Of a stretch of 64,000 nucleotides of DNA, positions 1 through 64,000 are shown in pieces (within the stretch, counting starts at the first letter, position 1; each line of letters opens with the position of its first letter). The DNA is from Pelomyxa schiedti. Its lineage: Eukaryota > Protista > Evosea. The stretch covers positions 62,312-126,311 of the forward strand of contig JAHLWZ010000626.1 of assembly GCA_020536535.1 (NCBI GenBank). Reading direction: 5' to 3'. The position numbers and the translations under genes are program-made. The notes beneath the pieces are model-generated. The model was given only the letters and a program-made list of their open reading frames with translations, ran no database searches and was not told the DNA's origin.

Positions 1-1
1 T

Positions 2-235
2 GGCTTCTTCTCGTCGCGCAAGCAGGCCAGCGTCGTGCAAATAGTGCAGAACCTAGTGGTGCCGTTCGACCAGGACCAGGAGCTGGCGCCGCACCTCCAG
101 CTGCACCTTCAGAGCATAAACGACGGCACGCCATCAACCCCCCCGCACACTCCGGGGCACTTGAATCGGAAGCGCCACTCCCACTCGCCCTCACCATCCC
201 CCGGCCCGCTGAGGAAGCCGAGGGATGATACATAA
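2..235 (+). CDS. 3' end of a gene entering from the left edge; Pro/Ser/His-rich C-terminal tail
   Basis: Frame open from position 2 (GFFSSRKQASVVQIVQNLVVPFDQDQELAPHL...RDDT*), GC-rich codon usage, stop at 233-235. Confidence 0.6.
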   Translation, partial: GFFSSRKQASVVQIVQNLVVPFDQDQELAPHLQLHLQSINDGTPSTPPHTPGHLNRKRHSHSPSPSPGPLRKPRDDT

Positions 236-385
236 ACCATGGAAGGAAGGGTGGAATGAGCGAGCGAGTGGGTGTGTGTGGTGAGTGTGTTGACTCGAGT
301 CCTGTGGCTGGAAGCTGAAATTATGCCGCTACTAACAGAGGGCAACAGCAAAAAAAAAAAAAACAAAAGAAATGTGTCGATAACA

Positions 386-1147
386 TTAAGTTGTCTTGTA
401 ATAATAGTTCAGAATACAACTATCACACATGTCCCACCTGTTTGCATCGAAAAAAAAAAAAGAAAGAGAGGTTGTGTTAGGTGAAGTGAAAGCCCAATGT
501 CAGCGAGGAACCTGCAAACGGAACAATGTGCAACTTTAGTTTCAGGTCTTTCCCTCTTTGATACATTGCAGACTAAACACCGGAAACTGCGCAAAACATG
601 GGTCAGGGTGTATGAAAAAAAAAGAAAACAAAAACGCACCCTTGTTGGTACTGTCCAGACTCCCTTGTCAGGGACTGAAGCGTCATGGCCTTTAGAGGGT
701 GACCTTGTGAGCAACTGGGAGGTACGGCGATTGTGAGGGGAACGTCCCGTATCTGTCTAATTACGCACAGCTCACACAAATCATAGCTTTTTTTTTTGAA
801 TCGAATGTTAGTACCACCCCCTCAGAAAAGTTTATGTAAAAGCTGAACGTATGGGAGTCAATATACCAGCAAAGAGGGCAATTGTGTGAAAACAGTGGTT
901 GTGCTCCAAAGTGATAGGTGCCCATACAAAGGTTGCACATAAACCTATTTCGAGGGGAAAAAAAAAATCAGTTCAAGCCGTCAATGGCACAAGTGTGAAA
1001 TGTTGCGGGTCCAAAGGAAATTAAAAAAAAAAAAGCAAATGCAAAAGCAAACCCTTTGTCGTAGTCTTTGTGGATTACTTCCAGTTCAGGCTTTCCCATC
1101 TTCAAAAGTTTATGGCCCTTGTCGCACAACAAACCAAACCGCGGCAT
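386..1147 (-). CDS. Small (148 aa) protein with two tandem Cys/His zinc-finger modules (C1-like/ZZ-like)
   Basis: Five exons (1147-1053, 944-867, 786-640, 586-512, 437-386) joined by GT-AG introns give an open frame: CDKGHKL...GFMCNLC...HNCPLCCYDLCELC and CSQGHPL...GFRCLVC...HCSVCRWDMCDSC. Confidence 0.85.
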
Positions 1148-1367
1148 CTTCCCACTGGCCCTTTTTTTCTTTTTTTCGCTGCGAGATCTCACGCTTCTTC
1201 GAAATGGCGAAAAAGCAAGAAGCATGGCGGTGCGATTTTAATTTGGAGAGACGAGGGCCAAAGGGCTATTTCCCCTGAGAGGCGGGGTGAATATTATATC
1301 CTTATGCTATTATGTGATCTGACAGATTCGCTTTGCAGAGGTGGGTGCGGTGATTTGACTCCCACAC

Positions 1368-4300
1368 TCACAGGGCAGTTACTTGAGACAAGGTGGATAT
1401 TGGGGTGGAGCACAAGGGGCACAGCCTCTGGCTCGCGGTGCTGTTGATGAGGCCCACGGCGCAGCGCTCGCAGGTGGCCTGGTGCCCGCACGGCAGCAGC
1501 ATAGCCGACACCAGCCGCTCCGAGCACACCACGCACGACCCGGGCAGCCTCAGCCCCGCCGCCATCTCCTTCTTCTGCTGCCGTTTCCTAAGCGGCCTCG
1601 GCTGCTGTTGCTGCTGCTGCTGCTGCCTCGACGCGGTTGATGAGGCCGAGGCCGATGCGGATGAGGATGAGGAGGTGATTGTTGATGCTGATGTTGGTGA
1701 TGGAGTTGGTGTTGATGTTGTTGGGGGTGCTGGGAATGATGAAAGGATTGATTGGGAGGGCTGGGGAGCTGGGCGCGGTTGCGGGATGAGGGCAGGTGAT
1801 GCGGACGCGATTGTGGTTATGGGTGTGGGTGTGGGTTGTTGTTGGACTGGAAACTTTGGCCAGTCTCCCTGGGTACTTTTGTTGTTGTGGTTAGTTTTTG
1901 GCTTGCTTTTGTGTGGCATACCCCATGGCCATAAGGTGGTCTTGGAATTTCCGTTGAGCTTCTTCTGGGGAAACACCCTCAAAAAGCTCACCTATCATGT
2001 GATGTAACAAAAATAAATAAAAACAGCATCAGGCGTACCACAGTTGCGGGCAGAGCATCTTATAACATTTCCATTGTGAGTGTGCTCCCCGAATGGAGAC
2101 TTAAGTATGTAATGCTCCGCATGAAGTCGTGGTACCATACTGGGATAGAATCGTCTCAAATGCACAAACAACTTGTTGCGCGATGTGAAACTTGCACCAC
2201 ACTCTAAAGTTTTGCATAAGTATGGACGAAGCAACGAGAGGGCCTCTACCTGAACAGGTTGTTTTGTGCAATTTGCCTACGGTTATATCAAGCTTGGGAT
2301 ATTTCGCGCCGTGCCTTGCTGCCTCTTCTCTGTGTCCTTTTTGCTTTGCTTCTTCAATTACTCGCACATATTCATACGTGCCAACTTCCTGGAGAACAAA
2401 GAATTGTTGCTCTTCCACTGTGGGAGCTGCAATCTAATTTGAGGTTTGCTTAGAAATTGCTCACAGTTTGTAAAGAACGTACTGGAAGTTCTTCAATTCC
2501 TTCTGGGATTTGATATGGGTTTTCGTAGTGCTGGAGGGCCCACGAAACCAGACCAAGAATATGCTTTGTTACCACTTGGGGTGGTGTTTTTACTGGGAGC
2601 ATCCCACTCATAGAACAAACCTAGGAAATATAAAACAGGGAACAATGGAGGGCATATGTAAACCTGTTCCAATCTTTTCACTTGTGAGACTCCCTTGAAG
2701 AAGTCAATGAGGTGCTGCTTATCAGTAGCTGGGAGAACTCCTAAAGTACGCATATATCTTGAATACTTCTCACGAGGTGTTTGATGTGCAGAATGCACAG
2801 CAAGGAGAATCAAAAAGCGGCGGAATATATTCATGCAACAACTCTCGAGATGGCTTTTAGCTTGTAACGCAGTAGATTTTTTCTTCAACGGGTATCTGCA
2901 CCCATTAAATGATACCACCATTTTCTTTAAATATTGACCTCTTCAAGCAACGCAAAAATAGCTCTCTGAATAAAGCATCTCGTACATGTGCCCAGGGAAC
3001 CACTAGCAGTAACATTAGAATCAGATACAACAAATATAAGTTATACCAGCCAGAGAGAGGGAGCAAATGGCCTCTTCCAGTGAAGGAAACGATCCAGAAT
3101 AGCGTGGCCTGAACAGTGAGAATTGCATCCACCTTGTGTAACCATCTGTAAACACTCCATCGCGGTTTTGAAAATTCAAGTGTGTTGCAATAAACATGGA
3201 TGTGAAATCTAACAAGATTAGCAAGGGCAGATATGAATGCTTTACCGAGCATGGTGTATGCATCAAGAGCTTCATAAAGTTGCTCAGGATCAACTCCGCC
3301 CTTCTTGAAGAAACTCTTGGAAATTGAAAACAAGAGATGTGGCACAACACGAGACAGAAGATTTAGAGAAAACCTTCCCAGAGTTAGGAAAGGAAACATA
3401 ACAACTTCGTACCTGTCTTCTGTAGCATAGGCTATGCGTGACATCGCTGCGCGAAACTGATTGAGGAAAGTAGTGGCCTGTGTTGCTTGCGGCTGAAAAG
3501 TCAACAGAGGTACCCAGTCACTTATATAAAATAGTTTCCCTTTGGAATTTCGGTACTTGAGTGTCCATAAGTTTTATAATTTGCTTCCTTCTGTCAAACC
3601 TGCATAATTCTAAAGTTGTCAATGTAGTCTCGGTTGATAAGAGAACCAAATCCACGACCAGCCAGAGGGCGTACTTGAAACTGGTACAACGTGTTAGAAA
3701 GAAAATATTGATAGACTTGAATACCTCTGGGTCACCCTGCATTCCCATAGCATAGGCTTCAGCAGAGACATACACGCCAATAACAGGACGCATTTTTGGC
3801 AACTTCTGCAATGCTTCACTTTGTTTTTGAGGTTCTAGAATTGTGACTTGATCTGTACCAGATGGCCTTAGTGGAAATCTGGCCAAAAATAAGGAAAAGA
3901 TAGTACTGTTATATTGCATGATTATTACTTGTGCATACACGGGAAAAAGGAATCCCTCAGTGGAATTCTCCAGTTGCTCAACCCAGGTCTGTAGCCATTG
4001 TGCCAACTGTTGTATAATGGCAAATGGTTCAGCAATAGTGTCATCAGCAAAGTGGCAGGCAGACGAACTAAAGGTCATTGTCTTCCAGTTCCAAAATTCC
4101 AATTCCTGTAACTAGTGAGCTGAAACACCAATTAATGTCGAAGGAAATACGTGAGAAATAGTTTCTTCCACAAGTTTGAGTAAGCTTGGACTTGATTCCA
4201 CACACTCACGTATCTCAAACATAACTCTGAAGGAAAAAGTTTTAGGGCACTGGTAGCTCAATACTACTTTCGTACTGGAAAACAATGGGTGGTACTTCTT

Positions 4301-5690
4301 CGGCAGTCACTGGTTTGGCAAGTACATCATGAATCAAAAGTCGGATACACTTGCACAGCTTCACCAATCCAACTTGGTCCGCTTCACTGCTTAGTAGTCA
4401 ACAAACACAAAGAAAGAACTCGTAACAAAGGTTTTTAAATAGGGAAACAACCTCACTTTTTGCGTTGACCTCAGGGAACTGGCAGACATGTCATTCCTCA
4501 CAGACAAACAACGTGGAGAACAGTGTATGGCAAGGCCAAAAAAGGTATTGTGTCTACCAGGGTGTTGACCGGTAAGATAGCACTGTTTGTTCATGCAAGC
4601 ATTTAGGGCATCCAGTTCCTCTAAGAAAATTGTATTCACTACAGTCATTTGAACTCAAAACAAGGTACCTTTAGAGTGTGCTATGGGCACAGCATTTGGC
4701 ACCACGGAGGCAACCAGTAAGGACTTTAAGAGGGCACGAGGTGCGGCAATAGGTTTTTCCGCCCATGGGATGCCACCATAAGGGAGCATAAGCTGCAATT
4801 CGCGAACCGGTGGAGCTTGTGAGGCAAGAGGGGCAAGGGTCGAAGCCGTGGTGGTCGAAGTTGTAGATATTGTGGGAGCAGGATCAATCACTGAAGAAGA
4901 AGAAGATGACGATGATGAAGAGGCAGTGCTGCTCACACGAGAAGACTGCATGGTCGAAACATTGACAGTTGTGGAAGGTGTGGAGGAGTTTGGTGACAAA
5001 AATGTGACTTCGTCCATTGTTGGGTCATCGTCGAGGACAATGACGCCAGAGGACAAGGAACTGGCGCTCATGCTGGGCCGCGACCCCATCATTGGGGTGC
5101 CGGTGCCCCCTGTGTGCGCGGGTTGCACCGCCGCGGGAGAATTATGGGAGGCGGGTTGGCGCTGCGACGAAGAGGCCGAAAGGTCCGGCGCGACCTGGGG
5201 GGAGGACTGAGGGACGCGGGAAGGCTGAGAATACGTGAAGGGGGCCAGAGGAGGCGGGGAAGAAGAAGACGAGTCCAGGTTGGGCCTCGCGTCCACCGCC
5301 CCTCCTCCCATAATCCCAGGCTGTGCCGGCGGCGGCACCCTGGACGCCGTCGGCTGCGGCAACGTCGACCTCCCATCAGACACCAGCGTCATAGTCCCAC
5401 TGGGCGACGCCGACGCCTTTGACTTCACGGCAACTTGCTGAGGTTGTTGCTTTTGCTGCTGCTGCTTCTGAGGCCTTGGGTGGTAGACCGGGTAGGCGAC
5501 CGAGTTCCTCTTGAGGACCTCGCGCCAGTTGTTGGACGCGGACGTGCCCTGGGCGGCGGTCGCGGCCGCCGACGCGGCGTTGCTGGCCACGGTGGTCGCG
5601 GCGCTGGCCGCCGCCGTCGCCACGGTCGAGAGCAGCCCCGACGCCGACCCCGCCACGCGCGACGCAAACTGGCGGAACGTTTTCTTGGCT
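1368..5690 (-). CDS. Large multi-exon putative E3 ubiquitin ligase: Ala/Ser/Gln-rich N-terminus, helical core, C2H2-like finger, C-terminal C3HC4 RING
   Basis: Exon chain can be spliced in frame through ORFs 4655-5656, 4391-4648, 3518-4102, 2905-3504, 2493-2921, 2101-2418, 1995-2234, 1368-1991. RING CVVC...LPCGHQATCERC...CPLC at the C-terminus; CKTLECGASFTSRNKLFVH finger. Start codon unresolved. Confidence 0.75.
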
Positions 5691-5898
5691 GTTGGGGCCT
5701 GGTGTGTTGTGGGTGGTGTTGATTTTGTTGTTCGATGGTTTTTTTTCTTTTTCCGTTCGTTGGGGTTTTTTTTTTCCTCTCATGTGGGTAATCACACCCC
5801 AAATGTAATCACAAAGGGTAGAGTCCTACGTTGTGATGAGCATTGAGCTGCTATCACACCAGCAGCGTTGCGCGGTTAGGCACGAGTAGCTTTGCATT

Positions 5899-6658
5899 TC
5901 ATATTAGGGGTGTGTAATAGTGTTTGAAGTGGAGGACTTGGTCACGAATTAGCTCAAGTGGAATGGGCAGTTCTTGGGAACATGATCGAAGCAGGAAGAA
6001 AACAAAGTATTCAAGAAATACACTGGTTTTTTTTATTTATCAATACAATCATACAAAGGAGGCAACTTGGATGAACCCCAAGTAAGAGGGTTGAAAGGAC
6101 TGAGCCTTTTCCAGGGAGTCACTCTGACTACGAATGTGTTCAAGAGCAGCCAGAGCGGAAATAGGTTGATGAGCTAGTAGAATGTGTATTCCGGCTTCAT
6201 GACCTGCCAGAAAGAATTCCGACCTCAGATGGATTCGGATTTGTGATAGTACAGCTCTGAGAATCCCAAAGATTGTGGCACTTGGAGCAGACCCAGCCAT
6301 GGCGCTGGTAGAAGACTCGCTTGCCGCAGTGAGAAAGATTATGGGAATCCGAGGCCTCCTTCTTGTCGCTGGCTTCTTCAACTTCAGGAAGTGCGGGAGA
6401 AGGAGCAGAAATTGAAGCGGCTTGTGGGACCGGCTCGGTTTTTCTCGGCTCCCAAGGGGCATAACACTTGGAACAAACCCATCCATGGCGATTGTAGAAA
6501 ACCTGTGAAAGCAAAGGTTAGAAATGCTACGAATATATGTTTCAAAAACAAAAAAAACAAAAAAACAGGACGGGATGTGATACCTTCTTGCCAATATGGG
6601 TGGTTCCGCAACATCCAATTTTCTTGGCCTTCGAGGGAGACTTGGACTTTACAGCCAT
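5899..6658 (-). CDS. 198 aa protein with a duplicated zinc-ribbon-like motif and a C-terminal F-box/SOCS-box-like tail
   Basis: Exons 6658-6584, 6502-6224, 6173-6055, 6022-5899 splice in frame. HIGKKVFYNRHGWVCSKCYAPW and HCGKRVFYQRHGWVCSKCHNLW; tail ...FFLLRSCSQELPIPLELIRDQVLHF. The last two exons are less certain (unspliced stop at 6197). Confidence 0.7.
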
Positions 6659-6844
6659 GTAGGCGTTGGTGTTGTTTCCCTCAATGATGTTGACAAGTCG
6701 TTGAATCATTTCCATTTGTTTTTGTTTGAGTTTGCTTTTGTTTGTTGTCGCTCGAGTTGTTGCTTGCTGTTGTTTGTTTCTTGGGTTTTTATTTATTTGT
6801 GTTTTGTTACAGAAGATCGGCTTTGCTTAAAAAGCCCCTAACGC

Positions 6845-6894
6845 CATCTTCTATCTTCGATGGAAGCTTCTACTCTGGATGGAAGCTTCCATCG
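6845..6894. promoter_or_regulatory. Duplicated GATGGAAGCTTC with a perfect 16-bp palindrome in a divergent promoter; nGAAnnTTCn (HSE-like)
   Basis: Copies at 6859-6870 and 6878-6889; GATGGAAGCTTCCATC (6878-6893) is self-complementary; lies between starts at 6658 (-) and 6942 (+). Confidence 0.4.
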
Positions 6895-6941
6895 GTCGCT
6901 CGGGTTAGCCGAAGTCTATCTGAACAAGGAAATAAACACCT

Positions 6942-9900
6942 ATGCAGATGTTTCGTCACTTCCGCATGTTCCAAGACTCGAGTACAGCTGTACCGACACC
7001 TAGATCCCAGAATCCGATTCCAAGCCTTCTCTCTTCTACCCCCACGCTATCTTCTTTTCCTTCTCTCTCGGGACTAGTCAGACCCAGCCTTCTTCGTTCC
7101 TCTATCAGATCTCTTCAGGAAATTGTGATTGGTTGTGCAATTTCACAATACTGCGAAGTAAGGGAGTGATGCGGCGTATACCACACAAGACTGTGCCGGT
7201 GCCAACCAGGCGTGACATCGATGCAGAATGTCAAGCAATGTTGAACGTGGTTAATCAGAACACTGCCGATCGGGCGGCCGTGCACCAAGTTTGCCTTTTC
7301 TACTGCCCTCCCCCCCTTTTTTTTTTTTTGTTGTTTTTTTTTCCCCCCTCTCAGTTGTGCACAACGTGATTTCTTCTTCGTGGTGCCGTTGTTTGGAACA
7401 AAACAAATGCATCCGTGTAAATAATAGCGTGATAGGACGCTTTGACCAAAAAAGGACCACCAACAATCATCACCAAAAGGTCTGCAAATGACAAGAAGGT
7501 AAGGTTTTTTTCTTCCCCTCTGCCCTTTGCCAAACAAATTAGGTATACTTCGATAAGTGGTACAATGCCGTGAAAGTGGAACAAGATGCTGAAAACAAGG
7601 AAGCCTTAGCAAGGACCACAACTTGGTCGGAGGCAAAACTGAGGCAGTAAGTGACGCAAGATGGAATGGCAGTGACCAATTCTTTTTTTCTCAAAGTGAA
7701 GGATTTACTTTATTTGATATGATTGCTGAGCGAGGTGGCACACTGTATTCATCTGACTTGATCAAATTTCGGCATACCCAGTTCCCTCGGCTCCCGTTTC
7801 ACCGATTCCACCATGTATTCATCCTTTGTTTGTGCAAATAGCCATACCAGAGCCCAACCTAAATTTCCATTAAAAGGGTGACTCTATTGTAGTCAGTCGG
7901 ACTGCCCCCCATAAAGATTGCTTCTTTGAACTCAGTGTCCTTGACAGACACCCTGACTGCCTTATGTGCATGTGCATACATCCACCCCCAACTTTGTTTG
8001 AAGGGCTCCTGGTATCTAGATATCTCCAATATGACTTGCTTATCGTTGAAGAGATTGGACATTGGAAGTGATAATGTGACGGTGGGAAGAACATTGAGTG
8101 CCTTGTCGAAGTTCACTTCCCAGCCCATTCCAAATTCTTTGCAGGATAGAGTTCTGCAAACAAGTGGTGTTGGTTTGCCTTCAGCCACAATTCAATCCCC
8201 AATAGCACCTTTCTTCCTGGGGTCACAAGTTCCCTTGTCTCAGCTTGCCTCAAGACCCCCTGTGCGTAACCTCCTTTTCTTCTATTTCTAAAATCCATGA
8301 AGCCCGAAAAGCTGATGTGTCACTATTCAAAACCTCTACCTGCAGATTTTGATACATGGAAGATGAACCCCAGTCAAAGGAGTGCTTTACTTAAAGTGAT
8401 AAACAGGTTACTACTTTTAGGAGGCCAATGTCCTTAGAATCCTTCAGATCTTTGAGTCTTATCAAAGGACCTCCTGGCACAGGAAAAACCCAGACCGCCA
8501 TTCATCTTTTGAGGCTCTTGGTTCATTATTTCAAGAATGTGGGAATAACATTACTAGCAACAGCCTATACGAATGTATGCCCTATGTTTTTTTTTTTTTC
8601 CTTGAGTGAATGTTTCCATAAGGTGGGTACAGATAACCTTCTTGAAGGACTGATCAATGCTCACAGTGTGTCAATAATGCAAATGATACATTTCCCCTCA
8701 CCTTTAAAAGTAAAAGCCTTGAGAATTGGCTCTCCATGTAAGGTCAGGGACCACCTGCGCTCAGCAACAGTTGAAGCTCAGCTTGAGCAGCACCCTATTA
8801 TTCAAGTACTATTCTCCATTCCTATTGGTTTTCACAGTTGAAAAGAAATTAAGAAGTCAAGGGAAGCCGATCCCCAAAGATGTCGAACGCAATATCAATA
8901 AATCTGTTATATATGTGAGTCTCTTCCATTTTTTTATATTCTAAATCTAGTGTGTTAGAATGCCGAAGTGATTTGTGCTACTTGCATTGGAGCTGGTTCC
9001 CAATTTTTGGATGATCTTTACTTTCCAGTTGTGGTTTTAGATGGTTTGTATCGGGGCATTTCTTCTTCACTTATACTAGGCAGAAAGCACACAGTCCACT
9101 GAAGTATCAGCACTATGCGCTCTATCAAAGGGATGCTCTCAATTAGTTTTACTGGGTGATGACAATCAACTGGGCCCTACAGTATTAACTTCGAACCCTG
9201 AAGCAAGTTAGTCCTTCTTCCCCTAATATATATGACTTTAAATCAGATGCCCTTCTTAGTCGAAGTGCTTTCCAACGCTTTGTGGAAAGTGGCATAGAAC
9301 CTTATCTGTTAAATACCCAGTATCGAATGCATCCTGGCATATCAGAGTGGCCATCCATTCATTTCTATGAAGGAAAGATGATAAACGGAGTCTCTGAAGC
9401 AGACAGGCCACCAGCACGAGGTTGTCCCACTCTGTAACATTGCTTTTATTTAACTCAAGTTAAAGGTTTCCCTTGGCCAAATGCAGGAATACCTGTTGCA
9501 TTTATACCCATGTTCACACCTGAGACTGACACTGGTGAGGGTAGCAAGTCAAACGCTGATGAAGCCATTTGTGTCTCTACCGTATTTATCCACAGAAATT
9601 TTCTTCGTAGAATTTATTGTGCTTGAGATTGTGGCCAAGTTTGCAGATGCCCGTGTACCCTTACATGATATTGGATTAGTCACACCATATTTGGGTCAAG
9701 TCCGTCTTATAGGCGATAGACTGAGTAAACTTGGTTTTGAGCACACCTCCATTACTGAGACTGACGAATACCTGGAACTTAATAACACCATTACTGTTCA
9801 CACAGTAGATGCGTTCCAAGGGAGAGAAAAGGTTTGGTGCAAATAAATGACCCTCTGTAACCTCGCTTTAGGAAATAATCATTTTCTCGGCTGTACGATC

Positions 9901-10947
9901 CAATCCAGAGAAGAACGTTGGATTTCTTCGTGATTGGAGAAGGATGAATGTGGCCCTGGTAATATCATACATTTAGTGGTGTACTTATTTGTACAAAGAC
10001 CAGACCAAGATGTGGCCTTATTGTTGTTGGCAATCCCTTAACTTTAGACCAAGACCCAGTTATATTTCGCATTTCCTTTAAAATTTAACATGCATGTAGC
10101 ATTGGCACAGTTGGCTTGAGTGGATACATGCAAAAAACCTTGTTTTTAATAATTGGGACTTCTTGCAGAAGACTTTAAGAATGCCACCTCCATGTTCAAC
10201 CTCAACCTCAACCTCCCACAGTAACACTCAACCAATTCAGTCTACACATTCTGTAAGACATAAAACGACCAAGCCACCATTTTCTCCACATAGTCCCGAG
10301 GATTTACATCCTCCCTTGATTAACTTGGACGTTTCTCCAACCCCGTCCACTGAACTCAGACCCATTGTGTGTGGTCCACGATCTCCCTCTCCAGTGCATA
10401 CAAACGAAAACACTCCTCCGCCTCCCACTGACCAATATCCACTTTCATCTCTTCCAAGTGCGCTCCCAGAAGCAGTCAATTCAGATGAACCCTGTTCCTT
10501 GTCATCTCTATCAAATGGATGCCCTCCCCCTTCAAAGGAACGCACCTCGCCTCCTTATGTTCCTGATTCTCCCTCCCCTCCAACTGACCTTACACCAATT
10601 ACACTGACTCCGCCTTCTTCAAACACCTGCAGTGCGCCTATGCCTACCACCCACACCAGCTCAGCTAACATGCCGCCACCACACCTGCCCTTAGCATCAC
10701 CATACCGGTACATATCCCACACACCACTACAGCAGCACTCGCTGCCCTCCTACCAACAGCTCCCATCACCCAACATCGAGCCTCATCCATTCCGTTCCTT
10801 CATACCTTATGACACCCTCCGGCCTCCTGGAATTCCATCAGCACAGCCACCACTGCCAGTACCACTGCCACTGCCACTGCCACTCCCAGTGCCACTCCCA
10901 GTGCCACGACCACCGCCACTACTACCACTGCCACTGCCACTGCCACT

Positions 10948-11003
<56 letters not shown>

Positions 11004-11125
11004 CACCAAACCATCAACAACGGACCAGCCTTCCCATCAAGAGGTCAACACCTCCATCCAGCGCCATGCAACAGCAGACATCAACCAAGAAGCACCGGAA
11101 CCATCACCACCACCATCACTCCTGA
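6942..11125 (+). CDS. SF1B helicase of the UPF1/IGHMBP2 (DNA2/NAM7) family with a Pro/Gln/His-rich C-terminal tail
   Basis: Spliced motifs: MNPSQRSAL (Q motif), [75 protein letters not shown]-terminal [16 protein letters not shown]...GDSIVVSR...[10 protein letters not shown] resembles IGHMBP2-like proteins. No UPF1 CH domain seen. Confidence 0.9.
10845..11001 (+). repeat. Coding hexamer microsatellites (CCACTG)n then (CAACAG)n, encoding Pro-Leu repeats and a 17-Gln tract
   Basis: Directly visible tandem hexamers inside the last helicase exon. Confidence 0.95.
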
Positions 11126-11625
11126 CCTGGGGCAAATTATTGATTTCACTGAGCTCAAGCAGCTTCCATAGTGTCTCTCCCCATGAAAAATGGATGGGAA
11201 CCCCAACAAACGAGTGCCTTGAAGAAAAGCCTCGTGGATGAAGACACTTGGTGAAATTGTGCAAAATTGAATATAGTGGAACTTGCTTCCTTGTCCACCT
11301 GTGCCAATTTATTTTTTGTATTTTCTGTTTCTGATCTCCAGCAGAGAAAAAACAATTAAAAAGAGCTGATACTGGTGGGCCCCTCTGAGCTCCCCCCCCC
11401 CAGAGTCTCTGAGGCGATTATGAAAGAGAGTACAACCCAGTTTTTGTTGAAGCACCGTTTGCAAAGCGCCTCAGAATTAGTCTCTCCCCTGATCCTCAAG
11501 TTAATGAGGACGCAAGGAAAAGCGGCTCAGAAGATAAACTCCTAAACCCAACGATCAACCACAGTTTCGCCCGCATTGACAAGAATGGGCGTTGCAAAAC
11601 AACAAGGGAACAAAAAAAACAAACG

Positions 11626-12981
11626 ATGAGAGCGAGTCCAGTGTGTTGTTTGCTGCTTGTAGTAGCTTGGAGTGTGGGGCTCTGCTCGTGCAACTTGCTC
11701 CCCGCCTTTGGCAAGTGGATGGCCGAGAACGGGAAAAGCTATTCCTCGCCGGGCGAACAGCGCCACCGGTTCGACACGTGGAGGAGGAACCTGGCCATTG
11801 TGACACAGTTCAACTTTGAAGGCGGCCACACATACAAGCTCGGAATGAACCGGTTCGCCGACCTGACCAACGAGGAGTTTGTGAGCCAGTACCTTGCGCC
11901 AATGCCAAACTCGTCCGCCAGTAATTGGAGGACACGCGGCGACGTTTCGGAAGCTGCGGTTGGCGCACCGGAATCGATAGTTGCTGTTGACTGGAGGTCT
12001 CTTGGCGCTGTCACGCCGGTCAAGGATCAAGGTTCTTGCCTGTGTTGCGCTTGCTTTCCCAAGTGTAGTTAGTATTCACTTGTTGTATTTAAGGGGAGTG
12101 CAGTAGCTATTGGGCCTTTTCCGCAATCGGGGCCTTGGAAGGGTGCCACGAAATAGCCACTAAGTCTCTTCTGTCCCTCTCTGAACAGCAGCTCATTGAC
12201 TGTGCTTTTGTTACGTATGGTAACAAGGGGTGCAATGGGGGGCTACCAGCCAACGGTTTCAACTACGTTATTGATTACTGGTCTGAACTTGAAACAGCAT
12301 ACCCGTACACAGAATCCAAAAGCACTTGCTTGTATGTACTCCTTTGTAGCTTTCATTCTAATATCAGTCCATCGGTATACCTGAAGGGCAAAAGACACCC
12401 TCAATAGTGCTGACTGCACAGGATACACAGCGACCTCCTCCGGTTCGGAGGTTGCTCTGCAATATGCAGTACAAAAAACTCCCGTGTCAGTTTCCATCGA
12501 TGCAAGTGGTGTTGGTTTCCAGTATGTACATCTGCCTAAGAGAAAAACTAAGAAACCACCAGATTCTATAAGAGCGGGATATATTGCCCATCTAGTGTAA
12601 TTCTCCTTTCAAATAGTATTTATAAGTAACAAGCCTCAGTGTTCCACATCAACATTGAACCATGCAGCTGTGATTGTTGGAATGAATAGCGATTCTACAG
12701 GAGATTATTATATTGTAAAGTGCGTTAATTTACACCTAATTGAAACTATGCTACAATGGTAATTTTCGTTTTGCAGAAATTCATGGGGAACTAGTTGGGG
12801 CATACAGTAAGTTCCATTTAATGCATTTAAATAAGTAGCAATGATAACATCATAAAGGGGATACATCTGGATGTGTGCAAACAAAAACAAGTAAGTTTTT
12901 TTTTTTCTGCATGCATTGACTTATGTATGCAGTAACTGCGGCATTGCCACACAGGCTGTGTACCCCACTGGTTGCAAGTGA
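11626..12981 (+). CDS. Papain-family (C1A) cathepsin L-like preproprotein with catalytic Cys replaced by Tyr
   Basis: Signal peptide; I29 propeptide with ERFNIN (EQRHRFDTWRRNLAIVTQFN) and GMNRFADL; VDWR...VKDQG|ECSSYWAFSA, LSEQQLIDC, GCNGG, LNHAAVIVG, VKNSWGTSWG, NCGIATQAVYP; stop 12979-12981. Confidence 0.92.
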
Positions 12982-13356
12982 GATAGTGAGATCTTCCAAA
13001 CATCTTTCTTCTCCAATTTATAACATACCATATAAAAAAAATAATTACAACGCCACACTTTGACGCCGGAAATTTCCTGTTAGTAACACAGACACAATCA
13101 CAATCACAATCACGTCTCCCGTTTCACCCATTTCATACCATTCGTTTCAGTCAATTGGTCCACAACAATTTTCCCTCTCTCTTTCGGTCATTTCACTCCG
13201 TTCCCCGTTTGTAGATGTTTTTCCGAAAAAACCCATCACAAACTGAACAAGCCTTGAACATGAAGAAACGGTGAAGAAACAAAACACAAAAAAACGGCAA
13301 GTCTGGGGTGTGTCTAGAACACACGAACAAAAACAAAAAAACAGACAAATAAAGAA

Positions 13357-16300
13357 ATGGGGCGGTCGTTGTTTCTTACAGCGTCGTTGCTGGCTGCCTC
13401 TTTTCTTTATTGTTAGTACTTACTCGCAATTATCTAACACTAACCACAATCAAAAAAAAAAAAAAAAAAAGGCGCGTACGCAGTGAGTACCTTCAATGGG
13501 TATTTTGGAAACTCGTTCACAAATGAGCTGTTCCAGTTCAACGACCCTTACGTGCGGGAATACACTCACATTTGTGACATTTCATATTGGGACACTTTCT
13601 ATTCGGGTTTGTTTCTTTTTGAAAACATTCTCCCTTATGTCTGCACTCTCACTTTAGCTGATTTCGTCAATGGCGTTACGGACTGGATGTATGGGATCGA
13701 CTACGAAACAATGGCTCTATACAGACTAAACACCACCGACTGTTCGCTACATTTTATTGGATACACTGGACTGACTTATCAGTCGTATTATACAGCGGGC
13801 CTCTCCTGGTCTACAACAGTCAACGCCATGCTTGGTGCTTTCACTACCCGTGATGCTTCATACTTATATACAATTGACCTTAACACTGGTACCGCCACGT
13901 ACCTGACTGAAATCGTTGGGGCCTCTGAAGTTTCAGATATTGCAGCAACTCCATCTGGTTTGATATACGCTTTTGACGCAGCAAGTGGAAGCTTCTTTTG
14001 GGTGGATTCAAGTACTCTTGTCAGTGGCGAACTTGGGCCTTCCGGACTCAACACCTATGGAGAAGGGATGAGCTATGATCCGTGCACCGATACCGTGTAT
14101 TTTGCCACTTACAATACGGATACATGGGAAACGGAGTTCCGGGTTCTTGACATCTCTGACGGCACAACAACAATCAATGGTATTCTGTATTTTGTTAATG
14201 AGTGCGATTTCCTCATGTTCCAATCTCAGTGTGGTAAGCAATCACACCTGTTTTTTATCTTCTAATTTTTTTTTCTATAAACCCTTGTAGTTGATGTGGA
14301 CGACCCCATCATTGGTTTGTTTGAAAACACGTATTCTGATTTTTAACGTTCTCTTGCAGGAACGGACCCCCTGGCCTGCGACACGGCACTGGAAATCACT
14401 TCTCTACCTAGCAGTAATTTTGGCGATACAACAACTGCTACTTCTGGTTTAGTATCCTGCTACGGATTAAACGCACTAGGTTGGACATGTACAATAAAGG
14501 CCAATCTGATTTTTTTAATTTTTTAGGAGTTCTGTACCGTTACACTGCCTTGACTGATACTTACCTCAGAGCTGAAACCTGCCAAGGATCCTCTTTTGAC
14601 ACCACCCTAGTTGTGTTCACTGATTGTGTAGCATCTGGTCAAATTGACGATTGTGTGACCTCTGGGGAGGATGAATGTGATCTTCAATCTGTAGCAACCT
14701 GGATGGGTTATGCTGGGACTTCTTACTGGATATTTGTGTCTGGCTGGTATGAAACCGGCACCTTCAACCTCACTGTGTTAGGTCTTTTTCTAAGATTGTA
14801 ATTAAGTTGACCAGTTCCAAAGAAATGCCCCAGAGACTGCAGTGCAGTACTGCCCAGGAGGTATTGTCTCTACCCTTCGAGGTCTTCTGGGAGGATGTAG
14901 ATGTTCCAACACAATACGTATCCTGTTTCGATACTGAGTACCCTGGTGAGTTTACTTTCCAAAATCCGTCTCACTAAAAAGGAAAAAGGAGTGCTCTTTA
15001 TGTACATGCCCGATATCACTGGTAATTACAGGGCTTCTACATGCGACGAAGACACAGGTTTTGACACATCTATCTACGTTATGTCAGAATGCGATGCATC
15101 TGGAGATATCTTTGGTTGTGAAACTGCCGCCACTAGTGCATGTGATTCTGATGAATACGGGATTAACATTGAATGGTTTGGCTATGCTGGAGTTACATAT
15201 TACATACTGGTAACGGGTGAGGATTTTGGGCCATTTGAGTTGACAATTGAAGGCAATAGCTAAAATCTGTATTCCCATTTAGTTCTTAGTATCCCTTTAC
15301 AGAAGGAAGTAATGTGGACTGCTCTTCGGCCATCATTTCTAGTGATATGTTTATTTACTCCTCCACTCTTGAAGGTGCCCCTTCAGTATGGTTGGATTGC
15401 GTTGGTTTTTGGGCAGAAGGTGAGAACTTCTAAATTTGTTATCTTTCCAACTGGCACCAATATCTTTTAGGGGTTCTCTTTTCCTACACACCTACAACTT
15501 CTGGCCCAGCCGTAGTTGATACTTGTGGCTCAGATGCTGACACCCAAATTTATGTTTTTAGTGGTTGTAACTCTGACGGGAGCTCTGATATCTGTCTTGG
15601 GTATGATGATGACTCTTGTGACATTGGCGAAGGATCTACAGTAACGTGGAACGTACTCGCGGGAACAACTGACTATATACTAGTCACAGGGGCTTACTAC
15701 TATTCTATGGACTTCGTTCTTCATCTTGCAGGTACCCAATTTACCAACCATTGATATTTCTTTAACCCCACTCCCAGGGCCAGTACCAGTACCACCTTCT
15801 TCGGAAAGCGATTTTGGTGGATATGTCATCGATACTTACAACAATGCTGTTCTACAGTTTACATCCACTACTTCTCTGGTAACTGTGTGCTACTTTGATG
15901 AGTTTGTCAGTATTGGTGCCGGGGATTTTGCATATGGTGACAGTGATGTGATGTATGTGTATGATATTTGGAATTCCTTCTACAAGCTGCATGTCCCCAG
16001 CTGTACGCTCGACAATGTTGCATGGTACGCAGAGGGCGACTATGTTTATGGGATGGCCTGGAGCGACGGTGATGGAAAAATGTATGCCGTGGGTACTGAC
16101 AGCTATGATACATTCCTCTACACTGTAAATTTGGATGACGGCACCCTGAACTATATTTCGACTGTAATTGTCCCCATTTTTTGATCGTATTCAAGAAAAC
16201 CAAAGATCACTGGTTATGCTCTGGTTGATATTGCAGCATCATCATATTACCTTTATGGATATGACATTTCAAATCGCTACTTCATTAGCCTTGACGTTTT

Positions 16301-16911
16301 TGACGACTTTTATGTTGAAATTATAAGCCTAATCGATCAGTCCCAGTGGTACACCATGGCCTATGATCTTTGCTCCTATACTCTCTACACCCTTGCAGAA
16401 CTCGATGAGGGTGAGTACGCACTGGCTACAGTGGATACATGGGATGGCTTTTCAATGACCATGGCAACCTTTACCACAGACTCGTACTTCACTGGATTTG
16501 CCATTGGCGGCTGCAGCATGCAAGGTTTTACAGCACATCCATTCTACATCTCTATCCCACTCAATTCTTGCTGCAGAACCACCCGATGATGGACTATCAG
16601 GGGCCGCCGTGGGAATTCTAGTGGGCCTCGGGGTTGCGGGAGGAGTGGGAGCGGCGGTTGCCGTGGGAGCCTGCTGGGTCACCAAGCGGAAGCGCATGCA
16701 CAAGCCCACTGACCCGCAGCACTTTGAATCCGCCGAGCTGGAAACAGCAGTGCCGGTAGTACCCCCTCCCAGCAACACAGAAGATACAGCAAACGCAACA
16801 GCGGCTGTGTCAGGGACACCCTATGCAACCCCATATCCACCAACCGGAATCAACACAGCACCTGGCTCTGAGGTCCCTGTATATGTCAGCTCCAACTCGC
16901 AGTATTCATAA
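13357..16911 (+). CDS. Single-pass surface protein: signal peptide, beta-propeller-like domain, three Cys-containing beta-sandwich repeats, second propeller-like domain, TM helix, Tyr/Pro-rich tail
   Basis: ATG 13357 (MGRSLFLTASLLAASFLY); YLYTIDLNTGTATYL and FLYTVNLDDGTLNYI; three repeats with TC...FDT.(L/I).V..C...G.TY.I.V.G; TM AVGILVGLGVAGGVGAAVAVGACWV followed by KRKR. Confidence 0.85.
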
Positions 16912-17182
16912 GTGTGAACGGATTCTGCTGCACAAAAAAAAAACCAATGCTCCATGCGGGGTTGGAACCCCGGGCCACAACCCTTTCTTGTGTTTTGAGC
17001 TCGTTTTGGGTGCCGTGCATTTCAAGAATTTCACTTGGTTCTTTGATTGCCAAGGTGCCAAAGGGGAAAATTGTTAGACAGGAACCACACAAAATTCAGA
17101 AAACAAAAAAAACCGACAGTGTCCCGCTGCTTGGTCGCAACAAAGCCGAGATCTGCTGCGTTCGTAACACAAGGCACACGCG

Positions 17183-19304
17183 ATGTCCAATGATGGTGGC
17201 GATGCTAGGGAGAGACTGAAGGAGGTGTTTCCTGACATGTCTCTCTCAATGATTGAGGCCTACTCCATGACCTCCAATGACTATGCACATATTTTTTTAG
17301 AAGCTGGTTGGTGGATATGTTTTTTTTTTCCCCTTCGCCTTCCCTCTTCGTATCCTTATCTTCTTTTCGAATGTATTCAGCAATGAACGTGATTGAAACT
17401 GAAAAAAGGCAACCCACGGGGACTCCTCCGCCTGTTGGAACCATACAGTCTTTTTTCTTCACTGACACTCCAAAAGGAAGATCACCTTTCCCAAAATACA
17501 GCAGCAACGCAGGAATCTTCCCCCGAGACAGTCCTCTTCAAATCTCTACCATCTCACAGTCCATCACCAAATTCGAGCTGCCATTCCCCTCAAATACATG
17601 GCAAGCCAGGAGATAAAGAGGGATTCACCCAAGTACTGATAGCAAGCGGACTATCCAATGAACTACAAGGGGAGACCTTTTCCACATCTCAGTGCGCCAC
17701 TACAACCCCCACACTTCAAGATCTGCATGGGGAGTCGATGGACATTGTTCCTCCAATGAGTGACACTGATAGTGATAATGACACTCAATATGCTGACTGT
17801 ACGCCTCCCCAACCTGGTCAAAGTCCGTCACAGATGGGCTTTGTACAGAGAGCCGCTACTGCAAACGTCTGTGTTGTCAGTATGTCTTCAGAAGGTTTCC
17901 ATCAAGATAGCTTCCCGGACACTACTGACACAACCTTGAGCTCTCAAACACTGGAAGGGTACCGCAGCGATAATAGTTCACCTCAAAGCGTGGAGCCTAA
18001 GATCACAATGTTTCTTTCCGATAATCGTTCTGATTGGCTTATACAACTAGGTACGGAAATATCACAACAATAGAGGAGTACCTTGCAAACTCACCTAGCC
18101 CAACATCTGGCGTTCAATCACCAGTCCAACCACAGAGTGGTTTGCATGCCAAAGTATCTATTTCGATGTGAAACCTTTAGAGAAACTCTTTTGTTAGGTC
18201 TTAGCAAATACCATTTTATTTGAATGGAATGTGACAGGAATGTTGGACAGTTCCTCCTGCGCCTCAGATTGGATAGGCCTATTTATTTATGACAGGGAGT
18301 TCTCATCCACTAAGTCAGTGTATACATGTATATCACATTAGAATTATTCCCCATTTAATACTGAGATAGATTCTATTCCCAGTGGAAGTGGGATTTTCTC
18401 GGGACTGACAGTAAGGATTAGTTTACCGCCAGTAAATATTTATAGAATCTAAAGGATGGCTATTATAACGTAAGATATATCCACTGCAAGCAAGAGTTAC
18501 TCACGACCGATCCACTCCTTATCGGATCACCTGCAACAGTCACGGCAACAATGTCCAACAACGAGATAGTTGCCTCTTTCCAAAGTGTCAGCGAACCACA
18601 GCCTACTAGCGATCGTGACTGGATTGGGTTGTATCAAACAGTGTGCAATAGATAACCTCCAATAATAAAGTTAATAATAGTTTCATCACTTTTTCGCCCT
18701 GACGATAAGTGGAAAGGGATCCAGGAGCAATCGTAAATACATTATGTCCAAGAGATGCGCTACACCGCTTGTTAGTTTTCCCTTACCTTCCAAACCGGGT
18801 CTCTATGAGGTTTCTTATGCTGGAGAATGACCTGTTGCTAATATTTACAGTTGCGGTACTTCAAATACTCTTCGGGCTACGCATACAGTGGAAAAACTCC
18901 ACCTGTTGAGGTCAAATCCCCGGTTTCTATTTCCACTACGTTGTCCCGTTTTTTACTTTTAGCTTTTATGTTCTTTAACTTGTCACCTGCAGAATTGAAA
19001 ACTCTCAACTTCGTGTACAATGGCAGAGCCGGATACCCTCCTCCACTTATGACTGGATAGGTGTATACCTCAAAGGTGCTGATAGTCATTCATACGTGAC
19101 TTTCAAGTACTGCACACAAGGGACCCTGTCCCCTGATTCACACTCTGGCTGTGTGACGTTCCAAACCCCCCAGGTATTTTGTCATCATTTCTTACTGATT
19201 TTTTTTCTTAAATTGCGTAGTTACCACACGGAGAGGTAGACGTGAGATTCTTCTCTGGGAATGACAAGTACACGGCTCTCTGTGTGCAGTCGCTTGTTTT
19301 ATAG
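17183..19304 (+). CDS. CUE-like N-terminus, disordered Ser/Thr/Pro linker, three SKICH-like domains
   Basis: RERLKEVFPDMSLSMIE; three units with DWIGLF / DWIGLY / DWIGVY preceded by W or F strands and followed by G.Y.VRY / PGLYELRYF / GEVDVRFF; stop 19302-19304. Confidence 0.75.
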
Positions 19305-19484
19305 CTCCAAACTCCTTTTTTGTCTTCTGTAAATAATCACTTCGCCGAATCCAACTAATCCGTTTTTCTCACCGCTCCCGTTTTTCATCGTCCTGAAAGA
19401 AACCACCTTTAGCAGTGGAAAACAAATTAAACAACCAAAACCAACACACTCCACCGTATAATATAGACACATTAACACCTTCAC

Positions 19485-22400
19485 ATGAGTGACCAACAAC
19501 CACCCACTCTGATCCTGCTTTGCCTTTTTTGTTTTTCGCTGTTTTGGTGTGCGAGAAGTGCTGATCCGTGCCGAGGTGTGGGCGCAGAGGTGTACGATTC
19601 CAATTCCAATCGCGGATTTGGCCTGGCCCGTCCTTGCTTTTGTGGGTTTTTTGTTCTATGCTTCTTCCTCTTGTGGGTTCTGGATTTTTTTTTTTAAACA
19701 ACTCGAAGCTGGGGACCCTTACAGCCATTGTGGCACAATTTTGCAAGAATTTAGACCCCCATCACTGCCATGGAAATACACCAAAGTACAAAAACCCACT
19801 CCATTGACCAAACGTCACTGAGTTTATTTTTTCGGTCTTTTCCTTATGTGCAGTTGTGTTTTGCAATGGGTGCCGGATCAGCAGGGAATGTAACATATAG
19901 CCTGGAAATGTACCCTGATGCTGGATTTGACCCACACCCTATTTCAACTGCACACAGTTCATATTATCAAGTTTCCCTTGTACAGAACGTCGTTAGTTGG
20001 AGAACAGTGGATTTGTCACCCTATAACTTTGGTGTGACCAAAAAACGAAGTTCACCGTATTTCGATTTTTTAGACTTATACATGCATAGTTGCATACACC
20101 TATCCCACTTACATCGGGGTACACTTTGATGGGACAGACATCTCAGACAACGTTATCATCCTCATTGATTCTTCGGGTGATTATCACTCGTCATATATTC
20201 TAGAACCAGAAGTAACCTTCACGGTATTACCGTCTATTAATACGACCCTTCGCACAGCATTTATACGAGCAGAGGGCTCTGCAGTCAGTTAGTCCTTTTT
20301 CTTTTCCCACACGAAAATTTACTTCCTTAGACCTAAGTGATGTGGGGGCTCCACCTAATTGGCATACATATGACTCTGTAAATTGTCCAGTTTCGGAATG
20401 GAACGCGCATGACGGTTACTGCAATTGTGGCTGTGGAGCTTGGGTATGCTGTTCCTGGAGAAATAGAGTCCCAACAATACATTAGGATCCCGATTGTGCT
20501 CCAATGTCGAATTCCTCTCGTTGTGGGGTGAATACCTTCTGTTCTCCTTCGAGTTTCACTTGCACGGATAAGTGGTTTTACTGTAACCCTGAGTCTTGGT
20601 GGGATGGCACAACGTGCAACTGTGATTGCACTGACACATCATCTGTGCTTTTGGGAAAGGTGAGTCCGGACCCAGATTGCAGGAATCTCCGGTGGAATTA
20701 TGGCTGGGTTGATGATGTACATCTAGAGAGTAAGGGTTGTCGGGAGGAACCAGACGCCTATTGTAATGCATTTACATTCCAGTGCTCAAGTACCTTGTCT
20801 CTCACTCACTAAGTTTTTGACTTGCTGTGTAGTATTGAATTGGAACTGCTCTTTTGATGACTACAATACCAGAGATGCTTGCAATTGTGGATGTGGCGTA
20901 CCAGATCCCGATTGCAATGTGTCAGCCTTAGTTGTTGAAGGCTGTGAGGATGACTTTGAATGTAGAAGTGGTCGCTGTGTTAAAGGTGCTTCTTGTCTTC
21001 CGCTTCCGGAATCTCACCAGTACTTAGTGGACAAAATCAATATTGCAGCGATTGTAGGTGGTGTTGTAGGAGGAGCTTTGGGGTTGGCCCTATTAATGAC
21101 GGGTGCTATACTGGGGGGCTTGTTTATTTGGAGGAGGGGGTAAAATTCCTTGATTTCTAGAGGCTTGGATACATTTATTGTAGATATCAAGGAGGAATCG
21201 ATGGAGAGACTTTATCCCAGCTCTCTACCTTAAAGGCAAATATTGAAATGGAATCTCTGGATGGCTGCAGGTAGGAATGAACTCTACAATGGAAGGTTGT
21301 CTCTGATTGTGTATAGGAAAGTTGACCTTGAAGAATTTCCCCTTGAGGTATTCACTATGCTAACCTCTTACTTTTTTCTCAATTCGTTCTTTCAGATATC
21401 ACCTCAACCACCCCTTACATTTGGGTTGAAGGGACACCACGCCCCTGTCGGGGAGGCACTAAAAGAAGTTGTTACAATCACAAATCCCAAAAAACACAAA
21501 AAAAAGGCAGTATTCAGAGTTGTAGCACCTCCATCAGAAAAGTATACTTTGGAGGTTTCTCCAGACTGTGGAGAAATAGATCCAGTAAGCTCTGAGCTTT
21601 GTTTCTTTATAAACACCCAACAAGGAGGGCTTATCTTTTCCACAGGATTTCTATGAAGAAGTCACTGTATCATTGACATTCAAGTGTACTACCATTGCGA
21701 CGGTCTCCTTCCCCATCATTCTGTTAAAAGGTTTGCCTGCATTCAACTCATCACTTGGGTTGACCACAACTAGAAAGTAAGAGTGGTAAAATGACTGGGG
21801 AGGTATTACTTCGTTTTATTTAGGGTAATATCCTTACTCAAACAGAGTCTGGTCATGATGAATTTTTCCATACAATCTGCTCTATCGACTTCCATAGATT
21901 TTGATGAGTTGACAGTACGGGCCCTTCTTCTCTTGGCACTTTTTCCCATTGACATTTGGCAGTTAGATTCACCTCCTGTTGGAGAGGGATCGTTTGGAGT
22001 TGTCCATGCTGGTTATTGGCAAGAAGAGATCTACATCTACAAACGTTTCGTTTTAATTGGGTTTTAGGCGAGGAAGAAAAGTAGCCGTAAAAGTACTGAA
22101 AGTGTGTTGTCTCTCTTTTCAAGAGAAACACTTACCAATTTGGAAACTACAGGATCAAGCAGGAAAAAGCTCGACTCAAGAGTTCCAGCATGAAATCAGT
22201 ATATTAGAACGACTTCGGTGTCCTCAAGTAATTCCTTTTTCCTTTAAAAAAAAAATTTCACCCTGCTTTTTGTAGATTGTGGAGTTCATTGGTGCTGTAA
22301 AGATTCCCGGGAAGCTTGCCATAATCACTGTGATTTCTTTAATTCTCTGTTCTTTGTTAACCAACACTTTTAAGGAATTTATGGAAATGGGGAATCTTTC

Positions 22401-23548
22401 CTACTGTATAACCTTTCCATCGAACTCCTTTTCTCAACTGAAAATTGAATAGGTATGACTAAAACCAAGTTCTCTCGGCTTCTTAAGGTGAAGTGTTTGC
22501 TGGACTGTTCCAGAGGTGGATTGCATTTGTACTGTATTTTTGATGACACCTTTTTCAGCAATGCAATTTTTGCACAACAATGATTTGATACACCGGGACT
22601 TAAAGCCGGACAATCTTCTTGTACAATTCCCTTCGCAATGGAACCGTTCCTAAAAGTAATTAGATGTGTTCATTGGAAGAGAAGGAATCTGTGAACTGCA
22701 AACTTACCGGTACCAGTATAAGAACTAACACAATATGAAATTCACACTTCCAAGATTTTGGAACTTCGAGGGAGATTGAAAGGTCACAGGGAACACAATA
22801 CTACACAGCTGGGGTACCTCTCAATAAGTAGAGATTTTTGTTTTTTTAATCCATGACCAGGTAGGAACACCTGTATATATGGCTCCAGTAATCCCCTCTG
22901 AAAGTTCTCCTAACAGATTCGCTGACGTTAAAAAAAGGAACTTTTGAGCAACGGAAAGTATAACAAGAAAGCTGATGTGTACAGGTTTGTTGATTCTCGG
23001 CACCTTCACAATCAACCCGCTTCCGCACCGATAACCAACTTTTTTCTGAGGAAAGACCGAGAAAAAGTTGGTCACGGTAACGGAGGGTGTTGATTTATTA
23101 ACTGTGACATATGCAGTTTTGCTCTAGTGGCACATTATACTTTCGCTGAAAAGCAACCATTTTCCGAACTTGCCACAGCCTGGAGTGAGTAAAAAAAAAC
23201 TTCAATTTTCACTGACCCAGCTCACAGAATTTATCGAGCTTGTTCTTGCAGGGCAGGTAGATATCTACCTTTTGGAGGAATTTGAAATTTTAAGTGTTAA
23301 ATGAGTTACTAATCACAACAAACCTCAAAAGCGGCCTGCCACGGATGGCATTCCACACTCAATGTGTAAACTTATTGTGCAGTGTTGGAATCAAGAACAA
23401 CAAGACAGGCCATGTATGTTTACTCTCCTTTCCTCATTGTCTCAAGCCCCTTTGTCTCCCAGCATTTGATAATATCACTGAGTATCTCGAACAAGAAGTT
23501 CAGTACCTTCAACACCACCACAACAATAGTCACAAGCACCATCACTAA
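19485..23548 (+). CDS. Transmembrane receptor kinase (Entamoeba TMK-like): Cys-rich ectodomain, TM, Ig/MSP-like juxtamembrane domain, TKL-group kinase
   Basis: Signal peptide; CNCGCG/CNCDC..DPDC repeats; TM IAAIVGGVVGGALGLALLMTGAILGGLFIW; GEGSFGVV, VAVKVLK, HRDLKPDN, DFG, GTPVYMAPE, KADVYSF. Confidence 0.9.
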
Positions 23549-23761
23549 ATACCCACCTATGTTGTATTCAAAAAAAATTTACATGCATGTACTGGATGTT
23601 TCCAATAAGAAATCGTCCGGTTTTCACTAAAAAAATCATTAACAGCGGCGTCAGTCCATCAAAGGAAAAGAATCTTCATGCTTCTTCCCTTACTAAGGTC
23701 AGGTTATGCGAAAGCATCTAAAGAAACTTTGGTTTGTTAGCAAAAGCCGTGGAACGTCGAC

Positions 23762-26103
23762 ATGTCCACCACACGGGAAAACGCAGGGAGAGCCACAGTC
23801 GGGCACGACCACGAGCACCCAGCCATAGTTGTAGTAGCAAGTGTCTCCCCAGCGTCATTGAATGTCGATGTGGCCGAGGGCCGAGGTGCAAGCAATAGTG
23901 GGAAACAATTGGAATCTCCTGGAAGAGGCAGTGGTGATACTGATATAGTTGAGGAGAGTGAGGAAGAGAACGAGAACGAGAACGAGAACCAGAAACAGGA
24001 TAGCGGGGACAGAAGCGAGGATGGCGAGAAGTTGTCTTGGCAGCACCTCAGTCTGGGGATCTGCATGTCAATTATCTGCATGTCAATCTCGTTCATTGAG
24101 ACCATGATTGTTCGCCCCACCTCCACAGTTTTTTTTTTTGGTCCGCAGCTTATTACCTTTCTTTCTTTTTTTTTTTTTGAAGGTACCCGCAGTGCCAGTG
24201 ATTACAGAGGCATACCCTGACCAATCTGAGTGGGCTCCTTGGGTGCTATCAATATATCTTATGACTGGAGGTATTATTTCTTCTCTTGTTCTCCTACTGA
24301 CTGGTGATCAAGGAATTTCTACACCACTATTCACTGCATTCTCCATAAGGTTTGGATTTCGTGCTTCTTATGGACTCTGCCTTGGTTTCTATATCTTAGG
24401 TTGCGATTTTTACCTTGATGAGGCTGCTCACCCACCCAGGTTCTACTGGATGCAGTGTCTCCTTTTTGAGTTCAAATCTGGCCCTGCTGATTATCTCCAG
24501 AGGATTCCAAGGCTTGGGCATGGCAAGTTATGACATCAAAGAAGTTCTAACTATCCCAGACATCGTATATCCTGTGTATTTCCTTTGTTAATGCTTCTTT
24601 CCCAAAAAAATATGCAAATATCATGGTACTCAAACTTTTTTATTCCTTTGTACTCATGTACTTTAGATTGGTGTCCTTTCTGCCATGTACCCTGCTGGTG
24701 CGTCATTGGGATTAATTGGTGGTGGAGCAGCTCTAGACTACATATCATTCTCCTATAACGGACAAAGCTGTGAGTGGGTTGTTCTGTTTTGGATTATTAC
24801 ACCCATCGTTTCTGTGGTTTGCATAGCAATTCTTCTCAGTGCAAAGGATCCCCCAATCAACGATGGCACTAACCAAGTTGATTTTATAGGTGTGTTGTGT
24901 ACGTCAAATCACGTCATTTTTCCCACATAAAACATGTACCCAAGGTGCCCTTCTTCTTGGAGTAGCTGTTGGTGCATTTCTTGTTGGGTTAACTTTGCTG
25001 GACCAAGTACTTCCCGAGTGGGGAGATGAAGGTCCCATTCTGCTCCTTTGTTCAAGTCCTGTGTTCCTGGGGATGTTTATTGTTTGGGAGTTAATCTTCA
25101 GAAAAGACAAGGCACTGATTCCACCTCGACTGTTGCTTGACAGGTTTGGTTTTTCTTGTTTCTCGTCCCAACACCTCCCATAGAGCCCTCTTCATTCTTG
25201 ACTTCGCAATTTTTTCTGCCGGTTACAATACCTTTACACAGTTCATTGTAAGTTTCATCAAACTTGTAATACTCAGTCAGTTCTCACTCCATTGCAGACG
25301 ATTCCATCCTTCCTGAAAGAGGAGAACGGCTTTTTTGCAATCACAAGTTCCCTTATTGTTGGCCTCATTCTTTTTCCTGAAGGTATTCCGAACTTGATTG
25401 TGAGCCCTTTGAGTCCTCATCTTGTTAAAATTTATGGTTTCCCTCTCAACTCACAAATTTCATCTTACCAGTTCAGGAGGTCCAAATGTCTTTTTCGCAT
25501 TCTTTTTTATATTATTTGTGTCAATGTTCATTCAATGTTTCTTGCATGAAACACTTGCTCAGGTATTTTCCATACATTTGATTGTTCTAATCCCACGAAG
25601 CTGATTTTCATACAAATACTCTCCGGAATTGGTTCAGGAGGTGTTTTTACACTTCAGATGATTCTCATTGCGGGAGCAACTGAAAAACACACTTTTATGG
25701 CTGCTGCAGGTTTCCCAAAAGATGCTATGACTTCTAACTTCAATTAGGTGTGGGCACATTATTCAAAATTATTGGTTCTGCTATTGCGCCTGTAGTGTCA
25801 TCTGTGCTTATCAATGACTCTGAGAGTGCAAGGAGTGCAAGTGAAAGTTCATCTGTTTGTGTTTTGGTATCTTTTCATTTTACCCCTAACCATCCAAAAA
25901 CCAGGGCTCATGGGAAGGTGAAATGGGCTATGTTTACTCATGGGCAATATCAGCAGGCCTGCTTGGTGTTTCACTGGTTCTACTTCTATTCTTGCCTCAT
26001 CAGTTCAACCACTGCATCGATTTGTATCGCCGTGTTACACAGAAAAACAGTGAGAAACGAAGTTTGTTGGAGGATGAAAAAAATCCAACAAGAGATTAAA
26101 TGA
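23762..26103 (+). CDS. Major facilitator superfamily transporter (drug:H+ antiporter-like)
   Basis: Acidic N-terminal extension then many hydrophobic exons: SICMSISFIETMI, VPAVPVITEAYP...WVLSIYLMTGG, LIISRGFQGLGM, GLIGGGAALD, ALIPPRLL, IIGSAIAPVVSSVL. Confidence 0.85.
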
Positions 26104-26252
26104 CGAGGGGTGGGCCTGGAAGGAGGCACCAATAACCTTCGATTTTGTTTGGTTCAGTGCATTTTAGTTAGTAGTACTCTTCCAACCGACCACAGGACCG
26201 ACGAGTACGAGAGTCAGCTTCCGAGATTCATCAATCCCACAATAGAACGCCG

Positions 26253-28311
26253 ATGCAGGGCAACAACACGCAAGGTACAGCCCGCGGCGCGACGCAGGGG
26301 GACGACGGCGGCCAGCAGCAGCAGCACCACAGGCAGCCTCCCGAATCGTCCCCGCCGTCGGTGGGTCTTAGCGCCGCCACCAACCTCTCGTCCCTCCTCT
26401 CTTCCCTACTGCAGCAGCAGCTGCACCAGCAACAACAGCAGCAGCCGTACGCGGCGCCCTCCTCCTCGACCCGCGCCCCCGCAGCCCCTGCCGCCACCAC
26501 CCCCGCTCCCACCACCACCGCGACCACGACCACTACCACTACCACCACCACCAGCAGCAGCAGCAGCAGCAGCAGCAGTACAAGTACAAGCGGGGGGGCG
26601 GTGGGGCGGGAGGCGGCGAGCGCCTGCGAGGGGAGCGAGGAGGACCAGGTGGCGATAACGATCGACGACCCCACCGCGTCCACGTCTGCGTCCGCTGCTG
26701 CTCCCCCCGCGTCGCCGCCGTCTTCGTCTTCGTCTTCTTCTTCTTCGGCTTCATCTTCGTCTTCTGCCTCGACGATTGTGGCCAGTGAGCTGCTGAGCTA
26801 CCTACTGCAGCGGCCGCAGCAGCAGCAACAGCAACAACTGCCGATTCCTGCCACGCAGCCCACTGGGGGCGATGCGCCTGACACCGGTGGTGCTCACGCT
26901 CACGATCATGACCACGCCGACGCTGCTGCTGCTGCTGGTGGTGGCGGCGGCGGCGGCGCGCAGCAGCAGCAGCAGCAAGGGGCTAATGAGGAGGACTGGA
27001 ACCCGTTCTTTGACCAGGTCTCGCAGTTTTGCAGCGAAATCCTTGCTTTTGTACTTGTGGGGCTCATCGTTTTGGTTTTCCAGTTCAAATTTGGTACACC
27101 AATACTCCATTGGCAAAATGGTGCTTATTCCTTGTACTCGACAGGATTCCTGGTGGCTTTGTGGATGACAGTTCTATCCACTAACTTGAATGGAACAATA
27201 AAACATGAAGTTGCTCTCAAGGTTTGCAACTGCACTTTTAACGATCTTTCCTGATATTTAAAAAAAAAAAGGACAAATGCCACTGGCTCATGCTGTTTAT
27301 AGTTATAGTTGTCAGTGCTGTTCATTGTTGGGTCCCCTATGTATTAAAATACACCTATGGATATTCCTTAATGAAAGTCTGTAGGTTCTCTTTGAGGAAG
27401 AGGAATTATGGAAAGCGCTGAGTTAGTACAACTACATTCTGATTTATCTCAACTCCATATAGTTTTCTTACTTCCCTACGAGCCTAAATACAACTTTGCC
27501 ACAACTGTTTGGATCGTTCTTATCAATGGTATTTCGTAGTTCGCTCTTTTACCTTCTTTCCCTGAAGTACATACAAGACTTTGTCATCAGATTCGCCACG
27601 ATGGGGATGAAAGCTATTTTCATCCTTCTTTTACATCGCCGGCGGCAGCACTTAACACGCAACTTACAAATCTACAATGCACTTGAGGCAACCTCCAGAT
27701 TATACAGATGTCTAGTCATCACTGGTAAACACCCGTACATTTTCCTTCCTCTAATCTCGTTAAGCAATGTGGACCCGATATTTTGCTATTAATATATGGG
27801 GCATAGATAGCATATTCTTTTCACTTGCTGTTTCTCTTATGTATGTGGATCCTCTCGAGGTCATTTGAAATTAAAGCTGTGCACAGATATTTATCCTTGA
27901 AACTCTGTGGTCTTTTCCCCAGACAAAAGGAATGTCTCACTGCTTTCACACAGTGTTTTTCATCCTCTTCAGCTTTTGGATCGTACGTCCTGAACAATGA
28001 ACTTTTTTTTTTTTTCCTAAGGTTTTCTTCAGGGCACCCACGGCACAAGAAATCGAAGCAACTCGCGTGTGCCCAATTTGTCAGGACACCCTAACAAGAC
28101 CGCTTGCTTTGCAATGCAGACATATCTTTTGTGAAGACTGTATCACAGAGTGGTATGTAGTGTTTGATGGTACCTTGGCACTCATTTCTATTTTACTTTT
28201 CCCAGGCTTGCATCACAGAAGAGCTGCCCTATGTGCCGCCGTTTTGTGGAATATGGCGCCTTTGCCACAAGCTACAATGGGCACACAGCACAATTGATTT
28301 GTTTGGTGTAG
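26253..28311 (+). CDS. RING finger and transmembrane domain protein (RNFT1/RNFT2-like E3 ligase)
   Basis: Gln/Thr/Ser-rich N-terminus, several TM segments, C3HC4 RING CPICQDTLTRPLALQCRHIFCEDCITEW|LASQKSCPMCR and short tail YNGHTAQLICLV*. Confidence 0.85.
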
Positions 28312-28551
28312 TTGTAAATTTCATTCGCAAAATTTTGAACATAACCAAGAGAAAAAGGAGTTATTTTTTTAGGAAATGTTCTTCATTTGCTCAGTTTGCC
28401 TCGTGCACACGTCGTGCAGAGTCAATAACAAATGGTGGAACCAATCATGCTAGACTGGCAGGTATTGTATTTTCTTTATTGACTTAGAAAACTTTGGGGT
28501 ACGAGAAGGGACTTGGTGTCAAAACTGAGACAGAGAAAGTGCACGTTTGCC

Positions 28552-30371
28552 TCAAAAATTGGTGTAGAGGGAGGAAGGAGTGGGGAAGGGGTCTTCTCTG
28601 GATAGAACGAGAACAGCGTGTTGATGGGACATGTATCCTTTAATCAGCTTGTTGTAAATCAGGTTGGCAATGTGACACTCCAGGTGGTCTTTGTCCACCT
28701 CAGTGCACGAGTCCCAAACACTTACAGCATCAGCAGGCTTAACAACTGGCCGGTGTGTGGTGGAATATCTCAGTGCGGCTTCAAAGACTCGGAGGAACAT
28801 TTTGCTCTCCCGGCCACTTAGAACCCAGCACTTTCGGAACAGGGTGCGCATGACCATGCACTGCAGCTGCTCCAGCACAAGAAACACTCCTTTTCTGACA
28901 AACAGGTCCCCATAATCCTGGAAAGCCTGGAGCATCAAGCACAGGTCACCAGTTCGGACGGCCTGCACAATATCTGTGTAACAGTCCAGGCCGTGTGTCT
29001 CAAGTAATCCACGAGGTGGCATTTTCCCATGAAGCATCATTACTGGTACGAGGTAGAACAGAGACATCCTCCGGTTCTTCTTACTACTTTCGTGGCAGTT
29101 TGTAAAAGCAGTAAACAGTAATTTCTCTGCAATCGGGTATTCCCCATCAAGGAGAGCAGAGCGACCTCTGTAGAATTGGAAGCACACATCCTATTTGATG
29201 TGTTTAGAAGCTATTTTCGGTCACACAGGAAAAAAAAAAAAAAACCGAGATTATGTACTTGTATCCACAGATTATTAATATTAATGATATGTGTGCATTC
29301 ACACACGTGTGTGAATGTTTAAAACATGTACATCAGATTTGTGAAGAGATGGCACTCCGTTTGTGTACTTGTCAAGAGTTTTCCCCAGACGATTTCTCAA
29401 GGCAGTTAAACCGAGTCTCTGGAAAATTTATGATGAAGTATTAGACCAAATAGGAATATTGAGGAATGTGTAAGTGCACATACGAAGTAAATTTTGAATA
29501 GGTGATTTGAAAGTGGAAGAAGTGCGGCCGTCTTGGACGATGCGGCATCAGTTTTTCTGTCAATCTGGCAAGTCTGCAAACAATGCGAGATGATTCTCGC
29601 TGCATCACTCAAGTAAGTGTTTTTATTTGCCTTTCTGACAACTTGGACTTCCGAAGCAGAGGATGCAGATGTAGAAGTGGAAGTGGAAGTGGAAGTGGCA
29701 GTCGAAGTGGAAGTGGGTGTAGAAGTAGAAGCAGATGGAAGCGGGGAAGCGTTGGCGGCGGCAGTTTCCTCCAAATCAGCGGCTCTGCCCAGCAAGCGGA
29801 GGTCGGCGATCGATGTAAGGAACGCCGGCATGGCCCACCCGTACCCCTGGCTTCCCATAATGTCGTTCAGCTGCTGCGCCACCACCGTCTGGTGCACGTA
29901 CGCCACCCCCAGCGCCAACTTGGCCTTGCCCGGCCCCGACGCCGAGGACGCCGAGGACGACGCCGACGAGGCCGGGGGGGACTTGGCGTGGGCCAAGATG
30001 CACATGCAGCAGAGGACGTGCTCGGCGCAGGCGCGGGCCAGGGCGGGCTCCATGCGGGCGGAGAAGAAGGCCAGGACGGCGTCGCTGGCGGCGGGGCTCG
30101 GGGGCACGACGCCGTGGGCCGCCGCGGCGGGGGAGGCGGAGGCGGAGGGGGCGGAGAACTCGCGGGGGAAGCCCTGGACGGAGCGGGCGCTGGAGTCGAT
30201 CTGGCGGAGGCGCGCGGCGAGGGGGGAGGAGGCCGGGGCGCGGCGGGCGGCGGCGCCGACGTCGCCGCCGTCGGCGCGGCGGTCGATGGGCAGGGACAGC
30301 ACGGCGGCGAGCTGCTGCCCGTCCATGTTGTCGTTGGCTTCCATCACCTGCTGCGCGATGTTGTTCATCAT
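28552..30371 (-). CDS. PCID2: PCI domain-containing protein 2 / CSN12 / Thp1-like
   Basis: LPLSNHLFKIYF, YRGRSALLDGEYPIAEKLLFTAF, KNRRMSLFYLVPVMMLHGKMP, LECHIANLIYNKLIKGYMSHQHAVLVLSREDPFP; low-complexity Ala/Ser/Thr insertions in the GC-rich first exon. Confidence 0.88.
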
Positions 30372-30663
30372 ATCCGTGGCCTTTTTTTATTTCAACCTGT
30401 GTGCACAAGTATCTGTTGTTCTCTCCAGGTTACGACGAACCTCAACAGCTCATAGTGGTGGTTCTCGTGGATTTTGTACTGAGTAGGGAGGTTGCCTCTC
30501 AGTACAGAGCTTCCTGGAACACTGATGGATTTGTGGCTTCGAAAAGGAGGGGAAAAAAAATAAAAACTTGGAAAAACTAGTTATGTCTTGGATGTGCTTG
30601 CCTGGGTGATGGCGAAAAACCAAAACATCAAGACTTTATCATTTCTCCATTTTCTTCCGACCA

Positions 30664-33600
30664 ATGCAGTCCCCTACACAGACCGCCACCGGCGTCGGCG
30701 ATGCGCAGCTCTCACAACAACCCCGAGCATCCCGTAGGCCCCCACGTCCCATGTCTCAATTTGGTCCACATCAGACGATTGTCACAAGAATTCGCGAGAT
30801 CTTGGGCCAGTACCCTGCTGATCACCAGATGCTTTTTGTGTGTCACCCTCCTTCTTCAGCTATTAACTTCCAAGTAACTCTTTATTTTTCTTTGTTACAG
30901 GAGTTATTACAAAATGCCGATGATGCGGGTGCCACTATGTTGAAACTAGTTCTTGATGAACACCACTACAGTGGGTCTTTTATTTTATTTTAGTTTATTT
31001 TGTAAATGCTATTACCAGGATTCCCTGTGGACTCTGTGGCAGCACTAAATGGGTTGCAAGAACCTGGCCTCGTGGTATTCAACAATGCCCAGTTCACCCA
31101 GGAAGACATAGAAGGAATTCAGAGTATTGGTGACAGTGTGAAAAAAACCAAAAGTGAGAAAATTGGCCAGTTTGGCATTGGATTCAACAGCATGTACCAC
31201 CTGACAGACACCCCATACCTACTATCTGCTGATTTTGTTGCTGTTCTTGACCCCATGCCAAAATTCTGCAGCAAATACAGTGAACTTCCTGGTGCTCGCT
31301 TTTCCCTTACTGAACTGACTGCCCCTGAAAATGACTATAGTGAGTTGCTTCAGCCATTCTGTGCTCACCTGTTTGGGCTGAACATATCTTCTGGAGTGTG
31401 TGAGGGCACTGTGTTTAAACTTCCCTTGCGGACTTGTTGTGAAGAGGGTGTGAGCAGAGAGGTGTTTTCCACTGGCAGAGTAAGGGAGCTCTTTCGCACA
31501 TTTATTGATGCAGCCCCACAAGTGTTGTTATTCCTGAGGAATGTGCGCACTGTTGAAATTGGAGTGTTGGAAGAAAGGTCTGACAATATACAACCATTTG
31601 CAATTGTGTCAAAAGATATCCAACAACCACCACCTTCTTGTGGTACACTCCTTACACTTACATCTTCTCTTACAAACCAATCGCCTTTGAGCAGACAGTA
31701 TATTCTCCATCACAATACTTTCAGTGGAGACTGCATTGAAGTCTCTTCTGTAATGGAAAAACTTTTAAAAGCGAGTGTCACTGGGGAAGTCAGGGCTATG
31801 GCCTTTGGGGGAATTGCTGTTCCCCTCCCTTACTCAACATTGCCTCACCCGGGAACAGAGGAGTTGTTGGGTGGTGTGAGTTGTTTCTTGCCCCTTGCCA
31901 GATGCAAGAGCCTGTTCAATTTCATTGTGAATGGTGCCTTTGAACTCTCTTCATGTCGACGTGATCTTCTGAGGGAAAGAGGCCCAAAAGCAGAGTGGAA
32001 CTTGATGATTCTGAAGAGCGTTGTTGCACCACTTGTTCCGCAGGTTCTCAGCGAAGTTGTCAAGCATTGGCCTCCTGGAGTTCCATTTTCCACCCTGTGG
32101 GAATACCTTCCAAGCCATGACGTGGCTGGGGAGCAATGGACTCCGTTCATAAAATCTGTCTACGAGTGCATCAGTTCGCATTCCAACACGTTCATGGTTC
32201 CATCCTGGAAAGAAACCTGGATTCTGCTCTCTGATGCTATTGTCATTTCACCAACAAAAAGGAACAACCTCGAACAATCATCCTCCCTGTCAGTGTTGTG
32301 TGAAGCACTTGGAGACACAGCAGTGTTTGCCCCAAACCACGTTTGGGTGGGCTTTTTCGGCAACAGCAATAACAACACGACCAGCACCACCCCAACAGGA
32401 GCAGGAGGAGTGACAACACTAAGCAGCAGCAGCCTGCGTGCAGCACTCAAGAAATCCAAGTTCGTCCCGCCCAACGCACAGCACGCCGGGATCTTGCTTG
32501 AGATGTGCCTGGAAGATGAGAATTTCTCCGAACTCACCGGGTTGCCCCTCGTTCCCTTGCTCGATGGGAGGATGTCTGCATTCAACAACGGTGAAAGGAA
32601 GCAAATAATCTGCAAGACCAAACTCCAACAGGATGTGATCAACTTCCTGGAACCATCATCTGTTGTGGACACAGAATCACTTCCCCAGAAAGTCACGGTT
32701 GTGTTGCAAACAAGGTTCAAGGAGTTGAACCTGATCCCATTTTCCCTCGAGCACTTGGCAACCCTCTTGGAACGCATCAAGGGTGTGAGAGCATCACCCC
32801 AACCAACAACAACAGGAAACAACAACCACCTGAGTTCACTCAACCTTCCTGATGGTTTCTTGGAGAAGTTCTGGGATCTTCCTGACGATGACACGTGGCA
32901 CAGATTCAACGATTTCCACCTCGTTCCCGTTGTTGGAGGGAAACTTTGCACACCATCGTCAAAGCCCCTTCTCGTCGAACAACAAGCGAACATGGAATCG
33001 GTCACTACGCTGGCACAAGTCACTGAAGAGCACGGCGTTTTCTTCTCCGCCTTGCAAGGCAGTTTCACAACGTTGAGGAAGAACCTCACACCGTTTTCAT
33101 GCCAGTCTCTGGCAAGGGCTCTTTTGCCAGTGGCACAACTGCTGTGCAGTTCACCACCACAAAACCTCAGGTCTGTTGCAACGTTCTTCGAGGAACAACT
33201 GTCCAACTCTGACTGCAACAATGTGGAGACGCAGGAAACTCTGCTGAGGCTCCCCCTGTTCAAGTTGTCGTCGGGAGGATATCACGCACTCTCAGATCCG
33301 AGGTTCAAACTTGGGCCAAAAGGTGTTGACGCACGTCTCCTCCCAGCAGAGTACATCTGCGACTCGGAGTCTGGCCAGTTGGCGGAGCGACTTAAAGTTC
33401 TCAGAGTGTCTCTTTTGGACTTTTACATGTATGTCGTTCTCCCAAGCTTCCTCACCATGGACACCAACCTGCGCGAGAAAACTGCGTTGAAGATCCTCGA
33501 AGCGGACTTCCATATTTTCAAGAGGGAGCATCTCACCACTTTGAGTCAGGTTCCTTGGGTCACTGCTGACAACAATGAGCCCAAGCGCCCTTGTTCTCTA

Positions 33601-36600
33601 ACTTTTAGCTCTCCTGAAAATCTTGCAGTTGTACCATCTGGAAGTGGGTTCTATCCTGCAACACAATTTTGTAAAGCTCATTTTAGCTCATTTCTATCAT
33701 CATGTGGAATGTCTGAGTTATTGTCTCCCCAAGCCCTTAGGAAGCAATGCCTGACTTGTCAAGATGCCAACTTCTCAGAGGCTTTGCTCAACTATCTTCA
33801 AGCCCACAGCAATATACTGAATACTGAACTGGACGATGCATTGAATTCCACTGCATGGATTCCATGCAAAGCAGCACCTCCCAATTCACCATGGCGTTAT
33901 ATTGAGATTACAGAGCCCTTTTTGAAGCCTTCTTCATTGATCCTCCAGACACAGAAGCACTTGGGTTTTGCCATTCACCCAATTTGTGGATTTAGCATCG
34001 TCTCTGAGGTGCAGTCTCACCTTAATTTCAAGAAATTGACAACTGAGGAGATAATATCACAGCTCACCAAAGTTGCAGCACAATTCAATTCAATGGCAAA
34101 AGAGCAACAGCAAGAGCATGCACGTAAGGCTGAAAAGGTGGCTACATCCATTTTCCAAAAACTCCAGGAGAACCCATACTTTGATCACATCCCTCCAATT
34201 TCTGAAGCACCAATAATTTGGACGGGCACATGTTTTGCAGAACCTTCACGAGTTGAAGTAGAGAAAACTTCTGGTCTCCACTTGGAGCCTTTTCTTTACA
34301 CTGTGCCACACACACTTATCAAATACACACCTGTGCTGAGGAAACTTGGAGTGGTGGACACGTTCACCCTTTCTCATCTCATTGATTTTGTCAATAGTAG
34401 TCTTGGTCCCCATTATCAAAACCACCCACTTCCCAATGACGTCTTGAACATAGTGAAGCATGTTCTCCAAAGCATTTTCTCACAGCAGGATGCTTATGCA
34501 ACAAGCAACTCCAAAGTCAAGTACATGTTAACATCAGAGTCTATGCTTGCACCAATTGCAGATGTTGTCTATGATGACTTGAAAGACCATGCCTTAATAC
34601 TTGAAAAAAAGCTTTTGGACCCCATCTTTTCGGAAGATGCCGCTAAGGTATTTGGTGTTACTTTACTTGGAGAGCATCTACAGAGTTCCATTTCTCAAGG
34701 GATGTCATTTGGGCAGCATGTGGATGTGGTCAATGTCATTCAGTACATGTTGCGAGACACACCATGTGGTCCACGCATTCTGTATGAAATTTTGCAGAAC
34801 GCTGATGATGCTGGGGCAAGTGTTGTAAAAATCATGTTGGATTGCTTCACATACAGTTCAGAAAAACTACTTCATCCATCTATGCAACCTTTTCAAGGAC
34901 CTGCTCTTGTGGCATATAATAATGCTATGTTCCAACCAAGTGATTGGAATGCAATCCAAACGATTGCATCAGGAACCAAAGAGAGTCATCTCGGGAAAAT
35001 TGGACGCTATGGCGTTGGGTTCTTGTCATGCTTCCACGTCACCGATCTTCCTTCAATTTTATCAGGTGACACTCTGGCTTTCTTTGATCCTCTTTGCACA
35101 CATGTTCCACTGGCTTCACACTCATCTCCTGGGCGCTGTTACAAATTGAGTGGGGACAGGGGCACGCAGTGCAAACAGAGTTATGCATCCCAGTTCGAGC
35201 CTTACAAGGTACGTTTTGGCAGAACCTTTTGGGTTACCCTCACAACATGTTACAACACAGACCTTTGGATGGGATGGAACCAACTTATCTGGGACTGTGT
35301 TGCGCCTTCCTTTGCGCCAAGGAACTTTGCCAGACCATAAAAGTGTTGTACAAACTTTTTTGAACGGTATACCCATGTTTCTTTTGAATGTTATCTCACA
35401 AATTCAGCCAACACAATCAAGGGATACTTTCATCAATTTGCCACTGCAATCGAGACCTCTATCCTGTTCCTCAAGAATGTCCGGTCTGTTCAAATAAGTG
35501 TGAGAGAAGCAGATAGTACAATAAGCTTTTTGCACTCTACGACATGCACCGAGTTACAACCAGAGATGAGAGATCCCTTACTTCAATTTGTTGGCTCAGG
35601 AAGTTTCATGTACGGTGGCAGAAGGGACTGCACAAGAGTTGTTGAGGTTTCTCAAGAACAGAATGAGTCGCCATCTTCTTGTCAAACATGGGTTGTTGCA
35701 GAAGCAGTGGTTGTGGATAAGAGAACACAAAGCCTTGTCCAGGCAAACAACGAGAAGGGAATCTTGTCCTCCGTCCCCTGGGTTGGTGTTGCAATACCAG
35801 TTAAATGTATGTTATTTCCCTGAGCTCTCCCTTTGATGTCTCACTTGCATTACAGCTGCTCAAATTTTGACCCCACATGCCACCCCTTTAGGCACAGTGA
35901 ACTGTTTTCTTCCCCTTCCCGAAACAACCACGTTGCCTGTTGCTCTGAATGCCCTTTTTGAACTTTCCACAGGCCGGGAAATAACTCAATCAATAACAGA
36001 TTCTATGTGGAACAAGGAAATTTTTTCTTTGATTGCTGAGACATATTGCCACCTTTTGGAATGGTTCAAAGAGCACACTCCTATTTATGATAGACAATCT
36101 CTTTTTTCTGTGATACCTGACAGAACCGATCGCTTTCATATTGCTGAATCAGTGTGGGAAACCCTTAAGAAGAAAAGAATTATTTATAGTCTCGTAACTG
36201 GCACCTGGGAACTTCCTTCCACAGTAAAAAATTTACAACAGGAAATTCCTCAATCTATCCACACCTTCTTGGTGAATGATCATCTTCCCTTTGCGCAAGT
36301 ACCTACTGCAATTGCTTGTCACCTGGGAATTGTGGCATTTGATGCAACTGTTCTAGCCAAGTACTTGTCATTACACACATTTTCTCAGGAAGATTTTTCC
36401 ACTCCAAATACTGTTGCCGTGCTTCACGATTCATTGCGCTTTTGTCTGCAAGCCCTGTGTGTTAATTTTCCAGTAGTAACACACAACAGCATTACCCGAT
36501 TAAGTTCCAATGCGGGACTGGTGTATGGCACAAGTGACGCTACAATATTAGAAGTTGTGAACAGTTCCGCAGCATCTCACATTGTCGATGAAACATCTTC

Positions 36601-39600
36601 TGATATTCTTTTGAGGCAACGAGTGCCACAGCTCGGACTTCTGGGATCTCTGACTTTCGAGTGGGTTCTTGCGAACTTGGAGGTGTGATGGATCTCTTTT
36701 TTGTTTCTTTGGTGTTAGGTTGACAATGGGTTCAGGGTTGCAAAGGTGCTGTTGCTGGAAGAAGAAAATGGAACAAGACTCAACAACCCATCACGTGGTT
36801 CCACAAGTTATTCGCGGTATTGGACAACCTGAATTGCAAGACTTTAGTGACGTGCCAAGACGCCATCCTCCCGGCCAGTGATGGTTTTGTGTATTGCCCA
36901 GTACAAGCACAAGAAGAAGTGATTGAGTGCCCAACCTTTGAAAGTGATGAGGTATTTGTGAAAGGTTACAATTCTCAGTTTCTAACTCAATCTATCAGGT
37001 CCCGCAAATTTTGGACTGTTTGAGCTTTCCCATCATCTCTGTCACAAATGAAACATATTTGACGTTTTTACGAAGATGCAAGGTGCTTCAACCTTTCACG
37101 GTCAAAGGCCTGATTCACGCCATGGTGAAAAACAGAAGTCACCTGCTGTGGGTAAACATCACCAATGAACACGCTGGATATTTGCTCCAATACATCGAGT
37201 CGAACTTGCCGTTGGCTCCATCTTTAAAAACAGAGTTCATGAAAACCGATGAGCTGGGGTCTCTCCCTCTTTTCGTCTCTGCACAGACCGGACAACGTGC
37301 AGCCCTCAGACCCAACAACAGCAGTTGGCTCATTCCCCACGATTTCCCTCAGAGCCTTCTGCAAGTGTGTCCAAGAGATTTCCTTCGGGACGCTGTCATC
37401 CAACCAAATTCAGTGAGTCCCAAGTTGTTTCACTTGTTGGGAGTTCAAGGAACAAAGTGGTCAGAATTGATACAATCTCTGTGTTTTGTGCTTCACCCTT
37501 TGCCAGCTGATTTACTCTCTGACTGGCAAACTTTAATCCTTTCCCATGTATTCAATCTTCACCCCAATGTTGCTTCTGTCGCATTTGTGCCTTCAGATGC
37601 GGGAACTGTGGAAGCCCCAGCGAATTTGTTTTCCCCTGAGAATGACCTTTTCAAATTGGCTTTCAGAGGAACAGACAAACTTCCGCATCATGACAGTTAT
37701 AAAAAATGGAAACCTGTACTTGACAGGCTCACGCTTGCGCAATTCACACCAACCAGTGCTCCAATTGTGGCACAGGCTGTTGTCAACCTGGAGGATCTCA
37801 ACGCAAAGCGTGCTGGCTGTGTCTTGATTATGAAGGAAATCTGTTGTAACTCTCAAATGAAGGCAGTGTTCTCCAGCTTAGTGGGAATACAGTTTGTTCC
37901 GTGCCAATACCAGCTCCCACACAAAATACCGCTTCTAAAGCCCCTCTTAGAAACAAAGCCCCAAGGCATCATATTTTTATCTCCAAAGGAATGTGTCCGA
38001 TCAAACTGGTGTTGTTGGACACAGGTCCCTCAGAACCTTTATGATGACATTACCTATAGTTCATTTTTGCCTGAGTGCAAAATAAATGATGTTCTCCAAC
38101 ATGCAGTGACCCTTTCTCAGTTTGCACTTCAGGAGGGCCATGACCAAGCCACTCTCTCTCAGATAAACTCCGAGCTCCATTCTGTGGCAAATCATGTCCA
38201 TTCATTTTTGCAGTTCCAGAGGTACACAACATCCGGCACCTGGAGTGTGGCTTTTCTGGTTGAAACGAAATTCATTCCGTCATCCAAGGTTTTCTCACAA
38301 CTGAAAGAAGAGATTGATGGGTTCGCATATATACTCCCAGACGAGTTTATAAGTTTTTCTCATTTCTCTGCAATCATTGGTTTGCAGAGCCTGCCTTCAA
38401 TCAGTCAAGTATTCAACGAGCTGGAGACGTACAGGGAATCGTCACAATTTACTTGTGACGACAAACAAAAAATTTCGAAGCTCCTGAGTCTTTATGTTCA
38501 GTTACTTGGAAAACAAACTCCCAATGGGCGAGTTCTTGTTCCTGCAAACGAGTGGAGTTGCATGCTGAGGGCTCAAGACACTGTGTATTTCGACAAGGAG
38601 AGCTGGCATAACGTCATCAACCAATCCTTGGTTCCTCTTTGTTCTGTGCCTGTTGCTAAAGAAGTTGGATCTCAGCCGTTAAGCCAGTCAGTTAAAGAAG
38701 TCTCACATATTCATGGCACTTGTGCCAACGTGGCATTACAGGAAATCGTCACCTCCAGTGAGTTCTGCAAATCCCTTTGCGCAATACTGGATCACATGGA
38801 CTGCAGTAGACTTAAAGAGATTGTTAAACAAAAGCTATTGGAGTTGAAGTCTTGGGAATTCTTGTGGGTAGAGCACCTCGACACAAAATACTTATTCAAG
38901 GGCTCTGATGTTACTATCCCACTCACGTACATGGGAAATGCTTTCCCTAAATCGTATGTGTTTGACCAAACGGCGAGAAAGCTTATAACCACAAATGAGG
39001 ACCCAGGCACTTCCTTTTTAGCAAAGGAGTTTGCCGACTACCTCACATTGGCCTTTTCAGAGGCTCCTTATTTCATTTCCACCATGCTCCAAGCAAAAAC
39101 CAAGCATCACCTCCTGCAGACCATTTCCCAGCTTGGAATTACCGTGGGTGTGCACAACATGGCTCGAATAGGTGAGCCAGTTCTGAACTCAGAGCACACT
39201 TTTATACGCCCCTGCTTGTTTGGTATCAGTTTTGCTCAAGGGGAGGTGGTTACTTTTGTTGACGAAAAAGAGGAATGGAGGTATGGTGAGATTGTTACTT
39301 CATGTAAAACGGACAATCCCTTGCTGCAAATAAACCCACACAACCGTATCCCGCTTCACGCATCGCTCATTCTTCGTATGTGCCACCCTGAGTATTCCGT
39401 GCGCCAATGCCAACAGCCAGCAAACACAAAAGAAGTCCTGATGTGCACACATAGTCTCGTTGAGTCTCTCAGCACTATGACTTTCAACCGAACCTGCTTT
39501 GCACTGAACAGAATGAGTGATGTACTCAAAATATGTCGACAACAGGAACCAGAGAGACAAGATGTCGCCGACGCACTCCGCCTGATAGAAACACTGTACG

Positions 39601-39893
39601 AGCGCCTCCCATCACTTCTGAAGTCCTGCAAGATACACGCCGATCTTCTTCGGCTGGTCATTGGCTACCTCTACAAAGAAGATGCGCTTGCACTCGGCAA
39701 AACATGCAAGTGGATTTACAATGCCATATTCGCACCAGACTCACGCCTAAAAACACTGTACAACAGCCTCCAAGCAAGACCAAGGCCCCCGGTGCCCCCC
39801 ACCTATCATTCTCCCACAACCCCCACATATTTCCCTCCAATGTACCCCCGTCGCGGTGGTGGTTGCAGACACTGCCCAACACATTGCCCCTAG
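30664..39893 (+). CDS. Sacsin-like protein with two HSP90-like (GHKL) sacsin repeats and a C-terminal F-box-like motif
   Basis: Repeat 1: RIREILGQYP, ELLQNADDAGA, VFNNAQFT, KIGQFGIGFNSMYHLTD. Repeat 2: FGQHVDVV, EILQNADDAGA, AYNNAMF, KIGRYGVGFLSCFHVTD. Also GTVFKLPLR/GTVLRLPLR, CFLPL, FAQGEVV; tail IHADLLRLVIGYLYKEDALALGKTCKWIY. Confidence 0.9.
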
Positions 39894-39977
39894 TCAGAGG
39901 CTTGATTGTTGTCAACAACAAATTTTTCTGGTGCCTGATTTTTTCAATTGTCTTTAAATTAAGTTTTATGGTGAATA

Positions 39978-41559
39978 TTAATTGGTGCTGAATAGAACTA
40001 TGGTAAAGGCGCAAGTGATGTCTTTGGAACCAAGCCACACTCGGTGTTGTAACCCAAGGTGTGCCTCGTCAAGAGGAAGCATCACTGCCTGCGCCAATAC
40101 ACTTCTGAGGAGGTCCCAGTGTGCCACAGTGATTTTCGGGGGTACTACCATCGGAATGGCTGTTGCCGGGGATGCATTTCCTGGCCATAGAACAAGTGCC
40201 GATTTGGGGCTTGGGGACCACACCCAGCACAGTTGGTTTGTTCCACGGGTGGTGTGCTCCGTTATTGCCGCCTGGATTTGGTCAGTGATATCCGTCCATC
40301 CGGTCTCTGGGAGTGTGATTTCCACAGTCCACTGGCCCTAATAGGATGTAAGGAATTACAGCTAGGTAATTAATACATACAACGATGTCGGATGTTTCAA
40401 GTACGGTTACAACTGTCCGAGAATGGCCACAGCCCCATCCGCCACTATCTCTGTGCTCTACCAAGTAGACACCTTCTTGATCAAAACTGTGGGAAAGAGG
40501 GATAGACAAAGTTGGGCCCACAACAGCAGTTTTGGCATGAGCAGGCATATCATCGCTACCTTGTTTTGGAGTGTTAGAAGGAAGATGAAAAACCAATAAG
40601 AAAACTCCACGACGACATGCCTTCATAAGTGTGCTGAAAAAATTCGTCATTCCATTTTTCAGGTATTAACGCACTCAGGCTATTCTCCATTGCTCGGGAT
40701 GCAACTTCACTCATGATGGAAAGGGAAGCACTGGTATGCAGAATTTCAAGGTGGGCTATCCCGGAAAGTGGCTTGGGTGAACTCCAGTGATTTCTCAGCT
40801 TAGGGAATATGTTTAGAGCTCCTCTTGGGCTGCTAACCACATCACGCCAATGAAGGGAAGGACCAGAGAGCACGTGAAGAGTTGCAATGATCTCGATATC
40901 CCTGGCCGAACGGGCAAAGTTGCACACGTAAATTCCTTGCCAAGTCCCGTGATCTTTGGTATGCATCTTGAATAAAAAAAACGAGAGAAAGGTCTATCCA
41001 GCGGGACACACTCCATTCGCCGTTCAGCACAGGCAGAGACAAACTATGTCCAATCAGAGAGGCACTCGCACTGCCAGCAGAATCCCCACACCTCTGTGTC
41101 ACCTTATTCATAGCAGCATGCAAGTCAGTTCTCACTGTAGGGTCACAGTTCTCATTCAATGTCCTGAGTCCCCAATCAATTTATCGTCATCTAATACGCA
41201 AAGCCCAAACGTCCAACTCCAAAAAACCAAACATACAAAGCAGCACTTGGGGTGTCACAAAACAAGTGCAGAACCGCGGCGTTTGCTTTTCTCACGGCGG
41301 ATCGCGCTGCACCACCGCTGACAACGTCTTCCACTCCCACAAGTGCGCAAGACCCTCCCCCAACGCGCACGCTTGCTCGCCACCGCAAGAACGGCGACGA
41401 TGATCCTCCGGAAGACGATGTAGTTGCCGTAGTCGTGGCGCTCATGAGATCTGATGCAATCACCGGGTCGTACCACGATCTTGTTGTTGTATTTTGGCCG
41501 CTTGTGGCCGAGCAAAAGGTGCATAACACTAAGAGAATGGGGAGCAGATCTCCGGTCAT
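39978..41559 (-). CDS. Hypothetical secreted/membrane protein with N-terminal signal peptide
   Basis: MTGDLLPILLVLCTFCSATSG at 41559; successive coding-like exons (ORFs 40842-41159, 40574-40966, 40282-40650, 39978-40325) separated by GT-AG introns; no family recognised. Confidence 0.6.
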
Positions 41560-41627
41560 ACACTCCACCGACTCTTGGTAGTTGAAGAGGTTTTTCCTTT
41601 TCTTTGTTTCTTTTACCGAAGACTTCG

Positions 41628-43423
41628 ATGGGGACCCACGGTAATTGTGCCAAATTCCCCTTCGCCGGCAGACGTTGCAGGTTCGATGCATTGGCGCCGC
41701 AACCAAGTACAGCCCACAAGCCAGAGCCACCCCCGCCCTCGCCCTCGTCCTCCACGAGTCAAACTCCGACGCTCGCAACTACTACGAGTGGCCACAACAA
41801 CCAAGGGAGGCGCAGCCGCGCCGAGGCCCGCGCCGTGTCCCCCTACACCAAGCAACTCAGGGCCCTCTGCACCACCCCCACCCTCCGCACCCTAGCCTCC
41901 GCTTACAAGAAGCACCAGCACCAGCAGCAGCAGGCCCAGCCCCAGCCCCACTCCCGCTCCCGCTCCTCCTCGGCCAGCAACCCTGGCGCCGCGCCCTCCC
42001 CTGCCGATTCCCAGCCCACCTCCCTCTCCCCTTCGTCTCCCTCGTTCCCCGAGGCGTACTTGTGGGCGCAGGTGGCGGCGGAGGTGCGGTTCCTGGTGGC
42101 GTGCGGGGCGCGGGCGGACACGACGGCCACCAAGCCCGCGCTGCTGTGCGTCGTCGCGGCGGACGACTCCAAGGCGGGCCTCGCCGCGCTGCTGTGCGAG
42201 TGCTACGGCGCCGAGTACGTGCGCCGCGCCGCCACGCACTCGGGCCGGTGCACGGCGCTGCACGTCGCCGCCGCGTCGCGGTCGTGGGCGACGCTCAAGA
42301 TCCTGCTCAGCTGGGGCGCCGACGTCGGCGCGGTCAACAGGAAGATGCAGACCGCGCTGGACTTGGCGATCATGGGAGACTGGAGGGAGGGAGCGTGGGA
42401 GATGCTGTGCGCGACGCCTCCCACAATGATGGTTCCCGCGGATTACATGAGCGCATTTGTGTCGTGTACCGTGCGCCGCGACTCGAGATACAAGCACGCG
42501 ATGTGGGATTGGTTTTACGGGATCGCAAGGAAGTCCTGGTCACAGTCATTTAGCGAAATTCTGACTTTTTGTGGCTCATTCCACAGAAGACTTGGTATCC
42601 ATTATTATCCACTATGCTATTTTTTGGGGAAAATACTTTACTAGTAGAGAACGACTCTATGTGTTTTTTTATCTTTCTATTGAGGGGCTATTTCACACTC
42701 ACCACGAAACTATTAGGGTGCAGAAGCCCTGCTCGCAATTTGCCATCATTTCTGGTCGTTGAAATAGCTGATTTGTTGCTGGCGAATTCATGCCCAAGGA
42801 TTCCATCCCCAAAGCTGTTCAATTGGCTGAGAACCCAAGTAGAACTTGACAAGGGCTGCGCGGAAAACGTCGCGCGAATCCTTTATGCAGTCCGCGGCTA
42901 CCTGCTGAACAACGACCTAACGAACCAATCAGCTGAATCATACCTGAGACTAGTACTGAGCATATCTTCTCCCACATTCTCCTGTTTCAGACTTCAGACC
43001 TGCTGCACGCGTTGCTTCACTGCCTTGATTATGTGTATATACACGCGGTGTCACACGCCGCAGCACATCAACCTTATTGCGGAAATATTCCGCACCATGC
43101 TGTCAGATACTCATTCTGAGATTGTTACCCTTCCTCTTCTCGAGGAAATCGCACCGTTTGTCAACCCACAATGCTTCACCGCACCCCCGTGGGGGTTCCA
43201 TTACTGCAAGTCCGAGAACAGGCTGCACCTGTTTTCAGAACTCATTTTCGGTGCGCATGCCTTATCGGATGCAATGAAGTCACCAACCAAGCATGATCAA
43301 GCTGTGCAATTTGCACAAATGTGGCTCAATCCAACAACACCAAAAGAAATGCAGTCCAGGACAACTGAAAACCTCAGGGATTTGTTACGTAGGACTCTAG
43401 GGATCATTGTTCCGTGGTATTAG
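41628..43423 (+). CDS. Ankyrin-repeat protein with helical C-terminal region
   Basis: GRCTALHVAAASRSWATLKILLSWGADVGAVNRKMQTALDLA; continues in ORF 42569-43423; start codon uncertain. Confidence 0.8.
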
Positions 43424-43472
43424 TGGAGAACTGATTGAATTCCATCACTTTATTGAAGGTTTTTTTTTTGTT

Positions 43473-44980
43473 TTATCTGGAAGATATTTGGGCAAAAGCG
43501 CGTTGGGTGTACTTTTCAAGCATTATTCCAAGGTCCTTGACTGCCATAGTGCACACGACATCCCTCATGAAGTCGCTTATGACTCTGATGTGCTCCACAG
43601 AATGCAATGCTGGATTGCTGATCCACGCCACTAGGTAACAAAGGTTGAGTCAGAATACAAGTTATGTTCGGTATTACCAAGGAATTGGGACTCCTTAAAA
43701 ATACATTTCAGAGCAAAAACGTAGTCCTGAATCTCCCTGTTTAGAATTTAGCCGGAAGTACGTGTCATTCCCTTGTGAAACCTTGGTGTAGCTGAAACCA
43801 GCACCGCGGCACCTTTTATAATCATTGTTTTCATTCCTTTTTGTAATCTCTCCCATGTTTGTGTAGCCGAGACTGCTGGCTGCCCCGGAGGCTATGGTAA
43901 AGGTAAATGTTGAGGGTCCACAGTAAACAGGAGCATACATCAGCTTTTGTTTTTCCAGAAATACAACCGAGGTGTTGTGAAAGGGTGTTTTGAATCACAT
44001 CACAGCTGGCCGAAAATGTAGTTAATTCCTAGAGTTTTCGTTAGAGGGTTTGTTAATGTATGGGGAATCAACTTGAAAGACCATGTCATTGGGCTCAGGG
44101 CTTAGGAGCTGCAGACGTTGCAATGACTCAATCACTGGGTAGCAGGCAGCAAGTTTGGCTTGTACTGCGGTTAGTTTTACATCCCGCTGATTCCTTTGTA
44201 AAGTAAATAAACTTGTGATTTCTAGAAGGCAGCGAATAATCACCAAACTGTGCTTGGTATATACAACTTAGGTGTCAAAAACCCACCAGTGGTCATTGTT
44301 GTGAGAAGTGTTTTCATCATGTGAAAAGGTTTGACTAAGTCTTCACATGGTATCTCAGGAGGTGGCTATGGCACTACAGTAAGTTGCAAACAATCAAATT
44401 TCAGAGAAAGCACTTTTACGAAAGCAATCGGTTCAAAGGCAGCCGATTCTGGTGGTGGTTCAGGATGCCTGCATCACTTAAGTTATTGGGTGCAACAATA
44501 TAACAAAACCAAAAAAACCTCACTTGACAAGGATTGGGTTGGTTTGTTCAATGAGTTCCATTCTCCTCTGGTATGCTTGCATCTATGGTCTGATTTAGTT
44601 TTGAAAAAGTAGTCAATGCACAGTAGAAGTGGACCTTTGGCAGTAGGCAGCTAATATCAGGTGAACGAGCAAGCTCCTTGCTTAAAATATCCACAGCTTG
44701 CATGTAGTTTTGATGTGCAGTCAAGTAATCTTTTTTTTAACAGAACAAAAAAAAAAGGGTTAGGTTCTCCAGCATGAGAATACGCAAGCTGGGAAGTAGA
44801 TGCATATGAGTGTGCCCAGGACACACCAAGCTTTTCGTCCGCGGCGACGGCGGTTGTGGCGTACAACAGCGCCTGCTTCAACGTAGCCACCAGCACCATC
44901 GCATTTTTTCCAGTCGAAACAGATGACGACGTCGACGAAACAACCGACGGCGTCGAGGTGGGCACACCCGAGGCCATCAT
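43473..44980 (-). CDS. MIT domain protein with a conserved C-terminal domain of unknown function
   Basis: LKQALLYATTAVAADEK...YMQAVDIL (MIT-like); PPPEIPCEDLVKPFHMMKTLLTTMTTGG|..LYIPSTVW|NQRDVKLTAVQAKL; final exon ISDFMRDVVCTMAVKDLGIMLEKYTQRAFAQISSR*. Confidence 0.75.
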
Positions 44981-45140
44981 TATTCTGCTCCCAAAAACAA
45001 AAAAAAAATCACCCAGGCCACTCTCAGCCGCAGCGAAGATCTCGCGGCGCTTCGGCGAAGGAGAAGACGGTTCGTTCTGGGCGAATTCCTCTGTGTTCCT
45101 CACAGGCAGCACAGCAAACAAAAAAAAAATAGCAAGGAGG

Positions 45141-46001
45141 ATGGAGGTGCGCGTGGTTGCCTTTGTGGTTCTGATTGGTTGTGCAGTTGCACTTTCGCCA
45201 GAGGATGGCTATGTCTTCCCAGACAGGTACCAGGCCTTGGTCACTGGAGTTGTGGCTGATTTCTACTCACTGCACCAACCAATCCAAGCATGCTACTTTT
45301 CTTTTTTTTTTCCCTGTTACTGGGGAACTATAAGTTAATAAGCAAAAAGTCTACTGGGTGGATGTTTACGGACTACACTGAGGGAACAAAGCAAAGAATT
45401 GATGAAATATGGAACATCACAACCATTCTGCATACTCCTCTTTACACTATCAGTGGAATTACCGCCGATACACATCTGTTCTTTGATGATGTTGCCTATT
45501 TCTAGTGAGTAAATTGCCTTTTGTGACCCCTTTACGATTGCTACTCCCTAAAGTTATATAACAATGGGGTAATGCGGCTTATCTATGTTTGAATATACAG
45601 TTACAACACAGTCAATGGTTCGGTCTGCTCTGCCAGTATAAGTGGTAAAATTGGCCAATATGACTATGACTCTCCAGACTGCTTTCGTGGAGAACAAGTT
45701 CTTGATGGGCAGAACGTTGCTTCCCCATTCCCTCACTTTTTCTACAATATACAATTCACTTTTCTTTATCCCTCAGGTTTATGTCTATCAGAGTCTGAAC
45801 AACCAGACCCTTATATCACAACTCTATGTGTCCCAAATCACAGGAGCTCCTGTACTCCTGTCAGTCTTTGCTCCCACGGAGTACAACACACCCACCTCCC
45901 TCTTTGACTACAGCAATGTCTACTTCCTCACATTTGACTCAACCACCAAATCCTTCCCCAAGGACCTCTTTGCTATCCCTTCTTACTGCCCAGCTTCCTG
46001 A
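45141..46001 (+). CDS. Small secreted protein, candidate ependymin-related (EPDR/LolA-like fold)
   Basis: Signal peptide MEVRVVAFVVLIGCAVA; YVFPDRYQALV; two internal Cys; C-terminal F...FPKDLFAIPSYCP, like the F.xP..C end of EPDR proteins. Confidence 0.6.
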
Positions 46002-46134
46002 AACACCTCTTTCCAATAGAAATAGAAAATAAACCAGCGTCTTTCACAACTTGCCTAAAATCATCGATTTCGCCAATTCAAAACGTTAGTTGGGGGTTTT
46101 GGAGCTTTGGTGTTTGGCGACGAAAGAACCCCAA

Positions 46135-47538
46135 ATGGATCCCACAAGTGTTTCTTCCTCCATGTTTGGTGGCAGCAGTAGTAGCAGCAGTGATGGGAAA
46201 TGGAGGGAGGCGTCGCAGCTGGAGACCTATGTGTTGTCGATAACTTGCGGGACACTCTCAATTGTGGGATGCCTCATTGTGTTTGCCAGTTACGCCTTGT
46301 TCCCTGTGTGTACTTTTTTCCCCTTATGTTTCTGGAGTGTTTGAAGCCTTTTTTTTTTGTTGCCTTACTTAGGAGGATAGGAACAACGGACGAGACCAAG
46401 GTTTCTTATTTTAATGCTATCTTTTTGTGATTTTGGCCAGGTGTGCCACCATGCATTCTTAGGTTTCTTGGGTGGGACTTTGCTTAAATTTTAATAGGCA
46501 CTGTTTTTTTGCATTGTTGGTGACTTTCATGGAATTGGGTGCAGTATTTTGGCTGCCTATGGTACTCCCCACTTTTTTTTGACGACCCACACAAATATAA
46601 CATCGTTCATTGCCGCCTCCACACAACTGATTCTTCTTGAGGCATCTTTTTTGCTCTGACTACCTTTTTCTGGACTGTAATTCGCGTTCCTGGTATCCTT
46701 CCATGCCTAACACATTCATGCAGGCCTGTATTTCCTTGTACTCCTTTGCCATAGTTCGAGAAATGTATAACAAGATGGTGAATCACAAAGAGCCATCCAC
46801 CAAGCGGTACTCACTAATATGGTTTCACTTTGTTTCCTGGGGTTTACCTGCCCTTCTCACATTGGCTGCACTGCTTGCAGGAAAGTTGGAAACTGATCCT
46901 GAAGGATACTGGTGCTTCATTAGGTAATGAGCTTCAGCCAATTTGCCACTTTCACATATTATTTCCAGCTCGGAGTATGAGGTGTGGCGAACGGTAGTTT
47001 TTGTGGTTCCACTTCTAGGCTGTTGGTGTACTACTGTAACCTTTACTGTGATATCAAACTTTCTTGTTGTCAAAACAAAGAGATATATTTTCATCAATAA
47101 GGTACATCACAAGTTTCACACCTTTTTTTTACCAGTAACAATTAGGCAAGGCAAAGTGAAAAATCACGCTTAGTTGAACAGAGTACATGGTCCTGGCAAC
47201 TTAGAATGCTCCTTGTGCCAACAATTTTCTTTGTATGCAGAGTGTGGGATGTCATATACCGCATAGATGAAATTGTATGCCAATTTGAGGACAAAGAACC
47301 CCTTGGTGTATTTCAGGCATGGTGGTACACTGGATTAATTATTATTGGAGACTCCACTCAGGGCCTTGCCAACTGTCTTGTATTTGTAATATTTGAGAAA
47401 GAAACCATGGTGAGGTGGAGCTTCTGGATACGGGGACTATTCAGTAAAAGAAGACTCCAACCAGGATTGATTGAAAGTGATGGTGTTGCACTGGTTCCCG
47501 AACTTGTGGACCAAGATACACCAGTAAATAGCCATTGA
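46135..47538 (+). CDS. 7TM GPCR of the Dictyostelium cAMP-receptor-like / GCR1 family
   Basis: TM1 LSITCGTLSIVGCLIVFASY; FHFVSWGLPALLT; GYWCFI; VFVVPLL; LVPTIFFVCRVWDVIYRI; STQGLANCLVF. Confidence 0.85.
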
Positions 47539-47588
47539 TCTGGTCAATGGGTAAAAACAACAACAAAGTATTTCTAAACTCACAAAAT

Positions 47589-48175
47589 TTAAGTTGGCTG
47601 AACGTAGTAGCGTTGCATAAGGTGCAACTGCATGAAGGCACCACAGCCAATCAATATTCCAAATGCCAAAATAACTTGCACAATAATACGTGCAATAATA
47701 ACATTATCATACACCTGTTTAAACAAGAAAAACTTATTTCCAACTATATTGTAAAGGAATGAATGCTCACCTTGGTTTCATCACCTTGGAACCTGCGAGG
47801 TCCAAAAATAAAAAACAGCAAAAGCCCCACAAAAACGCAAACGCAAGTCCCCAACACAAGTCTATTCACAAACAACCAAAAATTGCCCAACAACAAAGTT
47901 AGCAAATACCCAGCACCCAATAGCAATAACACACTTTGTTTTGGATGGCACTGCAATTGATGCAGCTACAACAGCCACAACAGATAGACCAGCCACAATA
48001 ATCAATATCACTGTTCCAATTCCCAGCACTCCAACCCTAGCACCTTTGTCCCATTATTGCGTGAATGGCAGCAACGGCCCATACTGTTTGAATCCTCGTT
48101 GGTATCTGCTGCATCAATCGTCGATGCCAAAACCCAGACCAACAGCGGCACCAACGACACGCCAAAATTCCCCAT
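47589..48175 (-). CDS. TMEM218: TMEM218-like small membrane protein (ciliary transition zone), 138 aa with signal-peptide-like extension
   Basis: Exons 48175-48085, 48043-47935, 47861-47771, 47714-47589 splice in frame: ...GVLGIGTVILIIVAGLSVVAVVAASI...LLLFFIFGPRRFQGDETKVYDNVIIARIIVQVILAFGILIGCGAFMQLHLMQRYYVQPT*. Matches the remembered TMEM218 pattern VLGVG..FI / FPR / IVD....R / Y.KP. Confidence 0.75.
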
Positions 48176-48264
48176 CGCCCGTTTTTTTTTTGTTTGATGT
48201 TTTGTTTGTTTTTAAAGTCTGGCGTGGAGTATGGTGTGAATTTTGAATGGTTTGGTGTTGACAA

Positions 48265-51200
48265 TCAACAGTTGAGGTTCTGGGGATCCTGATGGTGCAA
48301 GCTTGGTTCTGGTTCAGAGGGGGGGTTGGTGTTTTCTTCTGTGTGGGAGGTGGACATCACAGATGTGTCTTCAGTGGAATCCACTTTTACCCACTGGTCT
48401 CGGCCAAGAGTCCCAATGGAGCTTTCTCCTTCCTCTATCAAGTTATGTACATAGTCTGTCTTGTCCTGTGACATGTCGGCAATGGAATCGGCGGCGGCTT
48501 CGCAGCAAAAATGGTGTGTAGGGCTTTGGTCTGGGTGAGGACCCTCTATCTTTTCTGTTGGTGGTTCTGTTGGTAGAAGTTCAGGTGTGTTGACAATGCC
48601 TCTCTCCTCTTCTTTCGGGATAATGGTTGGAGAGTGCGGAGGTGTGGAAGTGGGAGAGGGGGTAGCAACCGGAATGGGAGAGTGCGGAGGTGTGGATGTG
48701 GGAGTTGGAGTAGCCTCGGGATGGGACTGTTCTTCCTGCGGTGATGGGTATGTGTAGTAGGGGTTACTGGTTGGAGTCATTGGACTTGGTGTTTTTGGCG
48801 AAATGGGCAAAGAGCTGCTGGAGTTTGTGCTGATTGGGGAGACTGGCTCTTCTGTGATTGGGTCGTCGGCCATTGGAGAAGGTTCTTCGTGGATGTTAAG
48901 AGATATTTTGGAGGAATCCATTGGTGTAGTTATGATAAATATTCGGTTCCCTGGAGATGTAACAGTATACTCGGCTGGAGATGTTACATTGTCAGGTTTA
49001 TCGTCGGCAAGATCAGTTCCGGGGGTTGTTGAATTCTTCAAGGCCTCAAGTTTACGAGCTCTTCTTTTGGCCCGTTGGGCTCTGAGTACTTTTTCAGGAT
49101 CAGGCCACGAAAAACGCGGCTTCTCTGGAGGAGGTTCTGACACAGAGGAACCAGAAACTACGGAAGTGGACGTGGTCGAGGTGGTGTTAGACTGTGGAAC
49201 ATCTTGTTTAGCACCAGCATCAAGGACAACTGATTTTGGGTCCTCTTCTGCTGAAGAAGAGTCCGAATCTGATGAAGACGACGAAGACGAACATGAAGAT
49301 GAAGAGGAAGAGGAAGATGGCGAAGATGGAGAAGATGGCCTTGTGGGTGGTAAAGAGGAAGAAGGAGAAGATGGTAGTGGACCATCTACCGAACCTCCAT
49401 TCTTTGGGGCTCCTAGATAACCCCGGCAATTTGCAGCACCACAGCGACACGCTTGTTTGCACACACCAATGCGCTCAAACTGATAATCGAATGTTAACTC
49501 AGAGCCAGCAGGTATGTATTGCATTGCAAAAATTCCAACACAGAGCTCATTAAGCACAGTCCTGTCCATTAAAAACAAGTTAGATTTGCAGGGATAAAGA
49601 AGAGACAAACCACTTCGTTGTTTTACAATTTGGTTGGCAGCTGTGATTCATGAATCTTGCCAAGTTTCCCTTGTGTGACGCATCCAGACACTCATTTGAA
49701 TCCAGTGATATAAGGTAGAAATTATCGTTTGGTCTATTTAAGAGGTTCTTTAGATGATCTTGTCCAATATAGAGGTACTTGGATCTGCTTAATCGCTTTT
49801 CACTTTCTTGCTTTGTAATGACTTCGCCAACATACTCAATGATGAATTGGCCCGGGAGAATGTCTTGAAGTGTAAGGAGTCCATAACCTCTCTCTGCTGT
49901 CTGTAATAGTATAAAGTCAGAACTGTAAAGGGTGCATTTCTACCTTGAAAGGTATAACCACCACATATTCTTTGTTTTGAAATCTTCTATTTGTGCACTT
50001 ATCTTTGCATGGGCAAAGCTCGGCAAAGCATTCATAGTGCATGGCCCTGAAAAATGTGAATTTTTGAACTTCTTCTTCTGAGAATACCTATTTATACAGG
50101 AAGCTCCACAACAAGGCTCGCCTTGGATTGGAGTACAACCACAGACCGTCAAGCCATCACTTTCATTTTTTCTTTGACGGTGATTGTACAAATCTGCACA
50201 TAGATGGCTTAGTCAGGAAGGACACTCTGGTTTTTGACAAGAATAGATTCTGTGATACTTGTTGTAATATATTGGAATGCAAAACTTCTATCACCATCAT
50301 CCCTCATCTCCATAGGTAGTTTTTCACAGATGGGCTGTCCAGATTCAATTTGCACTGGCTCGGGACTGAAGGTGGTAAGAGAAAACACAGTATGAAGTTG
50401 TCTTCATACACATATTTCTTGGACTTTGTTGAGTCCTTTGGCTTTCGTCCCCTCCTAATCTTTTGACTTCTAGGCCTACCTGGTTTTCGGCGTGTGTGTA
50501 TCTCTTTATGGGGCTTTCTTCCAGGTTTTTCAATCTTCACTTTGTGTTTCCCTCTTTTTTTCTCTTTGTCATGGTATTTGCTCTTCTCTTTTTCATAGTG
50601 TTTCTTCTTTTTCATTTCTCTCTTAACTTTTGTTTCGTGCACATGGGTCTGATCCTCATCCTCACTCTTTCCTTTGTATTTATCTTTTTCTTTGTCGCTA
50701 TCTTTGTTGATATCTTTGTCTTTATCTAACTTCACTTTTTGCTCTCCACCATCAACTTGCTGTGGAGTAGTCCCGTCTCTGCTAGCCTTCAGACTTGATT
50801 TCAGCTCAGGAGTAGTCACAGTAGTGTCTGTGCATTTAGGGATCTCCTTCTTTGCAGTTTCTTCTTTGTTTTCAGTTGCCTTAGTTTCCTTCTGGTTTGC
50901 ATCTGTTGCTCCTTTTTTCTCAGGTGTATCGCCCTTATTTTGCGGGTTGTTTGCTTGAGGACCGTTGCTAGGGGATGGTTCACACCTAGGAGCTTTGTGT
51001 GGTGGTTCTGTGGTTTGACTTCCAGGCGGTGAAGCAACTCGTTTCTGAGGCAGGTTGGGTCCATCCTCCCCTGCAGTTGATGATTTTATTGGGAGATGTG
51101 CAATGTGTGGCTTAGTGACTGTATGGGATGTTGCTAATGTTTTGGAGGGAGGAGCACAGTGCTTAGGTAGGATGAGTGACATTGGTTTCAGGTTAGGTGG

Positions 51201-51807
51201 TGCAGGTGGCTTGGTAGCAGTGCCTGATGTATTTGGTTTACTTGGAGGAACGGTCTTGACGTTGGTTGTAGAGCTTAGATTTGATTTAACTGTGGTGTTA
51301 GTGTGAGTTGATTGTGTGGCATTTAGTGGTTTTTTGTCGCATTTGGTATCTGTGGGTTTACATGATGGCAGTGGTTTGCTGGAGGGAGGTTTTGTGGTTG
51401 TTGGGTGTGTAGAACTAGTGTGTGCCTTCGTGTCAGAAGACGACGGTTTTGTGGGTAACTTGGTCTTGTCAAGCTGGCCCACTGCCTTTGCCTACATCAT
51501 GTAACCATAAAAAGGGGGAAGGGGGAGGAAGGAAAACAGAATAAGTGCTAACAGTGGAGGAAGAGGTAGCACCAGCAGCGACCGTAGACGCCAATGTCGA
51601 AGAAGTAGAAGTAGTTGACGTGGCAGCGACCCGAGGTCGTTTAGGCATAGACTTCCTGTCATCTGACGCAGGCTTAGACGTGGCCAACGGCACCATGTCA
51701 TCAGTGATCCTGCGAGGGTGCTCGCTGTGTACGTGAGCGGGAGGCGGCGGTTTGTTGTTGGCGTTGTTGTTGTTACTAGTGGAAGCTTTGTAGGCCTGCT
51801 CTGTCAT
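48265..51807 (-). CDS. AWS-SET-postSET histone lysine methyltransferase (Set2/ASH1/NSD H3K36-type) with long disordered termini
   Basis: CGCTPIQGEPCCGASCINR, CPCKDKCTNRRFQ, GYGLLTLQDI..GQFIIEYVGEVI, DASHKGNLARFMNHSCQPNC, ELTFDYQFE, CRCGAANCRGYLG. No WW/SRI domain seen. Confidence 0.9.
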
Positions 51808-52241
51808 GAACGATTTAAGACTTTCGTTTGCAGCCTGCTTGCACGGCCTGACGTGTCTCTGCCAACTTTTTTTTTTTTGGTTTTTTTTAGAGGAGGGCGA
51901 GACGAACAACAAAATGTCACAGTAAATAAAAGCGATGCACGGGACACAGCGAAAGACACTAACCACACCTCATCGATCGTGCTAATGATCACGACGCAAA
52001 AGAAAGGACCAATTCCGAACAGATGGAATCAAACGTAGTACACGAGTTTAGTCTTATAATTTTTTTATGTTTGTAGATCTCAGGAAGAGGCACAGAAACG
52101 CTTCACGAGTTCGTAAATGACAACTTAGCTACCCGGATCACCTGTCAAATACCTCAGACCCAAGAAAAGGGAGCCACTTCCATAAAAAAAAAGAAACACG
52201 AAAGAACGAAGCACCTCAGGTTCACGACGGAGGACAGGTCG

Positions 52242-53977
52242 GTGGGCTTACTGCCGGCACCAGCAGCATTACCGGCACATAGAGAAGGAAAATCGACAAG
52301 TCTGGAGGCGAGAGGAACAAGATGCGGGTGCTGTTGTGAGTGCTTGTGCTGTTGCTGCCCACGTGGTGCTATTTTGTCTCCAAAGAAGTGGGGAATCAAT
52401 TGCGTGTGCAGTTGTTTGACACGTTCTGCTATTTGCTTCGGGCTTCTGCTTTTCTTGCTTGTATTTGGCTTAATGGTAGTTGTCACTTCCGGACCACAGC
52501 CTCGCACAGTGTATGACAATGCGAGATACGCTGCCTTAACAGCGGGCATGTACATCACTTACACAACACGGCCGTATGTTTCATTCCTACAACTGCATCT
52601 GCCTTACCGCGCCCCGCTTAGATTATGGGATACCTTCAAAGGCCCCTACCTTCCCAACGGGTCACCTCTAGAAGGTTCGGGGTCAATTGTACTACCACAC
52701 TTCCACCAGGAAGGTGTGCATGCGAAAGATTTGTGCGCATTGCACGGCTGGCAGCAGTAAATCCTCTTATACGAGACTGTATTGACTAAACTCAATTGCA
52801 GATTCAACCAATCCAAGAATACACGCAAAATTGTGGACGCTGTTGTCTTCGCATCGGAACTAGATTTGTGAGTTAATTCTCCTCATTATTCTCATTATTG
52901 TATCTTGTTTTCTCTCTCCTTAATATTTTCATTTGCCCTCGATCCTCATTATTCAAGTCTCAGAATCGTTGTATAGACTTGAGATTCGACTTATTGAGTT
53001 GTGGGATGTAATAGACTTATTTGTTATCCTGGAATCTCCGGTGACTTTTACTGGTACAGTTCGGGTACTTCTGTGTCCACTGATGTTCACAGGTCTTCAG
53101 AAACCACTTGTGTTAGAAGAAAACAGAGCACGTTTTGAATGGGCTTTCTCTTCCGGAAAAATAAAATACATTGTTGCTCAGTCACTTGCTCCTCTAACTG
53201 AGGGTGAATCTCCTTTCAACAACGAGAGAAGAATGAGAGCAGAAATGTCTTCTATTCTGGACAGAATACTGAGGCCTGGGGATGTTGTGCGTTTGCACGG
53301 CGCGTTGGGTCTTCATTTACCCATTTTCAGTATTTCTCGTCTGATATAGATGAAATCCCCTACCACTACACAGTCGATCTATTTCGGTCTTGCACAGGCT
53401 ATCCTACTCACATCCAACTACAAATGCAGTCCTTCCGTTACTCCCTAGAGTTTCCCATACCCTATGATGTGGACTCCAAGCCATCTGCCAGGGTTTATCT
53501 GAAATCAGGTGCATCCCTCTCTGGGGTAGTTGCAGATGGAACAATCATTCCCGCTGGACAGGGGAGAGTGGGTGGCTCGACATACTGTCGGCACGCTTGC
53601 TTATCATTGTATGCTCTTGCCGACAGCGGGTGGCATTGTTCTTGGTGTTTTCGAACACTAGCTGAGTTTCAGTTCAAGATGGATTCTTACTCACATGCCG
53701 ACAGGGTGAGACATCCTTCCTTTCTCAATCCAGCCCGAATCCAAGTATGTACCCGGCACCAGTACTATTCCGCTCAAACACAGCTCCCCTGCAGGACATC
53801 ATATGCCATGGAGGAGAAATTTTTGATATGCTGCCTGAAGCCTACACATTCTGGGAGTTGTTTGCCCAACGCGGGAATCTACTTCGTTCGCAATCAGCCA
53901 CCCACATCCCTCTCGGTGTCAGCCAGAACCCACAAACCTACAAATTCATGTTGCCGGGGGGCTGCCTTCGCCCCTAG
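52242..53977 (+). CDS. Glycosyltransferase family 17 (beta-1,4-GlcNAc transferase, MGAT3/GnT-III-like), type II membrane protein
   Basis: N-terminal TM; RKIVDAVVFASELDL|LEIRLIELWDVIDLFVILESPVTFTG, SDIDEIP, DSGWHCSWCFR, FQFKMDSYSHADR. True start probably upstream near 52023. Confidence 0.9.
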
Positions 53978-54025
53978 GGCATTTGTTCCATCAACTTTTT
54001 CCCAAGTTCATCACGCACGAAACAA

Positions 54026-55671
54026 ATGTCTCTTGAACAAGCTGAACAAGGGAGTGCCGCCACCCCCAGCACGGCCGCCGAATACACCCACAAGGAGGCG
54101 GAGTCATTGCCCATGATTGCCACCACCATGCCGTCTGCGACCACTTCCACTACAGCGACAACCACAACCACAACTACAACCACAGATACAACCAGCAGCT
54201 CAAGCACCAATTTCCACTGGAGTTGCGAACCTGTGGTCAGTGGAAGTGGGGGGAATGGTGGGGCCTCCTCGAGTCCAGTAACGGGGAGCAGCGAAAAGAG
54301 CAGTGCTGTGGATTTGGTTGCGGTCGGGAAGGGAGGCGGGGCCGGGGTCATTAAGCCCGCGGATCCAATGAGGCCCTTTGTAATACTGGTAGCGAGGCAC
54401 GGGCACAAGTACAAACCAAGGGAGTCATCCAATTCTGTGCTTTCAGAGGTAGGTGGGGCTGCTTTGATTAAAGTTGCTTGGCTATTTAATTCCTTGGAAC
54501 TAGCTAATTGACTAGGCTCCTTTAGAATTTAATAGAAAGTAATAACATGAAAAGAGGGGCAAACAGCAAGCAGAACTACTTGGTGTGCACATAGAAAAAA
54601 CTTTCGCATTTTCAGTTGATTGTATATTTGCTTCACCCTTGGCTCGAACAATACAGACTGCTATGTTGATTCACAAGGTAGTTAAAAGGACCTGAATTGC
54701 CTATTTGTTAATAGGTTAACAGGGCTTGAAGAAACGGAAGCCAAAAATATGCATCGAAGGCGGGCTTATTGAGCACTCTCCAAAAACTTCTTTGTGGAGA
54801 TTCTCAACTACAGCTAACAGAGCCACGGAGACAAAATCAGTACCAACACCTGTAAATAGTTTGGGCATCACTACACCGATTCCCACTGCAACTAATACCG
54901 AAGTTACTCCATTGCCACCTAAACCAATTCCCATGACCCCTGCTTCCCAGGCGGCAACAACAAGCACACCAACCCAAGCAACCACAACTACATTATCTCA
55001 GACTTCCTCTGTCGGAACATCAAAGCCCAAGACAGTTGTCGAAAATCCCCTTTCCATTTTGAACTTATCTGCAGAAGAAGGTATCACTGAATAATACACA
55101 ATTCCAAAGAACTAACAACAACAAAAAGAGCAGGTTCTGGATCACACTTATATGTCTAAAGGGAGTACAAGTTCCCATGCAGAAAGTGCCCTTACTGTTC
55201 TAGATCGAGTAAAAATGACACTTCGCCTTATTTTGCAGTGCCACAGTAGCACACCAATCCCTGATAGCGCTCCTACCTCAACGGAGACCACAGAAAGTTC
55301 TGCTCCGAAAAAGCCTTCTTGCTTTTTGATTGTTGGCCACGCCGCCACGGTTACTCCTCCACCCACTACTTAATTCAGAAACTATTTTAACAATCCAACA
55401 ACTCATAACACACAAAACCAAGGTCATTGCATGTGTGCATGCACTTACAAACACAAATTCTGGTGTGCCTTGCCAAATGGCCAGCCTGCAGGTACTGGTG
55501 TGGCTACCACATGAACAAAGATGGGAATGGACAAACCAGGGTGACATCACTGCATGGGAAAAAGAACTGAGTTATGGATACGTGGACATGTTCAGCTCGG
55601 TAAAAAAAAGAAACAAAACAAAAACCATCTTCTCTATTACTAATGGCGAGTTTAGGTTTGGAGTAACTTGA
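54026..55671 (+). CDS. Histidine phosphatase (phosphoglycerate mutase-like superfamily) with Thr/Pro-rich insertions
   Basis: VILVARHG, RGKQQAELLG, IFASPLARTIQTA, ICIEGGLIE, LIVGHAATV; exact 3' end uncertain (55671 or about 55692). Confidence 0.8.
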
Positions 55672-55745
55672 AAGCCTGGGGTTATGTATAAAGGCTGGTT
55701 TTAACAATAAATAATTTGGTGTTGAGGATGATGGCAAACGAATGC

Positions 55746-58700
55746 CTATTGCAAGAGAATGGCCTCGATTGAGGGGTCTGAGGGTAATAGTGCCTCATTG
55801 ACATCGTCTATGTCACTGTCGGACATTTCAAGATTGGAGCTTCCTCCAACGTTGTCTGTTTGGTGTGCATAAGTGAAGTTACCACTCTCCTGACTTGTAT
55901 TGACAGAGACAGAGGGAGGGAGGGGAGAGTTGAGTTGTTGTAGTTCCTGGTTGCTGCCGCAAATGGGAGAGGTGGCTTGACACATGGCTTTCAGTCGCTC
56001 CAGGTTTTGGAGAACTTGGGAGAAGTTGGGCCTTTTTGGTTTGATGTTTTCCTTGAGTGAAGAATGGAAAGGACCAGGGCACACCTCATTTCTGGTTCTT
56101 CAGCCCAACATTCCTTAGCAACCTTTGAATAGGGGGAAGGAACTTCAGGGGGGAAGGTTGGCCTGAGCCCCTCATTCGCAACACCAAAAATGACCATGTA
56201 TGGGGACATGCCATCATATGGTTCTTGTCGTGTGACACATTCAAACATTACAATCCCAAAACTATCAGCAAGTAAAAACAGAAAAAAAATGAATACCACC
56301 TACCTATATATGTCCACCTGCATTGTATAATGCATCCGGCGTAGAACTTCTGGTGCGGTCTTAATTGTCCATTAGTGTAAAGTGAGTGTCTGGGCATACC
56401 CAGCTAGGAGTCCCGCAAGCAGTTAAGGCTTGAGAAGGACTGGAAAGGATGGCACTTAACCCAAAATCGCACACTTTTACTTTCCAGTGCTCATCAACAA
56501 GTAAATTATGGCTCTTGAGGTCCTGTGCTGTATTAGCCAATACCTTACAGATGAACTCACATACCCGGTGGATTATAGGGGGAGAACAACTGTGAAGATA
56601 AAGGCAGCCTTTGGCAGCATCTATGAGCAAACGCAAAGCTAAGCTCCTACACAATAGTAATTGAATAAAATAAATGTGCAGGTTGGGTTTGTGCTCACAG
56701 ATTCATAGGAAGTTGGGGATTGTGCAGGATGCTGTACAGGCTTCCACGGCACATAAACTCCATGGCAAGGCAAATGTCAGGTGGAGCCATGCAACAACCA
56801 AAAAATTGCAGCACATTGGGATGAGTCAAAGACCTGAGATGATGAGATTTTGTTGTGAATATTAGTCTACCTCATTATAGAGACCTCTTTTCTGAATTCT
56901 TTCATGAGATCGCTACTTAGGCAACTGGATGGAAGCTTTTTAATAGCAATAGTTACCCCTTTCCATTTTGCTTTATACACCTAAGCTAGTGGTAACTATG
57001 GAGCCGAGATGGGGGGAGTGTACTTGGCCAAATGTTCCTGTTCCTATTACACTTCCAATGTGTATGTCTCCCATATCGAGTTCTTCATTTGCTTCTAATG
57101 ATTGCTTGTGAAACGCACACTGGAAGTATCTTGGTACCTAGTTTTTCGTGGGGCCCAGATTTTTTAAAAAATCTGCGGATGATGAAAATCACCATCAAGA
57201 CCATGCAGATAAACGCTATGCACGCTAACGCAAAAATGACCCAGACGAGCTTTCCTTGGAAGCGAGACTCTAGATGGTACTCAGCTAAAGGCTGAAGAAA
57301 AATGGAGTATACCAGATTGATACGTAAACTCAATGGGGAGTGAAAACTGTTGGGCATTTAAGCTTAAGGATAAGTTCGTAGTCTCATAGGCGCTCCACTG
57401 TGGACTTGAGCATACAACTTCACCTGCTTGGGTAAAACTTGGGGGATAAGGAGAAAAAGTCTCTACAAAGAATACATACAAGCCAATAACCAGTATAGAA
57501 TAATTTTGGGAAAAAAATTTACAACGTATGAAAGGCTCAGTGTCGATGATATTTTCTCCAAAAATGGTCAAATTGGTGCCCCCAGTGAGGCTATCACTGT
57601 CTGGGGATACCTCCGTCAATTCCACATCATCTGTTCAGCAGTTTAAGTGGAATGAATGATAAAAAAAAAAAAAAAAGGACTCACTATAGAACTGGTATTT
57701 CACCGATCCACGCTTATTGATGCTGAGAAGTTGAAATGAGAGTGGAAAAAAGGACTTACCACCTCACTGCGATTCACAGCTTTTGGGTAACTTACAGTAA
57801 AATTTACATTAGAGGCAGTATGTGATGGTGCTATGCACTGTAATTCTGAGGAGGAAAGATATGTGGCCGGCACTTGGCAAATAGTAAGAAGAAAAAGGAT
57901 TGGGACGTGCGCCTACCAGAATAATCCCCAAAGTGGCAAACAGGAGAAAAGTCAACAAATGCTGCACCGAATACTTGGACAATAGTCGACCCTCCAGTGG
58001 GACCACAACTAGGGTTTAATGCTGTCACGAGTGTCGGACTGAAGGAATATTGAAGTGTTACAAGGATGTAACTAATACAAATTTCGTTGTTGTAAATTAG
58101 CACCTGCAAAGTAACTTATAAGCCCGAGAACATAAAAGAAAGACAGAACCTGCAGCTCATTGAAACCACTACTGTTGTAGGCAGGCCAACCGTTTGGGGT
58201 GTTTCGCTCTAGCTCTGCCTGTATTTAAAGTTATTCTTCACCAAGAAGAATTGGGTATGCCATTGTAACACAGTTTCCACAAGTACAGGAAGTTACAGGT
58301 AGAACAACAGTATCAACTTGATATTGTTGAAGTTCAATGTTAATCTGACATGTGTTAGGAGTCAAAAGAATAACGGAAAACAACCTTGGCCGGGCTTGGG
58401 TCCGTAGTGTCACAACCAAATGTTCCATAGACATCCAAAGTGACTCGTGTCACCTTAGACCCAATTGGGGTGGGGTCCATGAAATACTTCACCCCTTCGT
58501 CCCAGCCTCTGTGGAAAGGTTGGTGGATGCGGTGTAAGTAAGCAAGTTACACACTCGGAAGAGCTGCAGGCGTAACCGGAAGTATAATTCCCACTTTCAC
58601 AAGACGGACAAACAGTACCCCCGTTCTTGTTGATTTTCGTTGGAATTTATCGCGAAAGTGAGGGTAGTTTACCCAGTAAACGGTCGCATAAGCCAGATAG

Positions 58701-58786
58701 CCGCTGGCCGAATGGAAACAATACGCACAAAGCAACAAGATCCACAAACAACGCCACACAGACGACAACTTCTTCCCACTCATCAC
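55746..58786 (-). CDS. Receptor-like TKL kinase with IPT/TIG ectodomains and one TM helix (Dictyostelium Drk/Vsk-like)
   Basis: Signal peptide [29 protein letters not shown]; [19 protein letters not shown] and [19 protein letters not shown]; [25 protein letters not shown]; [10 protein letters not shown]|DLKSHN, DFG, GTPSW|TAPE, DIYSFG. Confidence 0.9.
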
Positions 58787-58951
58787 GTATTAACGCCACC
58801 AGCAAAATTTTGTGTTGTGTTTTTCGCGAGTGTTTACTGTCATCAAAAGCGAATGACAATCTCGCCGGGAAAACATTCACATTTGACCGATGCAGATGCC
58901 AAGGATCTTGCAGTCAAACGAAAGGAAAAAAACAAAAAAAAACACGAACGA

Positions 58952-59927
58952 ATGAATCACAGTAGCAGCGACGAGGGCCATGGCCACAGCCCAAAGACGT
59001 CGCACAGAGCAGCCAAGAAAATGCTGAGGGCAAAGGCTGTTGCTGCGTCAAAAGGACCATTGGGTGAGATCCCACCGGCGGGGCACGGGATGCTGTATAC
59101 TACCCTCAAAGTGATTGGACTGGTGAGTTTGATACCGATGGTGCTTGGCACGATGTACGCGATGTCGTTTTTCGCGGCGCAGATCGCCGACAGGATGTAC
59201 TTGCTGGCTTACGCGTGGGCGGTGTACACTGCGGTGCTTTGTTTCATCTATTTCTACTGGCGGAAGGCAACGATTACGCTAGAGTCGTTTTCTACCCAAA
59301 ACGTTGGCCACTTTGTCATTTCTGTTGGTGCTTACCACTTCTTGAGCATCGCGAATATCCTCCCTGTGCACCACAGAAGGGTTTGTTTTTGTTGTAGTTA
59401 TTTTTTCTTGCTTATTCAAACAGGTTGGGATTTATCTCTGGATCACAATCACAATGCTTGCGAACATAGTGATTTTTTTCATTGATGACACTGATTACGC
59501 AGCCAAAGAGCGGGAGCAAGCTGAAGAAGACCGCAAAAAAGAAGAAGAAAGGGAGAAGCAGAAGCAAGAGAGGAAGTTGAGTGGAAAAGTGAAGAAGAAG
59601 CCCACCCCGTGGTGGAGAAAGAACAGAACTGTGAGGATCCTTATGGACATTGTTGTCTATGTTGGTGCAGTTGCGATCATTGTGGGAGTTGTGTGGGCCT
59701 GCTACCGGTCTGTGGAAGGGTGGAAAAAGCGAAGAGCAGAGACTATGGGGAAGAGGTACGGCTATGACAGTGATACCGGGCAGGAGTGGGATGCTGAAAG
59801 AATTGTCGAGGAAGAGTGGAAGAACGCCAAACCAGAGGACTTCACAGAGGAAGTAGTTCACAAGGATGAGAATTGGGATGCAGAGAAAGTACTCCAGAAG
59901 ATGTTGGAAGAAGACGGCGAACTTTGA
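58952..59927 (+). CDS. Hypothetical polytopic membrane protein with Lys/Glu-rich cytosolic loop
   Basis: ORFs 58640-59485 and 59454-59927 joined by one intron; about five hydrophobic segments; acidic C-terminus. Start may be at 58853. Confidence 0.7.
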
Positions 59928-60064
59928 TAACACGAAAGAAACCCCCACCACACAATAAATAAAATGTCGCAATATCGCAGTTGCCAGTAGATTGATTGGA
60001 TAAACGAGATTAAACAAACATAATTTTCCCCTTCGTACTTTTTTCGTTCCGTTCTGATCGCGAG

Positions 60065-62632
60065 ATGCCGCGGGGGAAAGCACAGAGGAACGCGTCCAAT
60101 GCGGCGAGGAAGCACGCCAAGATGGCGCAAACGCAAATGGAGGCGCTGATAAAGAAGAAGGAGAAGGATAAAAAGCGAGCCGAGAGGAAGCTGAACGAGA
60201 CGAGCCAGCCGCCTTTGGTTTTGTTTGACAGCCCATCGGCTGCAACTGTAACTGTGATCACCCCAACGCCTGCGAAACGGAAACCGAAATACAAGCCGAA
60301 ACCGAGGCCAAAACCGGCAACGAAAACTGAAAATGAAACTGACACTATTGTTGCTGCTGCTACTACTACTTCAACCACGACGAGTACTCAGAATTCTGGT
60401 ACTGCTGTTATGCAGGAGGATAGTGTACCATCTGTGGCGGCACAGAAAGTTCCAACTCCAACTCCAGAATCAGCTGCGGCCCCAATCCCAATCCCTGAGA
60501 AAGCTTCGCAGAGAGTGAGGCCACAAGAGATATCTGAAAGTGAAGAGGAGGACGACATGGAAGGGGAGGCAAAGCAAGCTGGAAGAAAAAGGCAGGCAAC
60601 TACCACTGTTACCAAATCAAATTCCTCGAGGGCAAAGCAACCACGAGTGTATGTATAGTTATCACTCCCAAGATATCATTTTCATGTTGCTCTTTTCTTA
60701 CTGTCTCAGGCAACCCCAGACTGCAAATGATTTCGTTAGGTGGCTGAGTGGGCCAATGCATGTCATGGAATGGAAGTTGGATGTCAGTCATTGAACTCCT
60801 TTTCATTAACTTTCTGATATTCTTCCAGCAATTCAGAAATCTATTGCTTCAATCCATTACCCGAAATTTGCCTGCTACCATGAGGGTAAATAATAACCCA
60901 CAAGTTTTTTTCTAAAGTGCACCAACAACCACAAAAGACAAAGGTATCAATGCCATCTGAGGACTTCCGTAAGGTTGTTCTTGTAGTAGTGGACTGTGTC
61001 CCAGAACGCATTTACAAAGAGAACGCTGGCCTACTCCCTGTACTTCAGCCAGACAAATCTATCCTACCCGTATTATTGCCTAGTATGTATCAGGGTGAGG
61101 GATCCAATCCATTGACACTACTGCAGAAAAAGAATCAGTATTTGACAACTTGATGGTATTAAGTAAGTGCACCTCTGTTGCGCCAGTGGGATCCGTTCCA
61201 GTAGAACAGTTCTTATTACCTGAAAGAGCAGAGTTCAATCCCGATACAATGTCTTCTCTCGTTTTTCGTTCGCATAATCTTATTGATTACTAGAAACTTC
61301 AAATCAACTCAATCTTTACCCTCAGAGGAAACACTACCCCCCAACAAAGCTGTCATTGCAATACAATGCGAAATGGTTTCTCTTTCTATTTCGTCACTAC
61401 GTTTTAATCCGTTTTCCAGGTCAAAGGAAAAACTGGTCTGCAGTTGGCGAGGATCACATTGGTTGATCAAACACTGCAAACACTTTTAGATACACTGGTT
61501 AAGCCTGAAGAGCCAATTGAAGATTGTATGACAAGGTTTGCCACCCAAGGGAAAAAAATGACATGCCAAAAAACATTTCAATACAGTACACATGGGATTT
61601 CAGAGGACTTATTATCTGCTGCCGCTTTTACATTTGAGCAAGTTCAGAATATGTTGTTAAAAGTGGTTTCCTCTGAAGTAATTCTTGTTGGCCACAATAT
61701 TGAGAGCATTCTAAATAGTTTGAAGGTATGGAAAAAGGTGGCTTTTCTACTTTATTTTACAGGCTGGTAGGTCAAACACTCTCGATTGGTTGACGTAGGG
61801 GGATTATTCATATCTCCTATTCACCCCGTCAAAGAGAGCCTGGAGGTTCTTGCTCTCACCCACCTGCACATTTCAAACAAGCCATTACACAGTGTTGACG
61901 CCGCTATTGCTTCAATGAAGCTTCTTCAACTCAAAATTTCTGGAGGTGAGAGCTCTCACATGGCATACAACGGTTTTTCATTTATGCAGGAACAAGTGTT
62001 GGCATCAGTCTTCTTGACTGGCTAGAAGAACATCAAAAAAACACAACTTACATAGATTCTGCCGCGTTGTCTTCTAAGTGGTACGGAAATGGAGATCACA
62101 AATTTGTCAAATCTGTTATCACTACAAACGATGCCGAGGTTTTTCCATCCATTGACCAAAGCAAGTTTAATATCTCCACAGACAACAGGCACTGTTGTTA
62201 AACTGCTGCAGGATGACACAACACATGTTGTACTTGCACACTTGCAATGCTACAACCCACCAAGTAAAGGAAGCTAGTGAGATTTTTTGTTGGCCTAATA
62301 CCATTCCAGATTCTTCCCAAATAAACGCCGCTCTCTCCAGCTACAATGAGTCTATTAAGACCATTCTAGGGAGCACCCCACCCAACTCCTTTGCACTAGT
62401 AATAACAACAGGGGCTCCAAAATCCCTCAGGCATGTTGGCCAACAACAACTTCTCCCCCACTTCACTTACCCAAAAGCTAACACCTCAAAAAACAAAAGT
62501 AGTGACACGGGTGGGACCAAAGAATCCAAGGAGCGGGTAATTTGCCGGCTTCACTTCTCTCCGCTTGCGCCAGCACCTCCACAGACCAAAAGAAAAAACA
62601 AACCAAAGAAATGCAACCACCATGACCATTGA
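60065..62632 (+). CDS. Rex1/REXO5/SDN5-like DEDDh 3'-5' exonuclease homologue with degenerate catalytic motifs
   Basis: Basic disordered N-terminus; FRKVVLVVV; IAIQCEM|V...LARITLVD...LLDTLVKPEEPIED; LVGHNIESILNSLK; LHSVDAAIASMKLL; C-terminal NSFALVITTG. Confidence 0.8.
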
Positions 62633-62928
62633 AAGGCACCCGCGCCAGGCGACTTGGAGATTGAGAGATTCATTTTTTTCCTGTTTTTGAGCACAAATTG
62701 GGGGAACAAAATAAAAGGAAACAAAAACTAAAACGATACATGAGACAGCACGAGTTAATCAAAACAATAAAAAAACCCAGATCTAGTCATAGCTGCCATA
62801 CCGTACAGCAAGGCATTTCTGTGTTACGCTTTTTTTTTTTTTTATGACTGCCTTGCACAAACCAGAGATTTTAACCCTTTAGCTAAAATCTCCGGTGACC
62901 GGCGGTGCGATGTTCTGGGATCGACAAA

Positions 62929-63000
62929 GATGGATCGCGGTGGACCGCGATGCATCGGGATGGGATAGGGGGATGGAGCGGGATGGATCGCGGTGGACCG
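62929..63000. repeat. 19-bp direct repeat GATGGATCGCGGTGGACCG x2 within a GGATG-rich tract
   Basis: Copies at 62929-62947 and 62982-63000, just upstream of the assembly gap. Confidence 0.9.
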
Positions 63001-63085
63001 GGATGGATGGTGATGGTGAGCCGTCGGCGAGGGTTTTTGGAGCCAGGCTGGCAACAAATAAATAAATAAATTTCTTTTTCCCTTT

Positions 63086-63185
63086 NNNNNNNNNNNNNNN
63101 NNNNNNNNNNNNNNNNNNNNNNNNNNNNNNNNNNNNNNNNNNNNNNNNNNNNNNNNNNNNNNNNNNNNNNNNNNNNNNNNNNNNN
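63086..63185. other. Assembly gap (run of N)
   Basis: Ns in the sequence. Confidence 1.
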
Positions 63186-63187
63186 TC

Positions 63188-64000
63188 GGGGTGTCACTCA
63201 CAGAGGGGGTCCTGCCAATCACGCCGCATGCTTCACATGCTGATGTTCCCCTTGGTGAGAATGACAGATTGGTGGGGTCGATATCTCCCACCAAAGCTGT
63301 CATAAGGGCTGCTGCGTGTAGGGTTGAAAGGGTTGACAATGGATATCACTTGTTCGATATGGTAGGAGGTACACTTCAGGTGTTGGATTACAGTGACCGT
63401 GACCACCCATTGCGTGAGGTTATTGGAGCCGGCGAGGATTATCTGTGTGCGTTCTTCACACTGATACTGTGCAGTGACAAGTGGGTGGTGGAAATATGTG
63501 CTAAGGCCACCATGTCAATATGGCTTGTTTCAGAGGGTGTCATACAACCAAGGGTGACTTTCAAGGTTCCCTTTGTTTTTGATGACTATGTGTCCGACTT
63601 TGATTTTATGGTCACAGACACCAATCAATGTATTGCCAAAGGCTATGAGCTGTCGATTGTGAGCCTAGACAGTGACAATGAGCGGTGGATGAATGCCAAG
63701 CGGGATGCAGAGGGCTATAAAAAACTCCAGTGGAAGTTCCGCCAAGTCGACATTTACAAGTCCTACGTGGAGGGGTGCCTGGTCGAAGCGCGCAGTTTAA
63801 CCTTCCAGAGTCCTGGTGCAGGGAGTACTGTCTGGCCTGACTTCATTGTTCTTGGTGGAGGCAACTTACTCGTGAGTATTGATGACACCTGCAGGGGCAG
63901 AAGTCGGCTCGTGATCCTTTCAAACGGGGTCAAGCTGAAGCACCACATATTTAGCTCCCCGAAAGCAGGACCGATCATAAGTGACAGGTACGTTGGTGTG
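63188..64000 (+). CDS. Partial uninterrupted ORF (271 codons, open at both ends), beta-strand-rich hypothetical protein
   Basis: Frame from 63188 has no stop to the window end (...LCSDKWVVEICAKATMSIWLVSEG...); absent from the ORF track because it runs off the edge. Confidence 0.7.

Follow-up and report, generated by a model that had tools for sequence, protein, structure and literature searches.

A two-repeat sacsin-like protein of Pelomyxa schiedti with a C-terminal motif of probable F-box origin

The molecular role of sacsin is still unclear although its loss leads to the ataxia ARSACS, and an F-box on a sacsin relative would directly couple a chaperone-like scaffold to the ubiquitin machinery. 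The gene at positions 30664 to 39893 of the window (the whole stretch of 64,000 nucleotides analysed here) raises the question whether such a protein exists, as a preliminary description had read its product as a sacsin-like chaperone ending in an F-box-like motif. The organism, Pelomyxa schiedti, is known solely via single-cell genomics (PMC8887013).

Gene structure and sacsin repeats

From its open reading frames and splice sites the locus was resolved into a single gene of eight exons, which encodes 2,958 amino acids.

30664-30837, 30901-30970, 31019-35208 and 35261-35366, + strand: exons 1 to 4
35408-35806, 35856-36682, 36736-36951 and 36999-39893, + strand: exons 5 to 8, stop codon included

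All seven introns (41-63 nt) are of the GT..AG type and leave the frame continuous, and the exons add up to 8,877 nt, enough for 2,958 codons and a stop. From 31006 on, the gene has the same length as the NCBI model P0011 (2,881 amino acids), and exons 1 and 2 meet at the neighbouring residues 145 and 146 of the paralogue P0012. The preliminary description had named a differently spliced last exon as a possible objection to its reading; no such splicing appeared, since along 39280-39674 and 39698-39876 the RNA-library contigs run colinear with the genomic sequence. In NCBI the gene carries the label 'zinc finger protein'.

The Pfam SACS profile (PF25794) matched the gene far beyond chance, with E 1e-9 on its first piece and E 1.1e-91, in two stretches, on 31006-35337. 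With 307.5 bits for 31006-35337 and a total of 351.5 bits for P0011, the matches passed the gathering cut-off of 32.8. The limits of the first domain were inferred from its 236-amino-acid extent in P0012; those of the second correspond to P0011 residues 1240-1473, or profile positions 3-239 of 247.

30760-31580 (approximate), + strand: SACS (HSP90-like GHKL) domain 1, from PF25794 matches, spanning introns 1 and 2
30901-30930, + strand: N-box ELLQNADDAG of domain 1
31165-31185, + strand: G-box GQFGIGF of domain 1
34723-35517, + strand: SACS domain 2, spanning introns 3 and 4
34786-34815, + strand: N-box EILQNADDAG of domain 2
35002-35022, + strand: G-box GRYGVGF of domain 2

The claim that this is a sacsin-like protein which keeps both N-boxes and both G-boxes was borne out: there are two SACS domains, the GHKL N-box (E..QNADDA) and G-box (G..G.GF) are intact in each, and the motifs lie where they had been placed. 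Among the matches listed, the closest relatives are animal and plant sacsins. The product thus belongs to the sacsin family and has two repeats, each of them an HSP90-like GHKL nucleotide-binding module. Like animal sacsin (SACS/DNAJC29), it has repeated SACS domains with HSP90-like N-box and G-box and is a very large, mostly helical scaffold, and its SACS domain is 36-41% identical to those of echinoderm and amphioxus sacsins. Animal sacsins, however, measure 4,100-4,600 amino acids and end in DnaJ and HEPN, whereas the Pelomyxa protein has two repeats and another tail; neither the animal-type N-terminal ubiquitin-like domain nor a C-terminal DnaJ or HEPN domain gave a Pfam match at E<=10 on any piece of the gene.

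Elements of the C-terminal tail

The tail, taken as the last 330 residues, is 43% identical to P0012 over 330 amino acids, and among 1.84 billion (1.84e9) representatives it was found in two proteins only, both from assembly GCA_020536535.1.

39240-39296, + strand: short conserved block F..GE.V...W.YG.V, common to plant RING-type sacsin-like proteins
39606-39620, + strand: LPSLL, kept as LP.LL in both paralogues (alignments A2 and A3)
39633-39737, + strand: F-box-like motif; text quoted in the preliminary description at 39633-39728, F-box-profile-aligned stretch at 39642-39737
39795-39845, + strand: Pro-rich linker with two PPxY motifs, PPTY (39795-39806) and PPMY (39834-39845), read directly
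39861-39893, + strand: terminal Cys/His cluster GC.HCP.HC and then the stop codon, kept in both paralogues

The quoted tail text was indeed found at the place given for it. The core of the F-box-like motif, identical at 16 of 22 residues between the paralogues, is the best-kept 22-residue window in the last 400 amino acids, where overall identity is 44%; just two of the first ten residues of the motif are identical, and in the gene under study five extra residues follow helix 3. LP.LL sits eight residues upstream of the motif, a spacing which is wrong for the canonical F-box LP. The block at 39240-39296 shares 14 of 22 residues between the two paralogues and aligned with the plant RING-type proteins at E 3.7e-4 (hhalign A6 versus A7, probability 36%, 24 columns). 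No RING was detectable in this gene; no RING family of Pfam matched the tail, which has C.HCP.HC only in place of a plant-type C3HC4 RING. P0012 carries a RING-like finger and a WW domain, the latter found in P0012 only of the pair, and keeps neither PPxY motif. The tripeptide HPE at 39381-39389 is likewise not kept in P0012.

Evidence for and against an F-box

At the F-box pattern proposed in the preliminary description the tail is identical at 8 of 12 specified positions and conservative at two more (I for L, V for I), but it misses at both hallmark residues: His replaces Pro, and Trp comes one residue early (CKW, not CKxW). The LP dipeptide of F-boxes usually contacts Skp1; where helix 1 should open with Leu-Pro, this gene has IH and P0012 has RN. 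At the helix 3 position, (V)(C/S)(K/R)xW, the paralogues read TCKW(I/L)Y, so that Cys and Lys align and Leu/Ile falls at the Trp position. The F-box profile search which had been proposed as a check came out negative, as neither PF00646 nor PF12937 matched the tail of this gene at E<=10. For the motif of P0012, F-box-like (PF12937) was the top or sole match in every slice and spanned profile positions 7-44 of 47, with sub-threshold scores of 12.2-16 bits (E 0.01-0.16) against a cut-off of 24.3; since the Pfam tiling of both paralogues also returned seven unrelated families at E<=0.09, this match taken alone is at noise level. A naive consensus alignment did not go beyond chance, as 9 of 200 shuffles matched the tail score and other sacsins scored equally high. 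PDB sequence and profile searches with the tail gave no matches. In the AlphaFold2 tail models helices were predicted at pLDDT 41 and 52 (range 30-58), too low for use, and the F-box was not among the fold matches of these low-pLDDT models.

The absent Pfam match in this gene, the noise-level match in P0012, the chance-level consensus alignment and the missing or displaced Pro and Trp speak for a rival explanation, in which the motif would be an amphipathic helical element peculiar to this lineage, serving docking or dimerisation and related to F-boxes neither by evolution nor by function. Its F-box likeness would then be the best chance match of a Leu-rich helix-turn-helix to a huge, loose family, and the tail would act via other partners, for example through the Cys/His cluster, through the PPxY motifs or by the paralogues pairing with each other. 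Part of the remote-homology results points the same way. With the first F-box reference, the pandoravirus-rich A8, the hhalign probability was 27% and the tail did not rise above control windows, and a viral-only F-box subset gave the tail pair 3.5%. An ESM-feature search spoke for the F-box in that the top neighbours of both tails were F-box clusters (scores 0.92 and 0.91), all ten best family-bearing matches were F-box, and so were 28 of the 30 matches of the P0012 tail; it spoke for the rival in that just 105-124 of 256 features were in common, an overlap labelled 'chance or distant' by the tool.

Against the amphipathic element stand the results with a broader and verified reference, A9, made of 43 natural F-boxes of which 41 pass Pfam F-box-like at E<=1e-3, and which as a profile recovers only solved F-box proteins from the PDB (SKP2 at 5.6e-16). 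The tail pair matched A9 with a score of 26.0 (hhalign, P 1.1e-5, probability 81.6%), and this was reached by 0 of 770 controls overall. None of 250 column shuffles attained it (maximum 21.3), and for five other sacsin pairs none of 370 windows did (maximum 18.9); within the Pelomyxa pair, the highest score outside the tail was 21.2. A Gumbel fit gave P 6e-5 per window. Variants of A9 placed the tail pair at 55-88%, the lowest value following the removal of six atypical members; the hhalign F-box match depends on the reference set chosen. The alignments to A9, for the pair and for each tail alone, have the same register as those of Pfam and of the preliminary description; three different methods agree on family and register. 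We regard the amphipathic element as a genuine but minority possibility.

The claim of an F-box-like C-terminal end has moderate support, which for this gene is indirect: it is upheld by the match of the pair to the verified profile (82%, 0/770 controls) and by the sub-threshold Pfam match of P0012, and not by a Pfam match of this gene or by the LP. The evidence is statistical and suggests that the conserved tail is probably, not certainly, of F-box origin, and homology of the motif in this gene to F-boxes appears fairly probable. The best-kept element of the tail would be a divergent F-box, roughly 35-40 residues long and comprising helix 1 from the acidic residue on and helices 2 and 3.

Origin and function may have parted in this gene. 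The tail of P0012 alone matched A9 at 26.4 (probability 85%) and that of this gene weakly, at 17.9 (P 8.7e-4, probability 23%). Together with the 5-residue insertion after helix 3, this is consistent with an F-box-derived relic which no longer binds Skp1, the working copy being kept in P0012. The protein would then either be a chaperone scaffold devoid of ligase function or serve P0012 as partner or regulator, for example with its PPxY motifs on the WW domain, a pairing that fits the presence of PPxY in this gene only and of WW in P0012 only. We consider a relic unlikely, as the 73% identity of the 22-residue core between the paralogues suggests that selection still acts on one and the same surface in the two proteins. 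A further reading takes A-L-G-K/R-T-C-K-W-I/L-Y for a BC-box (L-x3-C-x3-hydrophobic) which would bind Elongin C, the protein then being a receptor of the Cul2/Cul5 type instead of the SCF type. By direct reading, A-L-x3-C-x3-Y is present in both paralogues, but the final position is Tyr and not A/I/L/V, no Cul-box (LPxP or similar) is conserved downstream in both, and no slice matched a Pfam SOCS-box, which makes the BC-box very improbable.

That the tail is a working Skp1-binding C-terminal F-box, so that the sacsin-type HSP90-like scaffold itself would be an SCF substrate receptor, is a tentative proposal to which we give somewhat less than an even chance, because this gene has the more eroded copy, with no LP and with the insertion after helix 3. 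Under this proposal a client protein would be held by the SACS repeats together with the long helical stretches, and the putative C-terminal F-box would dock on Skp1-Cul1-Rbx1. The scaffold would thereby serve an SCF ubiquitin ligase as the subunit that selects substrates, with chaperone-like recognition and degradation tagging in one chain.

Known systems and the sacsin family

An F-box need not be N-terminal: in KDM2A/B, DIA2 and FBH1, whose PDB entries were recovered by the same A9 profile that matches the Pelomyxa tail, it follows a large functional region. FBXO32 and FBXO40 have it near the C-terminus. The F-boxes of KDM2A/B, DIA2 and FBH1, however, score above the family thresholds and retain both LP and Trp, and substrate-binding LRR or WD40 repeats usually come after them, whereas the Pelomyxa motif has just the Pro-rich linker and the Cys/His cluster downstream. 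In working it would resemble CHIP/STUB1, a separate co-chaperone (TPR plus U-box) which in trans passes clients of an HSP90/HSP70-type module to a ligase; the Pelomyxa protein would join chaperone-like module and ligase adaptor in one polypeptide.

The Pelomyxa tail appears to occupy the place of DnaJ and HEPN in animal sacsins and of the RING in plant sacsin-like proteins. The latter, for example Ceratodon KC19_1G000400 (P0023; RING at residues 4753-4794 of 4,800), also have SACS repeats and, at the very C-terminal end, a module of ubiquitin-ligase type, and their GE.V...YG.V block upstream of the RING is weakly shared with the Pelomyxa tail. Their terminal C3HC4 RING recruits E2 directly, whereas the F-box-like helix motif of Pelomyxa is a putative Skp1-Cul1 adaptor. 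In a Glomeromycotina protein (P0003, Entrophospora sp., 1,134 amino acids; architecture from precomputed Pfam labels alone) SACS is fused to BTB (PF00651), a cullin-ligase adaptor for Cul3 and not Cul1. The preliminary description had held the architecture to be undescribed, and none like it was found in the searched library or among the best 120 sacsin relatives listed; the broader idea of a sacsin scaffold with a ligase module is not new, given the terminal RING of the plant sacsin-like proteins and the BTB of a fungal one.

A ligase receptor made of GHKL ATPase modules would, if true, add a new type to the F-box proteins. Taken with the plant RING, the fungal BTB-SACS fusion and the WW domain and RING-like finger of P0012, it would imply that sacsin-family proteins became connected to ubiquitin ligases repeatedly. 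A RING in plants, a probable F-box in an amoebozoan and a BTB in a fungus, all on sacsin scaffolds, would argue that the general job of these scaffolds is to present clients to ligases. Ubiquitin-dependent client disposal would then be the core business of the sacsin family, possibly of human sacsin too.

Structure and transcription of the sacsin-like gene

On the plus strand of this eukaryotic window, 30664-39893 is occupied by a chain of long open reading frames separated by short frame breaks, and taking these breaks as GT..AG introns (seven, each 41-63 nt long) divides the gene into eight exons with a total of 8,877 nt, enough for 2,958 codons and a stop. The gene is publicly annotated as P0011 ('zinc finger protein [Pelomyxa schiedti]' at NCBI; GCA_020536535.1, JAHLWZ010000626.1), a product of 2,881 aa which starts at the ATG at 31006 and is identical in length to the eight-exon model downstream of it. 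Two 5' exons, together encoding the first N-box, are absent from P0011, and the neighbouring genes lie close on either side:

30664-30837, plus strand, first 5' exon absent from P0011
30901-30970, plus strand, second 5' exon absent from P0011
about 28552-30371, minus strand, upstream neighbour, divergent, with a faint PCI label
downstream neighbour, triple-YjbQ gene, convergent, its 3' end ~85 nt from the sacsin stop

The deposited model is therefore without the first N-box, and part of the first ATPase-like domain is missing. Both additional exons are confirmed through the paralogue P0012 (KAH3761119.1, a 3,069-aa product named 'Sacsin protein [Pelomyxa schiedti]' and encoded on a different contig of this assembly): in the alignment to it exon 1 stops at residue 145 and exon 2 resumes at residue 146, with identities of 88% and 79%. 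A domain scan of the upstream neighbour (29409-30371, minus strand) found none, and neither neighbour is relevant to the sacsin and F-box findings.

Homology searches were run with single exons or with the protein P0011. Pfam SACS (PF25794) gave two matches, with E of 1.1e-91 for the large exon and 4e-105 for P0011, and both sacsin repeats keep the E(L/I)LQNADDAG and G(Q/R)(F/Y)G(I/V)GF motifs at the very positions where the preliminary description had read them. Among the matches listed, the second SACS domain is nearest to echinoderm, amphioxus and fish sacsins and to plant sacsin-like proteins (31-41% identity). Ubiquitin-like, DnaJ and HEPN domains had no Pfam match in this gene or P0011; a 'dead J-domain' in the tail was rejected, as there is no DnaJ match and HPE is not kept in P0012.

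RNA contigs from single-cell RNA-seq libraries of the same study align colinearly with the genome at 37971-38145, 38499-38811, 38971-39155, 39280-39674 and 39698-39876; being contigs and not reads, they attest presence only, and of the sacsin exons the stretch compared takes in the last. Just 23 nt within the motif region is uncovered, which leaves no room for an intron there, and a differently spliced last exon, which the preliminary description had named as fatal to its F-box reading, was not found over the tail. In the neighbouring YjbQ gene (minus strand) a 43-nt intron, 40337-40379, is spliced out in two of these RNA runs, which therefore contain real RNA. This intron and those of the sacsin gene show that introns of Pelomyxa schiedti are uniformly tiny.

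The C-terminal tail and its F-box-like motif

When the last 330 residues were compared with 1.84 billion representative proteins, the only matches were the gene's own product and P0012, the two tails being 43-44% identical end to end. Their most conserved 22-residue window, LV..YL.KE.ALALG.TCKW.Y (16 of 22 identical), is the centre of the F-box-like motif, while 2 of the motif's first ten residues are identical between the paralogues. C-terminal to the motif a Pro-rich linker is followed by a terminal C.HCP.HC:

about 39633-39737, plus strand, candidate F-box-like motif
39795-39845, plus strand, PPxY motifs PPTY and PPMY in the Pro-rich linker, in this gene's tail only
39861-39890, plus strand, terminal G-C-x-H-C-P-x-H-C, conserved in both paralogues

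PPxY is present in this gene only and a WW domain in P0012 only; a direct interaction between the two paralogues is possible, or this gene's product may recruit a Nedd4-type ligase. No family was found for the terminal Cys/His cluster, whose Cys-Pro then His resembles heme-regulatory or small metal-binding motifs. The tail was also considered as a degenerate RING, which was rejected as the Cys/His spacing misfits and no RING match was obtained, and a BC-box reading was not accepted.

The HMM search against F-box profiles, suggested in the preliminary description, went against its reading for this gene, as none of six slices of the tail gave an F-box match in Pfam. In P0012 every slice of the motif matched F-box-like (PF12937) over profile positions 7-44 of 47, at 12.2-16 bits (E 0.01-0.16), below the cut-off of 24.3 bits. 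Tiling both proteins into 28 slices brought up seven unrelated Pfam families at E<=0.09, so that the P0012 match, taken by itself, does not rise above noise. A generic F-box consensus aligned to the motif by Smith-Waterman no better than to shuffles or other sacsins; phmmer and hmmsearch of both tails and their profile against PDB returned none at E<=10; and a regex search of the window and two Pelomyxa loci found no canonical F-boxes. AlphaFold2 models built from two-sequence alignments had a pLDDT of 41 for the last 402 aa and 52 for the 76-aa motif, and the matches of these low-pLDDT models in Foldseek against PDB, VIA-align wide and Atlas shape search were generic helical ones, not counted as evidence. 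By language-model neighbours both tails adjoin F-box clusters (0.92 and 0.91), nearly all of the 30 matches listed being F-box clusters, but they share no more than 105-124 of 256 features with them, an overlap rated 'chance or distant' by the tool.

Natural F-boxes were gathered from giant-virus and metagenome contigs using a DNA pattern for L-P-[DE]-E-I-L-x2-I-[FL]-x2-L; two more viral pattern scans, one with helix 3 and one with LPDELL as anchor, gave 0 matches. The second reference alignment, A9, consists of open frames with the helix-3 signature after redundancy reduction (n=43), of which 41 reach E<=1e-3 with Pfam F-box-like and 39 do so with F-box; against PDB its profile retrieved 41 sequences, all F-box proteins, headed by SKP2 at 5.6e-16. 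In hhalign the tail pair matched A9 with a score of 26.0 (P 1.1e-5, probability 81.6%, 33 columns), in the same register as in Pfam and the preliminary description. Taken singly, the P0012 tail scored 26.4 (85%) and that of this gene 17.9 (23%). The top score was 21.3 among 250 column shuffles and 18.9 among 370 control windows from five other sacsin pairs, and along the P0011/P0012 pair (~150 windows) scores were <=21.2 outside the tail, the three highest windows all being the tail. A Gumbel fit gave 6e-5 per window, or ~0.005 protein-wide.

The runner-up lies between the two SACS domains (P0011 1008-1035, P0012 1151-1178, window about 34027-34110); with a score of 21.2 and about 50% over template columns 14-40 only, it is probably a chance match.

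The hhalign outcome is sensitive to the F-box reference set. Against the first alignment, A8, mostly from pandoravirus-size contigs, the tail pair reached 27%, level with control windows; viral-only references gave 3.5% and metagenome-only references 88%, and A9 without six members with atypical helix-3 residues gave 55%.

Taken together, three methods concur on the F-box family and the register, and the A9-calibrated match clears every control. On the other side, the motif in this gene has no Pfam match and is the weaker of the two copies, the hallmark Pro of LP and Trp are missing or displaced, and conservation is lowest at the Skp1-facing start of helix 1. On these comparisons, we favour, with modest confidence, descent of the motif from an F-box. 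A working Skp1 dock in this gene's product is a tentative candidate, and on balance we lean slightly away from it.

Ligase modules on sacsin scaffolds

Plant sacsin-like proteins of 4,700-4,800 aa carry a C3HC4 RING at the extreme C-terminus. Upstream of the RING they share a block, F..GE.V...(W/L).YG.V, with the Pelomyxa tails:

39240-39296, plus strand, block in this gene's tail
P0023 (plant sacsin-like RING protein, Ceratodon KC19_1G000400), residues 4561-4600, corresponding block

The hhalign match between them is weak (E 3.7e-4, 36%). The block is possibly a small beta module, and the non-animal sacsin branch may have a conserved C-terminal unit of which it is the mark. For the tail as a whole, homology to plant C-termini was rejected, as two short blocks only were matched (E 0.03 and 3.7e-4).

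By precomputed Pfam labels, P0003, a 1,134-aa protein of Entrophospora sp. (Glomeromycotina), combines BTB and SACS, which would be a further cullin-adaptor fusion of the SACS domain. In P0012 the WW domain (3e-9) is directly preceded on its N-terminal side by an unannotated Cys-rich exon pair, where the NCBI model uses another frame:

L001 (the P0012 locus) 6142-6234 and 6292-6474, Cys-rich exon pair

The pair reads CSIC..C..CPSC..C and then ECF..GCPLCHKHF; with the two pieces scanned separately, the second matches Prok-RING_4 at E 0.011 and also holds the WW match, and the finger may be of RING or ZZ-like type.

No sacsin-F-box fusion was described in the literature searched, and the F-box version is absent from the 120 best relatives listed; within this scope the architecture is undescribed, in line with the preliminary description, while the underlying theme occurs in other lineages. 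With the plant RING, the BTB and SACS combination and the WW domain with its RING-like exon pair in P0012, sacsin scaffolds that carry a ligase module are therefore a recurring theme.
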